DNA of 64,000 nucleotides, taken from the NCBI GenBank assembly GCA_903831815.1, contig CAIKZC010000001.1, positions 20,188 through 84,187 on the forward strand. Direction: 5' to 3'. Positions within the stretch are counted from its first letter, which is position 1. Every line of letters begins with the position of its first letter. Below the pieces are notes generated by a model, which saw nothing but the letters and a program-made list of their open reading frames with translations, made no database searches and was not told the DNA's origin. Both the position numbers and the translations under genes were made by a program. This DNA comes from an uncultured bacterium. GTDB taxonomy: Bacteria; Patescibacteriota; Minisyncoccia; Phycocordibacterales; UBA11359. Of the stretch, positions 1 through 64,000 are shown one piece after another.

Positions 1-420
1 GTCCATCCTATCCGCGAGCGCCATACCCACAGCTTGCGAGAGACCTTCACCAAGCGGCCCGGAACTTGTTTCTAAAAACGGCAAAAAATCGCGATGCGGA
101 TGTCCTTGCAAACGTGAACCAAATTTTCGTAATGTTTTTAATTCTTCGATTGGAAAATATCCGGCATGAGCCAGAGTTGCGTACAAAACCGGACAAATAT
201 GGCCGTTGGATAAAATAACGCGGTCACGTTCGATCCAATCCGGATGTTTCGGGTCGTGATGTAAAACATGAAAATACAATGCCGTAAAAATATCGGCCAT
301 ACCAAGAGCACCGGCCGTATGTCCGGAACCGGCCGCCAACAACATCTCAATAATCGACTGACGAATATCGTTAGCTTTTCTTTCTAATTCAATGATCTTG
401 TTGCCGCTAATGTCGTCCAT
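1..420 (-). CDS. transketolase, N-terminal (TPP-binding) subunit; 3' part continues beyond window start
   Basis: Manual translation of the minus strand from the ATG at 418-420 gives MDDISGNKIIELERKANDIRQSIIEMLLAAGSGHTAGALGMADIFTALYFHVLHHDPKHPDWIERDRVILSNGHICPVLY..., the signature of a split-transketolase N-terminal subunit. It is absent from the ORF track because there is no stop inside the window. Confidence 0.7.
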   Translation of the reverse strand, partial: MDDISGNKIIELERKANDIRQSIIEMLLAAGSGHTAGALGMADIFTALYFHVLHHDPKHPDWIERDRVILSNGHICPVLYATLAHAGYFPIEELKTLRKFGSRLQGHPHRDFLPFLETSSGPLGEGLSQAVGMALADRMD

Positions 421-450
421 TTTTAAATTTTAAAAAACGCCGTTTTTTTG

Positions 451-1155
451 TTAATTTCCAAGATGTTTAAATTCTTTTATCGTCGCACCAATATCTTCAC
501 TTTTAAAAATCGCCGAACCAACCACCAATCGATTCGCGCCGGCGGCAATAAGTTCGGGTGCCGTGTCTAGAGAAACCGCTCCGTCAACACTTATTATAAT
601 CTTTGGGTCGTGTGCTCGCAATGTGCGAATCTTGCCCAAAACTCTTTCATCAAAAGGATTTCCCTGCACACCAATTTCCGCGATGCCCATAAATTGTATA
701 AAATCGATTTTATCCAGAAAAGGATAAAGAGATTCGACTGGTGTATCAATATTTTGCGCGACACCAATCTCACAATCAAAAACATCCGGTTGTTCGCTTT
801 TTGGGAAGCGCTCGCGAAAATCCGATAGGATTTTCGCGAGATTGTCCGTGCTCTCTTCATGTACTACAATGCGTCGCACACCGGCAGCGATCCAATCATT
901 TATCACTTCCTCCGGTCTCATGACCATGAGGTCAACCTCAAAATCAAACTGATCCCAATAAGGCAAACCTTCATCTTCATGTAAAATACCTTGAAAATAT
1001 TCTTCGTCTTCAGTGTACGGCCAAGAAACATCTTCCACAAATTTTCCATCCATAACATCAATTTGTGCCACAGACATATGTCCCGCCACCTGCGCCAGTT
1101 TAGATTGGAGGTCAGTTGTGCTAGTTGGCATCACCGCCGGAATAATTTCGATCAT
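451..1155 (-). CDS. rpe: ribulose-phosphate 3-epimerase
   Basis: 234-aa ORF with the DVMDGKFV motif and C-terminal VVGSAIF motif typical of Rpe; full-length TIM-barrel size. Confidence 0.9.
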   Translation of the reverse strand: MIEIIPAVMPTSTTDLQSKLAQVAGHMSVAQIDVMDGKFVEDVSWPYTEDEEYFQGILHEDEGLPYWDQFDFEVDLMVMRPEEVINDWIAAGVRRIVVHEESTDNLAKILSDFRERFPKSEQPDVFDCEIGVAQNIDTPVESLYPFLDKIDFIQFMGIAEIGVQGNPFDERVLGKIRTLRAHDPKIIISVDGAVSLDTAPELIAAGANRLVVGSAIFKSEDIGATIKEFKHLGN

Positions 1156-1207
1156 TGTGAATTAAATAAAAAAATAATTTTAAATCTTCTATATTTTTCT
1201 GTTTTAT

Positions 1208-1726
1208 TTAAGGTTTAATTTCTTCAATTTCCTCAATTCTCCTCTTATGCCTTTCTTCACCGGAAAAAGGCGTTTCCAACCAAAGTTTTACTGCCGCTTT
1301 AGCTTCGTTTTCATCCAAAAACTTTGCTCCAAGAGAAAGAACATTAGCATCATTATGCTGACGCGAAAGTTCAATAATGCGCATGGCGGTAATCGCTTCC
1401 ATTTCCGCTTTTTTAGCAGTATTTTTATTTTGTCCATCTTGCTCCAAACCAAAACCATAATAGACCGCTGCACGCACGTGTGGAAATTTGTTAGCCACCA
1501 TTGCCTCACCTTGACCCGACGCACCAATTACAATTCCTTTTTCCATTCCGGCATGTTTTGAAATTTCATGTGCGACAGGAGTAATATAATCCGGATAATC
1601 ATCACTTGGATCAAGTTTTTTCGGTCCGCAATCGTGCACTTCATATCCAAGCTCTTCCAAAAAAGGTTTCAAAGCCTCCTTCATCTCAAACCCCGCATGA
1701 TCCGACCCGATAATAATTTTTTTCAT
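1208..1726 (-). CDS. rpiB: ribose-5-phosphate isomerase B
   Basis: 172-aa ORF starting MKKIIIGSDHAGFEMKEAL... (RpiB/LacAB family N-terminus, about 150 aa core plus short tail). Confidence 0.85.
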   Translation of the reverse strand: MKKIIIGSDHAGFEMKEALKPFLEELGYEVHDCGPKKLDPSDDYPDYITPVAHEISKHAGMEKGIVIGASGQGEAMVANKFPHVRAAVYYGFGLEQDGQNKNTAKKAEMEAITAMRIIELSRQHNDANVLSLGAKFLDENEAKAAVKLWLETPFSGEERHKRRIEEIEEIKP

Positions 1727-1781
1727 ATTTATCTTATTTATAAATTTTCATTCATCATTTTACATAATGGATGACCTTTTT

Positions 1782-2111
1782 TTATGAAAACCCAAATAAA
1801 TTACCGCTCAATATAGCAACAAAGAACGATAATATTACAAAAACTACCGCTATTACAGCCAATGTTACCAATAATCTTTTTGCAAATTTTTTATATTGTA
1901 TTCTATCACTTATCGTATTCCCCGACTTAGCTGACAGTTTTCCATATATCCACCCTACAGCTGATCCAATAATTATGGCCAAAATAGATATAGTAAAAAA
2001 CGTAGATATAAAATCATGTCTATCTTCACTAAGTGCAAAACTTATTAACCAAAGCACAATCCAAACACTTTCAAATGAAATCGCTCCAAGTAACCAATAT
2101 TTTTTATTCAT
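1782..2111 (-). CDS. hypothetical small membrane protein (3 predicted TM helices)
   Basis: 109-aa ORF, hydrophobic stretches; located inside the Fic cassette; no recognisable family. Confidence 0.4.
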   Translation of the reverse strand: MNKKYWLLGAISFESVWIVLWLISFALSEDRHDFISTFFTISILAIIIGSAVGWIYGKLSAKSGNTISDRIQYKKFAKRLLVTLAVIAVVFVILSFFVAILSGNLFGFS

Positions 2112-2200
2112 AAAATTTTAAATATTTTATCGATTCTGCTGTCTTAACTACATGATCCACCAGCGTGTACATATACCACCATCTCATTGTCGTATATTTT

Positions 2201-2749
2201 TTATTTATAAAAATCTTCTTCTTCGTAGTAATATGACTGCTCCACACCCTTCATGAAAACTTCACGATCATCAATTTTATCGGTCAAGGCACCACGCAAA
2301 AGCTCGCAAATTTCGAGACTATTCACTGGGCTACGTTGCATAGCGTTCAAATAATCCGCTTTATCAATCTTTAACCAATCAACGCATTGTCTAAGATTTT
2401 TTTTCAATATCAAATCTAACCAAATTCTCATACTCCTACCGTTGCCCTCCATAAACGGATGTGCGATATTCATTTCTACGTATTTGGCTACAATTTCTTC
2501 AAAAGTACTTTCTGACATTTCGCTAATACTTTTTAAACTTTCACTCAGATATAAACAAGAGGCAAACCGGAAACCACCTTTGCTTATATCCTTTGTTCGA
2601 ATTTGGCCAGCAAAATCGTAATGACCACCAAACAAATATTCGTGAATTTGTTGCAACCCTTTTGCTGTACCAATCTCAAAACTGTCAATTTCTTGACTAC
2701 CAAACAGTTTTTTAGCACGTTCTTTGCTGATTTCGTCAACTTCTTGCAT
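2201..2749 (-). CDS. Fic family protein (Fido fold, probable AMPylase)
   Basis: 182 aa with the canonical Fic active-site motif [12 protein letters not shown] (HxFx(D/E)GNGRxxR). Confidence 0.8.
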
Positions 2750-2786
2750 AGCGATATTATACCATTTTTATTGACATTTTTCTAGT

Positions 2787-3197
2787 TCAAAACCAAACTC
2801 TTCCAAAAAAGGTTTCAAAACCTCCTTCATCGCAAACCTCGCATGATTCGACCCGATAATAATTTTTTTCATATTTTATTTTTTTCGAAATACCCCCCCA
2901 AAAAATCATGATAATAAAAAGATAGATAATGTAAGAGAAAACCAAATCAATAATATGTAGACTAGGACAATTTAAATAACTAGGAAAACTACTTGCCTGG
3001 TCTCTGCAGGATGCTGGTGCAACAAATAAATCGATTATTGCTCCTGGAAAAGTCGGGACTATAACTAAAACTGAGTTTATTGAACTACTGTCCAGAATAT
3101 CATTTTTTTGTGATTCACTTGTGAAATCAAAAAATACAAGCATAATTACAAAAATAACTGTTAACACTACAAGGCTTTTTATAGGTAATATTCTCAT
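2787..3197 (-). CDS. hypothetical membrane protein; C-terminal ~30 aa read out-of-frame through the rpiB fragment
   Basis: 136-aa ORF with an N-terminal signal/TM segment (MRILPIKSLVVLTVIFVIMLVFF). Its 3' end overlaps the duplicated rpiB fragment in another frame, giving a chimeric tail. Confidence 0.4.
   Translation of the reverse strand: MRILPIKSLVVLTVIFVIMLVFFDFTSESQKNDILDSSSINSVLVIVPTFPGAIIDLFVAPASCRDQASSFPSYLNCPSLHIIDLVFSYIIYLFIIMIFWGGISKKIKYEKNYYRVESCEVCDEGGFETFFGRVWF
2789..2872 (-). pseudogene. duplicated 5' fragment of rpiB (first ~28 codons, truncated)
   Basis: About 82 bp with ~90% identity to 1649-1730, the rpiB start region. In the rpiB frame it reads MKKIIIGSNHARFAMKEVLKPFLEEFGFEL*. 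It forms a direct repeat flanking the Fic cassette. Confidence 0.7.
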
Positions 3198-3203
3198 ATA
3201 CAG

Positions 3204-4232
3204 TTATTTTATCGACTCAGCTGTTTTAATAACGTGATCGACCAAAGTGTATGTATACCCCATTTCGTTGTCGTACCAAGCGAAGACTTTGACGAGATTG
3301 CCGCCAACGACGCGAGTGAGAGCGAGGTCTGCGAGCGAAGCATATTTGCAACCGACAATGTCTGATGAAACGAGCGGTTCTTCAGTCACAGAAAATACTT
3401 TACTCCAACGATCGGATTTAGCCGCTTCTTTCAAAATATTATTTACTTCCTCGGCAGTCGTGTCTCGTTTTGCGATAAAAGTAATATCAACGATCGAGCC
3501 AACTACGACAGGCACGCGAATTGAAACACCATCAAACTTGCCTTTCAAATCAGTCAAAACTTTGGTCACAGCGATGGCGGCACCGGTCGATGAAGGCACG
3601 ATGTTTTGCGCTGCGGCACGTCCTTCACGAAAATCTTTTTTGTTTGGTCCATCCACAATTCCCTGACTGGCCGTGTAAGCATGCACAGTGTTAAGCAAAG
3701 CTTTTTCAATTCCAATTTTTTCGTGCAAAATAGCGATAAGTGGTGATCCGGCATTGGTCGTGCAAGAAGCGTTTGAACTGATCACGCAATTTGCCAAAGT
3801 ATCATCATTGATTCCCATGAGCACGGTGCCACCAGCAATGCCTGGCAAAGGTTCGTCTTTGACCGGTGCACTGATCACAACTTTTTTAGCTCCGGCAGTA
3901 ATGTGAGCTTGAGCTTTTTCATAAGTCGTGAAAAGTCCGGTCGATTCAACCACAACATCGATTCCAAGAGCGCCCCATGGCAATTTAGCCGGATCTTTTT
4001 CACTTAAATATTTTATCGCTTTGCCATCCACCACAATACTGTCGCCTTGTACTTCCACAGAAAAATCGCTCACACCGTAAGCCGTGTCGTATTTCAAAAG
4101 ATAAGCAATGCTTTTGATGTCACCAAGATCATTCATGGCCACGATCTCAATTTCCGGATGTTGACGCGCGACTTTTAGAAAAGCTCGCCCGATTCTGCCC
4201 GCACCATTTATCGCCACTTTAATTGTTTTCAT
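3204..4232 (-). CDS. gap: glyceraldehyde-3-phosphate dehydrogenase
   Basis: 342 aa; N-terminal NAD-binding INGAGRIGR motif and catalytic SNASCTTN motif. Confidence 0.9.
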   Translation of the reverse strand: MKTIKVAINGAGRIGRAFLKVARQHPEIEIVAMNDLGDIKSIAYLLKYDTAYGVSDFSVEVQGDSIVVDGKAIKYLSEKDPAKLPWGALGIDVVVESTGLFTTYEKAQAHITAGAKKVVISAPVKDEPLPGIAGGTVLMGINDDTLANCVISSNASCTTNAGSPLIAILHEKIGIEKALLNTVHAYTASQGIVDGPNKKDFREGRAAAQNIVPSSTGAAIAVTKVLTDLKGKFDGVSIRVPVVVGSIVDITFIAKRDTTAEEVNNILKEAAKSDRWSKVFSVTEEPLVSSDIVGCKYASLADLALTRVVGGNLVKVFAWYDNEMGYTYTLVDHVIKTAESIK

Positions 4233-4283
4233 ATTTGCGTATCTATTAATATATAAAGGTATATTTAGTATACCACAGGCTTT

Positions 4284-5729
4284 TTACTTCAAAATCACAC
4301 TTTGACCGACCGTAAATCCGCCGTTTTTGACCGTTCCGGCCGGCAATTCCAAAACATATCGTACAGGTACGTGAGGCATGTATGCTTTTGGATAACTTTC
4401 CGGTGTCATATTTTCCACAATATCGCTAATTTTTAAATCATCAGTTATCCACAAAACATCAATTGGAAAGTTCATGTCTTTCATCCAAATCCCCCAGCCT
4501 GAATCATAACCAAAAACAAAAAACATGCCGGCGTTTGGAGCCAACGATGTTCTGCTCGAAAGACCTTGAATTTGTTCAGCTTCGGTCGTCGCCAATTCAG
4601 CGTTGATATAAATATTTCCGATTTGAATTATTCGAGAATTGGACGTATTTTTTAAATCGGAAATATTTCTTGGTAAAACCATCTCACCGTTCGGAACTTC
4701 TAGAACCTCGAGGTCTTTTTGTCTTTCTTCACCCACTAAAACATTAGATTGTTGATTTAAGATCGAAATCGGAAATAGATCATAAGTCACATTTTCCGGA
4801 GTCAAAGAAATTTTAACCGCCAAACCGCGAGTGGTCGGGCCGGTATTAGCTTGATCAAAAATAAAATTACCGAGGGAATAGAAAATGAATTTATTTTTAT
4901 AATTTTCTATTGGCTGGATCACATGAGGATGTGAACCAATCACAACATCGGCTCCAGCGTCGATGAAAGAATGTGCTGTTTTTATTTGCGTAGATGTCGC
5001 GTTCATTTCGTATTCGTTGCCCCAATGCGCATAAACAACCACGAAAGAGACTTTATCTTTCGCGTTTTGAATTGCTTGCAAGACATTTTTCAACCCTTGC
5101 TGCGCAAATTCGTTGTAACCGATAAAAGCAAGTTTTTCATCTCGGACTTCGGCAATATATGGCGTAACATCTTGATTTCTTGGATCACCAAACCAATTCA
5201 ATCCCGCTTTTTCTATTGAAGAAGTCGATTGCCTAAAACCGGCCATGCCAAAATTAAGAGTATGGTTGTTGGCTTGATCAAGTAAAGTAAAACCTAGATC
5301 TTTGAGTGTCGGCAAAAGTGCCGGATCAAAAGTAAATTGCAACGGTCCATCTTTTACACCGACCGTTAAAGAATTATTGTAAGTAAAAGGACCTTCGGCA
5401 TTTGCCACCACGATGTCATTGGCATTTCCGGTTGCATCTCCCCTCAAAAAATCCTTGATCAAAGCAAAAGGATATTCCGGACCGTTTAAATCTATCTGCT
5501 CCCTAACTTTTCGATCAAGCATCATGTCGCCAAAAGCTAGAATCGTCACAGGTTTCAATGCAATGGGTTTTACTTCAGACAAAACACTTTTTGACGAATT
5601 TGAGACAACCGAACTAAACCAACCGAAGTTAGTTTGACCGTAAAGAAGCAAACCAAATAAGCCAATAACAAAACACCACAATAAACCGACAATAAAAAAA
5701 ATAGTTTTTTTATTCATTAACAAAAACAA
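4284..5729 (-). CDS. CapA/PGA_cap-family metallophosphatase fused to a C-terminal DUF192-like domain; N-terminal membrane anchor
   Basis: 481 aa. Central region has CapA-like motifs (ILAFGDMMLDR, DQANNHTLNFG, VVYAHWGNEY). The last ~110 aa (GMFFVFGYDSGWGIWMKDMNFPIDVLWI...) resemble DUF192. Confidence 0.55.
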   Translation of the reverse strand: MFLLMNKKTIFFIVGLLWCFVIGLFGLLLYGQTNFGWFSSVVSNSSKSVLSEVKPIALKPVTILAFGDMMLDRKVREQIDLNGPEYPFALIKDFLRGDATGNANDIVVANAEGPFTYNNSLTVGVKDGPLQFTFDPALLPTLKDLGFTLLDQANNHTLNFGMAGFRQSTSSIEKAGLNWFGDPRNQDVTPYIAEVRDEKLAFIGYNEFAQQGLKNVLQAIQNAKDKVSFVVVYAHWGNEYEMNATSTQIKTAHSFIDAGADVVIGSHPHVIQPIENYKNKFIFYSLGNFIFDQANTGPTTRGLAVKISLTPENVTYDLFPISILNQQSNVLVGEERQKDLEVLEVPNGEMVLPRNISDLKNTSNSRIIQIGNIYINAELATTEAEQIQGLSSRTSLAPNAGMFFVFGYDSGWGIWMKDMNFPIDVLWITDDLKISDIVENMTPESYPKAYMPHVPVRYVLELPAGTVKNGGFTVGQSVILK

Positions 5730-5732
5730 TCC

Positions 5733-6038
5733 CTAAGAATTACTGGCAATACTTGCGCGAACATCGATAAGTTTTTTCTGATCGTTCAACTCTTTGGTCA
5801 TTTTATCAATTTCCTTAATAGCAGACATGCCCTCTTTTTGCAATCGAACTTTTTGTTCGCCGGCTTCCACGTCAATATCGACGGCTTCCATAAAAAATTC
5901 GAACATTATTTTCTTTTTCAGGTCTTCCGGTAGTTCATTTATATGTTCGGACAAATACGCCCGAGCACCCTTCTCATCACCATTTTCGACAAATGCCATG
6001 AGAGTCTTATATAGTTCTGAGATTTTGTTGGTATCCAT
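5733..6038 (-). CDS. hypothetical protein
   Basis: 101-aa acidic ORF, no recognisable motif; tightly spaced downstream of the 374-aa ORF (possible operon). Confidence 0.4.
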   Translation of the reverse strand: MDTNKISELYKTLMAFVENGDEKGARAYLSEHINELPEDLKKKIMFEFFMEAVDIDVEAGEQKVRLQKEGMSAIKEIDKMTKELNDQKKLIDVRASIASNS

Positions 6039-6057
6039 TTTATTAATATTAATGAAA

Positions 6058-7182
6058 TTATTTTAAGCTAGCTTTTTTAGTATCAATAAAAGGATTGAAC
6101 AGATTTGCGAAGATAGCTCCCCAAAGTCCACGACCGGAATATTTTTTGCCATCCTTTTTCAAACCGTCGACAAATTCATCTCTGATACGATCTTTTTCAT
6201 CGTCGTCGAATTTATCCCAAGACTTATGTTTTTTGGAGACATTTTCCTGTATACATTCTTCCCACATTTGATCGACTTTTGGATCAGAAGGAAAAGTATT
6301 TTTCATATCTTTAAATCCTACCCTTTCCACTTTCAAAGATTCACCAAAAATCGCTTTTGATAAAGCTGCTGTCATATCATAATTACCCTTAATAGTTGCA
6401 CTCAATACTGAACCAATATTTTTTTTATGGTTTTCGAGCTCTGCAAGCCAAGCGCCAACTTCATTTTTTTTTGCTTCGAGCGTCTGAACATCTTTACCGG
6501 AACCGCTCCCTGCAAACATGGTATCAAAAAGTCTTCTATACCACCCCAAAAAACCATCTCCCCAAGATGCCCGAACCATTTCTGAAAAAGCTTCTTCACG
6601 TTTGGAATGATCTTTTATCAACATTGCTTGAGCATAAGCAGTTTCATCCCAACCGTTTTCATCGCACATTTTTTTAACCGAATCATCCAATTTTTTTCGA
6701 CTGTCTCCTTCGTCGCTTTGTTTTTGCTCGATAGCCTTTAAAAGTTTCTCAAAGCGTGTCGAATCACTTATCGCAAGTTCATTCAACCTCGAATCAACAA
6801 CATCCTTCATGTTATCCGCTGTAACTTTCCCAAGTAAGGCTTTAAATTCCTGATCATTTTTACCAAGATCGGTAATTAACTCCACAGTTAACTCTTTTTT
6901 AATAGTTTCAACCTGATCCATCTTTTTTTCAAATGCTACTCGTTGCTTTTCAAGACGATCGTGGTCTTCTTGACGGATCTCTGATTTGGCGATCTGATCA
7001 GCGAGCTGTTCGTCCTCTTCTTCCCCAGTATCAACAAGCATTTGAACAAACAAATCACTTTTTTCCTTGTCAGCTAAAATCTCCTTGACTGTCAAAGGTT
7101 CTTTTTCAACTATTCCAGCTTTCGCTTTTTCTTCCTTATCAATCCTCTCTTGCTCCCTTTGGTATGCTTCGGTTATTCCCAT
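6058..7182 (-). CDS. hypothetical K/E-rich coiled-coil protein
   Basis: 374-aa ORF with charged, heptad-like composition; no recognisable catalytic motif. Confidence 0.4.
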   Translation of the reverse strand: MGITEAYQREQERIDKEEKAKAGIVEKEPLTVKEILADKEKSDLFVQMLVDTGEEEDEQLADQIAKSEIRQEDHDRLEKQRVAFEKKMDQVETIKKELTVELITDLGKNDQEFKALLGKVTADNMKDVVDSRLNELAISDSTRFEKLLKAIEQKQSDEGDSRKKLDDSVKKMCDENGWDETAYAQAMLIKDHSKREEAFSEMVRASWGDGFLGWYRRLFDTMFAGSGSGKDVQTLEAKKNEVGAWLAELENHKKNIGSVLSATIKGNYDMTAALSKAIFGESLKVERVGFKDMKNTFPSDPKVDQMWEECIQENVSKKHKSWDKFDDDEKDRIRDEFVDGLKKDGKKYSGRGLWGAIFANLFNPFIDTKKASLK

Positions 7183-7401
7183 AGTATTAATTGATCCTAG
7201 TAATAAGATTTATACATATAATATTACTCCAAGACACGAATAATTACCATTGAGAAAAAATAAACTCTGCGGGCTGTTTGGTTCGAAGTTGGAACCTTTA
7301 TAAGCACAGTATACAACAAAAACACCCCTTTGTAGGAGTGTCTTTGTAAGCTTTTAAACAAGAGGAAATATGATCCACCGTCTTACGTATCGTTAGACTG
7401 A

Positions 7402-8109
7402 TTATCCTTGTGTTTGAGGGAGACACATAAACGACTCAAAAACCGGAGTTAAAGAAATGGTGGGTAGTACGGAACTGATTAAAAAGTTTGCAGACTCTTG
7501 CAAATCACCCTTCCCAGAAACCCTAACGGTCAATAAACTGGCACTATTTTTGCTTAATACGGTTGCTTGAAGCACAGGGTTTTTTACATCTGGATTAGAA
7601 CACTCTGTGCATGTTTTTGTACCCGCCACATGAGCAATATAACCATTGGTTAATGTGATTGTTTTATCTAGATCCGGTTTACCAAAACCATACGCAACAA
7701 TGTTATCTTTTGGATAACCCGGCCAACCACACTGTCTTGGGCTATACTGAACAGTAATTGAGTCTGTCTTTGCTTCAAAATTATTCATACCACCATCAAC
7801 AAAGTTCCTTTCCTTGATTACCTCAGGGCCTGCATATTTAAATCCAAATCCATATTGAGTATTTGTATACGTTTTCAAATTACTCATCTGGTTAGACGGC
7901 GTTGTGTTCGTCTTTACAACAGCTTGATTGGTCGGAGTGTTTTGAGTAGTTATAGGCTGAGTGTTTCCGGTCGTTGTCTGAGAACTATTTACTTGTTGTG
8001 TCGTCTGACCATTACTTTGTGAATAAATATAAATACCAAATGCTAACACCAATAAAACAATAATTATTGATAAAACCAACACTGCCGAACCTTTTTGTGT
8101 ATTTTTCAT
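7402..8109 (-). CDS. hypothetical membrane-anchored surface protein with Thr/Gln-rich linker
   Basis: 235 aa: N-terminal TM helix (AVLVLSIIIVLLVLAFGIYIY), a T/Q/N-rich low-complexity linker, then a Cys-containing globular domain. Confidence 0.4.
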   Translation of the reverse strand: MKNTQKGSAVLVLSIIIVLLVLAFGIYIYSQSNGQTTQQVNSSQTTTGNTQPITTQNTPTNQAVVKTNTTPSNQMSNLKTYTNTQYGFGFKYAGPEVIKERNFVDGGMNNFEAKTDSITVQYSPRQCGWPGYPKDNIVAYGFGKPDLDKTITLTNGYIAHVAGTKTCTECSNPDVKNPVLQATVLSKNSASLLTVRVSGKGDLQESANFLISSVLPTISLTPVFESFMCLPQTQG

Positions 8110-8206
8110 ATTGTGTTTAATGGTACAACATATTTTACAAAATGAACAGGTGCGTGGTGTAAATTGAATTTTTAAGGAAAACGAGTAGTATTACGTTCAT
8201 AATTTT

Positions 8207-9124
8207 ATGGATCTGCTTATCGCACAATTAGACCAAAAATACAAAGACTTCTTGCGTAATTTGAACTACAAAGAACCTGCCGATTCTGTAGCTTTTGGCC
8301 ATGCGTATGACTACTTTTGTATCATTGAAAAGCAACCTCGAATAAAAGAAATTATCGAAAACGATAGGAAGGAAATTGGATATAAAAAAGATGCTGTCGT
8401 ATTTAATCATCCTTCAATTGACGAGCAAAAAGACATAATGGACAGAATTGAGTGGAATTCCTTGTCTTTCTGCTATGACGAAATGTCGAGAGATATGTAT
8501 ATTCCTACTCTTAAATACAAAAATTCACTTGATGTACTTACACCGAAAGACATCATCGGCATAACTGAAATCCGCCGAGAAAAGTTTATAAGTTTCATGT
8601 TCTATCTCGTCAAAAAAGTAGGAAAATGGTTTGTAACCGATCGATCAGATTCCGACATTGATAATAGAATTGCTCTAGGCAAAATCGAATACAATTTCAA
8701 GCAAGAAAAATATCAGGTCTATATGAGTCGAATCCACTCAATTCTCATTCCTCAACTTTTAGAAATTCACACCAAGAAACCGATAGATGTGTCTGATCCG
8801 GAAGACCTAAACGGCATTTCTTTCGATAAAGAAAATAGCATTTTAAAAATCGGCGACAAAGAGGTAAAAATTACTTTGAAAAATGATAAAACAAACGGTC
8901 ATTATGTTCTCGAATATCTTTTTGAAAATGGCGTGGAAAATCCAGCCGATTATAAAGACATCATCATATCAAAATTCAAAGGCGACAGGAAAGATAACAT
9001 GTCCATTTATCGAGCTTGCAATGACATCAACAAAAAGGTTTCCAAACAAGCCGGTGTAGGTGAATTTTTGGATATTCACAGCGGAAAAACGGGCTGGGTT
9101 CAGATATATTCTAACTTTCTCTAA
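8207..9124 (+). CDS. hypothetical protein (element-borne)
   Basis: 305-aa ORF, no recognisable motifs; first gene of the plus-strand block. Confidence 0.45.
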   Translation: MDLLIAQLDQKYKDFLRNLNYKEPADSVAFGHAYDYFCIIEKQPRIKEIIENDRKEIGYKKDAVVFNHPSIDEQKDIMDRIEWNSLSFCYDEMSRDMYIPTLKYKNSLDVLTPKDIIGITEIRREKFISFMFYLVKKVGKWFVTDRSDSDIDNRIALGKIEYNFKQEKYQVYMSRIHSILIPQLLEIHTKKPIDVSDPEDLNGISFDKENSILKIGDKEVKITLKNDKTNGHYVLEYLFENGVENPADYKDIIISKFKGDRKDNMSIYRACNDINKKVSKQAGVGEFLDIHSGKTGWVQIYSNFL

Positions 9125-9194
9125 AGTTACCCGTAAAATACGGTAACGCTGAAAATATAAGATTGCCTCGCACAAACAAAGTGCGAGCTTTTGT

Positions 9195-9425
9195 ATGTCT
9201 ACATTTTCAAAACAACTGGTCGATAAATGTATCGAATATTTCAAACGTGTTCATCACACGGATATTTCCGTTGATACAGCCAACGAATACCTGCACTCCT
9301 TTGCCAAACTCTACCTAGCTTTCAATCGACCAAACGGCGGGGGCGGCGCCCGCTCCTTATGGGGCGGCGAGGCCCCGCCGGTGGGGGTGACTCCTAAAGT
9401 TATCCTAGGTGTTAGTAACACCTAG
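9195..9425 (+). CDS. hypothetical small protein (doubtful; 3' half lies in a GC-rich hairpin region)
   Basis: 76-aa ORF. The N-terminal 45 aa look protein-like; the C-terminal part (GGGGARSLWGGEAPPVGV) is encoded by GC-rich hairpins that are more likely a replication origin. Confidence 0.2.
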   Translation: MSTFSKQLVDKCIEYFKRVHHTDISVDTANEYLHSFAKLYLAFNRPNGGGGARSLWGGEAPPVGVTPKVILGVSNT

Positions 9426-9426
9426 G
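9335..9426. promoter_or_regulatory. GC-rich hairpin cluster plus perfect 23-bp palindrome CCTAGGTGTTAgTAACACCTAGG (9404-9426); candidate double-strand origin / recombinase site
   Basis: Seen directly: about 70% GC hairpins (GCGGG..CCCGC, CGGC..GCCG) followed by an 11-bp perfect inverted repeat with a 1-nt spacer, 20 bp upstream of the Rep_trans gene start. Confidence 0.35.
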
Positions 9427-9445
9427 ATACGTTGCAATATACAAC

Positions 9446-10498
9446 ATGATAGATACTGTTAAATTCTTAATACCCATGACTGATCAAACCATAATTGATC
9501 AACTTAAACATACCCTAAAACGCTTTAAAAAAGATGATATGAAAACTGGCGAAATAGAATTTGAGTTTTTTAGCAGTAACATCGAGCTTGGCTCATACCA
9601 CCGAACTGTGGCAATTAAATCAACAGAATTACCACTCGGATTTTTCATTGAATTCTCAGCTCCTAAATATTCTAAGGGTAACAATGTTGAAATGATATAT
9701 CCCCATGAACTGCCGGAAATAGTAGCGAAACTATACGATGAATTATGCACCCACATGAACTACAAGCTCCCTGACTTTAACCTCTGGCCTGTATATCGTT
9801 TAGACGTCTGCTACAACTGGCTTTTCAAAGATGAAAGTGAAGCTATGTATGCCATGAACTTTCTGCGCCGTATCGACTACCCCCGAAAAAAGAAACATAC
9901 CTACGACACATCCGTCATGTACCAAGGTTCTGCCTACACGGTCAAATTCTATTTAAAAGGTGCCGAGTTTAAAGTTAACGATTCCAAGAAAATCGAATTC
10001 AAGCGAGCGGTCAATCTACAATCATGGGCTAACCGGATTGTGCGGTTTGAAGTGAACCTAAAGAAAACATACCTACAACAGACATTTTTAGTGGACAAAG
10101 TATATTTACAAAATATTATTGATGATACTGTTATCGAACAAATCCTAAAATATTATTTAGAAGACAAAGTCTTTAAATATCTCAACATCAACTCCATGAC
10201 GGATGAAAATATCAAGCAAATTCTTTTTGAAAATTTCACTAAGACAAAATCCATGCGACTATATCAATTTTACAAGGGTTTCTTTTTTGATACCGAGATT
10301 AAAGATATGTTAATTTCCGGTGGTCTCAATCGCAGTACCATATACCGTTACAAAACTGATCTGAAGCGTGTCGGGGTTGGTATCTCACTTGAGAAACTAC
10401 CCGAAAGTAAGAATATTTTAGAGCAGTTAGTCATTCCATCCCCAAATTCACAATTTAATTTGATTGATTATGTTGATTATAAAATTTTAGAAGCATAA
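9446..10498 (+). CDS. rolling-circle replication initiator, Rep_trans (pT181 RepC-like) family
   Basis: 350 aa. Three blocks match pT181 RepC motifs: YRLDVCYNW (cf. TRLDLAFDF), YTVKFYLKG (cf. RFIRIYNK) and RIVRFEVNLKK (cf. WRVEIELKR). Confidence 0.55.
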   Translation: MIDTVKFLIPMTDQTIIDQLKHTLKRFKKDDMKTGEIEFEFFSSNIELGSYHRTVAIKSTELPLGFFIEFSAPKYSKGNNVEMIYPHELPEIVAKLYDELCTHMNYKLPDFNLWPVYRLDVCYNWLFKDESEAMYAMNFLRRIDYPRKKKHTYDTSVMYQGSAYTVKFYLKGAEFKVNDSKKIEFKRAVNLQSWANRIVRFEVNLKKTYLQQTFLVDKVYLQNIIDDTVIEQILKYYLEDKVFKYLNINSMTDENIKQILFENFTKTKSMRLYQFYKGFFFDTEIKDMLISGGLNRSTIYRYKTDLKRVGVGISLEKLPESKNILEQLVIPSPNSQFNLIDYVDYKILEA

Positions 10499-10508
10499 TA
10501 TAGCAACC

Positions 10509-11960
10509 ATGAAATACATTCTCTATTGCAGAAAATCAACCGAGTCGGAAGACAGACAGATTCTGTCACTTGATTCTCAAAAAGATGAGCTAACAAAGCT
10601 TGCTACCAATCAAGGTTTTCAAATCGTCAAAACCCTGCAAGAAAGCAAATCAGCTAAAGCACCCGGCAGACCTGTATTCAATGAAATGCTGAAACTAATC
10701 GAGACCGGAAAAGCTGACGCGATTCTGTGTTGGAAAATAGATCGCCTGGCTCGCAACCCAGTGGACGGCGGACAGATACAATGGCTGTTACAAAATAGCA
10801 AAATAAAATGTATTCAAACTTTTGAAAAATGCTACTATCCCAACGACAATGTTCTCCTCATGTCTATCGAACAAGCCATGGCTTCGCAATACATCAGAGA
10901 CTTAAGCACCAACGTCAAACGTGGCAACCGAGCCAAACTCGAAAAAGGTGTCTGGCCAAATCGTCCTCCATTCGGATATGACAATGACCGATTAAACAAA
11001 ACGATAATCGTTGATCAAGAAAATTCAAAATATCTCATTCGGGCTTTTGAACTCTACTCCACCGGCAGTTATGGTTTCAAAGAAATCGGCAACATACTAT
11101 ACAAAGAAGGACTACGAACAAAAACTGGCAAGAAATTCTTTTCTGGCAAAATACATAAATTTATAAGTAACCCATTTTACTATGGTGTCATGCGCATGGA
11201 CGGCAAACTATACAACGGCACTCATACGCCACTCATCTCAAAAGAGTTATTCGATCAAACTCAAGACGTGCTACACAACAGAAACAGACCACGACCTAAA
11301 AATCACTTCTTCCCACTTCGGGGATTTATGTCCTGTGAAGTCTGCGGCTGTTCATTAACCGCTTCGCTTAAAAAAGGTCATCACTATTACTACTGCACCA
11401 ACAGCAAAGGTGTCTGCACCGAACACAAAACCTACATGCGAGAGAGCAAACTATATCCTATCGTGGCTTCACTTTTTGAAAAGCTCAACCTGGATGAAGA
11501 AACTATTGAAATGATGTACCAAGCCGCTAAAGAGGAGACCGGCCACGCCACTGAATACTCAACCACCACTCTTTCTTCCCTTCAAAGTAACTTAAATGCC
11601 CTCACAGCAAAAGAAAGCAAACTACTTGATACTTTGCTCGCTGAACATATTACACAGGAGGTATACCACGACAAGGCTATTGAAATACAGAACGAGAAAG
11701 TCACACTAAAGAAACAAATCGCCGATCTTGAACTGAAAAGCAAAAACATTATTTCCACCTTGGAACCAACCAAAGAAATCTTTTTACGAGCAAGTAGAGC
11801 CAAAAAAGAGTTTATCGCCGGCGATGATTCAAAAAAGCGTGATATAGTAGAAACTATACTTTGGGACCTTTCGATGAAAGAACAGAAAATGGCTCAATAC
11901 AAGTTTAAAAGTCCGTATGCGAGCTTCCTAAAACTGCCTAAAAAAACCCGTCTTTTTTAG
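10509..11960 (+). CDS. large serine recombinase (resolvase/integrase)
   Basis: 483 aa. N-terminal catalytic domain with YCRKSTE (active Ser), central recombinase domain, Cys-rich zinc ribbon (CEVCGCS...YYYCTNSKGVC) and C-terminal coiled coil. Confidence 0.85.
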   Translation: MKYILYCRKSTESEDRQILSLDSQKDELTKLATNQGFQIVKTLQESKSAKAPGRPVFNEMLKLIETGKADAILCWKIDRLARNPVDGGQIQWLLQNSKIKCIQTFEKCYYPNDNVLLMSIEQAMASQYIRDLSTNVKRGNRAKLEKGVWPNRPPFGYDNDRLNKTIIVDQENSKYLIRAFELYSTGSYGFKEIGNILYKEGLRTKTGKKFFSGKIHKFISNPFYYGVMRMDGKLYNGTHTPLISKELFDQTQDVLHNRNRPRPKNHFFPLRGFMSCEVCGCSLTASLKKGHHYYYCTNSKGVCTEHKTYMRESKLYPIVASLFEKLNLDEETIEMMYQAAKEETGHATEYSTTTLSSLQSNLNALTAKESKLLDTLLAEHITQEVYHDKAIEIQNEKVTLKKQIADLELKSKNIISTLEPTKEIFLRASRAKKEFIAGDDSKKRDIVETILWDLSMKEQKMAQYKFKSPYASFLKLPKKTRLF

Positions 11961-11965
11961 AACTG

Positions 11966-12050
11966 CGGAGGGTAGGAGATTCGAACTCCTGAAGGGTTGC
12001 CCCTTACACGCTTTCCAAGCGTGCGTACTAGACCACTATACGAACCCTCC
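11966..12050 (-). tRNA. tRNA-Ser (anticodon GGA), long variable arm
   Basis: Minus-strand cloverleaf: acceptor GGAGGGT/ACCCTCC, anticodon stem CACGC/GCGTG with loop TTGGAAA, long variable arm, T-arm AGGAG-TTCGAAT-CTCCT, discriminator G. Confidence 0.85.
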
Positions 12051-12069
12051 CTTTTTCAATAAACATCCA

Positions 12070-12969
12070 CTATACGACATCTTTGCCGCCCAGCAAAATG
12101 CGAACACGATCTTCAACTGGTGGATGTGTGAAAAAAAGTCCGGAGACTTTTTTGCCTAGATTTCCAAAAGGATTGGCAATAAAAAGATGAGCCGTGGCCT
12201 GACTTGCATGTTGCATTTGCATGGAGTTATCGGAAATTTTTCGGAGAGCATTGGCCAAACCTTCGGGATAACGGGTCAATAATGCACCATCGGCATCAGC
12301 TAAATATTCGCGCTTTCGCGAAACGGCTAGTTGAATGATAGTCACGGCGATTGGCGACAAAATTGCCAACACCACGCCAATCAAGATTAAAATTCCATTC
12401 CCGCCTTCCCTATCATTTCCTCGACGAGCGCCACCAAACATCATTCCACGAAGAAAAATATGAGAAAGGATACTGACAAAACCGACGAGAACAATTACAA
12501 TAGTTGAGATGAGGATGTCGCGGTTACCGATGTGAGAAAGCTCGTGGGCAATGACGCCTTCGAGCTCGGTTTTATTCAAAATTTGCAAAAGTCCAGAGGT
12601 AACCGCGACCGCCGCATGCTCTTTATTTCGTCCAGTCGCAAAAGCATTCGGCGCGTTATCCGAAATAATATAAACACGAGGCATCGGCAATCCGGCCGTA
12701 ATCGACAAATTTTCGACTGTATTCCAAAGATCGGTATTTTGCTCACGAGTTATCGGCTGCGCCCGATACATCGACAGAACAATTTTGTCCGAAAACCAGT
12801 AACTAAAGAAATTCATGAACAAACTAAACACGACGGCAATGAACAAAATGCCGATATTGTCATAAATCATGGCGAAAACATATCCGATAGCGATGATTAC
12901 CACCAAAAAAGTGATCATCAACAACCATGTCTTCCAAACATTTTTTGATTGTTCGTGATAGATATCCAT
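12070..12969 (-). CDS. htpX: zinc metalloprotease HtpX
   Basis: 299 aa with HELSHI (HExxH) motif and multiple TM helices; M48 family layout. Confidence 0.85.
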   Translation of the reverse strand: MDIYHEQSKNVWKTWLLMITFLVVIIAIGYVFAMIYDNIGILFIAVVFSLFMNFFSYWFSDKIVLSMYRAQPITREQNTDLWNTVENLSITAGLPMPRVYIISDNAPNAFATGRNKEHAAVAVTSGLLQILNKTELEGVIAHELSHIGNRDILISTIVIVLVGFVSILSHIFLRGMMFGGARRGNDREGGNGILILIGVVLAILSPIAVTIIQLAVSRKREYLADADGALLTRYPEGLANALRKISDNSMQMQHASQATAHLFIANPFGNLGKKVSGLFFTHPPVEDRVRILLGGKDVV

Positions 12970-12984
12970 TTCGATTTCAGAGAA

Positions 12985-13542
12985 TTAGAACTTTACTTCG
13001 ACTGGCTGTCGTTCAGCTTCAGATCCCTCAAGATTAAAGAATTCCATTTTTGAGAAATGAAAGGCTCCGGCGATTACATTCCCAGGGAAAACTTCAAGTG
13101 CAGTATTTAGATCGCGAACATTGGTGTTATAGAATCGGCGAGCGGCTTGAATTTTGTTTTCCGTATCCGACAATTCGGTTTGCAAAGCCAAAAAATTTTG
13201 ATTGGCCTTTAACTCCGGGTATGCCTCAGCGATCGCAAATACCGATTTTAAAGCACCAACGAGATTATTTTCTGCAACTGCTTTGTCGGCCAGATTACCT
13301 GCACCCATGGCTGCAGCCCGAGCTTGCGTCACCTTTTCAAAAGCCGTACTTTCGTGTGTCGCATAACCTTTCACCGTGTTCACAAGGTTAGGAATAAGGT
13401 CATATCGACGCTTCAATTGCACATCAATGTCAGCCCAAGCTTCCTTAGCTCGATTTACGAACGTAACGAACCGATTATACGAAAACATGAGCCAAATAAG
13501 CACAATTACTACTATTGCCACAATAATATAGATAAAAGTCAT
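12985..13542 (-). CDS. lemA: LemA family protein
   Basis: 185 aa with N-terminal TM helix and the LemA region (KRRYDLIPNLVNTVKGYATHE). Confidence 0.8.
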   Translation of the reverse strand: MTFIYIIVAIVVIVLIWLMFSYNRFVTFVNRAKEAWADIDVQLKRRYDLIPNLVNTVKGYATHESTAFEKVTQARAAAMGAGNLADKAVAENNLVGALKSVFAIAEAYPELKANQNFLALQTELSDTENKIQAARRFYNTNVRDLNTALEVFPGNVIAGAFHFSKMEFFNLEGSEAERQPVEVKF

Positions 13543-13635
13543 AAAAAGTGATGATTAAATGATAACCTAAATAATACCCAAGTATTATAGCACAAAACTT
13601 GCCAACTTTCCCCTATTCTGATAAGCTTTTACCTA

Positions 13636-13872
13636 ATGCAATTTCTGGCACGAATATTACCTTATATACAGCTAATCCTATCGGCGATCCTTATAGCCGT
13701 AGTTTTGCTTCAGCAATCCGATTCTTCTTTGGGTGGCGCTTTTGGCGGAGGAGATGACGCTGGCGGAATCCAACACACACGCCGCGGCTCTGAAAAAGTC
13801 CTCTTCAATACTACAATCGTTACGGGCATTTTGTTTACCGTCGCTGCTTTTATTGCATTAGTTATACGATAA
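13636..13872 (+). CDS. secG: preprotein translocase subunit SecG
   Basis: 78 aa, two TM helices separated by a Gly-rich loop (LLQQSDSSLGGAFGGG), classic SecG. Confidence 0.75.
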   Translation: MQFLARILPYIQLILSAILIAVVLLQQSDSSLGGAFGGGDDAGGIQHTRRGSEKVLFNTTIVTGILFTVAAFIALVIR

Positions 13873-13888
13873 AATCGTTTCTCTTAGC

Positions 13889-15598
13889 GTGAATAACCTC
13901 AAAAAAACACTCCATTCATTTTCTTTTGCCGAAAAGATCATCTTTTCATTTTTTGTCGCACTTTTCATCGGAAGCAGTTTATACGTACTTTCAATAATCA
14001 ATAAACATTTTTCCGTCCAAGTTCCGATAGAAGGTGGCACATTGACCGAAGGAGTTATTGGATATGTCGGCTTTATCAACCCCGTTCTTGCAGTAACTGA
14101 CTCGGGACGTGACCTAACCGAACTTATTTACTCCGGACTTATGAAAGCAACTTCCGCGGGCACCCTCGTTCCGGAATTGGCGGAAAGTTACAACATTTCG
14201 GATGACGGACTTAATTACACATTCGTTTTAAAAAACAATATCTTTTTTCATGATGGCACTCCGATAACCGCCGATGATGTGATTTTCACGATCCAAAAAG
14301 TTCAGGATCCGGCTCTTAAAAGTCCCTCAAAACCAAATTGGGACGGTGTGACGGTCAAGAAGATCGACGACCGCACGGTTTCATTTACTCTCGCAAAGCC
14401 ATACGCGCCATTTTTGGAAAATACCACATTAGGAATCATCCCAAAACATATTTGGAAAAATGCCAGCGATGATGAATTTACCTATAGTCAATACAACTTC
14501 GAACCTATTGGTTCCGGCCCATACAAGCTTTACAGTATAGAACGCAACTCATCCGGAATCCCACAAAATTACGATCTTGTACCATTCGATAAATATCCTC
14601 TTGGTAGCCCATACATTTCACATATCATCGTAAAAAGTTTTACGAACGAAAAAAGCATGATTGAAGCTTACCAACAAGGCGATATCCAAAGTATGTATGA
14701 CATATCTCCGCAAGTTGCGAAATCGGTCAGTCGCAGAGATAGTCAGATCTATACAACCTCACTACCCCGCGTTTTTGGCATATTCTTCAATCAAAACGAA
14801 GCTCCTGTCCTTGCAAATAAAGAGGTTAGACAAGCTTTGCAACTTGCCACAGACCGACAAGCGATCATAGACAACGTTCTGGGTGGTTACGGCGCAGTTA
14901 TTACTGATCCGATTCCGCCGGGTGCATTGCCAGCCGGCGCCGACCTGCCGACAACTGTGGCCTCAACTTCAATCGATGGAGCAAAGAAAATTTTGACCGG
15001 CGCCGGCTGGACCCCTGATGCAAACGGCATTATGCAAAAAAAGATCGGCAAAAGTACAATCGCTTTGCGTCTTTCAATTTCAACTTCCGACACGCCGGAG
15101 TTAGTTCAAGCCGCCAATATGGTCAAAGTGATGTGGCAAAAAATCGGCGCAGACGTTTCGGTTAAGATTTTTGAAACCGGCGAACTTAATCAAAGTGTTA
15201 TTCGTCCTCGCAAATACGACGCTTTGCTTTTTGGTGAAATTATCGGTCGCGATCTTGATCTTTATGCATTTTGGCATTCATCCGGTCGTCTTGATCCCGG
15301 TCTCAACATCGCAGAATACGTCAACGTCAAAGCTGACAAGATCTTGGAAAACGCACGCACAATCACCGACATGCAAAAAAGACTTGATCAATATGCCGCA
15401 TTTGAAACAGAAGTGAGAAACGACATTCCGGCCATTTTCCTTTATGCTCCAGATTTTATTTATATATTGCCGAAAAATATTCAAGGAGTGACTCTTGGAT
15501 CGGTCACCACGCCATCAGAAAGATTCTCGAGTGTCTCGGATTGGTACATCGACACCGAAAATGTTTGGAAAATTTTTGTAAGAACTGCCCCAAATTAA
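13889..15598 (+). CDS. ABC transporter substrate-binding protein, family 5 (peptide/nickel type)
   Basis: 569 aa with N-terminal signal anchor; length and motif pattern of SBP_bac_5 (OppA/DppA-like). Confidence 0.75.
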   Translation: MNNLKKTLHSFSFAEKIIFSFFVALFIGSSLYVLSIINKHFSVQVPIEGGTLTEGVIGYVGFINPVLAVTDSGRDLTELIYSGLMKATSAGTLVPELAESYNISDDGLNYTFVLKNNIFFHDGTPITADDVIFTIQKVQDPALKSPSKPNWDGVTVKKIDDRTVSFTLAKPYAPFLENTTLGIIPKHIWKNASDDEFTYSQYNFEPIGSGPYKLYSIERNSSGIPQNYDLVPFDKYPLGSPYISHIIVKSFTNEKSMIEAYQQGDIQSMYDISPQVAKSVSRRDSQIYTTSLPRVFGIFFNQNEAPVLANKEVRQALQLATDRQAIIDNVLGGYGAVITDPIPPGALPAGADLPTTVASTSIDGAKKILTGAGWTPDANGIMQKKIGKSTIALRLSISTSDTPELVQAANMVKVMWQKIGADVSVKIFETGELNQSVIRPRKYDALLFGEIIGRDLDLYAFWHSSGRLDPGLNIAEYVNVKADKILENARTITDMQKRLDQYAAFETEVRNDIPAIFLYAPDFIYILPKNIQGVTLGSVTTPSERFSSVSDWYIDTENVWKIFVRTAPN

Positions 15599-15650
15599 AT
15601 TATTAAACTTTAAAAAAATTAATTATTAAAAATAAAAACAGAGAGAAAAT

Positions 15651-17576
15651 ATGGAAAAATCATACAATAATAAAGTAGTGGCGTTAGCGCGTGGAGCGGC
15701 AGCAGCGCATGCGGCGTCAACAAATACAACAACGACACCTCCGACAATGCCGCGCGTACCAATATCGCCTGCCATGACGACCCAAAAAAACGCCGGTCAC
15801 CGCATGGAAAACCGCAAACACGGCCGTCGAATGAGTCATGAACGCCGACCTACTACCAGTGCACCCAGAAAAGTAAAAGACGAAAATGTCATAATCCCAC
15901 CTATCGGAGATAACATCCGCATAATTACAATCGGCGGAGTGGAAGAGATCGGCAAGAATATGACCGCTATTCAATACAAAGACGATATCGTCGTTATTGA
16001 TGCCGGTATTCAATTTAGTACCGAGGATACTCCCGGCATTGATTACATTTTGCCAAATACCAAATATCTAGAAGACAACAAGGAAAAAATCCGTGCTGTG
16101 GTTATCACACACGGTCACTTGGATCATATCGGCGGATTGCCGTATATCATGGACCGCATCGGCAATCCGCCGATTTACACTCGCGAATTCGCTTCTTTGC
16201 TCATCAAAAAGCGTTTTACCGAATTCCCTAACCTACCAGAACTCAATTTAAAAATTGTTGAAAAAGACGACGGATCCTTACCAATCGGCAAACACTTAAA
16301 AATCAGGTTTTTTGGGTTAACCCACTCAATTCCAGATTCAACGGGCGTAATTATTGAAACACCATACGGCGACATCGTAAACACCGGTGACGTGCGTGTT
16401 GATAATACCGATGGAGTGCCAACCGAAAACGAATTAAAACAATACGAGATTTTCAAAAATCGTAAAATACTTTTGCTTACCATGGATTCGACCGGTATCG
16501 ATAAACCGGGTTGGGCTATGTCCGAAAAACATATTTTGGCTAACATCGACAAGATTGTTTCTACGGTTCCGGGCCGAATTATTATCGCCACCTTTGCTTC
16601 TCAAGTTGAACGTATCATCGAATTCTTAAACATTGCCAAAAAATACGGTAAAAAAGTTGTCATCGAAGGCCGTAGCATGAAAGTCAACGTTGAAATCATC
16701 AAACATCTTAAACTGGCCGACACAAAACACATCGTACCTCTCGAGGAAGTTGAAAAACATCCGCCACACAAAATTATGATGCTCGCTACCGGCGCACAAG
16801 GCGAAGAATTTGCCGCTCTAATGCGTATGTCCAATAAGTCTCATAAATATATTCGTCTCAACAGCACTGACACAATTATTTTATCTTCTTCGGTTATTCC
16901 GGGTAATGAACGTTCAGTGACCACGCTCAAAGATAACCTGTTCCGACATGATTGCCACATCATCACCTATCTAGATTCTGATGTACACACCTCAGGTCAC
17001 GGTAAACGTGGAGAATTGGAATGGATTCACAAACAAATTCCTTACAAATTCTTTATGCCGGTACACGGTCACCATTTCATGCTAAAAATGCATGCTGAAT
17101 TGGCCGTGGGACTCGGCACTAAACGCGAAAACGTCGTTGTACCCGACAACGGCAACATCATCGAACTTTTTGATGAAGGCCGACAAATCAGAAAATTAAA
17201 AGAAAAAGTCGCTTCAAATCCAATAATGGTTGACGGTTTTTCTGTCGGAAATATTCAAGAAGTAGTCATTCGCGATCGCCAAATGTTGGCGCAGGATGGT
17301 ATGTTCGTCATCATTGCAACAATCAACAGCTCGAACGGTAAACTTCGCAAGTCTCCGGATATTATTTCTCGCGGTTTCGTCTATTTACGTGAATCACAAG
17401 ACCTGCTTCGACAAGCTCGATTCATCATCAAGAAAACTATTGAAGATTCAACCAACGGCATGAATCCAATTAACTTTGACTTCGTCAAAACTAACGTCAC
17501 CGACGAGCTCAGCAAATTTCTCTTCCAAGAAACCGCCAAACGCCCGATCGTCATCCCTGTGATTTTGGGAATATAA
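15651..17576 (+). CDS. rnj: ribonuclease J (beta-CASP metallo-beta-lactamase RNase) with Ala/Pro/Arg-rich N-terminal extension
   Basis: 641 aa with the HGHLDHIGG metallo-beta-lactamase motif, a beta-CASP region and an RNase J C-terminal domain. The first ~90 aa are low complexity, so the true start may be internal. Confidence 0.85.
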   Translation: MEKSYNNKVVALARGAAAAHAASTNTTTTPPTMPRVPISPAMTTQKNAGHRMENRKHGRRMSHERRPTTSAPRKVKDENVIIPPIGDNIRIITIGGVEEIGKNMTAIQYKDDIVVIDAGIQFSTEDTPGIDYILPNTKYLEDNKEKIRAVVITHGHLDHIGGLPYIMDRIGNPPIYTREFASLLIKKRFTEFPNLPELNLKIVEKDDGSLPIGKHLKIRFFGLTHSIPDSTGVIIETPYGDIVNTGDVRVDNTDGVPTENELKQYEIFKNRKILLLTMDSTGIDKPGWAMSEKHILANIDKIVSTVPGRIIIATFASQVERIIEFLNIAKKYGKKVVIEGRSMKVNVEIIKHLKLADTKHIVPLEEVEKHPPHKIMMLATGAQGEEFAALMRMSNKSHKYIRLNSTDTIILSSSVIPGNERSVTTLKDNLFRHDCHIITYLDSDVHTSGHGKRGELEWIHKQIPYKFFMPVHGHHFMLKMHAELAVGLGTKRENVVVPDNGNIIELFDEGRQIRKLKEKVASNPIMVDGFSVGNIQEVVIRDRQMLAQDGMFVIIATINSSNGKLRKSPDIISRGFVYLRESQDLLRQARFIIKKTIEDSTNGMNPINFDFVKTNVTDELSKFLFQETAKRPIVIPVILGI

Positions 17577-17577
17577 C

Positions 17578-17949
17578 TTATTTCCACTCACCTCTCTGAT
17601 CGTCAAAAATAGCAACCCTATCACCACCGACAACTTCACCATCCTGAAAATATTCAACATCGATGGAAGTTTCCGATGTTTCAACTCCATTTATCATGAT
17701 ACCTTTTCTGGTATAACAATATTCATTGATAGCACCAAGTTCTTCACCTTTAGCACTTAAATCAAGCCAATAAAGCCCTAAAGCATCGGACACTTCTTCA
17801 AGTATAGTAATTCCTTCCGAAGATTTTAAGTGGTGCATGATAATCCCCATAACTTCGGACTTTGTCGGAATTCTCTCACCTCTTCCCTCAATTTGATTTT
17901 CTTTCATACGATAAGTATATATCCTATATATTTCTGAAGCAAAACACAT
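17578..17949 (-). CDS. hypothetical protein
   Basis: 123-aa ORF convergent with rnj; no recognisable motif; start ambiguous (internal Met at MKENQIEG). Confidence 0.3.
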   Translation of the reverse strand: MCFASEIYRIYTYRMKENQIEGRGERIPTKSEVMGIIMHHLKSSEGITILEEVSDALGLYWLDLSAKGEELGAINEYCYTRKGIMINGVETSETSIDVEYFQDGEVVGGDRVAIFDDQRGEWK

Positions 17950-17979
17950 GTTGAAGTTTTAGACTAGTGATATACTAAT

Positions 17980-19173
17980 ATGAGCATGGAACTTATTCCC
18001 CCTGCCCAACCGCAAAAAAAGATCCTTCGAATTTTGTATATTTCGATGTTCTTTTCTTCGTTTCACTATTATATTTTTCTATATATACAGTCGACTTTTC
18101 TCAGCAGATATGTTTCTGAAAATTATTTAAGCTTGATCTACGGTATCGGCGCAATTATTTCGCTCATCACATTATTTTTTGTTCCAAAGATCTTTGGTCG
18201 CATTTCAGATCGTCGCTTTACTCTGATATTGATTAGTATCGAAGCTCTGATATGTCTGACCTTAGCGTTCGGACAATTGGCTTTTTTGATCATTTTTGCC
18301 TTTATTTTCCAACAGGCACTCATACCGGTATTAGCCTTTGCATTAGACGTTCTTCTTGAGGATTATTCGAAAAATAGAGATGTGGGACTGATTAGGGGAA
18401 TTTCATTTACCGCGTCCAACATCGCCTTAGTATCTTCTCCTATCTTGGCAGGATACTTGGGAACGAAATACGGATTTGGAATCATCTTTTACCTATCAAT
18501 ACTTTTCCTATTTCCCCTCTTTATTTTGGTCTTTCGATTGCGCAAAAATCTCCATGAGCCGACATATCACAACCAATCAATCATCGAGACTGTCATAAAA
18601 ATACATAACGATTTCTCGGAACGCAGTCGCGACATCCAGCTCATCTTCAAGGTGAATTTTTTGCTTCAATTTTTTTACACTTGGATAGTTATTTATAGTC
18701 CGTTGTATTTGTTACATCAAGGTTTTAATTGGGGTCAAATCGGTATTATTTTCAGCATCATGCTTTTACCATTTCTTTTATTTGAATTGCCACTTGGCAG
18801 AATTGCCGATCGATGGCTCGGAGAAAAAGAAATTCTTGCGATCGGTTTTGCGATCCTTGGAGCCAGCACTATAGCAATCGCGTTTGTTCATTCTCAAAGC
18901 ATGTTGGTCTGGGCGACAGTACTCTTTATGACTCGAGTCGGTGCGAGCTGCATCGAGATCATGTCCGAAACATATTTTTTCAAACAAATACATAAAGACG
19001 ATGCACCGATCATCAGTCTATTTAGATTTACCCGTCCACTATCTCTTCTGGTTGCGCCGATCGCCGCCGCATTCACGATTTTAGTTGTCGGCGAAACCGG
19101 TGCCTTTCTGATACTCGGAATATTAATGATCTTTGGTTTAAGATTTGTCTATCCACTCGTTGATACGAGATAG
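17980..19173 (+). CDS. MFS transporter
   Basis: 397 aa with about 12 hydrophobic segments and a GRISDRRF-type MFS loop motif. Confidence 0.7.
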   Translation: MSMELIPPAQPQKKILRILYISMFFSSFHYYIFLYIQSTFLSRYVSENYLSLIYGIGAIISLITLFFVPKIFGRISDRRFTLILISIEALICLTLAFGQLAFLIIFAFIFQQALIPVLAFALDVLLEDYSKNRDVGLIRGISFTASNIALVSSPILAGYLGTKYGFGIIFYLSILFLFPLFILVFRLRKNLHEPTYHNQSIIETVIKIHNDFSERSRDIQLIFKVNFLLQFFYTWIVIYSPLYLLHQGFNWGQIGIIFSIMLLPFLLFELPLGRIADRWLGEKEILAIGFAILGASTIAIAFVHSQSMLVWATVLFMTRVGASCIEIMSETYFFKQIHKDDAPIISLFRFTRPLSLLVAPIAAAFTILVVGETGAFLILGILMIFGLRFVYPLVDTR

Positions 19174-19176
19174 AAA

Positions 19177-20079
19177 TTATATTTGCTCAGGGATTGTGCT
19201 TGTCGCTTCTGCACAAGTATTGAATGTAGCCACTTGTTTATTGTATGAGGAAATTTTAGCTTTGAGATTGTTAACAAGCGTATTAAATTGCTTAACAGCA
19301 GAGTTGTACTGACCGACTTGGGCATTGTAATCCACGCCAAATTTTATCGTGGCGGAATCAATGGCCGTTTTTTGAGTAGCAAGAGATGATTCAAGATTAT
19401 TGACTTGTGTTTTTATTTTATTGATCGTGACTTTATCGGTCACAGAAGGTTGGGGACATGCTGTTATCGGTAAACCAAATTCCTGTACGGCAATCCATGT
19501 CGTTTTACCTTCAAACACACCCTGACCGACGGCAATTCCGATCTCACGATATCGAGGATTTAAAATATTGGCGCGATGTCCCGGACTTGCCATCCAAGCG
19601 TCGATCAAAGCTTGATCTCCATTGAAACTACCAAGCGCCAAATTTTCGCCTATAACGATATAATCATAGCCATTTTCTTTGGCCAAGTCGCTTGGTCCAA
19701 TGCCGGTTGGAGAAACGTGCTCAAAATATTGTTTGGAGAAAAGATCGTCGAGTTTCTGCTTAGCTATCACCGAAAGAGTGTCGTTCAAAGTCAGATCTTT
19801 AACACCTGCTTCATCACGGTTCTTATTGGTCAAAGCCAAAACGCCAACGTCGGTCAAAGGCTCGTGTAATTGACCAAAAACTCCACGCAGTGGCGGAGGG
19901 GTCAAAGAATCCGAATGAATCGTTTGTACGAAAAAATTGTTTGTCGCAGTTTCGAAACTTTTAATTTTTGAAGAAAAATCGAACTGTTGAATAAAAACCA
20001 ACGTCAACACAAACAAGACCGAAATCCCTGTAACGGTCCAAATGAAAGCTCGATGTGATTTTGGTTGGATCGGTTCCAT
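19177..20079 (-). CDS. CAP/SCP (PR-1-like) domain secreted protein with C-terminal coiled coil
   Basis: 300 aa, N-terminal TM/signal segment, CAP-domain motifs (YFEHVSPTG, GENLA, AWMASPGHRANIL). Confidence 0.65.
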   Translation of the reverse strand: MEPIQPKSHRAFIWTVTGISVLFVLTLVFIQQFDFSSKIKSFETATNNFFVQTIHSDSLTPPPLRGVFGQLHEPLTDVGVLALTNKNRDEAGVKDLTLNDTLSVIAKQKLDDLFSKQYFEHVSPTGIGPSDLAKENGYDYIVIGENLALGSFNGDQALIDAWMASPGHRANILNPRYREIGIAVGQGVFEGKTTWIAVQEFGLPITACPQPSVTDKVTINKIKTQVNNLESSLATQKTAIDSATIKFGVDYNAQVGQYNSAVKQFNTLVNNLKAKISSYNKQVATFNTCAEATSTIPEQI

Positions 20080-20081
20080 AA

Positions 20082-20858
20082 TTATTTTCCAAATTTTTTA
20101 ATTTCCACAAAAAGGAAAAGAGGTATTTCGCTGCGCATTCGATCTTCTTCTTTTTGACGTGGTCCGACTTGACTGCGCTTGTGAGAGATCCATTCTTCGA
20201 GACGAGTTATTACAAAACCAGTAGCCGAAAATAGTTTTGAATAATATTGTAGAGGTCGATGAAAAGAAACGGTAATCTGCTCAACATTCTGCCCTTTCGA
20301 TGAACCGGGCTTCATATCGATTTCCTCTTTTGATTCTCGTAAATATCCGTCAATACGTCTATATTGTTGACTTGTGACCTCATCAAATCCCCACGCTGAA
20401 CGCTTTGGTATCCTAAAAGCCGGGTGGTTCATTACTATATACACCGAACCGCTTGGTTTTAATACACGATTGACTTCCATAAGCATCGCCTTGACTTCAG
20501 CGATGTTTTGGATCGCCAAAACTATCGTTACCTTATCAAAATAATTAGAAGCGAAAGCAGAAAGATCATCAGCCGAAGAAATTCGAAAATCAATTTCCGG
20601 ATTATTTTTCTTGGCGATTGAAATGAGTTGCTTGCCAATATCAACGCCGATGACATTTTTTACTCCGACAATCTTACCAAAAAGTCCACTAAAAAAACCT
20701 GTGCCGCAAGCCAGATCTAAAACTTTTTCCCCGGGCCGGAGATCCATGAGACGAGTCAGATTTGGAGCAATAACTTGAGTTTGATAACTATCATTATCAC
20801 CTACCGCTGCCTCGTACCAAGTCGCAACGGCACCCCATGATGTATCTTTTTTCTTCAT
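20082..20858 (-). CDS. class I SAM-dependent methyltransferase
   Basis: 258 aa with SAM-binding motif I (VLDLACGTG) and the downstream acidic motif. Confidence 0.75.
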   Translation of the reverse strand: MKKKDTSWGAVATWYEAAVGDNDSYQTQVIAPNLTRLMDLRPGEKVLDLACGTGFFSGLFGKIVGVKNVIGVDIGKQLISIAKKNNPEIDFRISSADDLSAFASNYFDKVTIVLAIQNIAEVKAMLMEVNRVLKPSGSVYIVMNHPAFRIPKRSAWGFDEVTSQQYRRIDGYLRESKEEIDMKPGSSKGQNVEQITVSFHRPLQYYSKLFSATGFVITRLEEWISHKRSQVGPRQKEEDRMRSEIPLFLFVEIKKFGK

Positions 20859-20861
20859 GGA

Positions 20862-21134
20862 TTATTTTTTACCTTTCTGATGAAAATGAAATAGTTGTTT
20901 AAAATATTTAAAAATGGATTTTACTACGGCCCCCTCGGTGTGGATCAAAGTATGCAGATCTCGTAAGTCACCGGACAAAGAATCGCTACCCTCTCGAATC
21001 TTACTGGAAATATGCCGTAGGTCTTTCATGATATGAGCAACATGCCAAAGAATATATGCGACTATACCCGAAATAATGAACATCCAAATAGTTGCGAGAA
21101 AGAAGAAAACATCGGCGTGTATTAAGGTTGTCAT
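20862..21134 (-). CDS. small membrane protein (DUF948-like)
   Basis: ORF trimmed to the internal Met (MTTLIHADVFFFLATIWMFIISGIVAYILW...): one TM helix plus a charged coiled tail. Confidence 0.35.
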   Translation of the reverse strand: MTTLIHADVFFFLATIWMFIISGIVAYILWHVAHIMKDLRHISSKIREGSDSLSGDLRDLHTLIHTEGAVVKSIFKYFKQLFHFHQKGKK

Positions 21135-21190
21135 ACGCTCTAATATAGCATATTTCAAGTTTTTTTGAAAACAAATGGGCATTTTTACCC

Positions 21191-21223
21191 TGTGGACAAG
21201 TCTGTGGATAAGTCTGTGTACAA
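21191..21223. promoter_or_regulatory. three 12-bp direct repeats containing DnaA-box-like 9-mers (TGTGGACAA, TGTGGATAA, TGTGTACAA)
   Basis: Seen directly between divergent genes. TGTGGATAA is the exact reverse complement of the DnaA-box consensus TTATCCACA; its neighbours have 1-2 mismatches; the period is 12 bp. Confidence 0.3.
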
Positions 21224-21286
21224 ATTTACCACCCCAAAAATGAAACAACCTATACTAATCACCATTATTCATTAATAATAAAAAGT

Positions 21287-21958
21287 ATGCGCCTACTGAT
21301 CGTAGAAAATGACGAGAGTTTGACGGAGCAATTAAAAAAGAAACTTGAGTCGCAATCTTTTGCTGTAGATATTGCCAACAACGGAGATGACGGATCCTAT
21401 ATGGCTAGAGTTAATGATTATGATCTCATCATCTTGAGCGACATTTTACCAAAAAAGATGGGTAAGGAAGTTTGTAAAGACATAAGAGACGCCAACAAAA
21501 CCACTCCAATTATTGTCATATCCGAAACAACGAATATTCAAGAAAAAATTTCTTTTCTACATGAAGGAGCGGATGATCATATCATCAAACCATTTTCCTT
21601 CGATGAAATTCTGGCTCGAATTCAAATAATCCTGCGAAGGCCTCGAATATTGCACAAACCGGTACTGGATATCGACGTCGTTAAATTGGATAGCTACAGC
21701 CAACTGGTGACTCGCAACGAAAAGAGAATTTATCTGACACGAAAGGAGTTCGCATTGCTTGAATATTTGATGCGAAATAAGGGCGCAGTCGTTTCGCGCA
21801 GCATGATCATGGAACATGTTTGGGATGAAGAGACCGATCCGTTTTCCAACACTGTGGAATCGCATATTTTAAATCTACGCAAGAAAATAGACTCGAAACG
21901 CAGGCGTCTAATACACAACGTTCCGGGTCGTGGTTACAAAATTGATGTCTTAAAATAG
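21287..21958 (+). CDS. OmpR/PhoB-family response regulator, orphan, with atypical receiver (Ser at phospho-acceptor position)
   Basis: 223 aa with receiver plus winged-helix (…NVPGRGYKI). Alignment to OmpR places S (YDLIILSDILP) where the phospho-Asp sits (HLMVLDLMLP), and the acidic pocket is E-N-D instead of D-D-D. No histidine kinase in the window. Confidence 0.75.
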   Translation: MRLLIVENDESLTEQLKKKLESQSFAVDIANNGDDGSYMARVNDYDLIILSDILPKKMGKEVCKDIRDANKTTPIIVISETTNIQEKISFLHEGADDHIIKPFSFDEILARIQIILRRPRILHKPVLDIDVVKLDSYSQLVTRNEKRIYLTRKEFALLEYLMRNKGAVVSRSMIMEHVWDEETDPFSNTVESHILNLRKKIDSKRRRLIHNVPGRGYKIDVLK

Positions 21959-21962
21959 TAAA

Positions 21963-23255
21963 TTACGACTTTAAACTCTCTAAAATTTTCGTAAGACTTG
22001 CGGTGGCGACAGCTGTAACCGTATCTCCTGCCCCGTAATATATAAAAAGCTCATCCCCTTCGACAATGGCTCCACAAGGAAAAACCACTTCATTTACTTG
22101 ACCGTTTTTTTCGTAGGTCATTTTGGGTTCAAAAAGAAAACCTTTTGAACGTGCGATTACTTTATGAGGGTCTTTGAGATCAAGCAATACGGCTCCAATT
22201 CTATAAGTTATAGAATTATCGATACCATGGTATATGATGAGCCATCCATTTTTAGTTTTTATCGGTGAACATGAAAGACCTATTTTTCTACAGTCCCACA
22301 TTCCGACTCGTGGACCAAAGATCGGGGTCATTGTCGTAACCTCAGCATTGTCCCCAAGCGAAGAAATAGGATCCAAACAAACTGCATAATGCGTACGATG
22401 GATCAAATAATATTTCCCGTTTATCGTTTCCGGAAACAAACACGCATCTTTATCATTGATTTTTGGCGGAGTTACAATGACCGGTTTAGACCAGTTATTT
22501 TTTTTATTTATAAAATCTTTGACCGAAATATGAGTCAAAGCCACGCGCGGACAACCATCTCCGCAGTAAGCCGTGTAAACCATATATATCCTTTCACCGA
22601 TCTTTGTTAAACGCGGATCTTCGCAACCGGAATTCCCCGCTTTTGATTTCATCTCAAAATGAGCACGCGGAATATAAGCAGGTTCTTCCATTCTCTCTAA
22701 AATCGTAAAACCGTCTTTTGTGGTCGCGTGTCCGATAACAGAAGTATTATCCGAATTCATGGCTCGGTACAACAAATGCGTCACACCATCGATACGAATC
22801 GCCCCGGGATTAAAAACCGCCTTATTTTGCCAAGAAGAATTTTCAATTGGAGACAAGATCGGATTTCCTTCATACCTTTTAAATATTTCCCCCGTCTCAT
22901 TTTGCTTTTTTGAAATTCGCCCATAATGATCTTCCAAACGCACCACATCGTTTTCATCGAAGCGACCGAGCGCTATTTCCAAAAAAACCACATTATTCGT
23001 CGTGGCTTTAATGCGATGCTTAACTCTTTTGTCGATAAAAAATTCGTTGCCAGGATTTGCCGGAAATTCTTTTTCTCCGATCGTCACTACGGGATTACCT
23101 TGTATTATTTGCCAAAACTCTTGGCGATTCTCATGATATTGCAAACTCAAAGACTCACCGCTATTGACCGTGATCAATTTTACGGTTGAAGGAACTTCTT
23201 TTGTAAATCTCTCAAAAGAACCCCACGGACGCTTTTCTTTATAAACGTGGATCAT
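21963..23255 (-). CDS. cupin domain fused to glycoside hydrolase family 130 (mannoside phosphorylase-like) domain
   Basis: 430 aa. The N-terminal ~110 aa are cupin-like (RPWGSFERF...). The remaining ~320 aa match the GH130/DUF377 beta-propeller pattern. Confidence 0.65.
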   Translation of the reverse strand: MIHVYKEKRPWGSFERFTKEVPSTVKLITVNSGESLSLQYHENRQEFWQIIQGNPVVTIGEKEFPANPGNEFFIDKRVKHRIKATTNNVVFLEIALGRFDENDVVRLEDHYGRISKKQNETGEIFKRYEGNPILSPIENSSWQNKAVFNPGAIRIDGVTHLLYRAMNSDNTSVIGHATTKDGFTILERMEEPAYIPRAHFEMKSKAGNSGCEDPRLTKIGERIYMVYTAYCGDGCPRVALTHISVKDFINKKNNWSKPVIVTPPKINDKDACLFPETINGKYYLIHRTHYAVCLDPISSLGDNAEVTTMTPIFGPRVGMWDCRKIGLSCSPIKTKNGWLIIYHGIDNSITYRIGAVLLDLKDPHKVIARSKGFLFEPKMTYEKNGQVNEVVFPCGAIVEGDELFIYYGAGDTVTAVATASLTKILESLKS

Positions 23256-23288
23256 ATGATATACCGATATTATATCGCCAATTTTTAT

Positions 23289-24512
23289 TTATTCATAGCG
23301 CAAGGCTTGGATCGGATTGAGATTTGAAGCGCGAGCGGCCGGATAATATCCGAAAATTATTCCGATTGCAGCCGAAACTCCGAAAGAAAGCACTATTGAA
23401 AAGATAGAAATTTGAGCTTGAACAAGTCCAGTAAATGAAATCGCATAAGCCAATCCGATACCGAGTAAAACTCCGAGTAAACCTCCAACGAAAGTCAACA
23501 TCACTGATTCGACTAAAAACTGTAAACGAATATCTTTTTTCTTGGCACCAATTGCTTTACGCAAACCGATCTCTCGTGTTCTTTCGGTTACCGTCGTCAA
23601 CATCATATTCATGATGCCAATACCTCCAACAAGTAATGAAATTCCGGCAATCGAAGCAAGTAAATATGTGAGTGTTGTGGTAACCGAACTGGCCGTAGCC
23701 AAAATATCCGCCTGATTTAAAATTGTAAAATCTGCAGCCGTAGGATCAGAAATATTATGCAACTGCAAAAGCAAAGCCGTGACCTGATTTTGTGTTGCTT
23801 GAATATCAGAAGTGTTGTCAACCTGAATACTGATCGTCGACACGTGATTGTCTCCAACCAAATATTGTCCCGCTACGGAGATTGGAATATACACTCTGTC
23901 GTCAGTGTTATTAAATCCAGAACCGCCCTTGGGTGCTGTGACACCGATAACGGTAAATAGCACGCCTTTTATTCTGATAGTCTTTCCGATCGAATCACCA
24001 TTCACACCAAACAAATTGTCACGTGTTGTAGGACCTAGTACTGCTACTCGCGCCAAAGATTGCGCTTGAATGTCATCAAAAAACGATCCTTCTCCAACCG
24101 CAAGATTACGAACATTTAGATAAGAAGGGACTGTCCCTATCACCGACGTGTTGGTGTTGGTGCCGGAAGCGGTCACCTGCTGTCGTGTAGTAATATCCGG
24201 CGCGACGGCTTGAGCAGTCGATACTTGCGCCGCTATGGCATCGGCGTCAGTTTTTTTAAGGGTTAAGGAAGATCCGAAACCGCCGCTAACTGTGCTTCCC
24301 GGCGTGCGTTGTGCGCCCGGAGTAACCAAAAGTAGATTAGAGCCGATCGACTGAATGCTGGCTTGAATGGAATTAGTCGCGCCTTGCCCAACGCCGAGCA
24401 TTGTGATGACCGAACCGATACCAATAATTATTCCGAGAATGGTGAGGCCGGATCGGACTTTATTTCCGAGGAGTGCCGTTGATGTTTCGTGAAGGAGGTC
24501 TTTGATGGTCAT
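23289..24512 (-). CDS. ABC transporter permease, MacB/FtsX-like
   Basis: 407 aa: N-terminal TM helix, large extracytoplasmic domain, three C-terminal TM helices (FtsX fold). Confidence 0.8.
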   Translation of the reverse strand: MTIKDLLHETSTALLGNKVRSGLTILGIIIGIGSVITMLGVGQGATNSIQASIQSIGSNLLLVTPGAQRTPGSTVSGGFGSSLTLKKTDADAIAAQVSTAQAVAPDITTRQQVTASGTNTNTSVIGTVPSYLNVRNLAVGEGSFFDDIQAQSLARVAVLGPTTRDNLFGVNGDSIGKTIRIKGVLFTVIGVTAPKGGSGFNNTDDRVYIPISVAGQYLVGDNHVSTISIQVDNTSDIQATQNQVTALLLQLHNISDPTAADFTILNQADILATASSVTTTLTYLLASIAGISLLVGGIGIMNMMLTTVTERTREIGLRKAIGAKKKDIRLQFLVESVMLTFVGGLLGVLLGIGLAYAISFTGLVQAQISIFSIVLSFGVSAAIGIIFGYYPAARASNLNPIQALRYE

Positions 24513-25231
24513 AAAGTTGTGGGATGAACATAATCGGCATGACGCTTATGCAAATTTTTTTTATCACTTAAAATTTCGCCGTCTTTGATATGAATAATTC
24601 TATCGGCATGTTCCGCAACATCAAGTTCGTGTGTGATTAAAACAATCGTGCGACCTTCTTTTTCATGTAAATGTTGGAATGTGCCCAACACAATTTCGCC
24701 CGTTTTTGAATCCAAGTTTCCTGTCGGTTCGTCAGCCATTATCAGAGTCGGATTATTAACGAGCGCTCGAGCAATAGCCACACGTTGTACTTGTCCTCCT
24801 GATAGTTGATTGGATAAATGTTGCCATCGACTTTTTTCTAAACCAACCGATATTAGAGCTTCCGATGCCTGTTTTTCTCTATCTTCCGGTGAAGTGCCTT
24901 TATATACCAAAGGTAAAATAACATTTCGCATCACAGTAGACCTCGAAAGCAAGTTAAACGATTGAAAAACGAAACCGATCTTCCGTCCGCGAATATCCGC
25001 CAATTCATCATCGGAAAGTTTTGACACATCTTCGTCATCCAAAAAATAAGTTCCGTGCGTTGGTGTATCCAGCGCACCTAAAATATGCATCAGCGTTGAT
25101 TTACCGGAACCAGACGGACCCATGATAGCGACAAATTCGCCGTCTTTAATCGTGAAAGAAATGCCTTTCAACGCTTCGGTTTTCATTTCACCGTTTATGT
25201 AGACTTTTTTTATGTTATTACATTCGATCAT
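24509..25231 (-). CDS. ABC transporter ATP-binding protein (MacB/LolD-like)
   Basis: 240 aa with Walker A (GPSGSGKST), signature LSGGQ and Walker B (IMADEPTG); overlaps the permease gene by 4 bp. Confidence 0.85.
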   Translation of the reverse strand: MIECNNIKKVYINGEMKTEALKGISFTIKDGEFVAIMGPSGSGKSTLMHILGALDTPTHGTYFLDDEDVSKLSDDELADIRGRKIGFVFQSFNLLSRSTVMRNVILPLVYKGTSPEDREKQASEALISVGLEKSRWQHLSNQLSGGQVQRVAIARALVNNPTLIMADEPTGNLDSKTGEIVLGTFQHLHEKEGRTIVLITHELDVAEHADRIIHIKDGEILSDKKNLHKRHADYVHPTTL

Positions 25232-25237
25232 AGGATT

Positions 25238-27061
25238 TTATCCGCCGATTCTGCCACCACCTCCGCCGCCGGTTCTAACACCTCCTCCGCCAATATTAAA
25301 TAAAGAACCGGATCGGGTTGTGTTTGTTGAAGCGCTTGTAGCGCTACCGGTAATAGTTCTAACTACAATCGTATCGCCTTCATTAAGACCGGAAATAATT
25401 TCCGTGTTCGTTTCGTTTGAAATACCGACCTCAACAAATACGGGATGAACTTCAGCTGTTGTGGCTTGAGTTCCGGTATTTGTTCCGTTCTGACCGAACA
25501 TTCTTGCTCCATTTAACCTCCCTCTAGTAGATGATGCCGTCGACGTGCTTGTTGAAGATGTGAATGAAGTTGTTGTTGTCGCTCCGGCAGGCGCATTATT
25601 TGGCACCAAAACGACACTTCGATTTCCGACTTTTGTTATTGCCGTTGTCGGCACCATCAAAACATTTGGATGCGTTTGAGTTGTAATATTTACAGTGGAG
25701 GTCATGCCGGTTTTAAGCTGATTGTTTTGATCAACGATCCCGATCTGAACCGCGTAATTAACGACTCCTTGAGTAACGGTGCCTAGTGGATCCAAATAGC
25801 TTACCGTTCCTTGTAACGTAACATTAGGCAAAGCATCAAACGTTAAAGTCACAGGATCACCAGCCGCAACCTTGGCGGCATCAACTTCATTAAGAGAAAC
25901 ATTAACAACTTTTTGAGAAGTGATAATCGTGCCGAGAACATCTGATGAAGAAACCTGCTGACCGATCTGTGCAGTCAAACCTCCGATCTGTCCGTCAAAC
26001 GGTGCGGTAATAATTCTGCTGGCATAAGTTTGTTGCGCCGTCGCTAGATTGGCTTTGGCATTATCGAGTTGCGCTTGAGCGACCGCTACATCAGCCGGCA
26101 AGGATGTGACCGATTGATTTAAGGAAAGCGACGTACTCTTATATGACTGTAACGCACTCGTTATATCGTTAACTGCCGAATTGGCGGTTGTGCGCGCGAC
26201 TGAAGCTGTGTTTTTGTCCGCAGTTATATTGGAATCTCCGGTTGTAGAAACGCTCTTAGCTTCGTTAGTCAAAAGCATTGTCATGTCATCAAAATAATTT
26301 CTCACCGCAGTAAATTTCGTTATGGCATCATTGGCCAAGGCCACAGGATCTGAACTCGTCAAAATATTCTGACCGATATTTTTTAAAAAATCGAGAGTCG
26401 TGGCTATCCGCGTTCTTTCATCGCTAAGTTGGATCACTGGTGCAGTATCTTTAAAATACACGTCACTTATCGTGATCGTCGGATTGGTGGTTGGATCGGT
26501 GAAAAATGAATCGGTATTAATGTATACGGCGCTGGAAACACTTAGATAATCTGTCTGCAATTTAGTCGAAAGGTTTTGCAATGAATTTTGCAACGAAAGT
26601 TGGGCCGATTGAATTGAAGGATTATTTATCGACGAACCTGTTGCCGAACCGGAAGCACCTGCACCGACCAATTTATCATAATTTGCTTGAGCGCTGGCTA
26701 CGCTTGATCTCGCTTGATTGACAGCTTGAAGAGCGTTTAGACCATCAAGCACCGCGATGACATCGCCGGCTTTAACGGTTTGACCATTTATGACATTTAC
26801 CTTGATAATCTGTCCCAAAGTTTGTGTTTGACCTGTGGTTTTTGGCTTGATTTCTACTTTGCTCAAAGTCGAAACTTGACCCGTTCCGGAAACTGAAACG
26901 ACTAGATCACCTCGTTGAACCTTATTAAAAACATACTGTGTTGGAGTTGAAGAACCTCTAAAAAGAGTAAAAATATAGTATCCGATACCAACTAGAACTA
27001 TCGCGACAACAGTCGAAATTATTTTATGTGCGGCAATATACTTAAATATTTTTTTGGTCAT
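25238..27061 (-). CDS. HlyD/MacA-family periplasmic adaptor with Thr/Ser/Gly-rich C-terminal tail
   Basis: N-terminal TM anchor (MTKKIFKYIAAHKIISTVVAIVLVGIGYYIF), coiled-coil and barrel-sandwich regions, then a low-complexity tail ending GGGGVRTGGGGGGRIGG. Start set at the second Met; the ORF-track start is 27085. Confidence 0.7.
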   Translation of the reverse strand: MTKKIFKYIAAHKIISTVVAIVLVGIGYYIFTLFRGSSTPTQYVFNKVQRGDLVVSVSGTGQVSTLSKVEIKPKTTGQTQTLGQIIKVNVINGQTVKAGDVIAVLDGLNALQAVNQARSSVASAQANYDKLVGAGASGSATGSSINNPSIQSAQLSLQNSLQNLSTKLQTDYLSVSSAVYINTDSFFTDPTTNPTITISDVYFKDTAPVIQLSDERTRIATTLDFLKNIGQNILTSSDPVALANDAITKFTAVRNYFDDMTMLLTNEAKSVSTTGDSNITADKNTASVARTTANSAVNDITSALQSYKSTSLSLNQSVTSLPADVAVAQAQLDNAKANLATAQQTYASRIITAPFDGQIGGLTAQIGQQVSSSDVLGTIITSQKVVNVSLNEVDAAKVAAGDPVTLTFDALPNVTLQGTVSYLDPLGTVTQGVVNYAVQIGIVDQNNQLKTGMTSTVNITTQTHPNVLMVPTTAITKVGNRSVVLVPNNAPAGATTTTSFTSSTSTSTASSTRGRLNGARMFGQNGTNTGTQATTAEVHPVFVEVGISNETNTEIISGLNEGDTIVVRTITGSATSASTNTTRSGSLFNIGGGGVRTGGGGGGRIGG

Positions 27062-27085
27062 AAGGTACACTATCTTAAGATACAT
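27062..27085 (-). promoter_or_regulatory. conserved leader motif ATCTTAAGATAGTG(N3-4)CC(Y)T immediately upstream of start codon (copy 1 of 3)
   Basis: On the coding strand, ...ATCTTAAGATAGTGTACCTT ATG lies directly 5' of the adaptor-gene ATG. Near-identical copies sit at 52268-52287 and 60707-60727. Confidence 0.45.
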
Positions 27086-27167
27086 ATGTTAATAGGGACA
27101 CTAAATAATGCTTTATCTATGTTTATACAACCACAACACGTTTTTATTACAAAATGTTATTCTTCTA

Positions 27168-28289
27168 TTACCTATTACTTGCACCCACAGCTTCGGAGAT
27201 ATTTTTGAAACCGTCTCTTTGTAAAAATTCCGCAAGACCGCGATTGATCTCACCGATAAGTTGTGGACCTTCAAATATCATGCCGGTGATGATCTGAAGT
27301 AATGACGCGCCAGAAAGAATTTTTTTGTAAGCATCTTCGGCACTAAAAATTCCACCAACTCCCATAATAATAAATTTTTTGCCGGTTTTTTTGTAAATAT
27401 ATTTGATCATTTCATTAGAAAATTCTTCAACCACTTTTCCGCTGAGTCCGCCTTTATCGGTCGGCAATTCGTCAACAATCTTACCTTTACTTGCCATCAG
27501 GTCTCGATCTTTTGTGAGATTAGTACAAATAAAACCGTCTACATCATATTTTTCGGCCAGTATAATAATTTCGTCGATTTGTTTTGTTGAAATATCCGGC
27601 GGCATTTTTAGAAAAATCGGTTTGGTTTTTGGCAGAGCATAAATTTCTTTGAGCAAAAATTCCAAGCGTTCTGAATCAGTAAAAGGCTGACCGCCAAAAG
27701 CATTCGGACAACTAATGTTTATTGTGAAATAATCTCCAATATCTTGAAAAGCTTTGTAAACTTTTAGATAATCGGCAATCCCCGCTTCCGTTTCCACAGT
27801 GTTTTCACTATTTGTTTTGGCAATACTGACACCGATCGGAAAATTAAATTTTTGTCCTTGCAAACGTTTAGAAATTTTTTCGGCGCCGTCATTTTTGAGC
27901 CCGTAATAAACAATGAGAGACTCTGATTTTGGCAATCGCCACAAACGCGGCTTTGGATTTCCTTCACAATACTCACCTGTTATGGAACCGATTTCTTCAA
28001 ATCCAAATCCAACCGAAGGTAAAATTTTAGTCAGTTCGGCATTCTTATCAAATCCCGTCGCCAAACCAATCGGATTTTTGAAATTTATACCAAGGATCGT
28101 TTGCTCCAAAATAGAGTTTTTATAATTAAATAAAAAACCGGTTATTTTTCGCATCAAAGCAAACTTTCCCAACATTTTTCCAAAAGCCAGCATGCGGTCA
28201 TGCACCTTTTCCGGATCCTGTGCAAAGAAAATCGGCTTCAAAATATGCTTGTATTTCCAACGTATAATGTCACTTTTGAAAGATTTCAT
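27168..28289 (-). CDS. pyrD: dihydroorotate dehydrogenase (quinone), class 2
   Basis: FMN/substrate motifs GLATGFDKN and GFGFEEIGSIT plus a class-2 N-terminal extension. Start set at the ATG at 28289; the ORF-track GTG at 28322 would overlap the upstream palindromic element. Confidence 0.85.
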   Translation of the reverse strand: MKSFKSDIIRWKYKHILKPIFFAQDPEKVHDRMLAFGKMLGKFALMRKITGFLFNYKNSILEQTILGINFKNPIGLATGFDKNAELTKILPSVGFGFEEIGSITGEYCEGNPKPRLWRLPKSESLIVYYGLKNDGAEKISKRLQGQKFNFPIGVSIAKTNSENTVETEAGIADYLKVYKAFQDIGDYFTINISCPNAFGGQPFTDSERLEFLLKEIYALPKTKPIFLKMPPDISTKQIDEIIILAEKYDVDGFICTNLTKDRDLMASKGKIVDELPTDKGGLSGKVVEEFSNEMIKYIYKKTGKKFIIMGVGGIFSAEDAYKKILSGASLLQIITGMIFEGPQLIGEINRGLAEFLQRDGFKNISEAVGASNR

Positions 28290-28312
28290 GATTACAGTAT
28301 ATAACAAAAAGT

Positions 28313-28409
28313 AAAAAGACACTCGCAGGGTACCTTGCGCAGCGCGACTGGCGCGAGCGGAGCGGACGGCCAGTAGGCCGGAACGCGTGCATCCCTAGAG
28401 TGTCTTTTT
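28313..28409. other. GC-rich (~68% GC) 73-nt core closed by a perfect 12-bp inverted repeat (AAAAAGACACTC ... GAGTGTCTTTTT); candidate structured leader/attenuator or bidirectional terminator
   Basis: Seen directly. Strong compositional contrast with the flanks, internal GC hairpins (CGCAGGGtaCCTTGCG, GGCCagtaGGCC), and A-run/T-run flanking symmetry. It lies 24 nt upstream of the pyrD ATG. Confidence 0.35.
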
Positions 28410-28435
28410 GCTTTTTGTTTCCTACTTTCTAGTAT

Positions 28436-28603
28436 TTATTTTACAACCGCAACCTTCCCGATACATCGCACACACAACGTCTGATTTTCCCGTGTCTTGA
28501 TATATTTATTTCCGCAAACGCACATCAAAATAGCGCTGACACTTGGGCGTTCAACCCATTTGCCGTCTTGCTGATATGTTTTTCGAGTGATTAGTTTTGT
28601 CAT
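28436..28603 (-). CDS. hypothetical 55-aa zinc-ribbon-like small protein (below ORF-track size cutoff)
   Basis: Manual translation: MTKLITRKTYQQDGKWVERPSVSAILMCVCGNKYIKTRENQTLCVRCIGKVAVVK*, with a CxC...CxxC arrangement. It lies between the helicase gene and the pyrD leader. Confidence 0.3.
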   Translation of the reverse strand: MTKLITRKTYQQDGKWVERPSVSAILMCVCGNKYIKTRENQTLCVRCIGKVAVVK

Positions 28604-28615
28604 AGATTTAAAAGG

Positions 28616-30133
28616 TTAGCCAATAAAGGTTAAAGCTTTCCCTGTTTTGTCGCCTCGTCCAGTTCGCCCAATACGGTGAACATAGTCATCGTAGGTAGCA
28701 GGAAGATCAAAGTTGATCACGTGACTCACGTCTGGAATATCCAGCCCTCTTGCGGCCACATCGGTCGCTACCAGCACCTGCACCTTACTATCTTTAAACG
28801 CACCGAGTGCGCGCTGTCGCTGTCCATGGTTTTTATTTCCATGAATTGATTCAGCTTTGACACCAGCTTGTGAAAGAAGTTTTGAAAGTTTTTCCACACC
28901 ATGTTTGGTGCGTCCGAAAACAAGCACTTTGCTAAATTCTGCTTTTGAAAGCATTTCTCGCAAAACCTGAACTTTGTCGCTACCACCAACTCGCACAACA
29001 TCTTGATCCACGTTTCGAGCGGTATCGCGAGTCTTCACGGAAATACTAACTGGTTCTTTCAAAAATTCTTTGATAAGACCAGCGATTTCAGGAGAAAGAG
29101 TGGCTGAAAAGAAAAGCGTCTGGCGATCCTTGGCCATACGAGACATAATTGCGCGCATGTCATTGATAAATCCCATGTCGAGCATGCGATCAGCTTCGTC
29201 GAGCACAACCGTTTTGAATTCTTCGAGCTTAATAAATTTTCGCTCGATTAGATCCTTGATACGTCCAGGAGTTCCGATAACAAAACTGTGCATCAATTTA
29301 AGTTGTGAAATTTGGCGACCAATTGGCGCACCACCAACACAGCAAACTCCGAAAATTCGAAGCATTGGAGTAAAGAGACGAAGCTCAGCTTCGATTTGAA
29401 TAGCGAGCTCACGAGTCGGTACCATAACGATAACTTTCTCGCGAGGACTAATTAATATTTTATTTATAAGAGGAATAAGAAAGGCCGCGGTCTTTCCGGT
29501 ACCGGTATTAGCAATACCAACAACGTCCTGCCCTTTTATGACATGAGGAATTGCTTTATCTTGAATTGGAGTTGGAGCAGTAAAACCGTGCTTAGCAATA
29601 TTTTGTTTAATGCGAGCATCAATTTCAAAATCATTGAACTTATGTTCAGGCACAAATTTTTCAACGGTCTCAGTAATAACAGCTTTGTTAACAAAACGAG
29701 CTGGATCGATTTTTTGATCCGCTGGACCACGACGGCCACCGCCATTGCCACCGCGACTTCCACCATATCCGCCGCGTGAACTTGAACCGCCACGACTAAA
29801 ACCACTATGTGAGCTTGAGCTTCCATAGGTTTTCTTGGCACCGTAAGTACTTGAAGTATTTCGGTGACCATAGGTCGATGTCCCAGATCTCCAAGTTGAA
29901 ACAGCTCCAGTAGAACCTACACTAGATGTTCGAGGAGATGATCCTTCATAACGACTGGTTGTTCGAGGCTTGTAACTTGAAGAACCGCCTGTACTTGCAG
30001 GACTTCTTACTGAGCTTACCGGGCTTTTATAACCGGTACCGTGACCGCTTCCACTAAATTTGCTTTTATTGCCAAAGGAGCTTCCACCAGCCCCGGGCAT
30101 TTTTCGATAGACTTTGATTATACTCATAGACAC
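28616..30133 (-). CDS. DEAD-box ATP-dependent RNA helicase with Gly/Ser/Arg-rich N-terminal extension
   Basis: 505 aa. Core motifs are Q, Walker A (ANTGTGKT), DEAD (VLDEADRM), SAT and HRIGRTGR. The N-terminal ~140 aa are RGG/S-rich low complexity. Confidence 0.85.
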   Translation of the reverse strand: MSMSIIKVYRKMPGAGGSSFGNKSKFSGSGHGTGYKSPVSSVRSPASTGGSSSYKPRTTSRYEGSSPRTSSVGSTGAVSTWRSGTSTYGHRNTSSTYGAKKTYGSSSSHSGFSRGGSSSRGGYGGSRGGNGGGRRGPADQKIDPARFVNKAVITETVEKFVPEHKFNDFEIDARIKQNIAKHGFTAPTPIQDKAIPHVIKGQDVVGIANTGTGKTAAFLIPLINKILISPREKVIVMVPTRELAIQIEAELRLFTPMLRIFGVCCVGGAPIGRQISQLKLMHSFVIGTPGRIKDLIERKFIKLEEFKTVVLDEADRMLDMGFINDMRAIMSRMAKDRQTLFFSATLSPEIAGLIKEFLKEPVSISVKTRDTARNVDQDVVRVGGSDKVQVLREMLSKAEFSKVLVFGRTKHGVEKLSKLLSQAGVKAESIHGNKNHGQRQRALGAFKDSKVQVLVATDVAARGLDIPDVSHVINFDLPATYDDYVHRIGRTGRGDKTGKALTFIG

Positions 30134-30352
30134 TATAAGTTATTGATTAAGTGAGCAGATTCTTCTGAAGTTTTATCCAAGAACGTGCCAAAATATGGCT
30201 AACTTCTTGAGTTTCAGAGAATCTTGTTCACGGAAACCAAAACTATTGAGATTTGCTTACATAGTGAGTATATACCACTTTTAAGAACCTGTCAATATTG
30301 ATTCAAAAAGCTGGTTTGTTAGTATATAAACACATTTGGGAATTCCCACGTC

Positions 30353-30371
30353 CCCCGCCCACAAGGCGGGG
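30353..30371. terminator. GC hairpin CCCCGCC-cacaa-GGCGGGG followed by T-rich tract
   Basis: Seen directly, 8 nt downstream of the MazF-like gene stop; the T-run is on the plus-strand side (atttatttta). Confidence 0.35.
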
Positions 30372-30378
30372 ATTTATT

Positions 30379-30774
30379 TTATGAGGTCATATGCAAATGA
30401 GTAAATTCCTCTCTAATAAAAACTCCTTCACCTAAAGTCAGTTCACCTATCTTTTTGTCCAAACGTCTATAATCAAATATTCTACTTTGAGACAAAACAA
30501 CTGTTTGCGATGTATTCAAAAAAGATATTGGAACATACCAAGATCCAACCTTCTTTTTTGAAGTCAAAGGTAAACCGAAAAAAGTGTATCTATCATATTT
30601 TTTAAATATGAAAATCGGCCGAGTAAATTTCTCGCTTTTACCATTTATTTCATTTCCAACATTTTCTCCTATATAACACCACCAAACTTCATTTTCTTTG
30701 AATAAAGGCGGTTCGTGGTTCTGTTTATTCAATTTCTCTTTTAACCCTATCCACTCCAAAAATCTTTTGATCAT
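30379..30774 (-). CDS. MazF/PemK-family endoribonuclease toxin-like protein (orphan; no adjacent antitoxin ORF)
   Basis: 131 aa. Block pattern matches PemK/MazF: ENEVWWCYIGENVGNEINGKSEKFRP (cf. GEIWLVDLDPTxGxExxGxRP), IFIFKK (RPVLVV), FGLPLTSKKK (PVTS), and TVVLSQSRIFDYRRLDKKIGEL (cf. xVxxDQIRTIDKxRL..xxG). Confidence 0.5.
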   Translation of the reverse strand: MIKRFLEWIGLKEKLNKQNHEPPLFKENEVWWCYIGENVGNEINGKSEKFTRPIFIFKKYDRYTFFGLPLTSKKKVGSWYVPISFLNTSQTVVLSQSRIFDYRRLDKKIGELTLGEGVFIREEFTHLHMTS

Positions 30775-30849
30775 TTAATGACCATAACATATTGGAGATA
30801 AAATATTTATAAAGAAATAATAGAGAAAAAATGAAGAAAAAACGTTAAC

Positions 30850-32355
30850 CTATTTCTCCAAATCGAGGGTTTCGTCGATGCGAATTTGTTTGACGAATTC
30901 GGGGACGTGGCTCACGAGGATCATCGCTCCTTCGTATGCATTAAGAGCTTCAGCAATAAGAGGAATATGACGGAAATTTATATGGTTAGTTGGTTCATCC
31001 AAAATAAGTAGGCCTGGTTTTTGTAGAAGAAGTCGTGCGAAAGCCACGAGACCTTTCTGCCCTTCCGAAAGACTTCCGATTTTACTATTTATCAAAGTGT
31101 CGCCAATTAAAAATCCGGCGGCGACAGTACGCAAACGTTCCTCATTTACTCTTCCGGTCACAGTATCCAAAACAGTGGCCAGCGATTGGTAAACCGTATC
31201 TTCAAAATTAAGAGTGGAAAAATCTTGTCGGTAATATCCAACTCGCACACCTTCGGAGATTTCCGTCCCTTCCGCTTCCCCTTTAGCCATAGCTTCAAGT
31301 AATGTGCTTTTACCGATACCGTTTGGACCCGCAAGCAACAAGTGCATATTTTTGCGCAAAGTCACCGAGCATTTTCGCATTGTCGGTTTATGATTCTTAA
31401 TCATTTTAAATTTTGTGATGTGCACGATTTCAGCCGGTAAATTTTCTTGAGCCTGTATCGTGAAAGCTCGGATAGTTCTGTCCTCTTTGCGAACATCAAC
31501 TTTAGATTCCTCGAGTTCCTCAGCTTTTTCGCGCATGCGCTTAGCGACGAGTCGCATCTGACCACCTTTCATGGCAAAAAAGTTAGCTTTATCTTTGTTC
31601 TCTTGGATCTCTTTGGCGAGCTGCGCATTCTTGCGATTTTCTTTTTCAATGCGAATTGTAATCTCAGCAAGCACGTCATTGTAGTTTCCGACATACTGTT
31701 CAATCTTGCGAGTATGCACATCCAAATATAAAACGCCATGAGTGAAAGCATTTAGAAATTCTGAATCATGAGAAATAACAATGACGGTCTTTTTGTAATT
31801 CACCAAAAAATTGGTTAAATGTTCGATGCCAGCTTTGTCCAAATTGTTGGTTGGCTCATCAAGAAGCAAAACATCCGGGTCTTGGATGAGAGCTGAAGCG
31901 AGAAGCAAACGCGCTTGCTGACCGCCGGAAAAACTTCTGACCGTGCGATCGTGTGGTGCTTTGAGATTGACCACTTCCAAAACGGCGTCAATTCGCGGAT
32001 CGATGTCATATACTTTTTTGCCGTTTATCAAAACACCCTCGAGTGCTTTTTTAAAAAATTCGAGGACTGTGAGGTCGAGGTCGGCGCGCGGAATAACTTG
32101 CTTGGAAATCGCAATTGAAAGACCTTTTTGAATATGCACTTGGCCATCTTCCGGTCTAAGCGCGCCGATGATCATCTGGAAAAGCGTGCTTTTGCCTGCA
32201 CCGTTTTGTCCCATGACCGTAATTTTACTGCCACGACGAACGGCAAAATCAACCTCATTTAAAATAGGTTTGTGAATACTGTATTCAAATGTCACCTTTT
32301 CGAACCGAATGATAAGCTCACCTCGGTTTTCTGGGCGGTTGTCGTTAGGATTCAT
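30850..32355 (-). CDS. ABC-F family ATPase (two ABC domains, no TM; EttA/Uup-like)
   Basis: Two Walker A motifs (GQNGAGKST, GPNGIGKST), two signature motifs, and an inter-domain linker. Start trimmed to MNPNDNRPENRG; the ORF-track extension is hydrophobic junk overlapping the divergent promoter. Confidence 0.8.
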   Translation of the reverse strand: MNPNDNRPENRGELIIRFEKVTFEYSIHKPILNEVDFAVRRGSKITVMGQNGAGKSTLFQMIIGALRPEDGQVHIQKGLSIAISKQVIPRADLDLTVLEFFKKALEGVLINGKKVYDIDPRIDAVLEVVNLKAPHDRTVRSFSGGQQARLLLASALIQDPDVLLLDEPTNNLDKAGIEHLTNFLVNYKKTVIVISHDSEFLNAFTHGVLYLDVHTRKIEQYVGNYNDVLAEITIRIEKENRKNAQLAKEIQENKDKANFFAMKGGQMRLVAKRMREKAEELEESKVDVRKEDRTIRAFTIQAQENLPAEIVHITKFKMIKNHKPTMRKCSVTLRKNMHLLLAGPNGIGKSTLLEAMAKGEAEGTEISEGVRVGYYRQDFSTLNFEDTVYQSLATVLDTVTGRVNEERLRTVAAGFLIGDTLINSKIGSLSEGQKGLVAFARLLLQKPGLLILDEPTNHINFRHIPLIAEALNAYEGAMILVSHVPEFVKQIRIDETLDLEK

Positions 32356-32415
32356 CGCAGTACTACAGAGTACCTTATATCGGCAAAAAAGCAAAATGAT
32401 GCTAGACTGTGACGT

Positions 32416-33753
32416 ATGGCGAAAAACGCAGAAAAAACCGTAAATGAAGCGAAAGACGACATAAAAAAGACCGCGCACAACATGATCGACGTGAACGTTT
32501 GGGACGTGGCGGTGATCGGTGGCGGACCGGCCGGCATGATGGCGGCTGGAAGGGCGGCCGAGCGCGGTCTGCGCGTGGTTTTGCTCGAGAAAAACGAGGC
32601 GCTCGGCCGCAAACTCCTCCTTACCGGCGGCGGTCGGTGCAACTTGACCAACGCAGAGCTCGACACTCGCAAACTACTTTCAAAATTTAAAGACAACAAC
32701 AAATTTCTTTTTTCGGCTTTTTCGCAATTTTCCGTTCAACAAACTCTGGATTTTTTCCACGATCACGGCATGCAAACCAAGATCGAAGCCGGTCAACGAG
32801 TGTTTCCCGCTAGCGAAATGTCGCAATCGGTTCGCAATGTACTTGAAGATTATTTGAAAAGCGGAAAAGTTACAGTTCAAAGCAATTCACCTGTCAAAGG
32901 TTTTATAAAAAGTTTCGATTCGGAAAACACAAAAACAATTTCGGCAATCGAACTTGCAAACGGCGAAATAATTTGCGCCAAATCTTTTGTTCTGGCCACC
33001 GGCGGTAAATCTCGACCGGAAACCGGATCGACCGGTGACGGCTTCGTTTGGCTAAAAGATCTGGGACATACTATTACCGAACCGTCAGCTTCGCTTGTGC
33101 CAATCGCCATAAAAGACGAATGGGTCAAAAAGCTTCAGGGCGTGCCACTCGAAAATGTCAAAATCACCACAATTCAATTTGGGAAAAAGGAAACATTCAA
33201 AAAAGGCAAAATCCTTTTCACTCATTTCGGTCTGACTGGTCCGACGATTCTAAATATGAGTAAAGATATCGGCGAACTACTAAAATACGGAGACGTTGAA
33301 ATTTCGATCGATATCCTCCCCTCTCTCGATTACGGACAACTAAATTTGAAACTTCAAGAAATTTTTACGACTGAAGCAACCAAGAAATTTAAAAATTCTT
33401 TAAAATCTCTAGTCTCATCATCCATCGCGCCGGTCATTGTCAAACTTTCCGGCATCGATCCAGATAAAACCTGCAACGGTGTCTCGCGCGAAGAACGCCT
33501 CAAACTTATTCAACTTTTCAAAGACGTGCGAATAACAGTCGCAGGACTATTAGGAGTTGATAAAGCTATCGTCACCTCCGGTGGTGTCGCGCTCGACGAA
33601 GTTGATTTCCGCACCATGCAAAGCCGTCTTTTCCCCAACCTCTACCTCGTCGGCGACATTCTAGACATTGATCGCCCATCCGGTGGCTACAGTCTTCAAC
33701 TTTGCTGGACTACCGGTTATGTCGCCGGCAATTCAGTGGCCATAAATACATAG
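32416..33753 (+). CDS. HI0933/BaiN-like NAD(P)/FAD-dependent flavoprotein
   Basis: 445 aa with Rossmann motif VAVIGGGPAGMMAAGRAAERG and HI0933-family length and C-terminal pattern. The true start may be the internal MIDVN at 32482. Confidence 0.75.
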   Translation: MAKNAEKTVNEAKDDIKKTAHNMIDVNVWDVAVIGGGPAGMMAAGRAAERGLRVVLLEKNEALGRKLLLTGGGRCNLTNAELDTRKLLSKFKDNNKFLFSAFSQFSVQQTLDFFHDHGMQTKIEAGQRVFPASEMSQSVRNVLEDYLKSGKVTVQSNSPVKGFIKSFDSENTKTISAIELANGEIICAKSFVLATGGKSRPETGSTGDGFVWLKDLGHTITEPSASLVPIAIKDEWVKKLQGVPLENVKITTIQFGKKETFKKGKILFTHFGLTGPTILNMSKDIGELLKYGDVEISIDILPSLDYGQLNLKLQEIFTTEATKKFKNSLKSLVSSSIAPVIVKLSGIDPDKTCNGVSREERLKLIQLFKDVRITVAGLLGVDKAIVTSGGVALDEVDFRTMQSRLFPNLYLVGDILDIDRPSGGYSLQLCWTTGYVAGNSVAINT

Positions 33754-33851
33754 ATGGTATTCTTCCGTTGCGTTTACAAACACCTTAAAAAATGCTATCG
33801 TAATGGTTTGCAGGGTTTTTGGGAGGTAACCATAAATACAACTCAAAAAAA

Positions 33852-36068
33852 ATGAAACATTCACAAAAAGACAAAAAGTGGGCGGTATACGTTAGCACTT
33901 TTCCCCCTCGTGAGTGTGGAATAGCCAATTTTACTCAAGATCTATCTAACGCATTCAACGAACTTTACGCTCCACGTGAAGAGACAAAGATCGTGGCCAT
34001 GAACCTCGATAGTGACGCGTCTTATGTCTATGACAAAAAACGAGTCATCTTTCAGATCCCCCAACCCGATGAATCAAAATATGTCGAAGCGGCGAAATTT
34101 TTAAATAATTCTTCCAAAGTTTCAATAGTCAACGTTCAACACGAGTTCGGTATTTTTGGCGGACCAAACGGTAGTCATATTATTATTTTTTTGCGAGAAC
34201 TTAAAAAACCGGTCGTCATAACTTTCCATACAGTTTTACCGAATCCAAATCAGGAGATCCACGATGTGGTTTCTGCCATCAACAACCATGTTCGCACCAT
34301 TATTGTCATGACCGAAAATTCCAAGAATATTTTGATCAAAGATTATGGCATCAATCCAGAAAAAATTAAAATTATTCCCCACGGCATTCATTCGACTCCA
34401 TATTCCGACAGTTTAAAATTCAAAAAAAAGCTCGGTTTGAAAAATAAGACTACGATCTCAACTTTCGGACTTTTAAGTTCCGGTAAAGGTATCGAGTTCG
34501 GAATCGAGGCTATGACCGAAGTTGTGAAAAAATATCCCGAAGCTGTCTACCTAATTATTGGCGCCACTCACCCGGTCGTATTAAAAAATGAGGGTGAAAA
34601 ATATCGCGAAGGACTCCTGGCGAAAGTCAAAGAACTTGGTCTGGAAAACAATGTTATTTTTTACAATAAATATTTAGACACGCCGGACCTTTTGGATTTT
34701 CTAAATGCCACAGATATTTATCTCGCTCCTCCGCAAAATCCCGATCAAGCCGTATCCGGAACTCTCTCTTATGCTCTTGGTTGCGGAAAACCGATAGTTT
34801 CCACTGCTTTCGCTCAAGCCAGAGAGGATGTCACGCCTGAAGTTGGAATTTTGGTTAATTTTAATGAATCGGGAGGTATTCGCGATGCAATCTTAGATCT
34901 GTTAAATGATCCGGAGAAACGACAAAAAATGGGTATGCTCGCCTATTTCAGAACCCGAAGCCGAACCTGGCAAAATGTAATTCTCAATTATATGCGAGAG
35001 TATATCGAGATCGCACCGGAGCTTGGTGAAACTGAAAAGAATTTACCTAAGATCAAACTCGACCATCTAATCAATATGACCGATAAATTTGGTCTTTTCC
35101 AATTTGCCAAATTGACTGAGGCTGATCCGACCTTTGGATATACGACCGATGACAATGCCCGCGCACTGATCGCTATGATCAAATTTTATGAAGAAACCGG
35201 TCGTAAACGAGCGCTTCCGCTTATCAAGACATATCTCAACTTTCTGGAATTCGTTTCTAGACCCGAAGGTGGTTTTCATAATTACGTAAACCATGACAAA
35301 ACTATTTCTCTTGAGCAACATGTGCGAGAAAATTTAGAAAGTGCCAACTCACGAGCTATTTTTGCCTTATCAAAAACAGCCGTTTCATCGGTGTTACCGG
35401 AAGCAATTCGAGAAAAAGCCGCTCAACTTTTTAGAAAAAATATCGAAACAGGCTGCCAAATGATTGCGCCCCGTTCGCTTTCCTATTTTATAAAAGCCTT
35501 ATCGAAGTGGACTCAGATAGATTCAGGTCCCGAAATTCTAAAATTGATCCAGGAAAGAGCGGACAGGCTTGTGGCAATGTTCGAAGAAAACAGCGATCCT
35601 AATTGGAAATGGTTTGAAGATATACTCGCCTATTCTAATGGACTTATGCCGGATGCTCTAATCGATGCTTATAAAATTTTGAAAAACGAAAAATATTTGA
35701 GCGTGGCCAGAGAATCTATGGAATTTTTGAACGCTTACAGTTTTGACGGGGATGTTTGTGTTCCGATCGGACAAAGCGGCTGGCTCAAGCGTGGCAGTAA
35801 AAAAACTCTACACGATCAACAGCCGGAGGAAGTCGCGATGTTAGTTTTGACGCAGAAATCTCTGTATCAGATCACCAACGACGAACGTCTCCAAGAAAAA
35901 ATGCATTTGGCTTTTAATTGGTTCCTCGGCAACAACACTTTGCATCAAGTCGTATATGATCAAGCGACCGGCGGCTGTTACGACGGAGTCGGTGAAAAAA
36001 ATATCAATCTCAACCAAGGAGCGGAATCGACCGTTATGTATTTGTTGGCGCGTTTGGCTTTTGAATAA
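33852..36068 (+). CDS. GT4-family glycosyltransferase fused to a ~350-aa C-terminal domain of unknown function (possibly six-hairpin glycosidase-like)
   Basis: The N-terminal ~390 aa show the GT-B/GT4 pattern (Gly-rich loop, E..E motif region); the C-terminal half has no clear match. Start taken at MKHSQKDKKWAVYV; the ORF-track start is 33819. Confidence 0.65.
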   Translation: MKHSQKDKKWAVYVSTFPPRECGIANFTQDLSNAFNELYAPREETKIVAMNLDSDASYVYDKKRVIFQIPQPDESKYVEAAKFLNNSSKVSIVNVQHEFGIFGGPNGSHIIIFLRELKKPVVITFHTVLPNPNQEIHDVVSAINNHVRTIIVMTENSKNILIKDYGINPEKIKIIPHGIHSTPYSDSLKFKKKLGLKNKTTISTFGLLSSGKGIEFGIEAMTEVVKKYPEAVYLIIGATHPVVLKNEGEKYREGLLAKVKELGLENNVIFYNKYLDTPDLLDFLNATDIYLAPPQNPDQAVSGTLSYALGCGKPIVSTAFAQAREDVTPEVGILVNFNESGGIRDAILDLLNDPEKRQKMGMLAYFRTRSRTWQNVILNYMREYIEIAPELGETEKNLPKIKLDHLINMTDKFGLFQFAKLTEADPTFGYTTDDNARALIAMIKFYEETGRKRALPLIKTYLNFLEFVSRPEGGFHNYVNHDKTISLEQHVRENLESANSRAIFALSKTAVSSVLPEAIREKAAQLFRKNIETGCQMIAPRSLSYFIKALSKWTQIDSGPEILKLIQERADRLVAMFEENSDPNWKWFEDILAYSNGLMPDALIDAYKILKNEKYLSVARESMEFLNAYSFDGDVCVPIGQSGWLKRGSKKTLHDQQPEEVAMLVLTQKSLYQITNDERLQEKMHLAFNWFLGNNTLHQVVYDQATGGCYDGVGEKNINLNQGAESTVMYLLARLAFE

Positions 36069-36096
36069 ATTTTTTCTTCATTTTTTTTGGATAAAG

Positions 36097-36125
36097 AAAA
36101 ACCCCTGTGCGGGGTTTTCCTTTGG
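36097..36125 (+). terminator. rho-independent terminator ACCCC-tgtgc-GGGGT + TTTCCTTT
   Basis: Seen directly, 30 nt after the glycosyltransferase stop. Confidence 0.55.
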
Positions 36126-36416
36126 TACCGGATTGCCGGTGGGATTGCCTATTTTTTTAAGGTGGTGCCTGATTAAGTATCCAAGGATACTGTAAATGTT
36201 TGGCCCCTTGTGATATGTTAGCGAATCCAGACCTCAAAGCAACCCTAGTAACCTGAATATAGTATACGGAGGGTTCCAAAAATCGGACTTTTTTGAAGTG
36301 CACAAACTGTTGAGAAAATGTGCAAATTGAAATCAGAAAAATATAAGGCTAATTTTCAGGAAGAACATTGGTCTATTTTTCAGGGTCAAAAGTGCAAAAC
36401 TTTATTTATTGAAACT

Positions 36417-36446
36417 TGACAGCTTTTTGAATGCTTGAATATTGAC
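36417..36446 (+). promoter_or_regulatory. candidate sigma70-like promoter TTGACA-N18-TATTGA upstream of tRNA-Gln
   Basis: Seen directly: consensus -35 hexamer and a plausible -10, about 55 nt upstream of the tRNA. Confidence 0.3.
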
Positions 36447-36475
36447 TCATTTTAAAGTATTCTGTGAACACATCC

Positions 36476-36499
36476 GGCGCGCTGCTTCGCGCGCGCCGT
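36476..36499 (+). other. perfect GC hairpin (CGGCGCGC-N8-GCGCGCCG) 4 nt upstream of tRNA-Gln
   Basis: Seen directly: 8-bp all-GC stem in an AT-rich intergenic region. Confidence 0.4.
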
Positions 36500-36503
36500 C
36501 ATT

Positions 36504-36574
36504 GCGGGTTCGTCTAATGGTAGGACATTGCCCTCTGGAGGCAAGTATTGGGGTTCGAGTCCCTGACCCGCAGC
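36504..36574 (+). tRNA. tRNA-Gln (anticodon CTG)
   Basis: Cloverleaf: acceptor TGCGGGT/ACCCGCA with the U1-A72 pair typical of tRNA-Gln, D arm GTC-TAATGGTAG-GAC, anticodon stem TTGCC/GGCAA with loop CTCTGGA, T-loop TTCGAGT. Confidence 0.75.
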
Positions 36575-36587
36575 AATATCAACTTAC

Positions 36588-36893
36588 TCATAAATTCTTA
36601 TATTGTTTTTCTATTTCTTTCGCAACCTCAAAATCCAGATCAGTCACCTTGCCTCCAACATCAAAACGTTGGAGTTCGAATAGTATTTTTGTATAAAAAA
36701 TATGCATATCGGGATGATGATCGATCTGTTCACAAAAAAGTGTGAGATTATTGATGAAATTTATTCCTTCCACAAATGTTTTGAACTCAAATTCCTTGCT
36801 TAATTTATTGTCATGGTATTTCCAACCTGGCAATTCTCTCATTCGTTCCGTTATTTCCTCATCTTTTAAAATTATTGGATTAGATTTTGCCAT
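36588..36893 (-). CDS. pterin-4-alpha-carbinolamine dehydratase (PCD/DCoH)
   Basis: 101 aa with the PCD pattern (W..f.tF.ea..F...v...ae..dHHPd..i.y..v.i.l.thd). Confidence 0.7.
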   Translation of the reverse strand: MAKSNPIILKDEEITERMRELPGWKYHDNKLSKEFEFKTFVEGINFINNLTLFCEQIDHHPDMHIFYTKILFELQRFDVGGKVTDLDFEVAKEIEKQYKNL

Positions 36894-36895
36894 TT

Positions 36896-37258
36896 TTATG
36901 TTTCTTTAGTGTCATAGTAGAAATGTTCGTTCACAACTTTTCCGTCGCGCCATTTCTGAATAGATACTTCTTTTCTATCAACTTTTCCGAAATCCCTATG
37001 ATCAAAATCAAGATGCCACTCTGTTATGCTGATGTCATCACCAATTGCGGTATTTAGCACCGTCGCACCACGGAATTCCATAAGACCACTCACCAAATTT
37101 TGCTGATATTCTCGATTCACCTCTTTTCCAACGCGCGGTTCGCTGTTATTTTCTTGCACTTCAACCTCATCATCGTAATATTTTTCGAATGCGTCGATCA
37201 ACTCGCCTTTTGTGACCATTTCGTTCAGGTTTTCGGATAATTTTTTAATATTTTTCAT
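36896..37258 (-). CDS. SnoaL/NTF2-like fold protein
   Basis: 120 aa; size and pattern consistent with the SnoaL-like (DUF4440/NTF2) superfamily. Weak call. Confidence 0.4.
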   Translation of the reverse strand: MKNIKKLSENLNEMVTKGELIDAFEKYYDDEVEVQENNSEPRVGKEVNREYQQNLVSGLMEFRGATVLNTAIGDDISITEWHLDFDHRDFGKVDRKEVSIQKWRDGKVVNEHFYYDTKET

Positions 37259-37423
37259 TAGTTTTTGATTAGTTAATAAGACTTAATTGTTAGCTATAGA
37301 CCGCTGGAAATCGGTTTTTATTACAATATAAAGCCATATTTTGTGTGAATAACTTATATAGACATGCTGTCAGCAAGTTATATAATTAAACATGTAAGAC
37401 GATTATTAGTTAACAAGAATAAA

Positions 37424-37651
37424 ATGAAAATGAGTCCTCTTGGTTGGGTTGCTTTTGTTCTCACTATTATTGGAGGTTTAAATTGGGGCCTTATCGGGGC
37501 TTTCGGATTTGACCTAGTAGCTTCAATTTTTGGCGCTATGAGCGTAACTTCACGAGTTATCTATGTCCTCGTTGGATTGAGCGCAATCTATATGCTCGTT
37601 GAAGGATTGATGAAGACAAAGGCTCCAGCAGTTTCTGCTCCACAAATGTAG
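37424..37651 (+). CDS. DUF378 family small membrane protein
   Basis: MKMSPLGWVAFVLTIIGGLNWGLIGAFGFDLVASIFG... contains GGLNWGLIG, characteristic of DUF378; start set at the internal Met. Confidence 0.6.
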   Translation: MKMSPLGWVAFVLTIIGGLNWGLIGAFGFDLVASIFGAMSVTSRVIYVLVGLSAIYMLVEGLMKTKAPAVSAPQM

Positions 37652-37655
37652 TCGT

Positions 37656-37707
37656 AATAAAGCAAAATAAAAACACTAGATAACTAGTGTTTTTATTTTG
37701 CTTTATT
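37656..37707. terminator. perfect 24-bp inverted repeat (AATAAAGCAAAATAAAAACACTAG-ataa-CTAGTGTTTTTATTTTGCTTTATT); bidirectional terminator between convergent genes, right arm encodes the pyrG C-terminus
   Basis: Seen directly. The reverse complement of the left arm equals the right arm exactly. The pyrG stop (37693-37695) lies inside the right arm. Confidence 0.5.
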
Positions 37708-39354
37708 GTGTCGATCTGATGCTGCTTTCATGAATTCGGTAAATAGCGGATGCGGGCTAAGTGGTCGTGCCAAAAATTCTGGATGAAACTGTGAACCAAG
37801 GAAGAACGGATGAATTTCACGTGGTAATTCCGCGATTTCCATGAGCTGTCCGTCCGGTGAAGTACCGGAAAAAACCAAACCGGCGGATTCTATTTGATAA
37901 ATATATTCAGGATTGACCTCATATCGATGACGGTGACGTTCAATGATCGTGTCGGTTTTATATGCTTCACGCGCGATCGTCCCCTTCTTAAGTCGCGCCG
38001 GATATGCACCAAGCCGCATTGTTCCGCCATAATTATTTTCGGCCATCAATTTTTTCTGGTCAATCATAATATCAATGACTTTGTATGGACTTTTTGGGTC
38101 AACTTCGGCCGTGTGTGCACCTTTTAGTCCGACAACATTTCGGGCGTATTCGATAACCGCGAGTTGCATGCCATAACATAAACCAAAATACGGAATTTTG
38201 TGTTCACGAGCATATTGAATCGCTTTAAGAATGCCTTCCACACCGGTCGAACCGAAACCTCCCGGCGCCAGAATGCCGTCATATTGTTCAAGTTCGCCAA
38301 TACGCTTAGCATCTTTTTCAAAAGGATGGGAACTGACATAATGCAATTTCAACTTCTTCCCCACCTTATACGCCGAATATTTTAAAGCTTCAAGAACTGA
38401 AATATAAACATCAGAAAGAACGAATTCACCTGAGTTGAAATACTTTCCAACCACCGCAATATTAACCTCATCCTTGACCGATTTGGATCTTTTAATGAAA
38501 GAACGCCAAGCCGCGCATCGCATTGGACGATTTTTTAGATCCACTTTCAAAAGACTGCACAAAATCGTGCTCAAATGATCGCGTTCAAAATTTATCGGGA
38601 TATCGTAAATACTTTCGACGTCCGGTGCGGAAATGACACACTCAGGTCGAATGTTACAGAACATCGCGATCTTATCTTTTCGTTTTTGATCGAGAGGTAC
38701 AGAAGCGCGAGCGATAATGATATCGGTCTGAATTCCGGCGCTGTTCAATGTTCTTGAAGCGTATTGCGTCGGTTTAGTCTTCATTTCTCCTATTTTGGAA
38801 GGGATTGGCAAATAACTAACCATTGTAAAAGCCACATCATCCGGTCGTTTGCTCTTTAACATACGAGCGGCTTCCAAAAAAAGCATGTTTTGATATTCAC
38901 CGATCGTGCCACCAATCTCGATTATCGTAAAATCGGCATTAGCTTTTTCGGTGGCGATTTCGATGCGACGAATAACCTCGAAAGGAATGTCCGGCACAAC
39001 CTCCACGTTTTTACCTTTATATTCCAAATTTCGCTCGCGGCGGATAACTTCCTGATAGACGCGACCAGTCGTCATGTAATTAACGCGCGAAAGAGTCACA
39101 TTCAAAAAACGCTCATAATTGCCCATATCCTGATCACATTCATCTCCGTCTTCCAAAACAAAAACCTCGCCGTGTTCGGTGGGGTTCATGGTGCCTGCGT
39201 CGACGTTAATGTATGGATCAATTTTAAGCGCGGTGACGATAAAGCCGCGAGCCTTCAAAATAGAACCGATGGATGATGCTGCGACTCCCTTTCCGACTCC
39301 GGACATAACTCCGCCAGTAACAAAAATATATTTTCGTTGTTTCTTTGACTTCAT
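37693..39354 (-). CDS. pyrG: CTP synthase
   Basis: 553 aa with the N-terminal synthetase domain (FVTGGVMSGVGKG) and C-terminal glutamine amidotransferase domain (GLCYGMQ, catalytic Cys). Confidence 0.9.
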   Translation of the reverse strand: MKSKKQRKYIFVTGGVMSGVGKGVAASSIGSILKARGFIVTALKIDPYINVDAGTMNPTEHGEVFVLEDGDECDQDMGNYERFLNVTLSRVNYMTTGRVYQEVIRRERNLEYKGKNVEVVPDIPFEVIRRIEIATEKANADFTIIEIGGTIGEYQNMLFLEAARMLKSKRPDDVAFTMVSYLPIPSKIGEMKTKPTQYASRTLNSAGIQTDIIIARASVPLDQKRKDKIAMFCNIRPECVISAPDVESIYDIPINFERDHLSTILCSLLKVDLKNRPMRCAAWRSFIKRSKSVKDEVNIAVVGKYFNSGEFVLSDVYISVLEALKYSAYKVGKKLKLHYVSSHPFEKDAKRIGELEQYDGILAPGGFGSTGVEGILKAIQYAREHKIPYFGLCYGMQLAVIEYARNVVGLKGAHTAEVDPKSPYKVIDIMIDQKKLMAENNYGGTMRLGAYPARLKKGTIAREAYKTDTIIERHRHRYEVNPEYIYQIESAGLVFSGTSPDGQLMEIAELPREIHPFFLGSQFHPEFLARPLSPHPLFTEFMKAASDRHNKAK

Positions 39355-39384
39355 ATTTTTTCAATCAGTGTTCTTGTAATTCGC

Positions 39385-40305
39385 CTAAACTTTCAAATAC
39401 CTTTTAACCGCCAAAAAACTGGAAACACCGCCAATCAACACTCCCGAACCAAGCAAAAGAACAAAAATTTCACCGAAATGTCGCAAATAATATTGCAACA
39501 GATCTATTCCGGCAAAAGCCAAAGTGAAATTATGGGTGTAGTACATGATCGGATACAAGACGATTACGGTGAATAGCGCGGCCACCAAACCGTACATGAC
39601 TCCGGTTACAACAAAAGGACCGCGAACAAACATGTTGCTGGCACCGACTAGTTTCATCACGGAAATTTCTTCACGTGACATATAAATGACCAGACGAATA
39701 GTATTGAAAGTAATCAGGATCGAAAGCAAAACCAAAAGAAGCGTTACAACAAAACCAAGCTCCTGACTTGATGCAATGATGGCGGTCAAACGATCGATAG
39801 CCACTTTATTTTTGGCATAATTAACGCTCTCTACGATCGGAGTTCCGTCTCGGGAAATAAAATTTTTACCTTGCAGAAAGCCGGCGATGCTTTCATATTG
39901 CGAAGGATCCTGCGCTTTGATGTTTAAGACTGCACCGAGAGGATTTTTATCGAGTTCGGACAATGCCTGCAAAGTTGATTGATCGTTCACGTGACGGTCC
40001 TTGAAATCTTGCAAAGCCTGATCGCTCGAAACATAATCGACACTTTTTACTTCAGGCATAGCTTGAAGGGTTTTTTGCAGAGACAAGATATCGGACTCTT
40101 GAGCGGTCGTAACAAAATAAACATTGATATCCACCTTATCCTTAATCTGATTGAGAGCAGAAGTCAGTAGAGCACCAACAAAAAGGACCGAACTGATGAC
40201 AAAAAGCGCAATAATCATCATCAAAACCGCAGAAAGAGAAATGCTACCGTTTCGCCAGAAATTCACAAAACCTGATTGTATGACTCTTTTTGTTTTAGCC
40301 CACAT
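39385..40305 (-). CDS. ftsX: cell-division ABC transporter permease FtsX
   Basis: 306 aa with FtsX topology (TM1, periplasmic domain, 3 TM) directly downstream of ftsE. Confidence 0.85.
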   Translation of the reverse strand: MWAKTKRVIQSGFVNFWRNGSISLSAVLMMIIALFVISSVLFVGALLTSALNQIKDKVDINVYFVTTAQESDILSLQKTLQAMPEVKSVDYVSSDQALQDFKDRHVNDQSTLQALSELDKNPLGAVLNIKAQDPSQYESIAGFLQGKNFISRDGTPIVESVNYAKNKVAIDRLTAIIASSQELGFVVTLLLVLLSILITFNTIRLVIYMSREEISVMKLVGASNMFVRGPFVVTGVMYGLVAALFTVIVLYPIMYYTHNFTLAFAGIDLLQYYLRHFGEIFVLLLGSGVLIGGVSSFLAVKRYLKV

Positions 40306-40326
40306 ATTGTTTATTTTATCACGAAA

Positions 40327-41007
40327 TTATAAGTTGTACTTGCCTTCCTTATCATCACGAATTATCTTGCCGTTTTCCATGGTAATGACGCGGCGTTTCA
40401 AAGAATCGATGACGCCTTTATTGTGAGTAGTTAAAATGACAGTAGTTCCAAGATCGTTGATCTTTTTTAAAATTTGAACGATCTCATAAGTGTTCATTGG
40501 ATCGAGATTTCCGGTAGGTTCGTCTGCAATAATGATATCCGGCTGGGTAACGATTGCTCTCGCAATAGCGACGCGTTGTTTTTCTCCACCGGAAAGTTCG
40601 TGAGGAAAATTCCAGATCTTTTTACTGAGGTCAACGAGTTCCAAAACATGAGGAACATCAGTTTCGATTTCGGATTGCGGACAACCAGCCGCCTCCATCG
40701 CAAACGCAATATTTTCATACACGTTTTTCTTGCTGAGCAACCTAAAATCTTGAAATATCGCGCCCATTCGGCGGCGCAACATATTGAGCTCCCCTCTTTT
40801 AACTTTATGAATGTTGGTCGATCCAAAAAAGACCTTGCCGGATGTCGGCTCCTCCTCGGCCATTAACATTTTGAGCAAAGTTGTTTTACCCGCCCCGGAA
40901 TGACCAACTATGGAAACAAATTCTTTTGGTTCGATGGAAAAAGTCACTTCATCCAGAGCTTTTGAGTCATCCGCGTATATTTTGGTAACCTTATCAAAAT
41001 GGATCAT
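40327..41007 (-). CDS. ftsE: cell-division ATP-binding protein FtsE
   Basis: 226 aa with Walker A (GHSGAGKTT), LSGGEKQR and Walker B ([11 protein letters not shown]). Confidence 0.9.
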
Positions 41008-41014
41008 ATTTATT

Positions 41015-41026
41015 GATTATAGCACA
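41015..41026 (-). promoter_or_regulatory. extended -10 promoter TGcTATAAT for ftsEX
   Basis: The minus strand reads tgTGCTATAATcaataaatATG; the TGnTATAAT element is about 10 nt upstream of the ftsE ATG. Confidence 0.35.
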
Positions 41027-41033
41027 AAGAGAA

Positions 41034-41144
41034 AAGCACTGAAAACACTCTTTTAAGGGCACAGGTAAATTTCCTGCTGGAAATTTCCTTCACACTCCGC
41101 CCGTCGGCGTCCGTGAGTCCCTTAAAAGAGTGTTTTCAGTGCTT
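41034..41144. repeat. 111-bp element with perfect 26-bp terminal inverted repeats (AAGCACTGAAAACACTCTTTTAAGGG ... CCCTTAAAAGAGTGTTTTCAGTGCTT) and inner hairpin AAATTTCC-tgct-GGAAATTT; MITE-like or unusually long terminator between prfB and ftsE
   Basis: Seen directly: the arms at 41034-41059 and 41119-41144 are exact reverse complements; the right arm abuts the prfB stop codon. Confidence 0.5.
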
Positions 41145-42056
41145 CTATAGTTTTTTCTCGGCTTCAATGAATTCGTCTAAATAACCGTCAAAAACTTTGT
41201 CGGGGTTGGAGGTTTCAACATTGGTGCGCAGATCTTTGACCATTTTGTACGGATGAATCACATATGAGCGAATCTGATTCCCCCATTCAATGTCGGTGGT
41301 TTTACTCACATACATGCCACTTTCGGCACTTTTGCGCGCTTCTTCCTCTCGTTTAAAAAGTTTTCCACGCAACATAGCGAGAGCCTTCTCTTTATTCTGA
41401 GCTTGAGAGCGCTCAGACTCCACATGCACCGCAATTTTCGTTGGAATATGTACCAATCGCACCGAAGTCTCTCGCTTGTTCACATTTTGCCCGCCCGGAC
41501 CACTAGAGCGAGCATACCCTATTTCAATATCAGTTTCCGGAATAACAAAATCTGCCGCCGATGATGCCGTATCAAATCTCGGCACAACTTCAACGAGCGA
41601 AAAAGAGGTGTGACGCTGATCCTTGGAATTAAAAGGCGAAATGCGCACGAGCCGGTGCACGCCGGATTCGTTTTTTAACATTCCGTAAGCATTTTTGCCA
41701 TTTATTTCAAAAGCGATATTGCGATAACCGCCGTGATCATTCTTGTGCTCGTGCAACATGTAAATATTCCAACCTTGTCGAGCTGCATACTTTCGATACA
41801 TTTCAAAAAGCATTCGTGAAAAGTCCTCAGCATCATCTCCACCGGCGCCGGAAAAGATCGTGAAAATAGCATCACCCTTGTCGTATTTTTCGGCGCCCAA
41901 AATTTCGTCTTTAAGTTGCGAAATTTCCCGCAACACCGCCTGCGCCGCTGTTTTGTCAGTCCAAAAATCCGCCGCGCCCATCCGCTCTTCCAGTTCACGA
42001 AGCTGTGCCTGCTTGTCTTCCTTTCCTCCTGTATTTTTCGGGTTAATTTCGACCAT
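41145..42056 (-). CDS. prfB: peptide chain release factor 2 (no programmed +1 frameshift site, short N-terminal domain)
   Basis: SPF tripeptide motif (RISPFNSKD) and GGQ (SGPGGQNVNK). Starts MVEINP... in frame (cf. E. coli MFEINP). No CTT TGA C shift site. Confidence 0.85.
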   Translation of the reverse strand: MVEINPKNTGGKEDKQAQLRELEERMGAADFWTDKTAAQAVLREISQLKDEILGAEKYDKGDAIFTIFSGAGGDDAEDFSRMLFEMYRKYAARQGWNIYMLHEHKNDHGGYRNIAFEINGKNAYGMLKNESGVHRLVRISPFNSKDQRHTSFSLVEVVPRFDTASSAADFVIPETDIEIGYARSSGPGGQNVNKRETSVRLVHIPTKIAVHVESERSQAQNKEKALAMLRGKLFKREEEARKSAESGMYVSKTTDIEWGNQIRSYVIHPYKMVKDLRTNVETSNPDKVFDGYLDEFIEAEKKL

Positions 42057-42098
42057 ATATGCAAGTATACCAAAAATAGTCAGTAAATAAAAAAGCAT

Positions 42099-42491
42099 AA
42101 AAAAAACCGCTAGGATCCTCGGTAGGCCAAGTGCCTATACGAGACTATGAGCGCGGTGTGTGTGCAAGACTCCATCATGAGACGAACGGGCCACGGACCT
42201 ATGCCGGACCGATTACACCATACTCGGTGAAAGGTTTGTAGTTCAGCACTACCAACCTTGTTCATGGGAATCACGCGCTATCCTAGCGATCGCTCAGTAC
42301 CGATCAAGCGGTTGTTTGGGTGTAGGTCGAAGTCGTCCCGCGACCAGTCAGACCAAACCTGAACTTCAACGAAATCGTTGTTTTACCATCTCTTACCTCG
42401 AGGACAGAGACGGACTTATGCGACACATCCGTTGCAAACGTGCCACAACGATGCTTTTAGACTATCACAATGCTTTTTTTTAGCAACTTTT
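42099..42491. other. ~390-nt GC-rich ORF-free segment between prfB and the tRNA-Thr pair; candidate structured ncRNA of undetermined class
   Basis: No ORF of 60 aa or more on either strand. GC content is well above the flanks. Long-range inverted repeat CGCTAGGAT (42108) / ATCCTAGCG (42268) and a 10-bp palindrome AGCGATCGCT. No hallmark motifs for tmRNA, RNase P or SRP RNA could be confirmed by eye. Confidence 0.25.
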
Positions 42492-42565
42492 TGGAGCCGA
42501 AGGTGGGAATCGAACCCACGTTCCCGCTTTACGAAAGCGGTGTTCTGCCACTGAACTATCTCGGC
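42492..42565 (-). tRNA. tRNA-Thr (anticodon CGT), CCA encoded
   Basis: Cloverleaf: GCCGAGA acceptor (one A-C mismatch at 7-66), D arm GTTC-AGTGGCA-GAAC, anticodon stem CCGCT/AGCGG with loop TTCGTAA, T arm GTGGG-TTCGATT-CCCAC, 3' CCA. Confidence 0.75.
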
Positions 42566-42589
42566 AAAAACAACGTAAAAACTTCTCTC

Positions 42590-42855
42590 TGGAGCCGTTG
42601 ACCGGGATTGAACCGGTGACCTCGTCATTCACTTCTACCTCCATTTCGCCAAATTGGCTTATAAAAGGGTTAGACTGTATCTTACGCATACCTTTCGGTT
42701 TAGCGCCCCTTGTCAGTCGTTCGGGCGAAACTATCGCCACGGTCTTACCCACACTTGTGGACTTTAACCGTAATTCGGGCTTCATCATTTCGTTTCCAAA
42801 ATGAAGGGCTATTTAATTAACCAATGACGTGCTCTACCAACTGAGCTACAACGGC
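42590..42855 (-). tRNA. tRNA-Thr (anticodon GGT) interrupted by a 190-nt group I intron after position 36; CCA encoded
   Basis: 5' exon 42855-42820 is GCCGTTGTAGCTCAGTTGGTAGAGCACGTCATTGGT. 3' exon 42629-42590 is AATGACGAGGTCACCGGTTCAATCCCGGTCAACGGCTCCA. Joined, they form a canonical 76-nt tRNA nearly identical in pattern to E. coli tRNA-Thr. Confidence 0.75.
42630..42819 (-). ncRNA. group I self-splicing intron (190 nt, ORF-less) in the anticodon loop of tRNA-Thr(GGU)
   Basis: Helices found by eye: P7 GACUG/CAGUC with J8/7 AAGAUA, P3 GGUUA/UAACC directly 3' of P7, P5 CCAC/GUGG, P6 GGCGA/UCGCC, P8 GCGC/GCGU, P9 GCCAA/UUGGC. The 5' exon ends in U, the intron ends in G (GUG). Confidence 0.65.
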
Positions 42856-42920
42856 GTGTTGGTTTTTAAACATTACTATATTCCGGCCATACAATCAAAC
42901 CGCAAAAAATGCGAAGCCAG

Positions 42921-43925
42921 CTACTCCTTCAGGTCCGGATAAATCGAGCCGATAGTTTCAACAACTTTTTTGACCGCTTCATTGAGAGAAGTTTTTAAAG
43001 TTGCCCCAGACGCATCTTTGTGTCCCCCGCCACCGAGAGCGGCGGCAATTTTAGAAACGTCATATTTTCCTGAATCACGTGTTCGGAAACTTGCTTTTAC
43101 TTTGTTCGGTTCATCCTCAACCATTTTCACGCCAATTTCCCAGCCAATCACAGATTTTAAAGTGTTGGCAATGCCAACAAAAATTTCTTCTTTCTTAATT
43201 TTTTTCTCTTGCAAAGCGTCATAAGAAACAGCGGAAATCGCGACACTATTGTGACAATGTAATGTTACGGAGCTCAAAGCCAATGCTTCAAAAGCAATTA
43301 CTCCGGGAGTATTACTGTTGTCCATATAAGAAAGAGTGGAAGTGAAATCTGGCGCAATCTTGGCCAAATCCGCAGCGGATGCCAGAGTGCTGCTCTTAGT
43401 ATTTTGAAAACTAAAACCTCCCGTATCAGAATACATTCCAAGCATCAAACATTTGGCAATTTCCGGTGTAATCGCAACATTCCATGCGACAAAAAGATCA
43501 TACAAAACCTGACAAGTCGCCGGATAGGTTGCTTCAACCAAATTTATCTCTGCGAAATTTTTGTTGGTTATATGGTGGTCAATATTAATGGTTTTTAGAG
43601 AGGCAGGAAAAACCACGGGGGCAATGCAAGAAATTCGATCGAGACTAGCACTATCTTGAATGATAAAAAGATCAAATTGAGCGAGATCTATCTCAAAAAA
43701 ATTCTTCGGCAGAATTTTTTTGATTCCCGGCAAAATGGCAAACCCCTGCGAAATCTCCGAATCACCTCGAATAACCGTCACCTTTTTATCCATCCCTTCC
43801 AAAACATGCATCATCGCTAGCGCACCACCAACACTATCAGCATCCGCGCTTGGATGACAATGCAGCAAAATATTTTGCGCTTTTTTAATTTCCTCTAAAA
43901 TCTGAGGGGCTAATTTTTCAATCAT
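42921..43925 (-). CDS. DHH-family phosphoesterase (NrnA-like oligoribonuclease/pAp phosphatase)
   Basis: DHH motif region (HCHPSADADSVGG, IDHH) and DHHA1 GGGH motif near the C-terminus. Start trimmed to MIEKL because the ORF-track extension overlaps tRNA-Asp. Confidence 0.75.
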   Translation of the reverse strand: MIEKLAPQILEEIKKAQNILLHCHPSADADSVGGALAMMHVLEGMDKKVTVIRGDSEISQGFAILPGIKKILPKNFFEIDLAQFDLFIIQDSASLDRISCIAPVVFPASLKTINIDHHITNKNFAEINLVEATYPATCQVLYDLFVAWNVAITPEIAKCLMLGMYSDTGGFSFQNTKSSTLASAADLAKIAPDFTSTLSYMDNSNTPGVIAFEALALSSVTLHCHNSVAISAVSYDALQEKKIKKEEIFVGIANTLKSVIGWEIGVKMVEDEPNKVKASFRTRDSGKYDVSKIAAALGGGGHKDASGATLKTSLNEAVKKVVETIGSIYPDLKE

Positions 43926-43932
43926 TTTAATG

Positions 43933-44006
43933 CGCGCCCGGCCGGACTCGAACCGGTGACCTATCCCGTGACAGGGGATTGTTCTAGCCAACTGAACTAC
44001 GGGCGC
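43933..44006 (-). tRNA. tRNA-Asp (anticodon GTC)
   Basis: Cloverleaf: acceptor GCGCCCG/CGGGCGC, D arm GTTC-AGTTGGCTA-GAAC, anticodon stem ATCCC/GGGAT with loop CTGTCAC, T arm ACCGG-TTCGAGT-CCGGC, discriminator G. Confidence 0.85.
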
Positions 44007-44659
44007 ATTTTTATGAACTTATCGAAAACAAGCTTCTTCCTAGGCAAATACAGCTTGTGAAGCTTATTATACATAATTTTGTATAATTTCAAAGAGTCCA
44101 GAGTACTAAAGCTTAATCTGCTACAATTTTTTGCTTTTACCTTATAAATATATCCACCCAATAAACCTTGTTTTTTGAGACAAAAAAGTAGACTTTTCAG
44201 AAAATCATAACTACAACTAGTAAAAGAAGATTGAATAACATGTGTAGGAGTTTTTCTTTTTTTATTCAGAAAACCGACCCAAACATTTCCGTCACCATCA
44301 AAATAGCCTCGAATAAAATCTCCAGCGTATTCTATAGGAATATGAGGCAATTCCATACGTTTTGCCTTATTCATAATCAACCCAAGAGCCAAAAGATCAG
44401 CAAACAGCTCCTTGCTGCCAATTTGTATATTGTAACAATAACCAGTTTCTGAAACTCGTTTTGCTATTTTGTGATTTGACCCGATTGAAAAACGAATCGA
44501 GCGAATCAATTGGTAGTCTTTTGTATAAATTGAAGTAAAATGCGTCCCTCTTTTTGTTTTAATGATATTTCCATCGGCAAACAAAAAGCCCAAGATATAC
44601 GCCATATCTGATGACCACGTTTTAAAAAAGTTTTTGTTGTATTTTTTATATATTGGCAC
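43997..44659 (-). CDS. LAGLIDADG homing endonuclease, free-standing (two LAGLIDADG motifs)
   Basis: 220 aa with YILGFLFADGNI and IRGYFDGDGNV, the two dodecapeptide motifs of single-chain LAGLIDADG enzymes. Its stop overlaps the first 10 nt of tRNA-Asp. Confidence 0.75.
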   Translation of the reverse strand: MPIYKKYNKNFFKTWSSDMAYILGFLFADGNIIKTKRGTHFTSIYTKDYQLIRSIRFSIGSNHKIAKRVSETGYCYNIQIGSKELFADLLALGLIMNKAKRMELPHIPIEYAGDFIRGYFDGDGNVWVGFLNKKRKTPTHVIQSSFTSCSYDFLKSLLFCLKKQGLLGGYIYKVKAKNCSRLSFSTLDSLKLYKIMYNKLHKLYLPRKKLVFDKFIKMRP

Positions 44660-44679
44660 GTGACAGTATTATACACTAA

Positions 44680-45077
44680 ACATAATATAAAAAAGGAGGG
44701 CCGCGCATTTACGACCCCCACACATAACCCGCTAAACATCATCCTCACCTTCTGCGTCCAATAGTGTGCAAAGAGCCGCCTCGCATCTTCATGCAACGCG
44801 CCTCATCAGGTCCGGAATGTCGAATTTGCGACCTTTCGGAATCAACGTAAATCTGACTCATGACACGCGCGGCATACTGCGCACCACGAGACCGCACAAC
44901 AGGAGACCGCCCACCTCGAGATTTTGTGGCCATTTTGCCACCTCCAGAAATGTACTCTACCAAAGCTTTCCGTGAACCCATACACACAGAACGTCCATGC
45001 GTACATGTCTTCGCTTTGGCGTTATCCACCTATAGTCTATTACTATTGACAGATTTGTCAAAGTTTAATAAATGTTG
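44680..45077. other. ~400-nt GC-rich ORF-poor segment between the LAGLIDADG gene and the CAU tRNAs; candidate structured RNA or decayed intron/foreign DNA
   Basis: GC is about 55% against about 40% locally. Only short, Arg-rich, RBS-less ORFs. No confirmed family motifs. Confidence 0.25.
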
Positions 45078-45148
45078 TGTCGACGAATGGAATCGGACCA
45101 TTGTTTGAGGCTTATGAGTCCCCCGTTCTACCATTGAACTACGCCGAC
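45078..45148 (-). tRNA. tRNA with CAT anticodon (Met or Ile2/lysidine type), atypical: C at position 55 and mismatched 31-39 pair
   Basis: Minus strand: GTCGGCG-TA-GTTC-AATGGTA-GAAC-G-GGGGA-CTCATAA-GCCTC-AAAC-AATGG-TCCGATT-CCATT-CGTCGAC-A. The cloverleaf holds but the T-loop is TCCGATT instead of TTCGATT. Confidence 0.5.
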
Positions 45149-45185
45149 AATACTACCACAAATGCCCTTGCGGGCATTTTACTTG

Positions 45186-45257
45186 TTGCGGGGGACGGAA
45201 TTGCACCGTCGATCTACAGGTTATGAGCCTGTCGAGATACTACTTCTCCACCCCGCG
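45186..45257 (-). tRNA. initiator-like tRNA-Met (CAT) with C1xA72 mismatch; atypical D-loop (no GG) and T-loop TGCAATT
   Basis: Minus strand: CGCGGGG-TG-GAGA-AGTAGTA-TCTC-G-ACAGG-CTCATAA-CCTGT-AGATC-GACGG-TGCAATT-CCGTC-CCCCGCA-A. The unpaired 1-72 and the GG/CC in the anticodon stem are initiator hallmarks. Confidence 0.5.
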
Positions 45258-45311
45258 ATCTATAATGTTCGGTATTGTACACTAAAATAAACGTCTAAGC
45301 AAATCGAAGAA

Positions 45312-46007
45312 TTAGACGTAATTGAATTCGTTGAAAACCATTTCGTAGAGACCAATCACACGTTTTGATTCGCGCTGAGAAAGAACAAAATTAGAACCTT
45401 CGTGAGCAATAGCGTTACGAATCTTGTGACCTTCCCACGCAGCATCAAGAGTTTTAAAATCCCCTTTCGCAGCATTTTTTAAACGATCTCCGAGAGTTTC
45501 ACCCATATAACCGAGAGATTGCACCAAATCATCAAGCAAAACATCAGCTTCAAGAATCGATAGTCTCCATTCGGCCGGATTTTGGGAATTAACATGAGTC
45601 TGAATTTGTCGCCATTTTTGATTTTGCATCGAAGGTAATTTTTCTTCAACGGCAACAATTTTACTCTTTTTCTTTTCCTCAACTTTTAGTTCATGGGTTA
45701 ACCAAGCCACCCAAAGAATGGCCAAAAATGTGACTATACAAAAGATGGTTGCAATCATTATGTAAATAGATACGCTGACTTGAATGAAGTGAAGTAAATT
45801 GGCAAACCAACCGTTTGGTCCGCCTGTCAACATTTCAAATTGAGTATTTGAAATTCCACTGCCACCATTGTTTGAAAAGAAAAAATTGCTAGTCTGTGCT
45901 ACAAAAACTAGTGCCAAAAAAGCCACGAAAATTGTTATCAAAATTTCTTCGGCCGTTTTTCCCGCCGAACCCTTTTTGTCGTCTTTTTTTCCTTTTTTTT
46001 CGTCCAT
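45312..46007 (-). CDS. hypothetical membrane protein with C-terminal HEPN-like domain (Rx4H motif)
   Basis: 231 aa: Lys-rich N-terminus, two TM helices, then a soluble domain ending ...AAWEGHKIRNAIAHEG (R-x4-H as in HEPN RNase motifs). Tentative. Confidence 0.4.
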   Translation of the reverse strand: MDEKKGKKDDKKGSAGKTAEEILITIFVAFLALVFVAQTSNFFFSNNGGSGISNTQFEMLTGGPNGWFANLLHFIQVSVSIYIMIATIFCIVTFLAILWVAWLTHELKVEEKKKSKIVAVEEKLPSMQNQKWRQIQTHVNSQNPAEWRLSILEADVLLDDLVQSLGYMGETLGDRLKNAAKGDFKTLDAAWEGHKIRNAIAHEGSNFVLSQRESKRVIGLYEMVFNEFNYV

Positions 46008-46040
46008 AATTACTACTTATTGTACAATATTTAATAAATT

Positions 46041-47492
46041 TTAACGAACGCTCTCTACGACCTTGCCAAGCTGGAACAGAATATCTTCACGGAAATGCGG
46101 AGCCATAATCTGAAATCCTAAAGGTAAGTCTTTCCCTTCTCGATTGGCGGTGCCACACGGTACAGAAATAGCCGGTACACCGACCAGATTGGCAGTGACC
46201 GTAAAAATATCAGCGAGATACATTGAAAGTGGGTCCGAAGCTTTCTCGCCAACTTTAAATGATGGAGTCGGAGAAGTTGGAGTCACAATCACATCAACTT
46301 CTTTGAAAGCTTCAATGAAATCTTTTTTTAGGAGGTTTTGTGTTGCGCGAGCTTTGCCGTAATATGCATCATAATATCCCGTCGAAAGGACATATGTTCC
46401 AAGTATAATACGACGGCGAACTTCTTTTCCCAGAAATTGTCCGCGGGTTAGCATATAATCTTCCAATAGATCCTTACCGTCCGCATGAGCGCCATATTTT
46501 ATACCATCAAAACGCGCCAAGTTTGAAGAAACTTCGGCTGGCATCAAGACATAGTAAACCGCGAGAGAATAATCTATGTTCGGCAAGGAAACATCTACGA
46601 TCGTGTGGCCGGCATTTTCCAATTTCTTTAAAGTTTCTTCAAAATTTTTCAGCACATCGACGTCGATGCCCTCTTTCATAAAATGTCGCGGTACACCAAT
46701 TGTTAATTTAAGTTTTTCTTCTTTTCCCGTAAACAGTGAATCGGCCGAAGTGCTGTCATACTTATCTTTACCTTTTATTGTATTAAAAATTATTTCAGAA
46801 TCGGCAACGGTTTTGGTAATCGGACCGGCTTGATCAAGCGAAGATCCCATGGCAATAAGACCATATCGCGAAATTGCTCCATAAGTGGGCTTTAAACCAA
46901 CCATACCGCAAAAAGATGCGGGTTGACGTACGGAACCACCCGTATCTGTCCCTAAAGCAGCTAATGCCCCGTCCATGGCCACTGCCGCCACACTTCCGCC
47001 TGAAGAACCTCCGGAAACACGTGTTGGGTCGACCGGATTTCGAGTTGCGCCATAAGCAGAGTTTTCGGTTGAACCACCCATAGCGAACTCGTCCATGTTT
47101 GTGCGGCCAAGAAAAATCGCTCCGGCTTCTTTAAGTTTTTTTGTGACCGTCGCGTCGTAGCTGGCTTTGTAGTTTTCCAAAATTTTTGAAGAAGCTCCGG
47201 CGATTCTGCCCTCGATCAAAATATTGTCTTTCATGGCAAAAGGAATGCCAGTCAACAAATTAACACTACCGACTTTTCCGGATTTGATTTTTATGTCAGC
47301 CTGCTTCGCTTGTTCAAGAGCATCAACAAAAACTTCTCTATATGCATTAATTTCAGGATTTTTCTTAGCAATGATGTCGAGATAAGTTTGAGTTAGTTCA
47401 ACCGCAGTAAAATCGCCTTTTATCAAATGGTCGTGAGCGGATTCTATGGTTAGTTTGGATACATCGATCATGAAAATTTCTGAATTATACAA
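46041..47492 (-). CDS. gatA: Asp-tRNA(Asn)/Glu-tRNA(Gln) amidotransferase subunit A
   Basis: 483 aa with the amidase signature (GGSSGGSVAAVA, catalytic Ser-cisSer-Lys region). Confidence 0.9.
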   Translation of the reverse strand: MYNSEIFMIDVSKLTIESAHDHLIKGDFTAVELTQTYLDIIAKKNPEINAYREVFVDALEQAKQADIKIKSGKVGSVNLLTGIPFAMKDNILIEGRIAGASSKILENYKASYDATVTKKLKEAGAIFLGRTNMDEFAMGGSTENSAYGATRNPVDPTRVSGGSSGGSVAAVAMDGALAALGTDTGGSVRQPASFCGMVGLKPTYGAISRYGLIAMGSSLDQAGPITKTVADSEIIFNTIKGKDKYDSTSADSLFTGKEEKLKLTIGVPRHFMKEGIDVDVLKNFEETLKKLENAGHTIVDVSLPNIDYSLAVYYVLMPAEVSSNLARFDGIKYGAHADGKDLLEDYMLTRGQFLGKEVRRRIILGTYVLSTGYYDAYYGKARATQNLLKKDFIEAFKEVDVIVTPTSPTPSFKVGEKASDPLSMYLADIFTVTANLVGVPAISVPCGTANREGKDLPLGFQIMAPHFREDILFQLGKVVESVR

Positions 47493-47792
47493 TTACATTA
47501 TTTTTTTTACTTTAAGATAATTGTCTTCGCGGGCCGGCGCGGAGGCAAGGACCCTCTCGGTGAATTCGCTCGGCATATGCGGCTCGCCGTCTTCGCGCAA
47601 AACATTGCGAAGCGCGCCGGCCTGAACGGTCGGTTTTTGAGAAACTGCATCGGAAACCAGAGTCGCTTTCTTGATTTGATCAATATAACCCAAAATAGAC
47701 TCGATTTGAGTACGCAAAGTCTCCTGCTCTTCCGGAGCTATTTTTATTCGAGATAATTCGGAGAGTTTTTGAATATCCTCAATCGTAATCAT
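47493..47792 (-). CDS. gatC: Asp-tRNA(Asn)/Glu-tRNA(Gln) amidotransferase subunit C
   Basis: 99 aa, GatC size and pattern (IEDIQKLSELSRIKI..); directly upstream of gatA, ends 1 nt before the gatA start. Confidence 0.8.
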   Translation of the reverse strand: MITIEDIQKLSELSRIKIAPEEQETLRTQIESILGYIDQIKKATLVSDAVSQKPTVQAGALRNVLREDGEPHMPSEFTERVLASAPAREDNYLKVKKIM

Positions 47793-47813
47793 GCCCGTAA
47801 TACTAGCATTTTT

Positions 47814-49862
<2,049 letters not shown>

Positions 49863-50396
49863 TTAATAATTCGTCGTAATGCCGCGCTCCAAACGACTCA
49901 GTGATGCAGCGCAAGTATTATAGCCGTAAGATTGAATAGTTGTATACATTCTGGTTTGATCCTGCCCAAGATTTATATCTCCGATGTTTTTTAAAATTTT
50001 AACGACCGCACAGGTTGTTTGATTATTTGAAACAATGCCGACAGGAATACCCGGTACCAAGAAGGTATAACTGTAATTTTCTTGGTTCGATCCGGTATCG
50101 AGAGAGTAGGATATATCCCTGCCGTTGCAGCTTATTGGCTCAAGATTATTACCACCATCAGCACCGTTTGCCCACACAAATTTTCCTCCACCATTGGCGC
50201 TCTGATCCCAATACATGGCGCATTCAACTCCAGAATCGGCAGCATAGAAGGCGATCTGAGAATCTTTGTTGGCAATAGAGAGCATTTGTTCTTTTAGCGC
50301 GATCCCTCCGATAGACATGGCAATAATCAGCAAAATTCCCGCTGTCACCACGGCAACCAAAATCGTAAAGCCTTTTTGTGAATTTTTGCTATTCAT
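49863..50396 (-). CDS. pilin-like protein with N-terminal GFTILV segment lacking Glu5 (minor pilin/pseudopilin, PilX-like)
   Basis: Start trimmed to MNSKNSQKGFTILVAVVTAGILLII; hydrophobic N-terminal helix after a positively charged leader; last gene of the pilus cluster. Confidence 0.55.
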   Translation of the reverse strand: MNSKNSQKGFTILVAVVTAGILLIIAMSIGGIALKEQMLSIANKDSQIAFYAADSGVECAMYWDQSANGGGKFVWANGADGGNNLEPISCNGRDISYSLDTGSNQENYSYTFLVPGIPVGIVSNNQTTCAVVKILKNIGDINLGQDQTRMYTTIQSYGYNTCAASLSRLERGITTNY

Positions 50397-50982
50397 AATT
50401 GTAATCATTGAAAATATCTTCACTGACGGTATACGAACGCGGAAGCGCGCCATCATTCCAACTCACGGTCACGGTAACAGTCACTTCATCACTTGTAATC
50501 GGAGTGACAACCACAACTCGCGTATACGGAGAAGGTTTATCATATGTGGAAGATTCGGAACGGTAACCATAAAAACCGTCACTGTTTTGGTATAACGCTT
50601 CCAAATTTGAATCGATATGCTGAATATAATTACTTTTTGGATCAACATAGCAACCGTGACCTCCACAAAAAGCAGAATCGGTTAGGTTTCCAACAACGCG
50701 ATTTGAATTGATTGCTTCTAGCCACGATACCGATAAAATGTTCGAATTATCATTTGGGTCAAACTGTTTATAATAATTTGTACCACGAAGATTATTTATG
50801 TATTCGAGAGCTTCCTGCGCAAGATAGATCGCGGTCACTTGATTGCGTTGATGGTTTGAAGAAAAAAGTCCGGCTTGCACCAACGAAAGCGGTCCTGCAA
50901 TGGCAATCATCAAAATACTGACAGCTATCATGGTTTCGATGAGAGAAAATCCGTATTTATTTTTGAAAGTATTTTTTATCAT
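50389..50982 (-). CDS. prepilin-type N-terminal cleavage/methylation domain protein (minor pilin, PilV-like)
   Basis: MIKNTFKNKYGFSLIETMIAVSILMIAIAG: class III signal peptide with G-1, F+1, E+5. Confidence 0.7.
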   Translation of the reverse strand: MIKNTFKNKYGFSLIETMIAVSILMIAIAGPLSLVQAGLFSSNHQRNQVTAIYLAQEALEYINNLRGTNYYKQFDPNDNSNILSVSWLEAINSNRVVGNLTDSAFCGGHGCYVDPKSNYIQHIDSNLEALYQNSDGFYGYRSESSTYDKPSPYTRVVVVTPITSDEVTVTVTVSWNDGALPRSYTVSEDIFNDYNYE

Positions 50983-50983
50983 T

Positions 50984-51643
50984 TTATTGACAAGAAGTTG
51001 CATTCGGAAAAACCTTGCATGTATCCAAATTCCTCTGCGAGATCAAAGTCTCGATTTCAAATTTTTGTTGACTCGTTCCGGCGGTCGCATATCCCGAAAC
51101 AGCGATGAAAACTGAAGGTTGTTGCTGTATGCTTTCTTCCGCTCCTTGCACATAGAAATTCAATTTTGTAATATGGACTTCCGGTGCGGTCATAGCGACG
51201 CAAACACCTTGATTTTGAAAATCAATTTGATTCGCACATTTATAAATGGTGCCTGGAACCGTTTGGTCAGCTGAATCATTATCGCGTCTTAGCGTGTAGA
51301 TGGTCTGTTCTCCGAGATATCCAGCGGCAATGGGGCGAGCCACAAAAGCAAATGTGCTATCCCCATCCAAACAAGAAGTTGGATCTTTAAAATTTCCGTC
51401 CGGATTTCCGCAATGATACATCGTGCCATATCGCGCATCCCTCGACATCGTATCCAAGGCACTACTTAAATTATCCATCACAGATTTCAAGGCTTGCGAC
51501 GTTTTGTTGGCTGCCACAATACTGAAAATTGCTCCGACTGCGATCGTCATGATGATACTGAAGACAAAAACCGCAACCAGCATTTCAATCAGGGTAAATC
51601 CGGATCTTTTTGAAATTATTTTTTTTGACCGAAGAAGTTTCAT
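50984..51643 (-). CDS. prepilin-type minor pilin (PilW-like)
   Basis: MKLLRSKKIISKRSGFTLIEMLVAVFVFSIIM: class III signal peptide. Confidence 0.7.
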   Translation of the reverse strand: MKLLRSKKIISKRSGFTLIEMLVAVFVFSIIMTIAVGAIFSIVAANKTSQALKSVMDNLSSALDTMSRDARYGTMYHCGNPDGNFKDPTSCLDGDSTFAFVARPIAAGYLGEQTIYTLRRDNDSADQTVPGTIYKCANQIDFQNQGVCVAMTAPEVHITKLNFYVQGAEESIQQQPSVFIAVSGYATAGTSQQKFEIETLISQRNLDTCKVFPNATSCQ

Positions 51644-51649
51644 GATCGT

Positions 51650-52267
51650 TTATTGTACAGATATTTGACCTGATTGTTCCACAACAACGGATTTATGAAG
51701 GTCGTTTGAAGAATTTTGTAATTTTATTGTGGCCTCACTACCGTTACTAAATCTATGACCTCTGATATTAATTCCTGTACCGGATATTTTAGCTTCAGGA
51801 TCCGGTCGTTTAAATACGATATCGAGAGCATCGAACGTGCATGGATTATTTCCCAAAGAAACATTGTTAGCAATACATAAACTTTCTATATTGATACCCC
51901 GTTGAAATTTATATGTTTGTATGACAGTCTCACCGTTATCATATGATCCGTTATTGTTTTCATCAACAAACAATGTCAATGGCGTGGCTTCAGGAGTTGA
52001 TTTATCAAAATGCACGCCGTAAGCGCTTTGAAAATTGTTGAAGCTATCAGTACTAATTGGCGACATCTGACCGCTTGCTCCTCCCTCTTTTACAGCAACA
52101 CCATAAACTTGCGCCTGACGAATCGTGAGCGAAATATCGTAGGCAAAAGCTCCAAGCAAAGAACTATCGTTAAATTTATTGTAATTAAAAATGACAACGG
52201 AAGTCATGATCAACATAATGGAAATGGTGACCATAAGCTCGATGAGAGTAAATCCTTTTGTTGTCAT
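51650..52267 (-). CDS. prepilin-type minor pilin (GspH/FimT-like)
   Basis: MTTKGFTLIELMVTISIMLIM; start set at the ATG because the ORF-track start is a GTG 3 codons upstream. Preceded by conserved-motif copy 2. Confidence 0.7.
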   Translation of the reverse strand: MTTKGFTLIELMVTISIMLIMTSVVIFNYNKFNDSSLLGAFAYDISLTIRQAQVYGVAVKEGGASGQMSPISTDSFNNFQSAYGVHFDKSTPEATPLTLFVDENNNGSYDNGETVIQTYKFQRGINIESLCIANNVSLGNNPCTFDALDIVFKRPDPEAKISGTGINIRGHRFSNGSEATIKLQNSSNDLHKSVVVEQSGQISVQ

Positions 52268-52287
52268 AGGGTACACTATCTTAAGAT
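52268..52287 (-). promoter_or_regulatory. conserved leader motif ATCTTAAGATAGTG(N3)CCCT upstream of start codon (copy 2 of 3)
   Basis: Coding strand: cATCTTAAGATAGTGTACCCT ATG, directly 5' of the minor pilin start, in the 20-nt gap after pilD. Confidence 0.45.
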
Positions 52288-52288
52288 G

Positions 52289-53098
52289 TTATAAGAACGA
52301 GCCGACCAAAAGCAAATTGAAACCGGAAAAGAAGACGAATAAAACTCCGAAAATGAGGAATGGAGCAAATGGAAGCTCACTCTTCATTGTAAGGCTATTT
52401 CGGGCAAAAAACAATCCGATACAAGTGCGAGAAAACCAAGCTGAATCTGAGATTTTTTGAAGCAAGAGGTAGGCTAAACCGAATATGGCACCAGTCCAGA
52501 AACCGATGATAATAGCCGATAAACCGAGTGAAAGTCCAAGGTAGGCACCGATTCCGATAGCTAATTTACCGTCACCTAGGCCAATCCAACGACCGTTGGA
52601 AACTTTCCAGAGCAAATAAAAAGGTAAGAACAAAATACCTCCGGCCAAAAAATTCCAGATCAGAAAACTTCCGCCATATAGTAGCGGCGCCAATAATTTT
52701 GCGAGGCCAGCTATTACAAACAACGTTACTAATCCGTCCGGGATGATCTTGTGTCGAATATCATAAACCGTCATCACCACGAGCACCCCCACCACAACCA
52801 AATCAAAGAAAAGTGCAATCGAAAGACCGTCAACACTATAAACCGCCAAAAATAAAATAGCGGTAATGAGTTCGATGATCGGATATTGCCAAGAAATCTT
52901 ACTTTTGCAAGTACGACAACGTCCGCGAAAAGTCAAAAAACTCGCAACCGGGATCATGTCGAACCACTGCAGACGTCGACCGCAAGAAAAACATTGTGAG
53001 CGACCATTGATAGACATGCCAGTGTTGTATCGATAGATCACAACATTGAGAAAACTGCCGATACACGCTCCGAGCAAAAAGAAAAAAAGTGAAAACAT
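52289..53098 (-). CDS. pilD: prepilin peptidase (A24 family, PilD)
   Basis: 269 aa with the N-terminal zinc-binding CxxC...CxxC (CFSCGRRL...CRTCKSKI), about 8 TM helices and the catalytic Asp region of A24 peptidases. Confidence 0.85.
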   Translation of the reverse strand: MFSLFFFLLGACIGSFLNVVIYRYNTGMSINGRSQCFSCGRRLQWFDMIPVASFLTFRGRCRTCKSKISWQYPIIELITAILFLAVYSVDGLSIALFFDLVVVGVLVVMTVYDIRHKIIPDGLVTLFVIAGLAKLLAPLLYGGSFLIWNFLAGGILFLPFYLLWKVSNGRWIGLGDGKLAIGIGAYLGLSLGLSAIIIGFWTGAIFGLAYLLLQKISDSAWFSRTCIGLFFARNSLTMKSELPFAPFLIFGVLFVFFSGFNLLLVGSFL

Positions 53099-53108
53099 GT
53101 TATGGTGT

Positions 53109-53573
53109 CTAAATAGAAGTATTAGCGCTCGTTGATTGCACAGCGTCCGGACTGGTCACTCCGTAAAGATTTTGAGTATCGGCAGGTAAAGGAGTTTCAG
53201 TACAAGTTGTCAAAGAATTTTTAGGTATTAGGTTTGGAGTCGTTTTCGAATTTTCCAAAGTTGTATACAAGAAATAACTTATTCCGCATTCCCCTCCCGA
53301 AAATCGAAGAGGAACATAAGTATAAGCCGCGCCGCTTGGATCTTTCGGTAAATTTGGAAATGACGTTTGATCGGTCAAATCTCTTGGATAAATACCGTTC
53401 TGCTCTTTAAATGACTCAAGTTTTAATTGAATCAGACGAATATCCGTTTTGCGCTGATTATCTCGCGCCACCGATTTGGCCGAACTCCCGGCCATTATAG
53501 CAACACTCGTTAAAATGGCGATTATCCCGACCACAACCATTATCTCAATAAGAGTAAATCCTTTTTTTATCAT
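53109..53573 (-). CDS. type IV pilin / pseudopilin (GspG-like)
   Basis: MIKKGFTLIEIMVVVGIIAILTSVAIMA; class III signal peptide. Confidence 0.7.
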   Translation of the reverse strand: MIKKGFTLIEIMVVVGIIAILTSVAIMAGSSAKSVARDNQRKTDIRLIQLKLESFKEQNGIYPRDLTDQTSFPNLPKDPSGAAYTYVPLRFSGGECGISYFLYTTLENSKTTPNLIPKNSLTTCTETPLPADTQNLYGVTSPDAVQSTSANTSI

Positions 53574-53598
53574 ATTAATATTGTACCACAATTTAAAA

Positions 53599-53620
53599 AC
53601 CTCACGAATGTGAGGTTTTT
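53599..53620 (-). terminator. rho-independent terminator (CCTCAC-gaat-GTGAGG flanked by A/T runs) after pilin gene
   Basis: Seen directly, about 25 nt after the stop of the 53643-54104 pilin. Confidence 0.5.
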
Positions 53621-53642
53621 ACTTAAAAATATCTTCAAAAAA

Positions 53643-54104
53643 TTACATTGTGTTTCCAAAACAATCCTTTCCGGAAGCAGGTACGGTTGTCGCGGCTGAT
53701 AACCCGGCACTATCTATACACCAACCGTTTGCACCATTAGCGTACAATGCGTGCCACATTGAGTAACTAGTTATGTTTGAACCTATATTTGCTCCTGCAT
53801 TGGATGTACAAGTTGGGGATGTAAGATTTGACCAGTTACTTGCAGTCATAAGTTTTGATACGCCAGGATCAATTACTAAAGTACCGCAAGTATTTGCTGT
53901 AGCCACAGTCGTTACGCCATATTTATTTCCCGAATAAACAATTTCAGCAGCTGCCCTAATACTAGACATTTGTGCTTGAATCTTTGCATCATTCGCTCTA
54001 TTTCGAGCCGTACTTAACGATGCCATCACAATTGCTGAAAGAATACCGATGATGGCGATAACCACCAAGAGTTCAACTAACGTAAAACCTTTAATTTTTT
54101 TCAT
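53643..54104 (-). CDS. pilA: major type IV pilin candidate (paralog 2)
   Basis: MKKIKGFTLVELLVVIAIIGILSAIVMASLSTARNRANDAKIQAQMSS...; the N-terminal ~60 aa are nearly identical to the upstream paralog; Cys pairs in the C-terminal domain; own terminator. Confidence 0.7.
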   Translation of the reverse strand: MKKIKGFTLVELLVVIAIIGILSAIVMASLSTARNRANDAKIQAQMSSIRAAAEIVYSGNKYGVTTVATANTCGTLVIDPGVSKLMTASNWSNLTSPTCTSNAGANIGSNITSYSMWHALYANGANGWCIDSAGLSAATTVPASGKDCFGNTM

Positions 54105-54159
54105 ATTGTTTAGATTACAATTTATTTCATTTATAATACCATAACATATATACAAATGT

Positions 54160-54198
54160 ACACAACAAAAAAACTCCGCGAAACGCGGAGTTTTTTGA
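54160..54198 (-). terminator. strong rho-independent terminator (ACTCCGCG-aaa-CGCGGAGT with flanking A/T runs) after the first major pilin gene
   Basis: Seen directly: perfect 8-bp GC-rich stem followed by TTTTTT on both strands. Confidence 0.6.
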
Positions 54199-54215
54199 TC
54201 AACTAAACAAAAGTC

Positions 54216-54671
54216 TTAAATACAAGCTGTAGCACCTGCAAGTTGAAGAGCTCCTTCTTGAGTTGATTTACCGGTACTATCTACACACCAGTATTGACCG
54301 GTTGTGGTCAAAGGAGCCTGAGCTGCCCAAGCACCAGCAGCATCACTGCAACTTACGTTACCAGCTGTCTCAACTGCACCCATAGCCAAGATACCTGCTC
54401 CGGTTGACGAAGCACTAGCTAACAAAAGAGACTTTATACCTCCAGGTGTTGCGGTACCAAGAGCTGAACAAACGCCACCATAACTATTCGTATTGCCTCC
54501 ATAAAAAATTTCAGCTTGTGCACGAGCACTACTCATTTGAGCTTGAACCGTCGCATCCTTTGCTCGATTTCGAGCTGTGTTAAGAGACGCCAACACTATT
54601 GCCGAAAGAATACCGATGATGGCGATAACCACCAAGAGCTCGATCAACGTAAAACCTTTGTTTCTTTTCAT
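54216..54671 (-). CDS. pilA: major type IV pilin candidate (paralog 1)
   Basis: MKRNKGFTLIELLVVIAIIGILSAIVLASLNTARNRAKDATVQAQMSS...; class III signal peptide; followed by a strong terminator (monocistronic, high-expression layout). Confidence 0.7.
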   Translation of the reverse strand: MKRNKGFTLIELLVVIAIIGILSAIVLASLNTARNRAKDATVQAQMSSARAQAEIFYGGNTNSYGGVCSALGTATPGGIKSLLLASASSTGAGILAMGAVETAGNVSCSDAAGAWAAQAPLTTTGQYWCVDSTGKSTQEGALQLAGATACI

Positions 54672-54778
54672 TATATTAAACACTAACTAATAATTCTAAT
54701 AATAGACCGTGTCCATTTATTATACCCCATTTACCAACAGGTCAAAAGTCAACCTGTGGATAACCGCTATATCGTTTC

Positions 54779-55984
54779 CTAAACACTAGAAGCAACATTG
54801 TAAATAGGAATGAGGACTGAGGCAAGAAGAATACCAACCGCCAAGCCAAGAAAAACGATCATGACCGGCTCAATGAGACTGATCAGGGTTTCCATAGCGG
54901 CGCTAACTTCGCGCTGATAGAATTTGGACATCGTTTTGAGAATAGGACCGAGCTCCCCCGTTTCCTCACCCACCTTGATCATCTGTACGACAATGCCAGG
55001 AACTTCTGGATATTTTGACATAGCATCGGAAACTGCGGCGCCACCTTTAATCGACACAACTGTTTTTTCCAAAAGATTTTTATAAACTTCGTTATCAACG
55101 GTCGTAGCGCTTAGCTCGATCGAACGCACCATCGTGATACCGCTCGCGAGAGACGTGCTCATGTTGTCTGCAATGCGCGCCAAATATAATTTTTTATAGA
55201 AATCTCCCACGAACGGAATAGAAATCTTGAATCGATCGAGTGCGAGGCGACCGGACGTAGTTCGAATATATCTAAGCAAAAACAATCCGCCAACCACGAT
55301 CGCGATTAGCAAAAACAGCCCGTAATCGACAAAAAATGTGCTAAATCCCAAGATAAGACGGGTATAAAAAGGAATTTCTTGACCGGAAGCAAGTAAAATA
55401 TCGCTGATCTTCGGAATAACCATAGTAAGCATCAAGACCATCACGGCAACAAAAGTTACAACAACGAATGCGGGATAGATCAAAGCGTTGCGAGCTTTGG
55501 AATTCATCGCATATGTGCGATCCATGTATTCGGCAAGAGAATTAAATATTTCATCAAGGTGTCCGGTCTCTTCGCCTGAAACAACCATGCTGACATAAAA
55601 AGACGAAAACACTTTTGGATGTTTCGCCATAGCTTTTGAAATGGAACTACCGCCTTGAAGATCATCCGCAATAACATTAAGGATCGAAGCGAGTGCCGGA
55701 TTTTGTGTTTCGGTCGCTAAAAGCCTGAAAACTTTTAAAGCCGAAACCTGAGCGCTAAATAATGTGGCGATTTGTTGCGAAAGGATAACGACATCTTTTG
55801 TTTTAACGCCGTTTAGAAAGCTAAAATATTTTGTAATCTTATTGGGTGCATCAGCCGGTTGAATACTGGAAATAACCAAGTCGCGTCGTTGAAGAGAACT
55901 AATAGCGACATCGATATTTATGGCGTCGATCGAACCGCTCTGCGTTTCGCCTTTATTGGTTATAACTTTGTAATTGAAAAGCAT
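54779..55984 (-). CDS. pilC: type IV pilus platform protein PilC (GspF family)
   Basis: 401 aa with two GspF repeats and 3-4 TM helices. Confidence 0.85.
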   Translation of the reverse strand: MLFNYKVITNKGETQSGSIDAINIDVAISSLQRRDLVISSIQPADAPNKITKYFSFLNGVKTKDVVILSQQIATLFSAQVSALKVFRLLATETQNPALASILNVIADDLQGGSSISKAMAKHPKVFSSFYVSMVVSGEETGHLDEIFNSLAEYMDRTYAMNSKARNALIYPAFVVVTFVAVMVLMLTMVIPKISDILLASGQEIPFYTRLILGFSTFFVDYGLFLLIAIVVGGLFLLRYIRTTSGRLALDRFKISIPFVGDFYKKLYLARIADNMSTSLASGITMVRSIELSATTVDNEVYKNLLEKTVVSIKGGAAVSDAMSKYPEVPGIVVQMIKVGEETGELGPILKTMSKFYQREVSAAMETLISLIEPVMIVFLGLAVGILLASVLIPIYNVASSV

Positions 55985-55990
55985 AATAAA

Positions 55991-57052
55991 TTAAATCATT
56001 TTCTCCAAATTTTTCGGATTGTTGGAATGTTGGTAAGCGTTTTCGATCGTGATTTCACCGCGACGAACCAAGTCAACGAGAGATCGGTTCATATCGATCA
56101 TCCCCTGCTCCGAACTTGTTTCGATGACGCTGGAAATTTCGTGCGTGCGTTTCTTGCGAATCAAGTTTGAAACTGCATTGTTGTTGATGAGAAGTTCATA
56201 AGCCGGAATAAGTCCGCCGGAAATGCGTGGAATAAGTCTTTGAGAAAAAATACCCGAAAGTGAACCGGCCAATTGAATGCGGATCTGTTCTTGTTGCTCA
56301 GCCGGAAAAGAGTCGATTATACGATCGATCGTTTGCGACGCGTCGTTGGTGTGCAAAGTAGAGAAAACCAAATGACCGGTTTCGGCAGCCGTAACGGCAG
56401 TTGAAATCGTTTCAAGTCCTCGCATTTCTCCAACCAAAACCACATCGATATCTTGTCGGAAAACATTGTGCAAACCGGTATGAAAATCGGCTGTGTCAAT
56501 GTGCACTTCTCTTTGATCGATGATAGATTTTTTCTCGGTATAAATATATTCGATCGGATCTTCAATCGTAATGATGTGCTCCAGTCTATTTTGATTGATC
56601 GATTCTATCATGGAAGCCAGAGTAGTTGACTTACCTTGCCCTACCGGACCCACTACAAGGAAAAAGCCTTGTTCCAGTTGAGTGAAAGATTCAAGGATTG
56701 GCGGTAAATTTAATTCTTGCAAACTTTTTATTTTTTGCGGAATGAGACGCAATGCAAAACTCATTTTATCTTGACGCATAAATCCGTTACCTCGAAAACG
56801 CGAATCTTTACTACTGAACGAAAAGTCGACTTCTTTGGTCGCGTTGAATTGATCGTGAGCTTGCTTTGTTAGTAGAATCGAAGCGACGCCTTCCATGTCA
56901 GCGCGAGTTAAAATGGGTTCTCTAACCAAAACCACCAACGTGCCATTAACACGAATAACCGGCGATCGACCTTCGGAAAGATGGAGGTCGGAAGCATTTT
57001 GCTGAATAACGCTTGTTATAAATTTTTCAAGAAACGCTTTATAATCGTTCAT
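55991..57052 (-). CDS. pilT: twitching-motility (retraction) ATPase PilT
   Basis: 353 aa with Walker A (GPVGQGKST), Asp box, Walker B (VGEMRG) and the His box of PilT/PilU. Confidence 0.85.
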   Translation of the reverse strand: MNDYKAFLEKFITSVIQQNASDLHLSEGRSPVIRVNGTLVVLVREPILTRADMEGVASILLTKQAHDQFNATKEVDFSFSSKDSRFRGNGFMRQDKMSFALRLIPQKIKSLQELNLPPILESFTQLEQGFFLVVGPVGQGKSTTLASMIESINQNRLEHIITIEDPIEYIYTEKKSIIDQREVHIDTADFHTGLHNVFRQDIDVVLVGEMRGLETISTAVTAAETGHLVFSTLHTNDASQTIDRIIDSFPAEQQEQIRIQLAGSLSGIFSQRLIPRISGGLIPAYELLINNNAVSNLIRKKRTHEISSVIETSSEQGMIDMNRSLVDLVRRGEITIENAYQHSNNPKNLEKMI

Positions 57053-57053
57053 T

Positions 57054-57443
57054 TTATTTTTTTGCTAAAATATCATCAACTGCTTTGACAACTTCAGAAG
57101 GAATTGAGGTGGCTTTGACAATATATCCGTCAATGCCGATCTTCTTGGCTCTTTCAATATCGGCCGGCTCACCTTGATTGGAAAGGATCAGACACTTAGC
57201 TTGATCAGCGAGGTGCTGATTGCGCACAGCGCTGAGTAATTCAATACCATCCATACCAGGCATGATCACGTCAAAGATCAAAATATCCGGCTTGTAACCG
57301 TCTTTTAATTTATCAATGGCTCCTTGGCTCGAAAGTGCGGAAACAACTTCATAATTATTTTTGCCAAACTTTAACGAATACATATTTAGCAAAAAACTAT
57401 CATCGTCAACAAGCAAAACTTTCTTCTTTAATGTATCGGTCAT
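57054..57443 (-). CDS. single-domain response regulator (CheY/PilH-like)
   Basis: 129 aa with a canonical receiver: DDD pocket (LLVDDDS), phospho-Asp (ILIFDVIMPGMDG), T/S and K (YIVKA). Confidence 0.8.
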   Translation of the reverse strand: MTDTLKKKVLLVDDDSFLLNMYSLKFGKNNYEVVSALSSQGAIDKLKDGYKPDILIFDVIMPGMDGIELLSAVRNQHLADQAKCLILSNQGEPADIERAKKIGIDGYIVKATSIPSEVVKAVDDILAKK

Positions 57444-57455
57444 AATAATATTATA

Positions 57456-59162
57456 CTATAATTTATTAACCTCCTCAAAGGGGATAATTTTTTCAAAAGC
57501 TTTGAGTATGGCGTCTTCTTTCATAGTGAGCATTCCCTGAGCGCGGGCGATCTTGTTAATCTCAAGTTCGGTCGGATTTGTCAAAATTGCCGCTTCTATC
57601 TCTTTGGACATTGGCAACATTTCAAAAACCGCGACACGACCATGTGTACCCATCGGTGATTCCGGCGTCGGATTTATTTGATAAATAGACTGTGGATAAA
57701 TAATGGTTTTCTTGAATTCTGTTGGAACTTCCGCCAACTCTCGATCAATAATAGCCTTGATACTGCCATCAATCGGAACTTCTTTGACTGCCCGTGGAGC
57801 GGCCACGCCAACAAGTCTCTGAGCCACCGTCATAATAAGAGTTGGAGCGATGAGGTAAGGGTCAACACCCATATCAACAAGACGAGGAATGACGCCAACC
57901 GCATTGTTGGTGTGAATGGTAGAGAGCACAAGGTGACCGGTCAGCGCAGCTTGCACAGCAAGCTGCGCTGTCTCCTTATCTCTAATTTCACCGACCATAA
58001 TAACGTCAGGGTCTTGTCTCAAAGTTGTGCGCAAGCCGGTGGAAAAATCATAACCGATTTCCGGTCGCACCTGCGACTGACTTACACCATCAATACTGTA
58101 CTCAACCGGATCTTCCAAAGAAAGCACGTTGCTATGTTCCCTATCAACCTCATTAAGCATTGCATACAAAGTCGTGGATTTTCCGGAACCGGTCGGACCT
58201 GAGATCAAGATCATTCCGTAAGGTCGAGCGATTGCTTTACGCAAGAGATCAAGATTGCGTGGCGTCATACCCAATTTATCGAGCGGTCGCAAACCTTTTT
58301 CCTGATCAAGCAGACGGATCACCACTTTTTCACCATAAAACGCCGGAAATGTGGAAACACGAAAATCGATACGCTTACCTTCGATACGAGCGGAGAAACG
58401 TCCGTCTTGCGGTTTACGTTTTTCATCAAGACGCATACTGCACAAAATTTTGACACGAGCTACAAGTGACGAATGTATCTTTGTCGGCAAAACCAAACTG
58501 GTATTTAGCACGCCATCAACACGAAAACGAACGCGAATATTTTCTCGGAGCAATTCAATGTGAATATCGGAAGCGTCTCCCTCGGTCGCATAACGCAAAA
58601 TAGTCGCCACAATTTTTGTCACCGGCGCATCTTCAATGATTTTGGTATCTTCTTTTTTATCTTCAAGCTCGACGTTGAGCTCTTTTTCTCCGGTAAGCTC
58701 AGACTCGAGATCGGTCAAAGCCACTCCAACTTCACTTGAAATCCCCTTGTACATGCCAAGCACTTTGGCAAAATCTTCTTCGGAAATTAAAAAAACTTTA
58801 AAAGGAACATGTCGTTTGGAAGAAATAAAATTGAGCGCATCACGAGCTTCGATGTTATCAGGATCAACCAAACCAACTTCGAGCACTCCGTCTTTGAGAA
58901 CGAGCGGCACAAATTTATAATGCTCCGCCGACTCTTGTGGAATATAATCCAAAACATTAAAAGCCACTTCTATGCCTGCCAAACTTCTCCTTGGCACATC
59001 AAAAAGTTCTGATTTTGCCGCCAAAATATCCTCGCCATTTATGCCGCGGCGCAACAAAACATCTTCAACAGAAAGACCTTGTTGATCCACTTCACGCTCG
59101 ATGTCTGGAACATCATTTTTCGAGACTATATTTTTTTGAACCAAAATATCAATTAGGCTCAT
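57456..59162 (-). CDS. pilB: type IV pilus assembly ATPase PilB (GspE family)
   Basis: 568 aa with an N-terminal GspII-like domain, Walker A (GPTGSGKSTTL), Asp/His boxes and a tetra-Cys-less variant. Confidence 0.85.
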   Translation of the reverse strand: MSLIDILVQKNIVSKNDVPDIEREVDQQGLSVEDVLLRRGINGEDILAAKSELFDVPRRSLAGIEVAFNVLDYIPQESAEHYKFVPLVLKDGVLEVGLVDPDNIEARDALNFISSKRHVPFKVFLISEEDFAKVLGMYKGISSEVGVALTDLESELTGEKELNVELEDKKEDTKIIEDAPVTKIVATILRYATEGDASDIHIELLRENIRVRFRVDGVLNTSLVLPTKIHSSLVARVKILCSMRLDEKRKPQDGRFSARIEGKRIDFRVSTFPAFYGEKVVIRLLDQEKGLRPLDKLGMTPRNLDLLRKAIARPYGMILISGPTGSGKSTTLYAMLNEVDREHSNVLSLEDPVEYSIDGVSQSQVRPEIGYDFSTGLRTTLRQDPDVIMVGEIRDKETAQLAVQAALTGHLVLSTIHTNNAVGVIPRLVDMGVDPYLIAPTLIMTVAQRLVGVAAPRAVKEVPIDGSIKAIIDRELAEVPTEFKKTIIYPQSIYQINPTPESPMGTHGRVAVFEMLPMSKEIEAAILTNPTELEINKIARAQGMLTMKEDAILKAFEKIIPFEEVNKL

Positions 59163-59188
59163 GCAAAAAAGTTAACAATTATTAAAAT

Positions 59189-59539
59189 TTATTGCGCTCT
59201 TGGAAGCGCAACTTTTGGAGTCGAACTGCCTACGGAACCCGTACCATAGGTTGGCAAATATGGATTTGGTCGTCCGACTGGTTGTGGGGCGATATCAACA
59301 CTGCGATCTTGCAAAGTCGCAAAATCCGGATCTGAAAAGATCTGTCCATCAAGTTTTATGGATTGTAAACGACTAAGCCAAGACAAAACTTGCGCGCCGT
59401 TCGCGTTAGAGGTTGTTAGATTTTGATTGATAGGCACGAGGTCTGATTGTCCGTAAGCGATATTGGTGTACTGCGCTAAAGCAAAATACCCCGCCCCAAC
59501 AATCGCCGCCAAACCAAGTAATGAAATGAAGTAACGCAT
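59189..59539 (-). CDS. hypothetical secreted protein in PilP position
   Basis: 116 aa with N-terminal signal anchor; located between pilO and pilB where pilP usually sits. Confidence 0.4.
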   Translation of the reverse strand: MRYFISLLGLAAIVGAGYFALAQYTNIAYGQSDLVPINQNLTTSNANGAQVLSWLSRLQSIKLDGQIFSDPDFATLQDRSVDIAPQPVGRPNPYLPTYGTGSVGSSTPKVALPRAQ

Positions 59540-59543
59540 GATT

Positions 59544-60125
59544 TTATTTTGAATTTAATGTTGTTGCCGATATCGGATTTAACCAAAAAGCATTGACACC
59601 TAGATAAACTCTGTATCGATCGGGATTTTTGTTATCAGCCGTGAACGAAATCGATTTAATCTCGACGATACGCAAACTTTGTTCCAAATCTTTCAAAAAC
59701 GAGATCAGATTTTCGTAAGTTGTGCTGACGGAAAAAGAAAGTGCCATTTGTCCATAAGGTTTATTGGAAGAACCGATCGTTTTTGTCGTACTCGTTTTTT
59801 GATTTTGATCAGCCACGGATATATCTTGAACCGAAATACTATATCGCGATGCGATGCCTTGAATATCCAAAAACCATCGAATATTATCTACGTTATCCGG
59901 CAAAAGTTTTTGCAATTTAGCGAGATCGGCTTGATTAAAAGAATTTTCCGTGTCAACCAATTTTGCTTTTGTCGTTTCAAGTGTGGCGACGCTGGCCAAT
60001 GCACTATCAGAATCTTTTGATTGCGCCATCAAACCTTTTACGATTGTATACTGTGGATTGACCCACATGAAAAATCCGGCGATGGAAATAATGATCAGAA
60101 AGATTGGTAAAAGTGCTCGGTTCAT
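59544..60125 (-). CDS. pilO: type IV pilus assembly protein PilO-like
   Basis: 193 aa: N-terminal TM helix, coiled coil, C-terminal ferredoxin-like region; overlaps pilN by 4 bp. Confidence 0.6.
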   Translation of the reverse strand: MNRALLPIFLIIISIAGFFMWVNPQYTIVKGLMAQSKDSDSALASVATLETTKAKLVDTENSFNQADLAKLQKLLPDNVDNIRWFLDIQGIASRYSISVQDISVADQNQKTSTTKTIGSSNKPYGQMALSFSVSTTYENLISFLKDLEQSLRIVEIKSISFTADNKNPDRYRVYLGVNAFWLNPISATTLNSK

Positions 60126-60706
60126 ATATTTGTAGTGTTATATTTAATGACCGACTGATCTATCGTAGCGGTAAATTTAAAAAGGACACCACCGTCAACA
60201 TCAAGCCCTAAGTTCGAGAAAACTTGATTTTGCAAATATGGTTTAGCTGAAAACGTATCCGATTGCAAAGCAACAGAAGCAAAGTTGGGAGCTTTGCCGC
60301 CGAGCGATAATGTCAACTTTCCTGTGTCGTCAGAAGTATATTTAAGATCGGTAAATTGAACAGACTGAACTGTGTTATTGGCTATAAGATCGAGCAACGT
60401 AGAAACCGCGCGGTGATTATCCAAAAGCGCATTAGCCGCTTGCATTCTTGAATTCAACTGAACGAAATGATCAATCGAAGAGACGTCGAAAGATTTAATG
60501 CGATTGGTCAATTCGGCATTTTTAGAAGCTATCGATTTTGCGAGAAAACCCTGATACAAAAATACTCCAACGGATGCGAGAGCGACGATGATGAAAATGA
60601 ACCAAGCCAAAACTGAAAATAAACTTACAGAAACCGGAGCTTTTTTGGCTTTGTTTTCTACAAGCGGTTGTTTGGGAATGAATGATGTTTGCAATTTTCC
60701 TTCCAT
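60122..60706 (-). CDS. pilN: type IV pilus assembly protein PilN-like
   Basis: 194 aa with a single TM helix after a short cytoplasmic N-terminus (typical PilN); preceded by conserved-motif copy 3. Confidence 0.6.
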   Translation of the reverse strand: MEGKLQTSFIPKQPLVENKAKKAPVSVSLFSVLAWFIFIIVALASVGVFLYQGFLAKSIASKNAELTNRIKSFDVSSIDHFVQLNSRMQAANALLDNHRAVSTLLDLIANNTVQSVQFTDLKYTSDDTGKLTLSLGGKAPNFASVALQSDTFSAKPYLQNQVFSNLGLDVDGGVLFKFTATIDQSVIKYNTTNI

Positions 60707-60727
60707 AGGTTTTCACTATCTTAAGAT
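60707..60727 (-). promoter_or_regulatory. conserved leader motif ATCTTAAGATAGTG(N4)CCT upstream of start codon (copy 3 of 3)
   Basis: Coding strand: tATCTTAAGATAGTGAAAACCT ATG, directly 5' of pilN in the 94-nt pilM-pilN gap. Confidence 0.45.
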
Positions 60728-60800
60728 AATTTTTTGTCTAGGTACTATTGTTTATTATTATACTACATCCAGTTTGCAATGAGAACATACTTTATCCACA

Positions 60801-61907
60801 CTACGACTCCTGAAGCATACGGAGTGCCGCACCGACCGCTACAGAAAATTCCGGATTGGCTGTTTTTAGGACGTCTCGTAGAAATGCCGGCGCCTCGACT
60901 TTCGAAAATGGATCACCGAGTGTAACGTCGATCTGAAAACTGCGCTTTGCAGTCGGCAAAATACCCTTTAACAACGATCCTCCACCGATCAAAATGACCT
61001 GATCGACGGTTTTGGCATATTTCTTTTCATAACTCAACAAAACTTGATTGGCTTCAGAGAAAATATAATCAAGAGTAATCGCGATTATACCAATAATATT
61101 TCTATCGGATTGCGTGGAAGAAATATCCGTCGAACGTTTCAAATTTTCCGCTTCAACAAAAGAAATGCTGTTGGCATTTGAAATAGCCAAAGTGATATCT
61201 TGCGAGCCACGATTAACTAGATGCGAATTTTTGATAACTCCTCGCTCGACAACATATAATTTTGTCGTTCCGGCGCCGATATCCACTATCATGGCTGATT
61301 TGGAATTTTGATCGAGCAACGCTCGTATAGTACTGAACATTTCTATCTCATAAAAAGCGGCGTTGAGATTGGTTTTGGCTCCGATTTCTTGGTATTTGGT
61401 GATCGTATCGTTGTGAATAGCCACGACCATAACATCGGTTTTCTCCGTTTTTATTTCATTTTCAGCTTGAAACATTTTGGCTTCTTTAGGAACAATGGAC
61501 CAGTCGAGCGATACTTCCGAGATCGGTACGGGAATATATTTGCGGGCTTCGATCGGGATCATTTGAGCAAGTTGTTTCTGATCGGACGTCGGCATTTCAA
61601 TCAGCGAAACAAGGCTTGCAACAAAAGGAATAGCCACAGCCGCACGTTTCGCCGTCACTGATGATTCTCGACAGAGGTCAATCAAAGCTTCGGCGATTTT
61701 ATCCGGCGGCAAGTTCATCGCCTTCCCCATTTCTTTTCCATCATATGGGGCAAGGGCAATTTCACCGTAAGTTTCAAGAACGGCACGGTCGTGTTTACGA
61801 GTTAGTTGAACAACTTTTATAGAAGAAGCGCCAATATCCACACCCAAAAAACTCTGGACCTTTGGAGGAAACAAATTTTTATAAAAATTTGATATGGAAA
61901 ATGCCAT
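60801..61907 (-). CDS. pilM: type IV pilus assembly protein PilM (actin-like ATPase)
   Basis: 368 aa with actin/FtsA-like phosphate-binding motifs (GVDIGASSIKVV, DIGAGTT). Confidence 0.8.
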   Translation of the reverse strand: MAFSISNFYKNLFPPKVQSFLGVDIGASSIKVVQLTRKHDRAVLETYGEIALAPYDGKEMGKAMNLPPDKIAEALIDLCRESSVTAKRAAVAIPFVASLVSLIEMPTSDQKQLAQMIPIEARKYIPVPISEVSLDWSIVPKEAKMFQAENEIKTEKTDVMVVAIHNDTITKYQEIGAKTNLNAAFYEIEMFSTIRALLDQNSKSAMIVDIGAGTTKLYVVERGVIKNSHLVNRGSQDITLAISNANSISFVEAENLKRSTDISSTQSDRNIIGIIAITLDYIFSEANQVLLSYEKKYAKTVDQVILIGGGSLLKGILPTAKRSFQIDVTLGDPFSKVEAPAFLRDVLKTANPEFSVAVGAALRMLQES

Positions 61908-61950
61908 GCTTTAAATGCTGTGTATTATTATATCACAAGAAAAATAAGAC

Positions 61951-62670
61951 GTGATACGTTTAGTAGTGCATATGAATAAAACGATCAAGAAAATAATAGA
62001 CTTAATTGCCGAATTGTTTTTCCCGCAAGATCCGATTGAACTACAGGTGGCTGAGGTAGTATCGAATATTGCTAAAATTCAGTGCGATGAAGGTGACAGA
62101 ATAACCGTCTATCCACACCCCGCTTACAGCTTTTTTGCTTATCGTCATCCGACAATACGGTCCATGATTTGGCGGCTCAAATACCGTGGCGATAAGTCTG
62201 TAGCTACATTGTTTGCCAAAAGAATACATGACCAGTTATGCGAAGAGCTAGCGGAATTAGCGGAGTGGAAGGACTTCAAAAAACCCTTGCTTATAGCCAT
62301 ACCAGTCACCAAACGTAAATTACGAATACGCGGCTTTAATCAAAGCGCGGCCATATGTAAGGCTTTGGCTGATATAGATGAAGGTCGGTTTTTCCACTAC
62401 ATACCAAATGTCCTTTACAAGATAAAGGACACGAAAAGCCAAGCCCGCGTAAAGGACAAATTATCCCGACTCCAAAATCTAAAAGACAGTTTTGTTGTCA
62501 AGGACATTTCGGGTAATAGAAATAATGGGAGTGGCAAAAATGTTTTATTAGACCAAAACGTAATTTTACTTGACGACGTTTTGACCACCGGCAGTACCCT
62601 GACCGAGGCTTCACGTATTTTAAGAAATTCCGGTGCTCGAAATATTATTTGGGTTGTCGTTGCTCATTAA
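61951..62670 (+). CDS. comFC: ComF family protein (ComFC phosphoribosyltransferase-like competence protein)
   Basis: 239 aa with the C-terminal PRTase motif LLDDVLTTGSTL and ComFC-like N-terminal region; adjacent to the T4P cluster. Confidence 0.7.
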   Translation: MIRLVVHMNKTIKKIIDLIAELFFPQDPIELQVAEVVSNIAKIQCDEGDRITVYPHPAYSFFAYRHPTIRSMIWRLKYRGDKSVATLFAKRIHDQLCEELAELAEWKDFKKPLLIAIPVTKRKLRIRGFNQSAAICKALADIDEGRFFHYIPNVLYKIKDTKSQARVKDKLSRLQNLKDSFVVKDISGNRNNGSGKNVLLDQNVILLDDVLTTGSTLTEASRILRNSGARNIIWVVVAH

Positions 62671-62759
62671 TCTTTTTACAAACCAAGTAGTAGACTTATC
62701 ACCCACAATTTGATAGCTTTGTGTCAGAATATAACTCGTACAAAGAAAGGAGACTGTTT

Positions 62760-63155
62760 ATGCCGCAAGCAACGACGCAAAAGCCAATGGGGCATATCAA
62801 AGTAATCTGTCTTCCTGTAGGTGAAGCTCCATATAAGGTTCGTAAGAAATGGATTGGGCTTGTCCTCCCATGCGATCCATTCATTGGCGCCCCTCAAGGA
62901 AACACACTTCGTGGTGTTGTTTCCAAGAAAACAACGATCAGTTTTGCGAGCGGTGTCAGTGTCCCTCAAGATAAAGCGATCGAGATCTTGGAAAAATGGA
63001 ATAGGAAAGCGGCAAAATGGTTCAAGGACAACGGCTTTCCTAAGCCTGGGGAGTATTTCAACTTCGCCGAGGAAGAGATTCAAATCCTCGACGGTGTCAC
63101 TCGACAAGAGGTTGTTAAGGTCGAGGATGATGATTGGGGTAATCCCTGGCGATAA
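62760..63155 (+). CDS. hypothetical protein (GC-richer than surroundings)
   Basis: Strong SD (AAAGGAG) 8 nt upstream of the ATG at 62760; reads MPQATTQKPMGHIKVICLPVGEAPYKV...; followed by a clear terminator. The overlapping 190-aa minus-strand ORF is rejected. Confidence 0.45.
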   Translation: MPQATTQKPMGHIKVICLPVGEAPYKVRKKWIGLVLPCDPFIGAPQGNTLRGVVSKKTTISFASGVSVPQDKAIEILEKWNRKAAKWFKDNGFPKPGEYFNFAEEEIQILDGVTRQEVVKVEDDDWGNPWR

Positions 63156-63180
63156 CATTTCTACTGACGGCACAATCGAC

Positions 63181-63217
63181 GGCCGCCTTCGCTTCGCGAA
63201 GGCGGCCCATCTTTTTA
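63181..63217 (+). terminator. rho-independent terminator GGCCGCCTTCGC-ttcg-CGAAGGCGGCC + CATCTTTTTATT
   Basis: Seen directly: perfect 11-bp stem, then a T-run. Confidence 0.6.
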
Positions 63218-63255
63218 TTCTGTAATATGTTCTGAGTATTTTCGGCGTTTTTAAT

Positions 63256-63699
63256 ATGTATAACGAAGATGAGGAAGAAAATGCGGAAAATATCAAAAAA
63301 ATGGAGTCGGTTATTCCCTCGCACTATGTACCGGCAGTAAGGGTGCTGTTATTTACTGCAGGTATCGTTCTCCTTCTAGCTATCCTCATCGATAAAGGAA
63401 TTCTCTTTTTCTATCTTTCTATCGGCATCATTGAAGTCGTCACTCTAATGATCTTTGCCGCTTTTACAGGCAAGGGATTTAAAGAAGTGTATATTTTAGA
63501 TTTTGGTATTTCTTTAATCTCGTTTCTGATCTTTGAATATTTCGCCGTCACCCGATATTATGCGATAAATACTTTTTGGGACCAGGTTTTCCTGGTTCGG
63601 CAAACACTGGCAATACTTTTTGTCCTGACAGTTTATTTCAGTACAAAAACCATGATTGCTCGTATTCTCTCAAAACCAAAAGAAGAAAATTCAGTGTAA
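63256..63699 (+). CDS. hypothetical membrane protein (4 TM helices)
   Basis: 147 aa, acidic N-terminus (MYNEDEEENAEN) then hydrophobic helices. Confidence 0.4.
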   Translation: MYNEDEEENAENIKKMESVIPSHYVPAVRVLLFTAGIVLLLAILIDKGILFFYLSIGIIEVVTLMIFAAFTGKGFKEVYILDFGISLISFLIFEYFAVTRYYAINTFWDQVFLVRQTLAILFVLTVYFSTKTMIARILSKPKEENSV

Positions 63700-63731
63700 T
63701 TTTTTACTTGATCAACTATTTCGACGTTATC

Positions 63732-64000
63732 TTAATTCAGTAAAAATCTGAGTGTAGAAACAAGTCTAACTTTCTTGTATTCAGGAGAACCCGGATCTTT
63801 ATCCGTTATATCAAACACGCCTTGATTCCCTCGAGATACAGCACCTAGAGAGGACCCGGATTTTTGAGCAAATTGCAGTGCGGTGTCTTTCGCGTTTTTA
63901 ATTGCTTCGGTAAGCATATCTGGCTTTATACTATTTATGTCTGAAACTTCAAAAGAAATGTTGTTTTGGTTCAAGATCACACCTTTTTTGACTAAAAGTA
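63732..64000 (-). CDS. SIMPL/DUF541-like protein, C-terminal part (5' end beyond window)
   Basis: The reading frame stays open to the window end. C-terminal region AIKNAKDTALQFAQKSGSSLGAVSRGNQGVFDI resembles the SIMPL domain. Confidence 0.4.
   Translation of the reverse strand, partial: LLVKKGVILNQNNISFEVSDINSIKPDMLTEAIKNAKDTALQFAQKSGSSLGAVSRGNQGVFDITDKDPGSPEYKKVRLVSTLRFLLN

Follow-up and report, generated by a model that had tools for sequence, protein, structure and literature searches.

A compact, ORF-less group I intron predicted to interrupt the anticodon loop of a Patescibacteria tRNA-Thr(GGU) gene

The window analyzed here, a 64-kb stretch of DNA from an uncultured bacterium, contains at positions 42590-42855 on the minus strand a tRNA-Thr(GGU) gene whose two halves are separated by 190 nt. 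The locus raises the question of whether it is a working tRNA gene split by a group I intron, as the first-pass annotation proposed from the sequence, or a dead gene, or a gene that holds an element of another kind. We conclude that it is very probably a functional tRNA-Thr(GGU) gene with a small group I intron, devoid of an ORF, at site 36/37, and that this intron belongs to a family already published from Patescibacteria.

An empty site defines the boundaries of the insert. When metagenome contigs were scanned for the spliced exon junction, expected to read CATTGGTAATGACG, an uninterrupted tRNA-Thr(GGU) turned up in at least 120 of them. L137, a syntenic contig of a close relative, carries tRNA-Thr(GGU) without the insert, in the order LAGLIDADG ORF, tRNA-Asp, DHH-family protein, tRNA-Thr(GGU), tRNA-Thr(CGU) and peptide chain release factor RF2. 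Between the window and L137, amino-acid identity is 64% for the LAGLIDADG ORF, 66% for the DHH-family protein and 86% for RF2, and the L137 tRNA-Thr(GGU) gene is identical to the conceptual splice product at 76/76 positions. Moving the intron by one base in either direction alters the splice product relative to L137, so the intron occupies exactly 42819..42630. The parts of the locus are:

42820-42855, minus strand: 5′ exon, tRNA-Thr(GGU) nucleotides 1-36; identical to the 5′ half of the intron-less L137 gene.
42630-42819, minus strand: group I intron, 190 nt, without an ORF of its own; assigned by the L137 empty site, the family HMM and covariation.
42590-42629, minus strand: 3′ exon, tRNA-Thr(GGU) nucleotides 37-76, with CCA encoded; assigned by identity to L137 and anticodon-stem covariation.
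42492-42565, minus strand: intron-less tRNA-Thr(CGU), as context; 24 nt downstream of tRNA-Thr(GGU), in the same arrangement as in L137.

The 5′ exon (36 nt) reads GCCGUUGUAGCUCAGUUGGUAGAGCACGUCAUUGGU and ends in ...CAUUGGU, with the anticodon G34 G35 U36 at 42822..42820, while the 3′ exon (40 nt, 42629..42590) reads AAUGACGAGGUCACCGGUUCAAUCCCGGUCAACGGCUCCA. The intron begins with UAAUU and ends with ...GAAGUG. ARAGORN folds the joined exons into a 76-nt tRNA-Thr(ggt) with a regular cloverleaf, and the earlier description of the locus, a 266-nt stretch that splices to a 76-nt tRNA with encoded CCA, proves exact; its placement of the 190-nt insert after nucleotide 36, with U before it and G at its end, is borne out by L137. 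The spliced tRNA has G1-C72, C2-G71, G35 and U36, which are Thr identity elements. Its best matches in E. coli are genes annotated as tRNA-Thr and agree with it at 78.5% along the full 76 nt; the resemblance to E. coli is thus moderate and not close, as it was first described.

The sole ORF that touches the insert (42480-42788, 102 aa) continues across the 3′ exon into the neighboring tRNA, and no Pfam family matches it. The insert therefore counts as ORF-less, as first described, and the neighboring intron-less tRNA-Thr(CGU) is also where it was reported. The family HMM described below detects one intron copy within the 64-kb window. A promoter and terminator scan of 42380-43000 was uninformative for the minus-strand region upstream of tRNA-Thr(GGU); the single terminator-like hairpin in this interval comes after the DHH gene.

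Default ARAGORN and the Rfam tRNA model both miss the interrupted gene. When long introns are allowed, ARAGORN finds it with a boundary two bases off and calls it tRNA-His(GUG). We rejected this boundary, with the intron at position 35: the 5′ exon would then end in G, and L137 reads UUGGUAA. Across the family, ARAGORN assigns the names His, Arg, Pro and Leu. Genes such as this one are skipped or misnamed by default tools; CPR genomes consequently seem to lack tRNA-Thr(GGU), and their completeness scores suffer.

The insert belongs to a large family. Scanning one-genome-per-species contigs for the core pattern GACTGACAAGG-N(20-45)-AAGATACAGTC (22 bases) yielded at least 119 loci. A family HMM extended by 8 exon bases at either end matches 118 of them, in full except at truncated loci, where the match is partial. 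L034 (Limimorpha), which matched the pattern, was rejected as a member because the family HMM excludes it. Since the exon-flanked HMM matches in full wherever the locus is untruncated, the host is always tRNA-Thr(GGU) and the site always 36/37; no other tRNA host occurs among the 118 members. The window intron itself scores 162 bits (E 4.6e-48). Conceptual splicing to tRNA-Thr(ggt) succeeds for 103 of the at least 119 loci, with inserts of 176-266 nt, and nearly all members measure 176-230 nt. All 99 full-length HMM matches read UGGU^...G^AA(G/U)R (carets, splice sites). The members are, where a taxon is given, mostly Patescibacteria (Saccharibacteria, Paceibacteria/Parcubacteria, Peregrinibacteria, Doudnabacteria and others). 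Complete genomes with the intron include CP011209.1, CP174359.1 and OY970354.1. Among the matches listed, L049 (88%) is nearest to the window intron, along with L091 and L108, two Taylorbacteria MAGs; its closest kin in that list are Taylorbacteria/Paceibacteria MAGs. An insert at the same site in at least 118 loci, together with the empty site of L137, is far beyond chance.

We aligned 101 distinct introns with short exon flanks. The 101 sequences were chosen by the exact core pattern, and conservation of the core is therefore inflated. Three aligned anticodon-stem pairs co-vary across the intron (U-A 89, C-G 7, G-C 3 and A-U 2; C-G 97 and U-A 4; C-G 71 and A-U 30). This bears on whether the gene is a pseudogene with an inert insertion, which could be suspected from its being skipped by default tRNA finders, and also because 64 kb of the genome is visible and a second intact copy could lie beyond. 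We regard a dead gene as highly improbable. Neither exon half differs at any position from the uninterrupted orthologue, while the flanking proteins are down to 66-86% identity, a difference of 14-34%, and in the 101 aligned sequences the two sides of the anticodon stem co-vary despite the insert between them; these observations argue against a pseudogene. In addition, the insert always lies exactly at 36/37, with U before it and G at its end, and it shows compensatory change helix by helix.

The alignment also supports a secondary structure for the intron. Unguided RNAalifold recovers the anticodon stem, P1, P2, P4, P5, P6, P7, P8 and P9 in canonical group I order, with compensatory changes in 29/44 pairs. 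The full model consists of the RNAalifold structure with P3 and a 2-bp P9.0 added. In the full model, 96.7% of cells pair, compared with 79.4% when shuffled and 31-45% when partners are slid by 1-3 columns; double-sided changes occur in 32/49 pairs, and 0/500 shuffles reach any of these measures, which are uncorrected for relatedness. The minimum free energy (MFE) fold of the window intron alone contains P2 and P4-P9 (z = -2.68). In 5′-to-3′ order along the intron, the elements are:

42807-42811, minus strand: P1 3′ strand; the guide GCC (42807-42809) pairs with G34 G35 U36, placing U36·G at the 5′ splice site.
42783-42806, minus strand: P2 hairpin with the GAAA tetraloop L2 (42793-42796); 9 pairs, all compensatory; present in the MFE fold.
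42777-42779, minus strand: P3 5′ strand CCC; pairs with GGG at 42707-42709 and crosses P7, giving a predicted pseudoknot.
42739-42776, minus strand: J3/4 GAAUU, P4, J4/5, P5 and J5/4; from the alignment, RNAalifold and the MFE fold.
42724-42738, minus strand: P6 hairpin GGCGA-UAGUU-UCGCC; 4 pairs, all compensatory.
42710-42723, minus strand: J6/7 CGAAC, P7 5′ strand GACUG (42714-42718) and J7/3 ACAA; invariant; from RNAalifold and the MFE fold.
42707-42709, minus strand: P3 3′ strand GGG, with P8 directly after it.
42684-42706, minus strand: P8 hairpin with the internal loop CUAAA/UAUG and the loop GAAA; the three outer pairs form in 97-99% and show 5-6 pair types.
42673-42683, minus strand: J8/7 AAGAUA and P7 3′ strand CAGUC; from RNAalifold.
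42669-42670, minus strand: P9.0 5′ strand AC; its partner is GU (42631-42632), directly 5′ of the terminal G.
42638-42668, minus strand: P9 CCUUU/GGAGG, an internal loop, and P9a GCCA-AUU-UGGC; 5 pairs, all compensatory; present in the MFE fold.
42630-42632, minus strand: P9.0 3′ strand GU and the omega G (42630); this base is G in every one of the 103 members that splice conceptually and in 99/99 full-length HMM matches.

Specifically, the splice-site wobble in the window is U36·G11 (intron numbering; G11 = 42809), and the adjoining UA (42810-42811) pairs with intron bases 1-2. Over the alignment, the splice-site pair is U·G in 100/100 sequences, and the other two guide pairs are G-C in 101/101. 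The intron helices that co-vary are P2, P5, P6, P8, P9 and P9.0. The P5 hairpin UCCAC-AAGU-GUGGG contributes three pairs, all of which co-vary, while P9.0, in which the dinucleotide that follows CAGUCUA pairs with the one that precedes the terminal G, varies at both of its pairs (G-C 55, A-U 38 and G-U 5; C-G 47, U-A 43 and U-G 5). With the exception of the invariant P4 and P7, the helices are established by the alignment. P4 (ACGGUU/GACCGU) is invariant save for a change of U·G to C-G in 8 sequences. P7 ends in G102-C147, with a bulged C101 and then A100-U148 beyond it (intron numbering), all invariant; this sequence is compatible with a putative guanosine-binding site, a G-C pair beside a bulged nucleotide. 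The search pattern dictated the P7 5′ strand and ACAA and left J6/7 free; it likewise dictated J8/7 and the P7 3′ strand, so that the conservation of these two is uninformative.

P3 is three base pairs long (CCC/GGG) and 100% paired, with one double change (U-A, 1/101). Since P3 is nearly invariant and P4 and P7 never co-vary, the predicted pseudoknot rests on position, one compensatory change and analogy. The modeled order, P3-P4-P5-P5′-P4′-P6-P6′-P7-P3′-P8-P8′-P7′ with a P3/P7 pseudoknot, is that of a group I intron. No P2.1, P5abc or P7.1/7.2 was seen in the RNAalifold or MFE structures. This gives the intron an IC3-like look, whereas the published tree groups the Thr introns with subgroup IA (PMC13011429).

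The first-pass annotation had named the right core strings and hairpins (GACUG/CAGUC, AAGAUA, and P5, P6, P8 and P9), all of which are present in the sequence and the folds, but its P3 does not hold. It had paired GGUUA (42765-42769) with UAACC (42668-42672). The two stretches are complementary, but UAACC lies 3′ of the P7 3′ strand, which is not group I topology, where P3′ has its place between P7 and P8. Furthermore, the helix is 98% compatible through wobble only, has 0 double-sided changes and is equaled by 500/500 shuffles, and the 8 sequences with a U-to-C change keep P4 and break GGUUA/UAACC. In our model, UAACC is J7/9 (UA), P9.0 (AC) and the first base of P9.

A tertiary contact is also visible in the alignment. 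When L2 is GAAA, P8 contains an asymmetric internal loop of the CUAAG/UAUG type (61/65 sequences); with GUAA, GCAA or GUGA as L2, the internal loop is replaced by an uninterrupted P8 helix with YCC:GGR (33/36 sequences). The association between L2 type and P8 motif is strong (Fisher 9e-19, uncorrected for phylogeny). Judged by its sequence, the P8 motif that accompanies a GAAA L2 corresponds to the classical 11-nt GAAA receptor or differs from it only slightly; the window has CUAAA/UAUG. Such a switch would be expected only for an RNA selected for a defined three-dimensional fold. The group I assignment in the tRNA-Thr(GGU) anticodon loop is thus upheld by the empty site, by covariation in helix order and by tetraloop-receptor covariation.

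Despite this structure, the Rfam model RF00028 (Intron_gpI) gives no hit at the gathering threshold over the whole window, none at E<=10 on 601-nt and 201-nt stretches around the intron, and none at gathering in 18 further family loci. Contig L011, which has both a Thr intron and a tRNA-Tyr(GUA) 35/36 intron (7683-7869), served as a positive control: RF00028 scores the Tyr intron at 34.6 bits (E 2.6e-7). The negative result hence reflects divergence of the Thr family and not a broken search. Because RF00028 models P3 rather than P7, the 3-bp P3 plausibly explains part of the failure. We treat the miss as low sensitivity of the model and not as absence of a defining ribozyme feature. The first-pass annotation had recommended RF00028 as a detector and counted a miss, combined with the lack of a stable P3-P7 pseudoknot fold, as evidence against an intron; with an intron family that RF00028 does not see, this would have misled. 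The same miss is reported by Nakagawa et al. (2026 mSystems, PMC13011429), where tRNA-Thr(GGU) 36/37 introns are detected by the tFind model gpI_bact_tRNA.cm; tFind and its 21 intron settings are described in Williams 2020 (bioRxiv 10.1101/2020.01.27.920355).

The absent Rfam match, and nothing else, would speak for an element of another kind, such as a protein-spliced (bulge-helix-bulge) tRNA intron, a group II intron or another ribozyme. We find this scarcely credible: group I introns are characterized by just this order of helices, a U·G splice site, a terminal G, P9.0 and core strings like P/Q/R/S, and a group II intron would need far more than 190 nt. Moreover, the site is 36/37, as opposed to 37/38 for protein-spliced introns (PMC13011429).

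The insert is very probably a working group I intron; its catalysis and its autonomy from protein cofactors are what we infer from the sequence. Under standard group I chemistry, from which the mechanism is derived, G34 G35 U36 would pair with the guide GCC to form P1, and the U36·G wobble would mark the 5′ splice site. The core would fold as P3-P4-P5-P6-P7-P3′-P8-P7′ with the P3/P7 pseudoknot, the 3-bp P3 stacking directly on P8, and the GAAA tetraloop of L2 would dock in the P8 receptor motif. A free guanosine bound in P7 would then attack after U36. Next, the 2-bp P9.0 would put the terminal G (42630) in the P7 guanosine site, and the 5′ exon would attack after this G, joining U36 to A37. 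P10 is at most 1 bp, so it is probably the anticodon stem of the tRNA that does most to keep the exons together.

An intron derived from group I that no longer splices by itself, and that would need a protein cofactor (maturase-like or a general RNA chaperone) or unusual ionic conditions in vivo, is unlikely in our judgment. The short P3 and the near absence of P10 point in that direction, since the Tyr intron of L011, from the same phylum, has a P3 of 6 bp; so do the complete failure of RF00028, which models P3, and the published in vitro splicing, which covers Asn and Asp introns and not the Thr type (PMC13011429). However, P3 consists of three G-C pairs stacked directly on P8, and the other core and peripheral elements, including P9.0 and the tetraloop-receptor pair, are kept under selection, as expected for a self-folding RNA. 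In addition, no candidate cofactor gene travels with the intron, and the 8-kb loci differ in content.

The tRNA-Thr host had been thought unusual, but the same type of intron, at the same site and in Patescibacteria, is already published. Nakagawa et al. found tRNA-Thr(GGU) 36/37 introns in 3/95 complete Patescibacteria genomes, two of these are miscalled Arg(GCG) 34/35 by ARAGORN, and the Thr introns form a long branch alongside the subgroup IA tRNA introns of Patescibacteria (PMC13011429). The term 'divergent group I introns' is traced there to Castelle et al. 2018 (Nat Rev Microbiol). The window intron shares with the published ones the host tRNA, the site 36/37, the phylum, the RF00028 miss and the ARAGORN misassignment; both are without a homing endonuclease gene, and no difference was detected in a comparison by description. 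By these described features, the window intron belongs to the published tRNA-Thr 36/37 family. The extent differs, with 3 cases in 95 complete genomes published and at least 118 members here. Within the portions of the literature examined, what is new here is the breadth of the family, the covariation-backed helices (including the 3-bp P3 and P9.0), the L2-P8 switch and the syntenic empty site.

Patescibacteria also have introns in tRNA-Asn, tRNA-Asp and tRNA-Tyr at 35/36, which have the phylum and the kind of host in common with the Thr intron; some of them carry endonuclease genes, and the published splicing assays cover the Asn and Asp 35/36 introns only, with self-splicing shown in vitro (PMC13011429). 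P4 strings are common to both types (AUAACGGU/ACCGUGG), and the family HMM gives a weak match (E 0.0075). The Asn/Asp/Tyr type differs from the Thr type in its site, in its canonical R/S core (GUAGAGACUAGA/AUAUAGUCC), in a P3 of 6 bp and in being detectable by RF00028, as with the 34.6-bit control.

Two well-known introns are informative for comparison. The pre-tRNA-Ile(CAU) intron of Azoarcus sp. BH72, of subgroup IC3, is a compact, ORF-less intron of ~205 nt in the anticodon loop. Its P1 is formed with the anticodon, the GNRA loop of its P2 docks in a P8 receptor, and it has a short P9.0 by the terminal G and no P5abc, P2.1 or P7.1/7.2. The window intron resembles it in lacking an ORF, in its position after nucleotide 36, in the anticodon P1, the predicted L2-P8 contact and the short P9.0, and in having no P5abc, P2.1 or P7.1/7.2. 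It differs in that P3 of the Azoarcus intron is longer and a further tetraloop-receptor pair, L9-P5, is present there; L9 of the window intron is not GNRA. The tRNA-Leu(UAA) intron of cyanobacteria and plastids (Anabaena, IC3) is site-specific, has no endonuclease gene, and is phylum-wide with sporadic losses; its site is 34/35, its length ~250 nt, and it is detected by standard models. The window intron is like it in being site-specific and free of an endonuclease gene, and in a probable reliance on exon pairing through the anticodon stem, with P10 almost absent. Splicing of the tRNA-Leu(UAA) intron depends on this pairing (Zaug et al. 1993, as cited in PMC13011429), and insertion after nucleotide 36 of the Azoarcus type is designated Ile2.5Ug in Williams 2020.

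The distribution of the family indicates both inheritance and change. Introns tend to be more alike where the adjacent RF2 genes are more alike (Mantel rho 0.28, p 0.001, n = 34), and inheritance therefore has a vertical component. Two relatives that are about equally close to the window, L091 (RF2 87% aa) with the intron and L137 (RF2 86% aa) without it, differ in its presence, from which it follows that gain or loss is ongoing. No family member was found in 0.8 Mb of loci carrying the intron-less allele. No member can fit an endonuclease gene, the longest being 266 nt. Judged from these loci, the intron is confined to a single site, has no homing endonuclease gene and occurs across many Patescibacteria lineages.

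The family is a naturally small group I ribozyme with 101 distinct copies aligned, useful for studies of structure and of the minimal core. Current understanding is unchanged, because the family and its resistance to RF00028 were already published. The traits that bear on a minimal architecture are the size (mostly 176-230 nt), the 3-bp P3 stacked on P8, the switchable L2-P8 contact and the single tRNA site. We mention as a doubtful prospect that the family may be a distinct minimal group I architecture in which guanosine-dependent splicing gates the supply of tRNA-Thr(GGU), as a form of RNA-only regulation that might account for its retention in these reduced genomes.

As a separate observation, the P9.0 5′ strand varies by transitions only. 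It can therefore also wobble-pair with the invariant P4 strand, forming the GGUUA/UAACC helix rejected above as P3, and an alternative, inactive fold may arise through this pairing of P9.0 with P4.

One contig carries a second group I intron in addition to the Thr intron, the group I intron of tRNA-Thr(GGU). This contig, L011, is one of those recovered with the 22-base intron-core search pattern, and the second intron lies in a tRNA with a long variable arm.

L011 7683-7869, minus strand: group I intron, more canonical than the Thr type

Splicing at CUGU/...G/AAA (slashes mark the splice sites) restores tRNA-Tyr(GUA), with the intron at 35/36. The intron scores 34.6 bits against RF00028, below the gathering score of 50, and is weakly matched by the Thr-intron HMM (E 0.0075).

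The contigs L004, L026, L039, L041, L056, L074 and L117 contain a Patescibacteria-type Thr intron, and their MAG titles read Pedobacter, Gammaproteobacteria or Bdellovibrionales; they are probably mis-binned or mislabelled. In L034 (Bacteroidota, Candidatus Limimorpha), positions 4738-4780 match the search pattern exactly, and just ~45 nt align to the Thr-intron family HMM, with an E of 0.028. The pattern may have matched here by chance, or the hit may be the core of a group I intron unrelated to the family.

The first-pass annotation had wrongly proposed GGUUA/UAACC as P3. In that helix, the P9.0 5′ strand (window 42669-42670; columns 266-267 of A1, the alignment of 101 distinct introns) faces P4 5′-strand bases at 42767-42768 (columns 107-108), which are an invariant G and U. 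The P9.0 5′ strand varies by transitions only (A/G, C/U), so that wobble compatibility with the invariant P4 bases, and thus with the proposed helix, is retained. Coincidence could account for this compatibility, as could an alternative fold or a tertiary constraint.

One reading frame starts within the Thr intron and continues through both the 3′ exon and the tRNA-Thr(CGU) gene.

Window 42480-42788, minus strand: 102-aa ORF, ATG start

A Pfam search with this ORF returned no match, and it is almost certainly spurious; gene callers could still list such an ORF.

A further ORF overlaps a tRNA gene, its stop codon falling within the 5′ acceptor stem of tRNA-Asp(GUC).

Window 43997-44659, minus strand: LAGLIDADG_3 ORF, 220 aa (Pfam E 1e-9)
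Window 43932-44006, minus strand: tRNA-Asp(GUC), intact

The overlap is conserved in L137, the syntenic contig of a close relative (3-548 and 542-616), where the ORF shares 64% amino-acid identity with that of the window. tRNA-Asp genes are among the known intron hosts in Patescibacteria, as reported in PMC13011429. An Rfam search of the window detected no group I core around the ORF or tRNA-Asp. The ORF may encode a homing endonuclease, either free-standing or domesticated.

Between this ORF and tRNA-Met lies a G+C-rich stretch that contains an ORF of its own.

Window about 44690-45030, minus strand: G+C-rich stretch, ~330 nt
Window 44745-45029: 94-aa ORF, GTG start

The stretch has no Rfam match at E ≤ 1; it could specify a structured RNA or code for a small protein. 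It is closed by a terminator-like hairpin and T-run, GGGGGUCG...CGGCCCUCCUUUUUU.

Follow-up and report, generated by a model that had tools for sequence, protein, structure and literature searches.

The DNA analysed here contains a free-standing LAGLIDADG homing endonuclease gene that, in our reading, is mobile, became established in the DNA 5' of a tRNA-Asp gene and targets the tRNA-Asp region; we give this full explanation a probability of about 0.7. The locus is a tRNA cluster of a Paceibacteria (CPR/Patescibacteria) genome, in the order fMet - Met/Ile2(CAU) - Asp - Thr - Thr. All positions refer to the window, i.e., the whole stretch of 64,000 nt that was analysed (41% GC), and features lie on its minus strand unless stated otherwise. 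A gene for a 231-aa protein, p231, is located upstream of the tRNA cluster in the window.

We compared the locus with related loci, which are designated by L-numbers (L001 to L182); L001 and L002 are contigs of the window's own species, and L171 is the closest endonuclease-carrying relative (78% identity). The 170 comparison loci were retrieved by similarity to the endonuclease, so that adjacency to tRNA-Asp characterises this family and does not extend to Paceibacteria as a whole. Five lineages from one clade made up the gene-lacking sample; they have the synteny LigA-GatC-GatA-p231-tRNAs in common with the window.

Identification of a double-motif LAGLIDADG endonuclease

The endonuclease gene was located at 43997..44659 from the ORF list and encodes 220 aa from a GTG start. 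The protein matched Pfam PF14528 (LAGLIDADG_3) in two stretches at 39 bits, compared with a cutoff of 22.5, and the endonuclease family phrog_4645 in PHROGs with E = 9e-36. There were 1103 homologs, nearly all of which were 216-225 aa long. Public gene calls start at M19 (202 aa); the conserved N-terminus of the family favors the GTG at 44659. An earlier note on this DNA had described an ORF with the two motifs LGFLFADGNI and RGYFDGDGNV, and both were present in the ORF. Motif 1 (AYILGFLFADGN) lies at 44567..44602, with the catalytic D29 encoded at 44573-44575, and motif 2 (DFIRGYFDGDGNV) lies at 44282..44320, with the catalytic D123 at 44291-44293. A28-D29-G30 was invariant in 150/150 unique family members, as were F120-D-G-D-G124 and W127.

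The AlphaFold2 model of the endonuclease (pLDDT 91, pTM 0.88) showed a doubled alpha-beta-beta-alpha-beta-beta-alpha arrangement. Its best PDB fold matches in Foldseek were I-Tsp061I, I-AniI, I-SceI and I-DmoI, led by I-Tsp061I (2DCH; TM-score 0.66/0.70, E = 1e-10), and nearly all of the best 50 matches listed were LAGLIDADG endonucleases. A profile search of the PDB also returned 2DCH (E = 4.7e-6; 19% identity). A search of the PDB with the single sequence gave no match; that is, profile and fold searches were required. The agreement of both motifs, the family model and the predicted fold indicates that the protein is a monomeric double-motif LAGLIDADG homing endonuclease, for which cleavage activity is predicted.

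In CPR bacteria, LAGLIDADG endonucleases are encoded by rRNA insertion sequences and introns (PMC11270868). The present protein shares its monomeric double-motif fold with those enzymes and with I-Tsp061I (2DCH) of an archaeal rRNA intron, and it shares the host phylum with the CPR enzymes. However, the CPR enzymes and I-Tsp061I are encoded inside an rRNA intervening sequence, whereas the present gene stands alone in the intergenic leader of a tRNA. With more than 1000 naturally occurring versions of a small (220 aa) monomeric meganuclease, whose target is presumably a conserved tRNA gene, the family may be of use as a tool.

Overlap with tRNA-Asp and promoter-like motifs

ARAGORN and Rfam (61.9 bits) called tRNA-Asp(GUC) as an uninterrupted gene at 43932/3-44006. 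Its first 10 nt double as the final codons and stop of the endonuclease; the stop codon TAG corresponds to U8-A9-G10 of the tRNA, and the ORF and the tRNA overlap by 10 nt in the window. The earlier note had placed the end of the ORF within these 10 nt and had described the flanking tRNAs as unsplit; it was right on both points, and both tRNAs were complete in ARAGORN and Rfam. The endonuclease was found directly ahead of tRNA-Asp in more than 150 relatives. Among 138 unique junctions, the ORF ended inside tRNA-Asp(GUC) in 122 (90 at -10), and the stop was TAG in 127. As a rule, the ORF of this family lacks its own stop codon, and U8-A9-G10 of the tRNA serves in its place. An RNase P cut at the 5' end of the tRNA would strip the stop codon from transcripts. 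The proposal that the endonuclease targets a neighbouring tRNA gene received indirect support from these loci; the junction with tRNA-Asp is fixed in the proportion given above, whereas the spacer between the endonuclease and the upstream tRNA(CAU) was as short as 35 nt and as long as more than 2600 nt across the family.

An extended -10 promoter-like motif, TGTATAAT, lies at 44668..44675, 8 nt before the GTG start codon, suggesting that the endonuclease would be transcribed from its own extended -10 promoter into a leaderless or near-leaderless mRNA. The sequence TAGTGTATAATACTGTCAC was kept in L171, L172, L011, L012, L013, L014 and L182, and a -10-like hexamer ended 5-9 nt before the start codon in 89/130 unique upstream regions. 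TGTATAAT also occurs within codons M196-Y197-N198 of the endonuclease (44066..44073), 59 nt upstream of tRNA-Asp. This embedded motif (ATGTATAAT / TGTATAAT) was exact in 141/151 unique genes, compared with approximately 56% expected from synonymous codon usage; a preference for AT-rich codons could be part of the cause. The 50-nt endonuclease remnant in L177 keeps exactly the piece that contains the embedded motif. In the window, the motif matches the promoter motifs that precede the genes for the initiator tRNA, p231 and the endonuclease. We infer that it is a probable candidate for an internal promoter of tRNA-Asp. Located in the last 25 codons of the endonuclease, the motif would re-supply the promoter of tRNA-Asp, so that the insertion would be cheap for the host. 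The tRNA overlap, the use of tRNA bases as the stop codon and the conserved internal -10 motif suggest how a selfish gene could sit in a tRNA operon and still not silence the tRNA.

The GC-rich segment upstream of the endonuclease

A GC-rich orphan unit of 340-390 nt (about 44690..45076) occupies the slot that separates the second tRNA(CAU) from the promoter-like motif of the endonuclease. The description of this DNA in the earlier note, as approximately 400 nt that are GC-rich and ORF-poor, was accurate; positions 44700-44999 had 52-55% GC, and the best ORF was non-coding, with a codon score of 0.02 compared with approximately 0.3 for real genes. A protein-coding gene was rejected, as Pfam and PHROGs returned nothing and the codon score was about 0. 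The 94-aa ORF of the segment had no homolog among 1.84 billion representative proteins, where phmmer returned itself and one low-complexity match. The segment was not repeated in the window and contained no tRNA half or repeat, and two 20-mer scans of viral contigs returned nothing. BLASTN against 182 related loci found homologs only in the same-species contigs L001 and L002.

A known or housekeeping RNA (RNase P RNA, tmRNA, 6S or SRP), which the earlier note had considered for the segment, was rejected as well. Rfam was run with the gathering threshold on the whole window, with E <= 10 on 3.4 kb, and with E <= 10 on 411 nt and 806 nt, and gave only tRNAs and chance hits. With permissive filters, the 411-nt query matched no housekeeping family at E <= 10, and its sole return was a chance match to OTKONC at 19.5 bits, compared with a gathering score of 141. 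ARAGORN called no tmRNA in the segment, and inspection by eye for tmRNA or RNase P found no T-arm/ACCA or P4 motifs. For a second non-coding stretch, seg2 (42100-42491), Rfam also returned only tRNAs and chance hits.

The unit has a sigma-70-like promoter (TTGACA, 16 nt, TAGACT; 45034..45061), which was the best match in the 3.4-kb region (10/12 positions), and is closed by an intrinsic-terminator-like hairpin and T-run (44690..44719; 9 pairs, 6 of which are G-C, then CTTTTTT). Both are consensus matches only, and the scan gave 8 promoter-like sites compared with 6.7 expected by chance. The segment is probably transcribed. In related lineages, unrelated GC-rich units of about the same length occupy the slot, and every one of them has its promoter and terminator. 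The earlier note had grouped the segment with the endonuclease, and the comparison with relatives separated the two: the segment is absent in L171, where the endonuclease starts 75 nt after the tRNA(CAU). Judged from these sequence comparisons, the GC-rich segment is separate from the endonuclease element and fills a hypervariable slot.

It is possible, but in our view doubtful, that the segment is a functional, fast-evolving small gene that belongs to the slot and encodes an sRNA or a basic peptide of 47-84 aa. GC-rich units of 330-450 nt follow the same tRNA(CAU) in five syntenic lineages (window, L177, L179, L181 and L182), each with a Shine-Dalgarno-like site and an ATG approximately 80-100 nt downstream, and with a terminator. 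Four of the five (window, L177, L179 and L181) have a TTGACA-type -35 box (TTGACA/TTGACC) in the corresponding position, whereas L182 has only a -10-like TAGACT; the blocks TAGACTATA, CGAAGAC and GGAGGTnGnnAAAATGG are common to the window and L182. The units of L177 and L179 folded with z-scores of -3.4 and -3.9. However, the window unit was not convincingly structured (z-score -1.3 to -1.7), and that of L181 gave +0.2. The units showed no significant similarity to one another at the nucleotide or peptide level, and their overall alignment (0.34) exceeded shuffles by only a small margin (0.318 +/- 0.01, maximum 0.362). Homology among the five units was rejected after local alignment with shuffles, BLASTP of the ORFs, sensitive BLASTN and MAFFT against shuffles gave insignificant or marginal results. 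The non-coding codon score of the window ORF and its lack of a homolog also count against a small gene; chance alone gives ORFs and Shine-Dalgarno-like purine runs in GC-rich DNA, and the unit is missing in L171, L173 and L175.

Presence, absence and probable mobility of the endonuclease gene

The endonuclease gene is carried by the window, L171, L172 and L182, and it is lacking at the same tRNA-Met/tRNA-Asp junction in L173/174, L175/176, L177, L179/180 and L181. In L177, approximately 50 nt of the 3' end of the gene are left directly before tRNA-Asp, with approximately 90% identity to L172. This presence and absence among five close lineages, together with the L177 remnant, indicates the behaviour of a mobile free-standing homing endonuclease gene. 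A homing function is predicted from the family to which the protein belongs, from its intact active site and from the pattern of presence and absence. The enzyme would cut gene-lacking alleles in or beside tRNA-Asp, and repair of the break would copy the gene in.

We also compared endonuclease identity with PrfB identity, which gave a Pearson correlation of 0.36 across the 16 loci with both genes (no tree reconciliation). In L008, L025 and L108, FtsE was 87-92% identical and the endonucleases were 55-60% identical. The weak correlation between endonuclease and host could reflect fast evolution instead of transfer.

SegB of phage T4 is a free-standing GIY-YIG endonuclease whose gene lies among clustered tRNA genes, and it cleaves the tRNA region in related phages. 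The present gene resembles it as a free-standing endonuclease gene in a tRNA cluster, where conserved tRNA DNA is a plausible target and a plausible source of repair homology. Unlike SegB, it belongs to another nuclease family and is located on a bacterial chromosome, not in a phage. We know of no ORF-tRNA overlap or embedded tRNA promoter for SegB.

Alternatively, the LAGLIDADG protein may have been domesticated as a vertically inherited host factor, for example a maturase for group I introns of tRNAs or a protein that binds DNA or RNA and is linked to the expression of tRNA-Asp; we consider this unlikely. The gene occupies the same site with an intact ORF of near-constant length across 45-80% identity, and an always-intact ORF with invariant catalytic residues would also be expected of a protein useful to the host. 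In addition, I-AniI, which acts both as an endonuclease and as a maturase, was among the best structural matches, as was the bI3 maturase, and group I introns are present in tRNA-Asp of relatives and in tRNA-Thr of the window. However, the gene is missing from five close syntenic lineages, and the remnant in L177 has decayed. Pure maturases commonly lose catalytic Asp residues, whereas both catalytic Asp residues are invariant here. Furthermore, about half of the gene-carrying loci have no tRNA-Asp intron, and no protein is needed for self-splicing of the tRNA-Asp 35/36 intron in vitro (PMC13011429). The low GC content of the gene (31-35%) and its poor codon adaptation (0.13, compared with approximately 0.3 in host genes) also argue against domestication. 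Mobility of the gene at the tRNA-Asp junction remains the reading that we prefer.

Group I introns in tRNA-Asp and tRNA-Thr

Nakagawa et al. (2026, PMC13011429) described Patescibacterial tRNA group I introns in tRNA-Asp at 35/36 and, in divergent form, in tRNA-Thr(GGU) at 36/37. These introns were reported without endonuclease genes and hence with little movement, and a search of the text of PMC13011429 found no mention of a flanking LAGLIDADG gene. The tRNA-Asp intron is absent in the window, where ARAGORN and Rfam found the gene uninterrupted. In relatives, approximately 45% of the endonuclease-carrying loci had a group I intron at tRNA-Asp 35/36, with no endonuclease gene inside the intron; 70 loci (64 unique introns) carried it, compared with 84 with an uninterrupted tRNA-Asp, 81 of which were endonuclease-bearing loci. 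With U at -1, a terminal G and lengths of 194-303 nt, these introns correspond to the described 35/36 class, and their alignment contained 29 covarying pairs. Intron state clustered on the endonuclease tree, where the nearest neighbour was concordant in 101/133 cases compared with 66 +/- 7 in shuffles. Among the gene-lacking lineages, the tRNA-Asp intron was found in 0/5.

Intron-bearing and intronless tRNA-Asp exons differed only at the anticodon-stem pairs 29-41 and 30-40. We rejected these differences as immunity substitutions, as they equally fit the pairing needs of intron P1/P10 or phylogeny. A G30.U40 anticodon arm was present in 3/5 tRNA-Asp genes from gene-lacking lineages and in 4/105 from gene-carrying loci; this is at most a weak lead for cutting at the intron insertion site and may reflect shared ancestry. 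If the intron insertion site were the target, gene-carrying genomes without the intron, i.e., the window and about half of the loci, would need other immunity.

In collaborative homing, a free-standing endonuclease acts with an adjacent intron that does not encode one, as described for F-CphI and the psbA intron of cyanophage S-PM2 and for mobE and the I-TevIII nrdB intron of T-even phages (PMC6083498, PMC2790892). Tentatively, and while leaning against it ourselves, we raise the idea that the endonuclease family might be the missing mobility engine of Patescibacterial tRNA-Asp 35/36 introns, in a cellular LAGLIDADG form of collaborative (trans) homing. The endonuclease gene would then reside in the pre-tRNA leader, with a replacement tRNA promoter in its coding sequence, and processing by RNase P would make the endonuclease mRNA non-stop, throttling expression. 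Genomes with the endonuclease and without the intron, such as the window, would represent an intermediate or immune state. The locus resembles the phage systems in that a free-standing endonuclease gene adjoins a host gene that carries an endonuclease-less group I intron in many relatives, and in that intron state groups with endonuclease lineage. It differs from them in its cellular (CPR) genome, in its LAGLIDADG instead of Endo VII-like or HNH enzyme, in having a tRNA as host gene and in the overlap of the ORF with that gene. Moreover, about half of the loci, including the window, have the endonuclease without the intron, and the computational analysis yielded no target site. If the endonuclease cuts intronless tRNA-Asp, the conclusion of PMC13011429 on low mobility would need revision, and the locus would illustrate, in bacteria and in nature, how free-standing endonucleases and introns have been proposed to become paired.

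The intron-bearing tRNA-Thr that the earlier note had placed 1.1 kb away proved to be real. tRNA-Thr(GGU) (42593..42855) is interrupted at 36/37 by a divergent group I intron of 190 nt (42630-42819), as defined by the exon joins and by covariance model R1, and intronless alleles of relatives join exactly across 42819..42630. R1, which was built from 28 Patescibacterial tRNA-Asp introns, detected the intron with 28.1 bits (E = 1e-8), whereas RF00028 and ARAGORN missed it. By its position and length, the intron belongs to the class described for tRNA-Thr(GGU) in PMC13011429. For the suspected tie between this intron and the endonuclease, no direct link was found; the intron partner of the family in relatives is that of tRNA-Asp 35/36.

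The earlier note had further suggested that a group I intron formerly located inside a tRNA had decayed and left the endonuclease and the GC-rich segment behind, and this now appears very improbable. In its favor, the segment is GC-rich and non-coding, and a negative Rfam result alone is weak, since RF00028 (no match in the segment at E <= 10) misses genuine divergent introns here. However, R1, which finds the tRNA-Thr intron, gave the segment <=0.2 bits when both strands were searched with filters off, and nhmmer with a profile of 64 introns was negative. No split tRNA halves flank the segment, which contains its own promoter-like and terminator-like sites, and it is missing in L171, L172 and 160 other endonuclease loci, in which 35-130 nt separate the gene from the tRNA(CAU).

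The two tRNAs with anticodon CAU

ARAGORN and Rfam called all three tRNAs on the minus strand with 58-62 bits, well above the Rfam tRNA gathering score of 29. The elongator-type tRNA(CAU), Met or Ile2, lies at 45077-45148 (Rfam 60.2 bits), and the initiator tRNA(CAU) lies at 45185-45257 (58.4 bits). The earlier note had read both genes correctly. In the elongator type, the T-loop is UCCGAUU, with C55, and positions 31-39 form an A31.G39 mismatch. The initiator has C1xA72, a D-loop AGUAGUA without GG and a T-loop UGCAAUU, so that A18-G19 and G55 replace G18-G19 and U55. In its anticodon stem, G30-C40 and G31-C39 are present and 29-41 is A-U, giving two G-C pairs compared with the canonical three.

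The earlier note had left a choice between divergent functional tRNAs and tRNA-derived relics, and the comparison with relatives favored the former. Near-identical C55 tRNA(CAU) genes were present in L173, L177, L179 and L182; 27 unique C55 tRNAs were found across relatives, and the 31-39 mismatch also recurs among the relatives. The initiator variant was found in L171, L173, L175, L177, L179 and L182, and the 1x72 position of relatives was A1xA72 or C1xA72. G55 was paired with A18 in 33/33 unique tRNAs across relatives, a perfect covariation. This recurrence indicates that both CAU tRNAs are ordinary working tRNAs of this lineage, with variant elbow contacts. With the A18/G55 swap in 33 tRNAs, nature has in effect tested a compensatory change at the elbow contact G18-Psi55, which is nearly universal. 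A conserved hairpin (AAATGCCCGCAAGGGCATTT; 45160..45179, no strand assigned) immediately follows the 3' end of the initiator tRNA and was kept in L171, L173, L177, L179 and L182.

Locus organization and the endonuclease family

On the minus strand, read from 45350 to 42050, the locus begins with p231, a gene for a 231-aa hypothetical protein, followed by an initiator tRNA(CAU) (45257–45185), a hairpin, a second tRNA(CAU) (45148–45077) and approximately 390 nt of GC-rich DNA. Next come a 220-aa LAGLIDADG ORF (44659–43997) and tRNA-Asp(GUC) (44006–43932), and beyond them a DHH/DHHA1 phosphoesterase gene, a split tRNA-Thr(GGU) (42593–42855), tRNA-Thr(CGU), a non-coding stretch (seg2), prfB, ftsE and ftsX. 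The earlier note had described the tRNA island within this arrangement, and its description was borne out in every detail that we checked; i.e., both LAGLIDADG motifs were present in the ORF, its TAG stop codon formed positions 8–10 of tRNA-Asp, 44700–44999 contained 52–55% GC compared with 41% for the window, and the non-canonical bases of both CAU tRNAs were read from the sequence. The observation was confirmed, and its interest rests mainly on a family-wide pattern and less on the single window locus.

Detectable homologs of the endonuclease numbered 1103, nearly all of 216–225 aa and from Paceibacteria/Parcubacteria metagenome-assembled genomes. We compared 160 loci retrieved by endonuclease similarity and a dozen obtained via exact-protein look-ups (L numbers denote compared loci). 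The ORF ended inside tRNA-Asp(GUC) in 122 of 138 unique junctions, with the 10-nt overlap seen in the window in 90 of the unique junctions, and TAG was the stop codon in 127 of 138. The gap between the endonuclease and the upstream tRNA(CAU) was as short as 35 nt in some loci and exceeded 2600 nt in others. No variation at the two catalytic aspartates or in the GYFDGDGNVW block was seen among 150 unique sequences. The AlphaFold2 model (pLDDT 91) exhibited a doubled alpha-beta-beta-alpha-beta-beta-alpha fold with structural matches to I-Tsp061I, I-AniI, I-SceI and I-DmoI, and a profile search of the PDB also retrieved I-Tsp061I (E = 4.7e-6). On this evidence, the protein is a true LAGLIDADG enzyme of the monomeric type, and its active site is intact. 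The public gene call (P0001, 202 aa) begins at M19 of the endonuclease; translation probably begins at the GTG at 44659, because the 18 residues before M19 (44606–44659; consensus MPIxKxYNKxFFKxWS) are conserved family-wide. The endonuclease also matched phrog_4645 (‘endonuclease’; E = 9e-36) at profile positions 95–305 of 308, which means that there are phage relatives with approximately 95 additional N-terminal residues.

Probable mobility of the endonuclease gene

Relatives were sampled irrespective of the endonuclease by searching with p231, the gene just upstream. The endonuclease was present in the window, L171 and L182 and absent in five syntenic lineages (L173/174, L175/176, L177, L179/180 and L181), which have LigA-GatC-GatA-p231, two tRNA(CAU) genes and tRNA-Asp in common with the window. 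At the empty site in L173 and L175, tRNA(CAU) and tRNA-Asp were separated by 61–79 nt including a promoter-like TTGCTC-17-TACATT. L177 retained a remnant, namely approximately 50 nt of the endonuclease 3' end, approximately 90% identical to L172 and joined 3 nt before tRNA-Asp. In addition, endonuclease identity tracked host-protein identity poorly; e.g., FtsE was 87–92% identical among L008, L025 and L108, and the endonucleases were 55–60% identical. The endonuclease gene also had a higher AT content and poorer codon adaptation than neighbouring genes. The absences, the remnant, the poor host tracking and the AT-richness together constitute classic signs of the homing-endonuclease life cycle, suggesting that the gene behaves as a mobile one and not as a fixture of the host genome, and homing is predicted. 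A tRNA gene, narrowed to tRNA-Asp, is indirectly supported as its putative target.

The tRNA-Asp anticodon arm carried a G30.U40 wobble (CTCGC/GTGAG) in three of the five endonuclease-lacking lineages (L177 5948–6022, L179 5441–5515 and L181 5366–5440) and in only 4 of 105 unique tRNA-Asp genes located beside an endonuclease. This arm could be a cleavage-resistant allele or could simply reflect shared ancestry. L175, which is without the endonuclease, has bAvd and reverse-transcriptase genes (7676–9067) approximately 1.4 kb downstream of tRNA-Asp, a pair that is the signature of a diversity-generating retroelement.

Relation to tRNA introns

An intron of 194–303 nt with a terminal G interrupted tRNA-Asp after U35 in 70 of the endonuclease-bearing loci (64 unique sequences). 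Alignment of these introns revealed that the group I core is conserved and that 29 pairs covary. Uninterrupted tRNA-Asp genes numbered 84, including 81 in endonuclease-bearing loci, and none of the five endonuclease-lacking lineages contained the intron. It is the 35/36 tRNA-Asp intron described by Nakagawa et al. (PMC13011429), which self-splices and was found in 3 of 95 complete genomes. Those authors, who sought endonuclease genes only inside introns, concluded that tRNA introns are largely without them (PMC13011429); searching the text of that paper and of related papers returned no mention of a flanking LAGLIDADG gene. Intron state clustered on the endonuclease tree: in 101 of 133 cases a locus agreed with its nearest neighbour in intron state, compared with 66 ± 7 in shuffles. 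With the endonuclease beside a tRNA-Asp intron in relatives, the arrangement resembles collaborative homing, which is known from phages; however, the window has the endonuclease without the tRNA-Asp intron.

A divergent group I intron of 190 nt (42630–42819, minus strand) interrupts the window's tRNA-Thr(GGU) at position 36/37, and both ARAGORN and the Rfam group I model RF00028 failed to detect it. This intron was 87–89% identical to those of L085 and L094, whose endonucleases were only 49–62% identical to that of the window, and it was absent in the closer relatives L173, L177 and L182.

Putative promoters and coexistence with tRNA-Asp

The endonuclease gene has two copies of an extended -10 consensus, TGTATAAT; the motif also occurs before the initiator tRNA and p231 in the window. 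The first copy (44675–44668, minus strand), conserved in relatives together with its flank TAGTGTATAATACTGTCAC, lies 8 nt before the GTG start, which implies that the endonuclease mRNA may be leaderless. The second copy (44073–44066, minus strand) spans codons M196-Y197-N198, 59 nt before tRNA-Asp; 141 of 151 unique genes matched it perfectly, compared with approximately 56% predicted from synonymous usage. The surviving piece in the L177 remnant is this internal copy, which may act as a replacement promoter for tRNA-Asp. With its stop codon inside the mature tRNA, the endonuclease mRNA would become stop-less upon cleavage by RNase P, which could plausibly put a brake on expression.

The GC-rich segment

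One hypothesis in the earlier note was that the endonuclease plus the GC-rich segment is the remnant of a group I intron. We rejected this interpretation; in a direct test, R1, a covariance model built from 28 Patescibacterial tRNA-Asp group I introns, found nothing in the segment and recovered the tRNA-Thr intron of the window (28.1 bits, E = 1e-8). No Rfam family matched the segment even with a 411-nt query, and its folding was not convincingly better than that of shuffles (z = -1.7 and -1.3). A 94-aa ORF within it scored as non-coding, and a search of 1.84 billion representative proteins yielded no homolog. The segment is probably transcribed. It contains the best sigma-70-like promoter match in the region, TTGACA-16-TAGACT (45061–45034, minus strand), and a hairpin followed by a T-run that resembles a terminator (44719–44690, minus strand).

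Among the loci compared, the segment was confined to same-species contigs and was missing in L171, the closest endonuclease-bearing relative. In L177, L179, L181 and L182, a different GC-rich unit of 330–450 nt followed the second tRNA(CAU), each with a Shine–Dalgarno-like site, a short ORF and a terminator. The units of L177, L179 and L181 had a TTGACA-type promoter, and that of L182 had only a -10-like TAGACT. No significant similarity was detected among the units of the window and these relatives, and their folding z-scores were inconsistent. We conclude that the GC-rich segment is specific to its lineage, fills a hypervariable slot and is no part of the endonuclease element.

tRNAs with a variant elbow

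The gene at 45257 is an initiator (C1xA72) with A18 and G55 in place of G18 and U55, and the gene at 45148 combines C55 with A31.G39. All close relatives possess orthologs carrying these variant features. In a survey of 345 unique tRNAs across the loci, all 33 with G55 had A18-G19, all 262 with U55 had a GG D-loop (261 of them with a UUC T-loop), and the 27 with C55 kept GG. Given the recurrence of the variants in close relatives and the covariation of A18 with G55, both genes are functional tRNAs in which the elbow contact is compensated, and not relics. The 33 tRNAs combining a G55 T-loop (UGC or CGC) with the A18-G19 D-loop, found from L011 to L177, were mostly initiators, together with elongator tRNA(CAU) and one tRNA-Thr; a full-text literature search returned no paper naming A18, G55, tRNA and T-loop together. 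Other unusual T-loops recurred in, among others, L008 (3698–3772), L015, L025, L016 (3654) and L109 (3648); they include an A54...U58 swap (AUCGUUC) in 16 unique tRNA(CAU) genes and GUCAGCA in seven short (71-nt) tRNA-Asp genes.

Other spacers and inserts

Between tRNA-Thr(CGU) and prfB, seg2 (42100–42491, minus strand) is a non-coding stretch of approximately 390 nt with a T-run at its end, and it folded far better than shuffles (z = -3.5; 0 of 100 as good). It matched no Rfam family and had no homolog in 182 related loci; its position held no spacer in L173 and unrelated spacers of 290–430 nt in L182 and L177. Elsewhere, short inserts of 130–260 nt lie between two copies of the 3' end of tRNA-Asp or tRNA-Met (L008 4920–4948 and 5085–5113, L008 3750–3772 and 3911–3928, and L179 5495–5515 and 5645–5665), and in L086 (2341–2988) a 255-nt unit is tandemly repeated. 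These inserts look like scars or miniature elements integrating at tRNA 3' ends.
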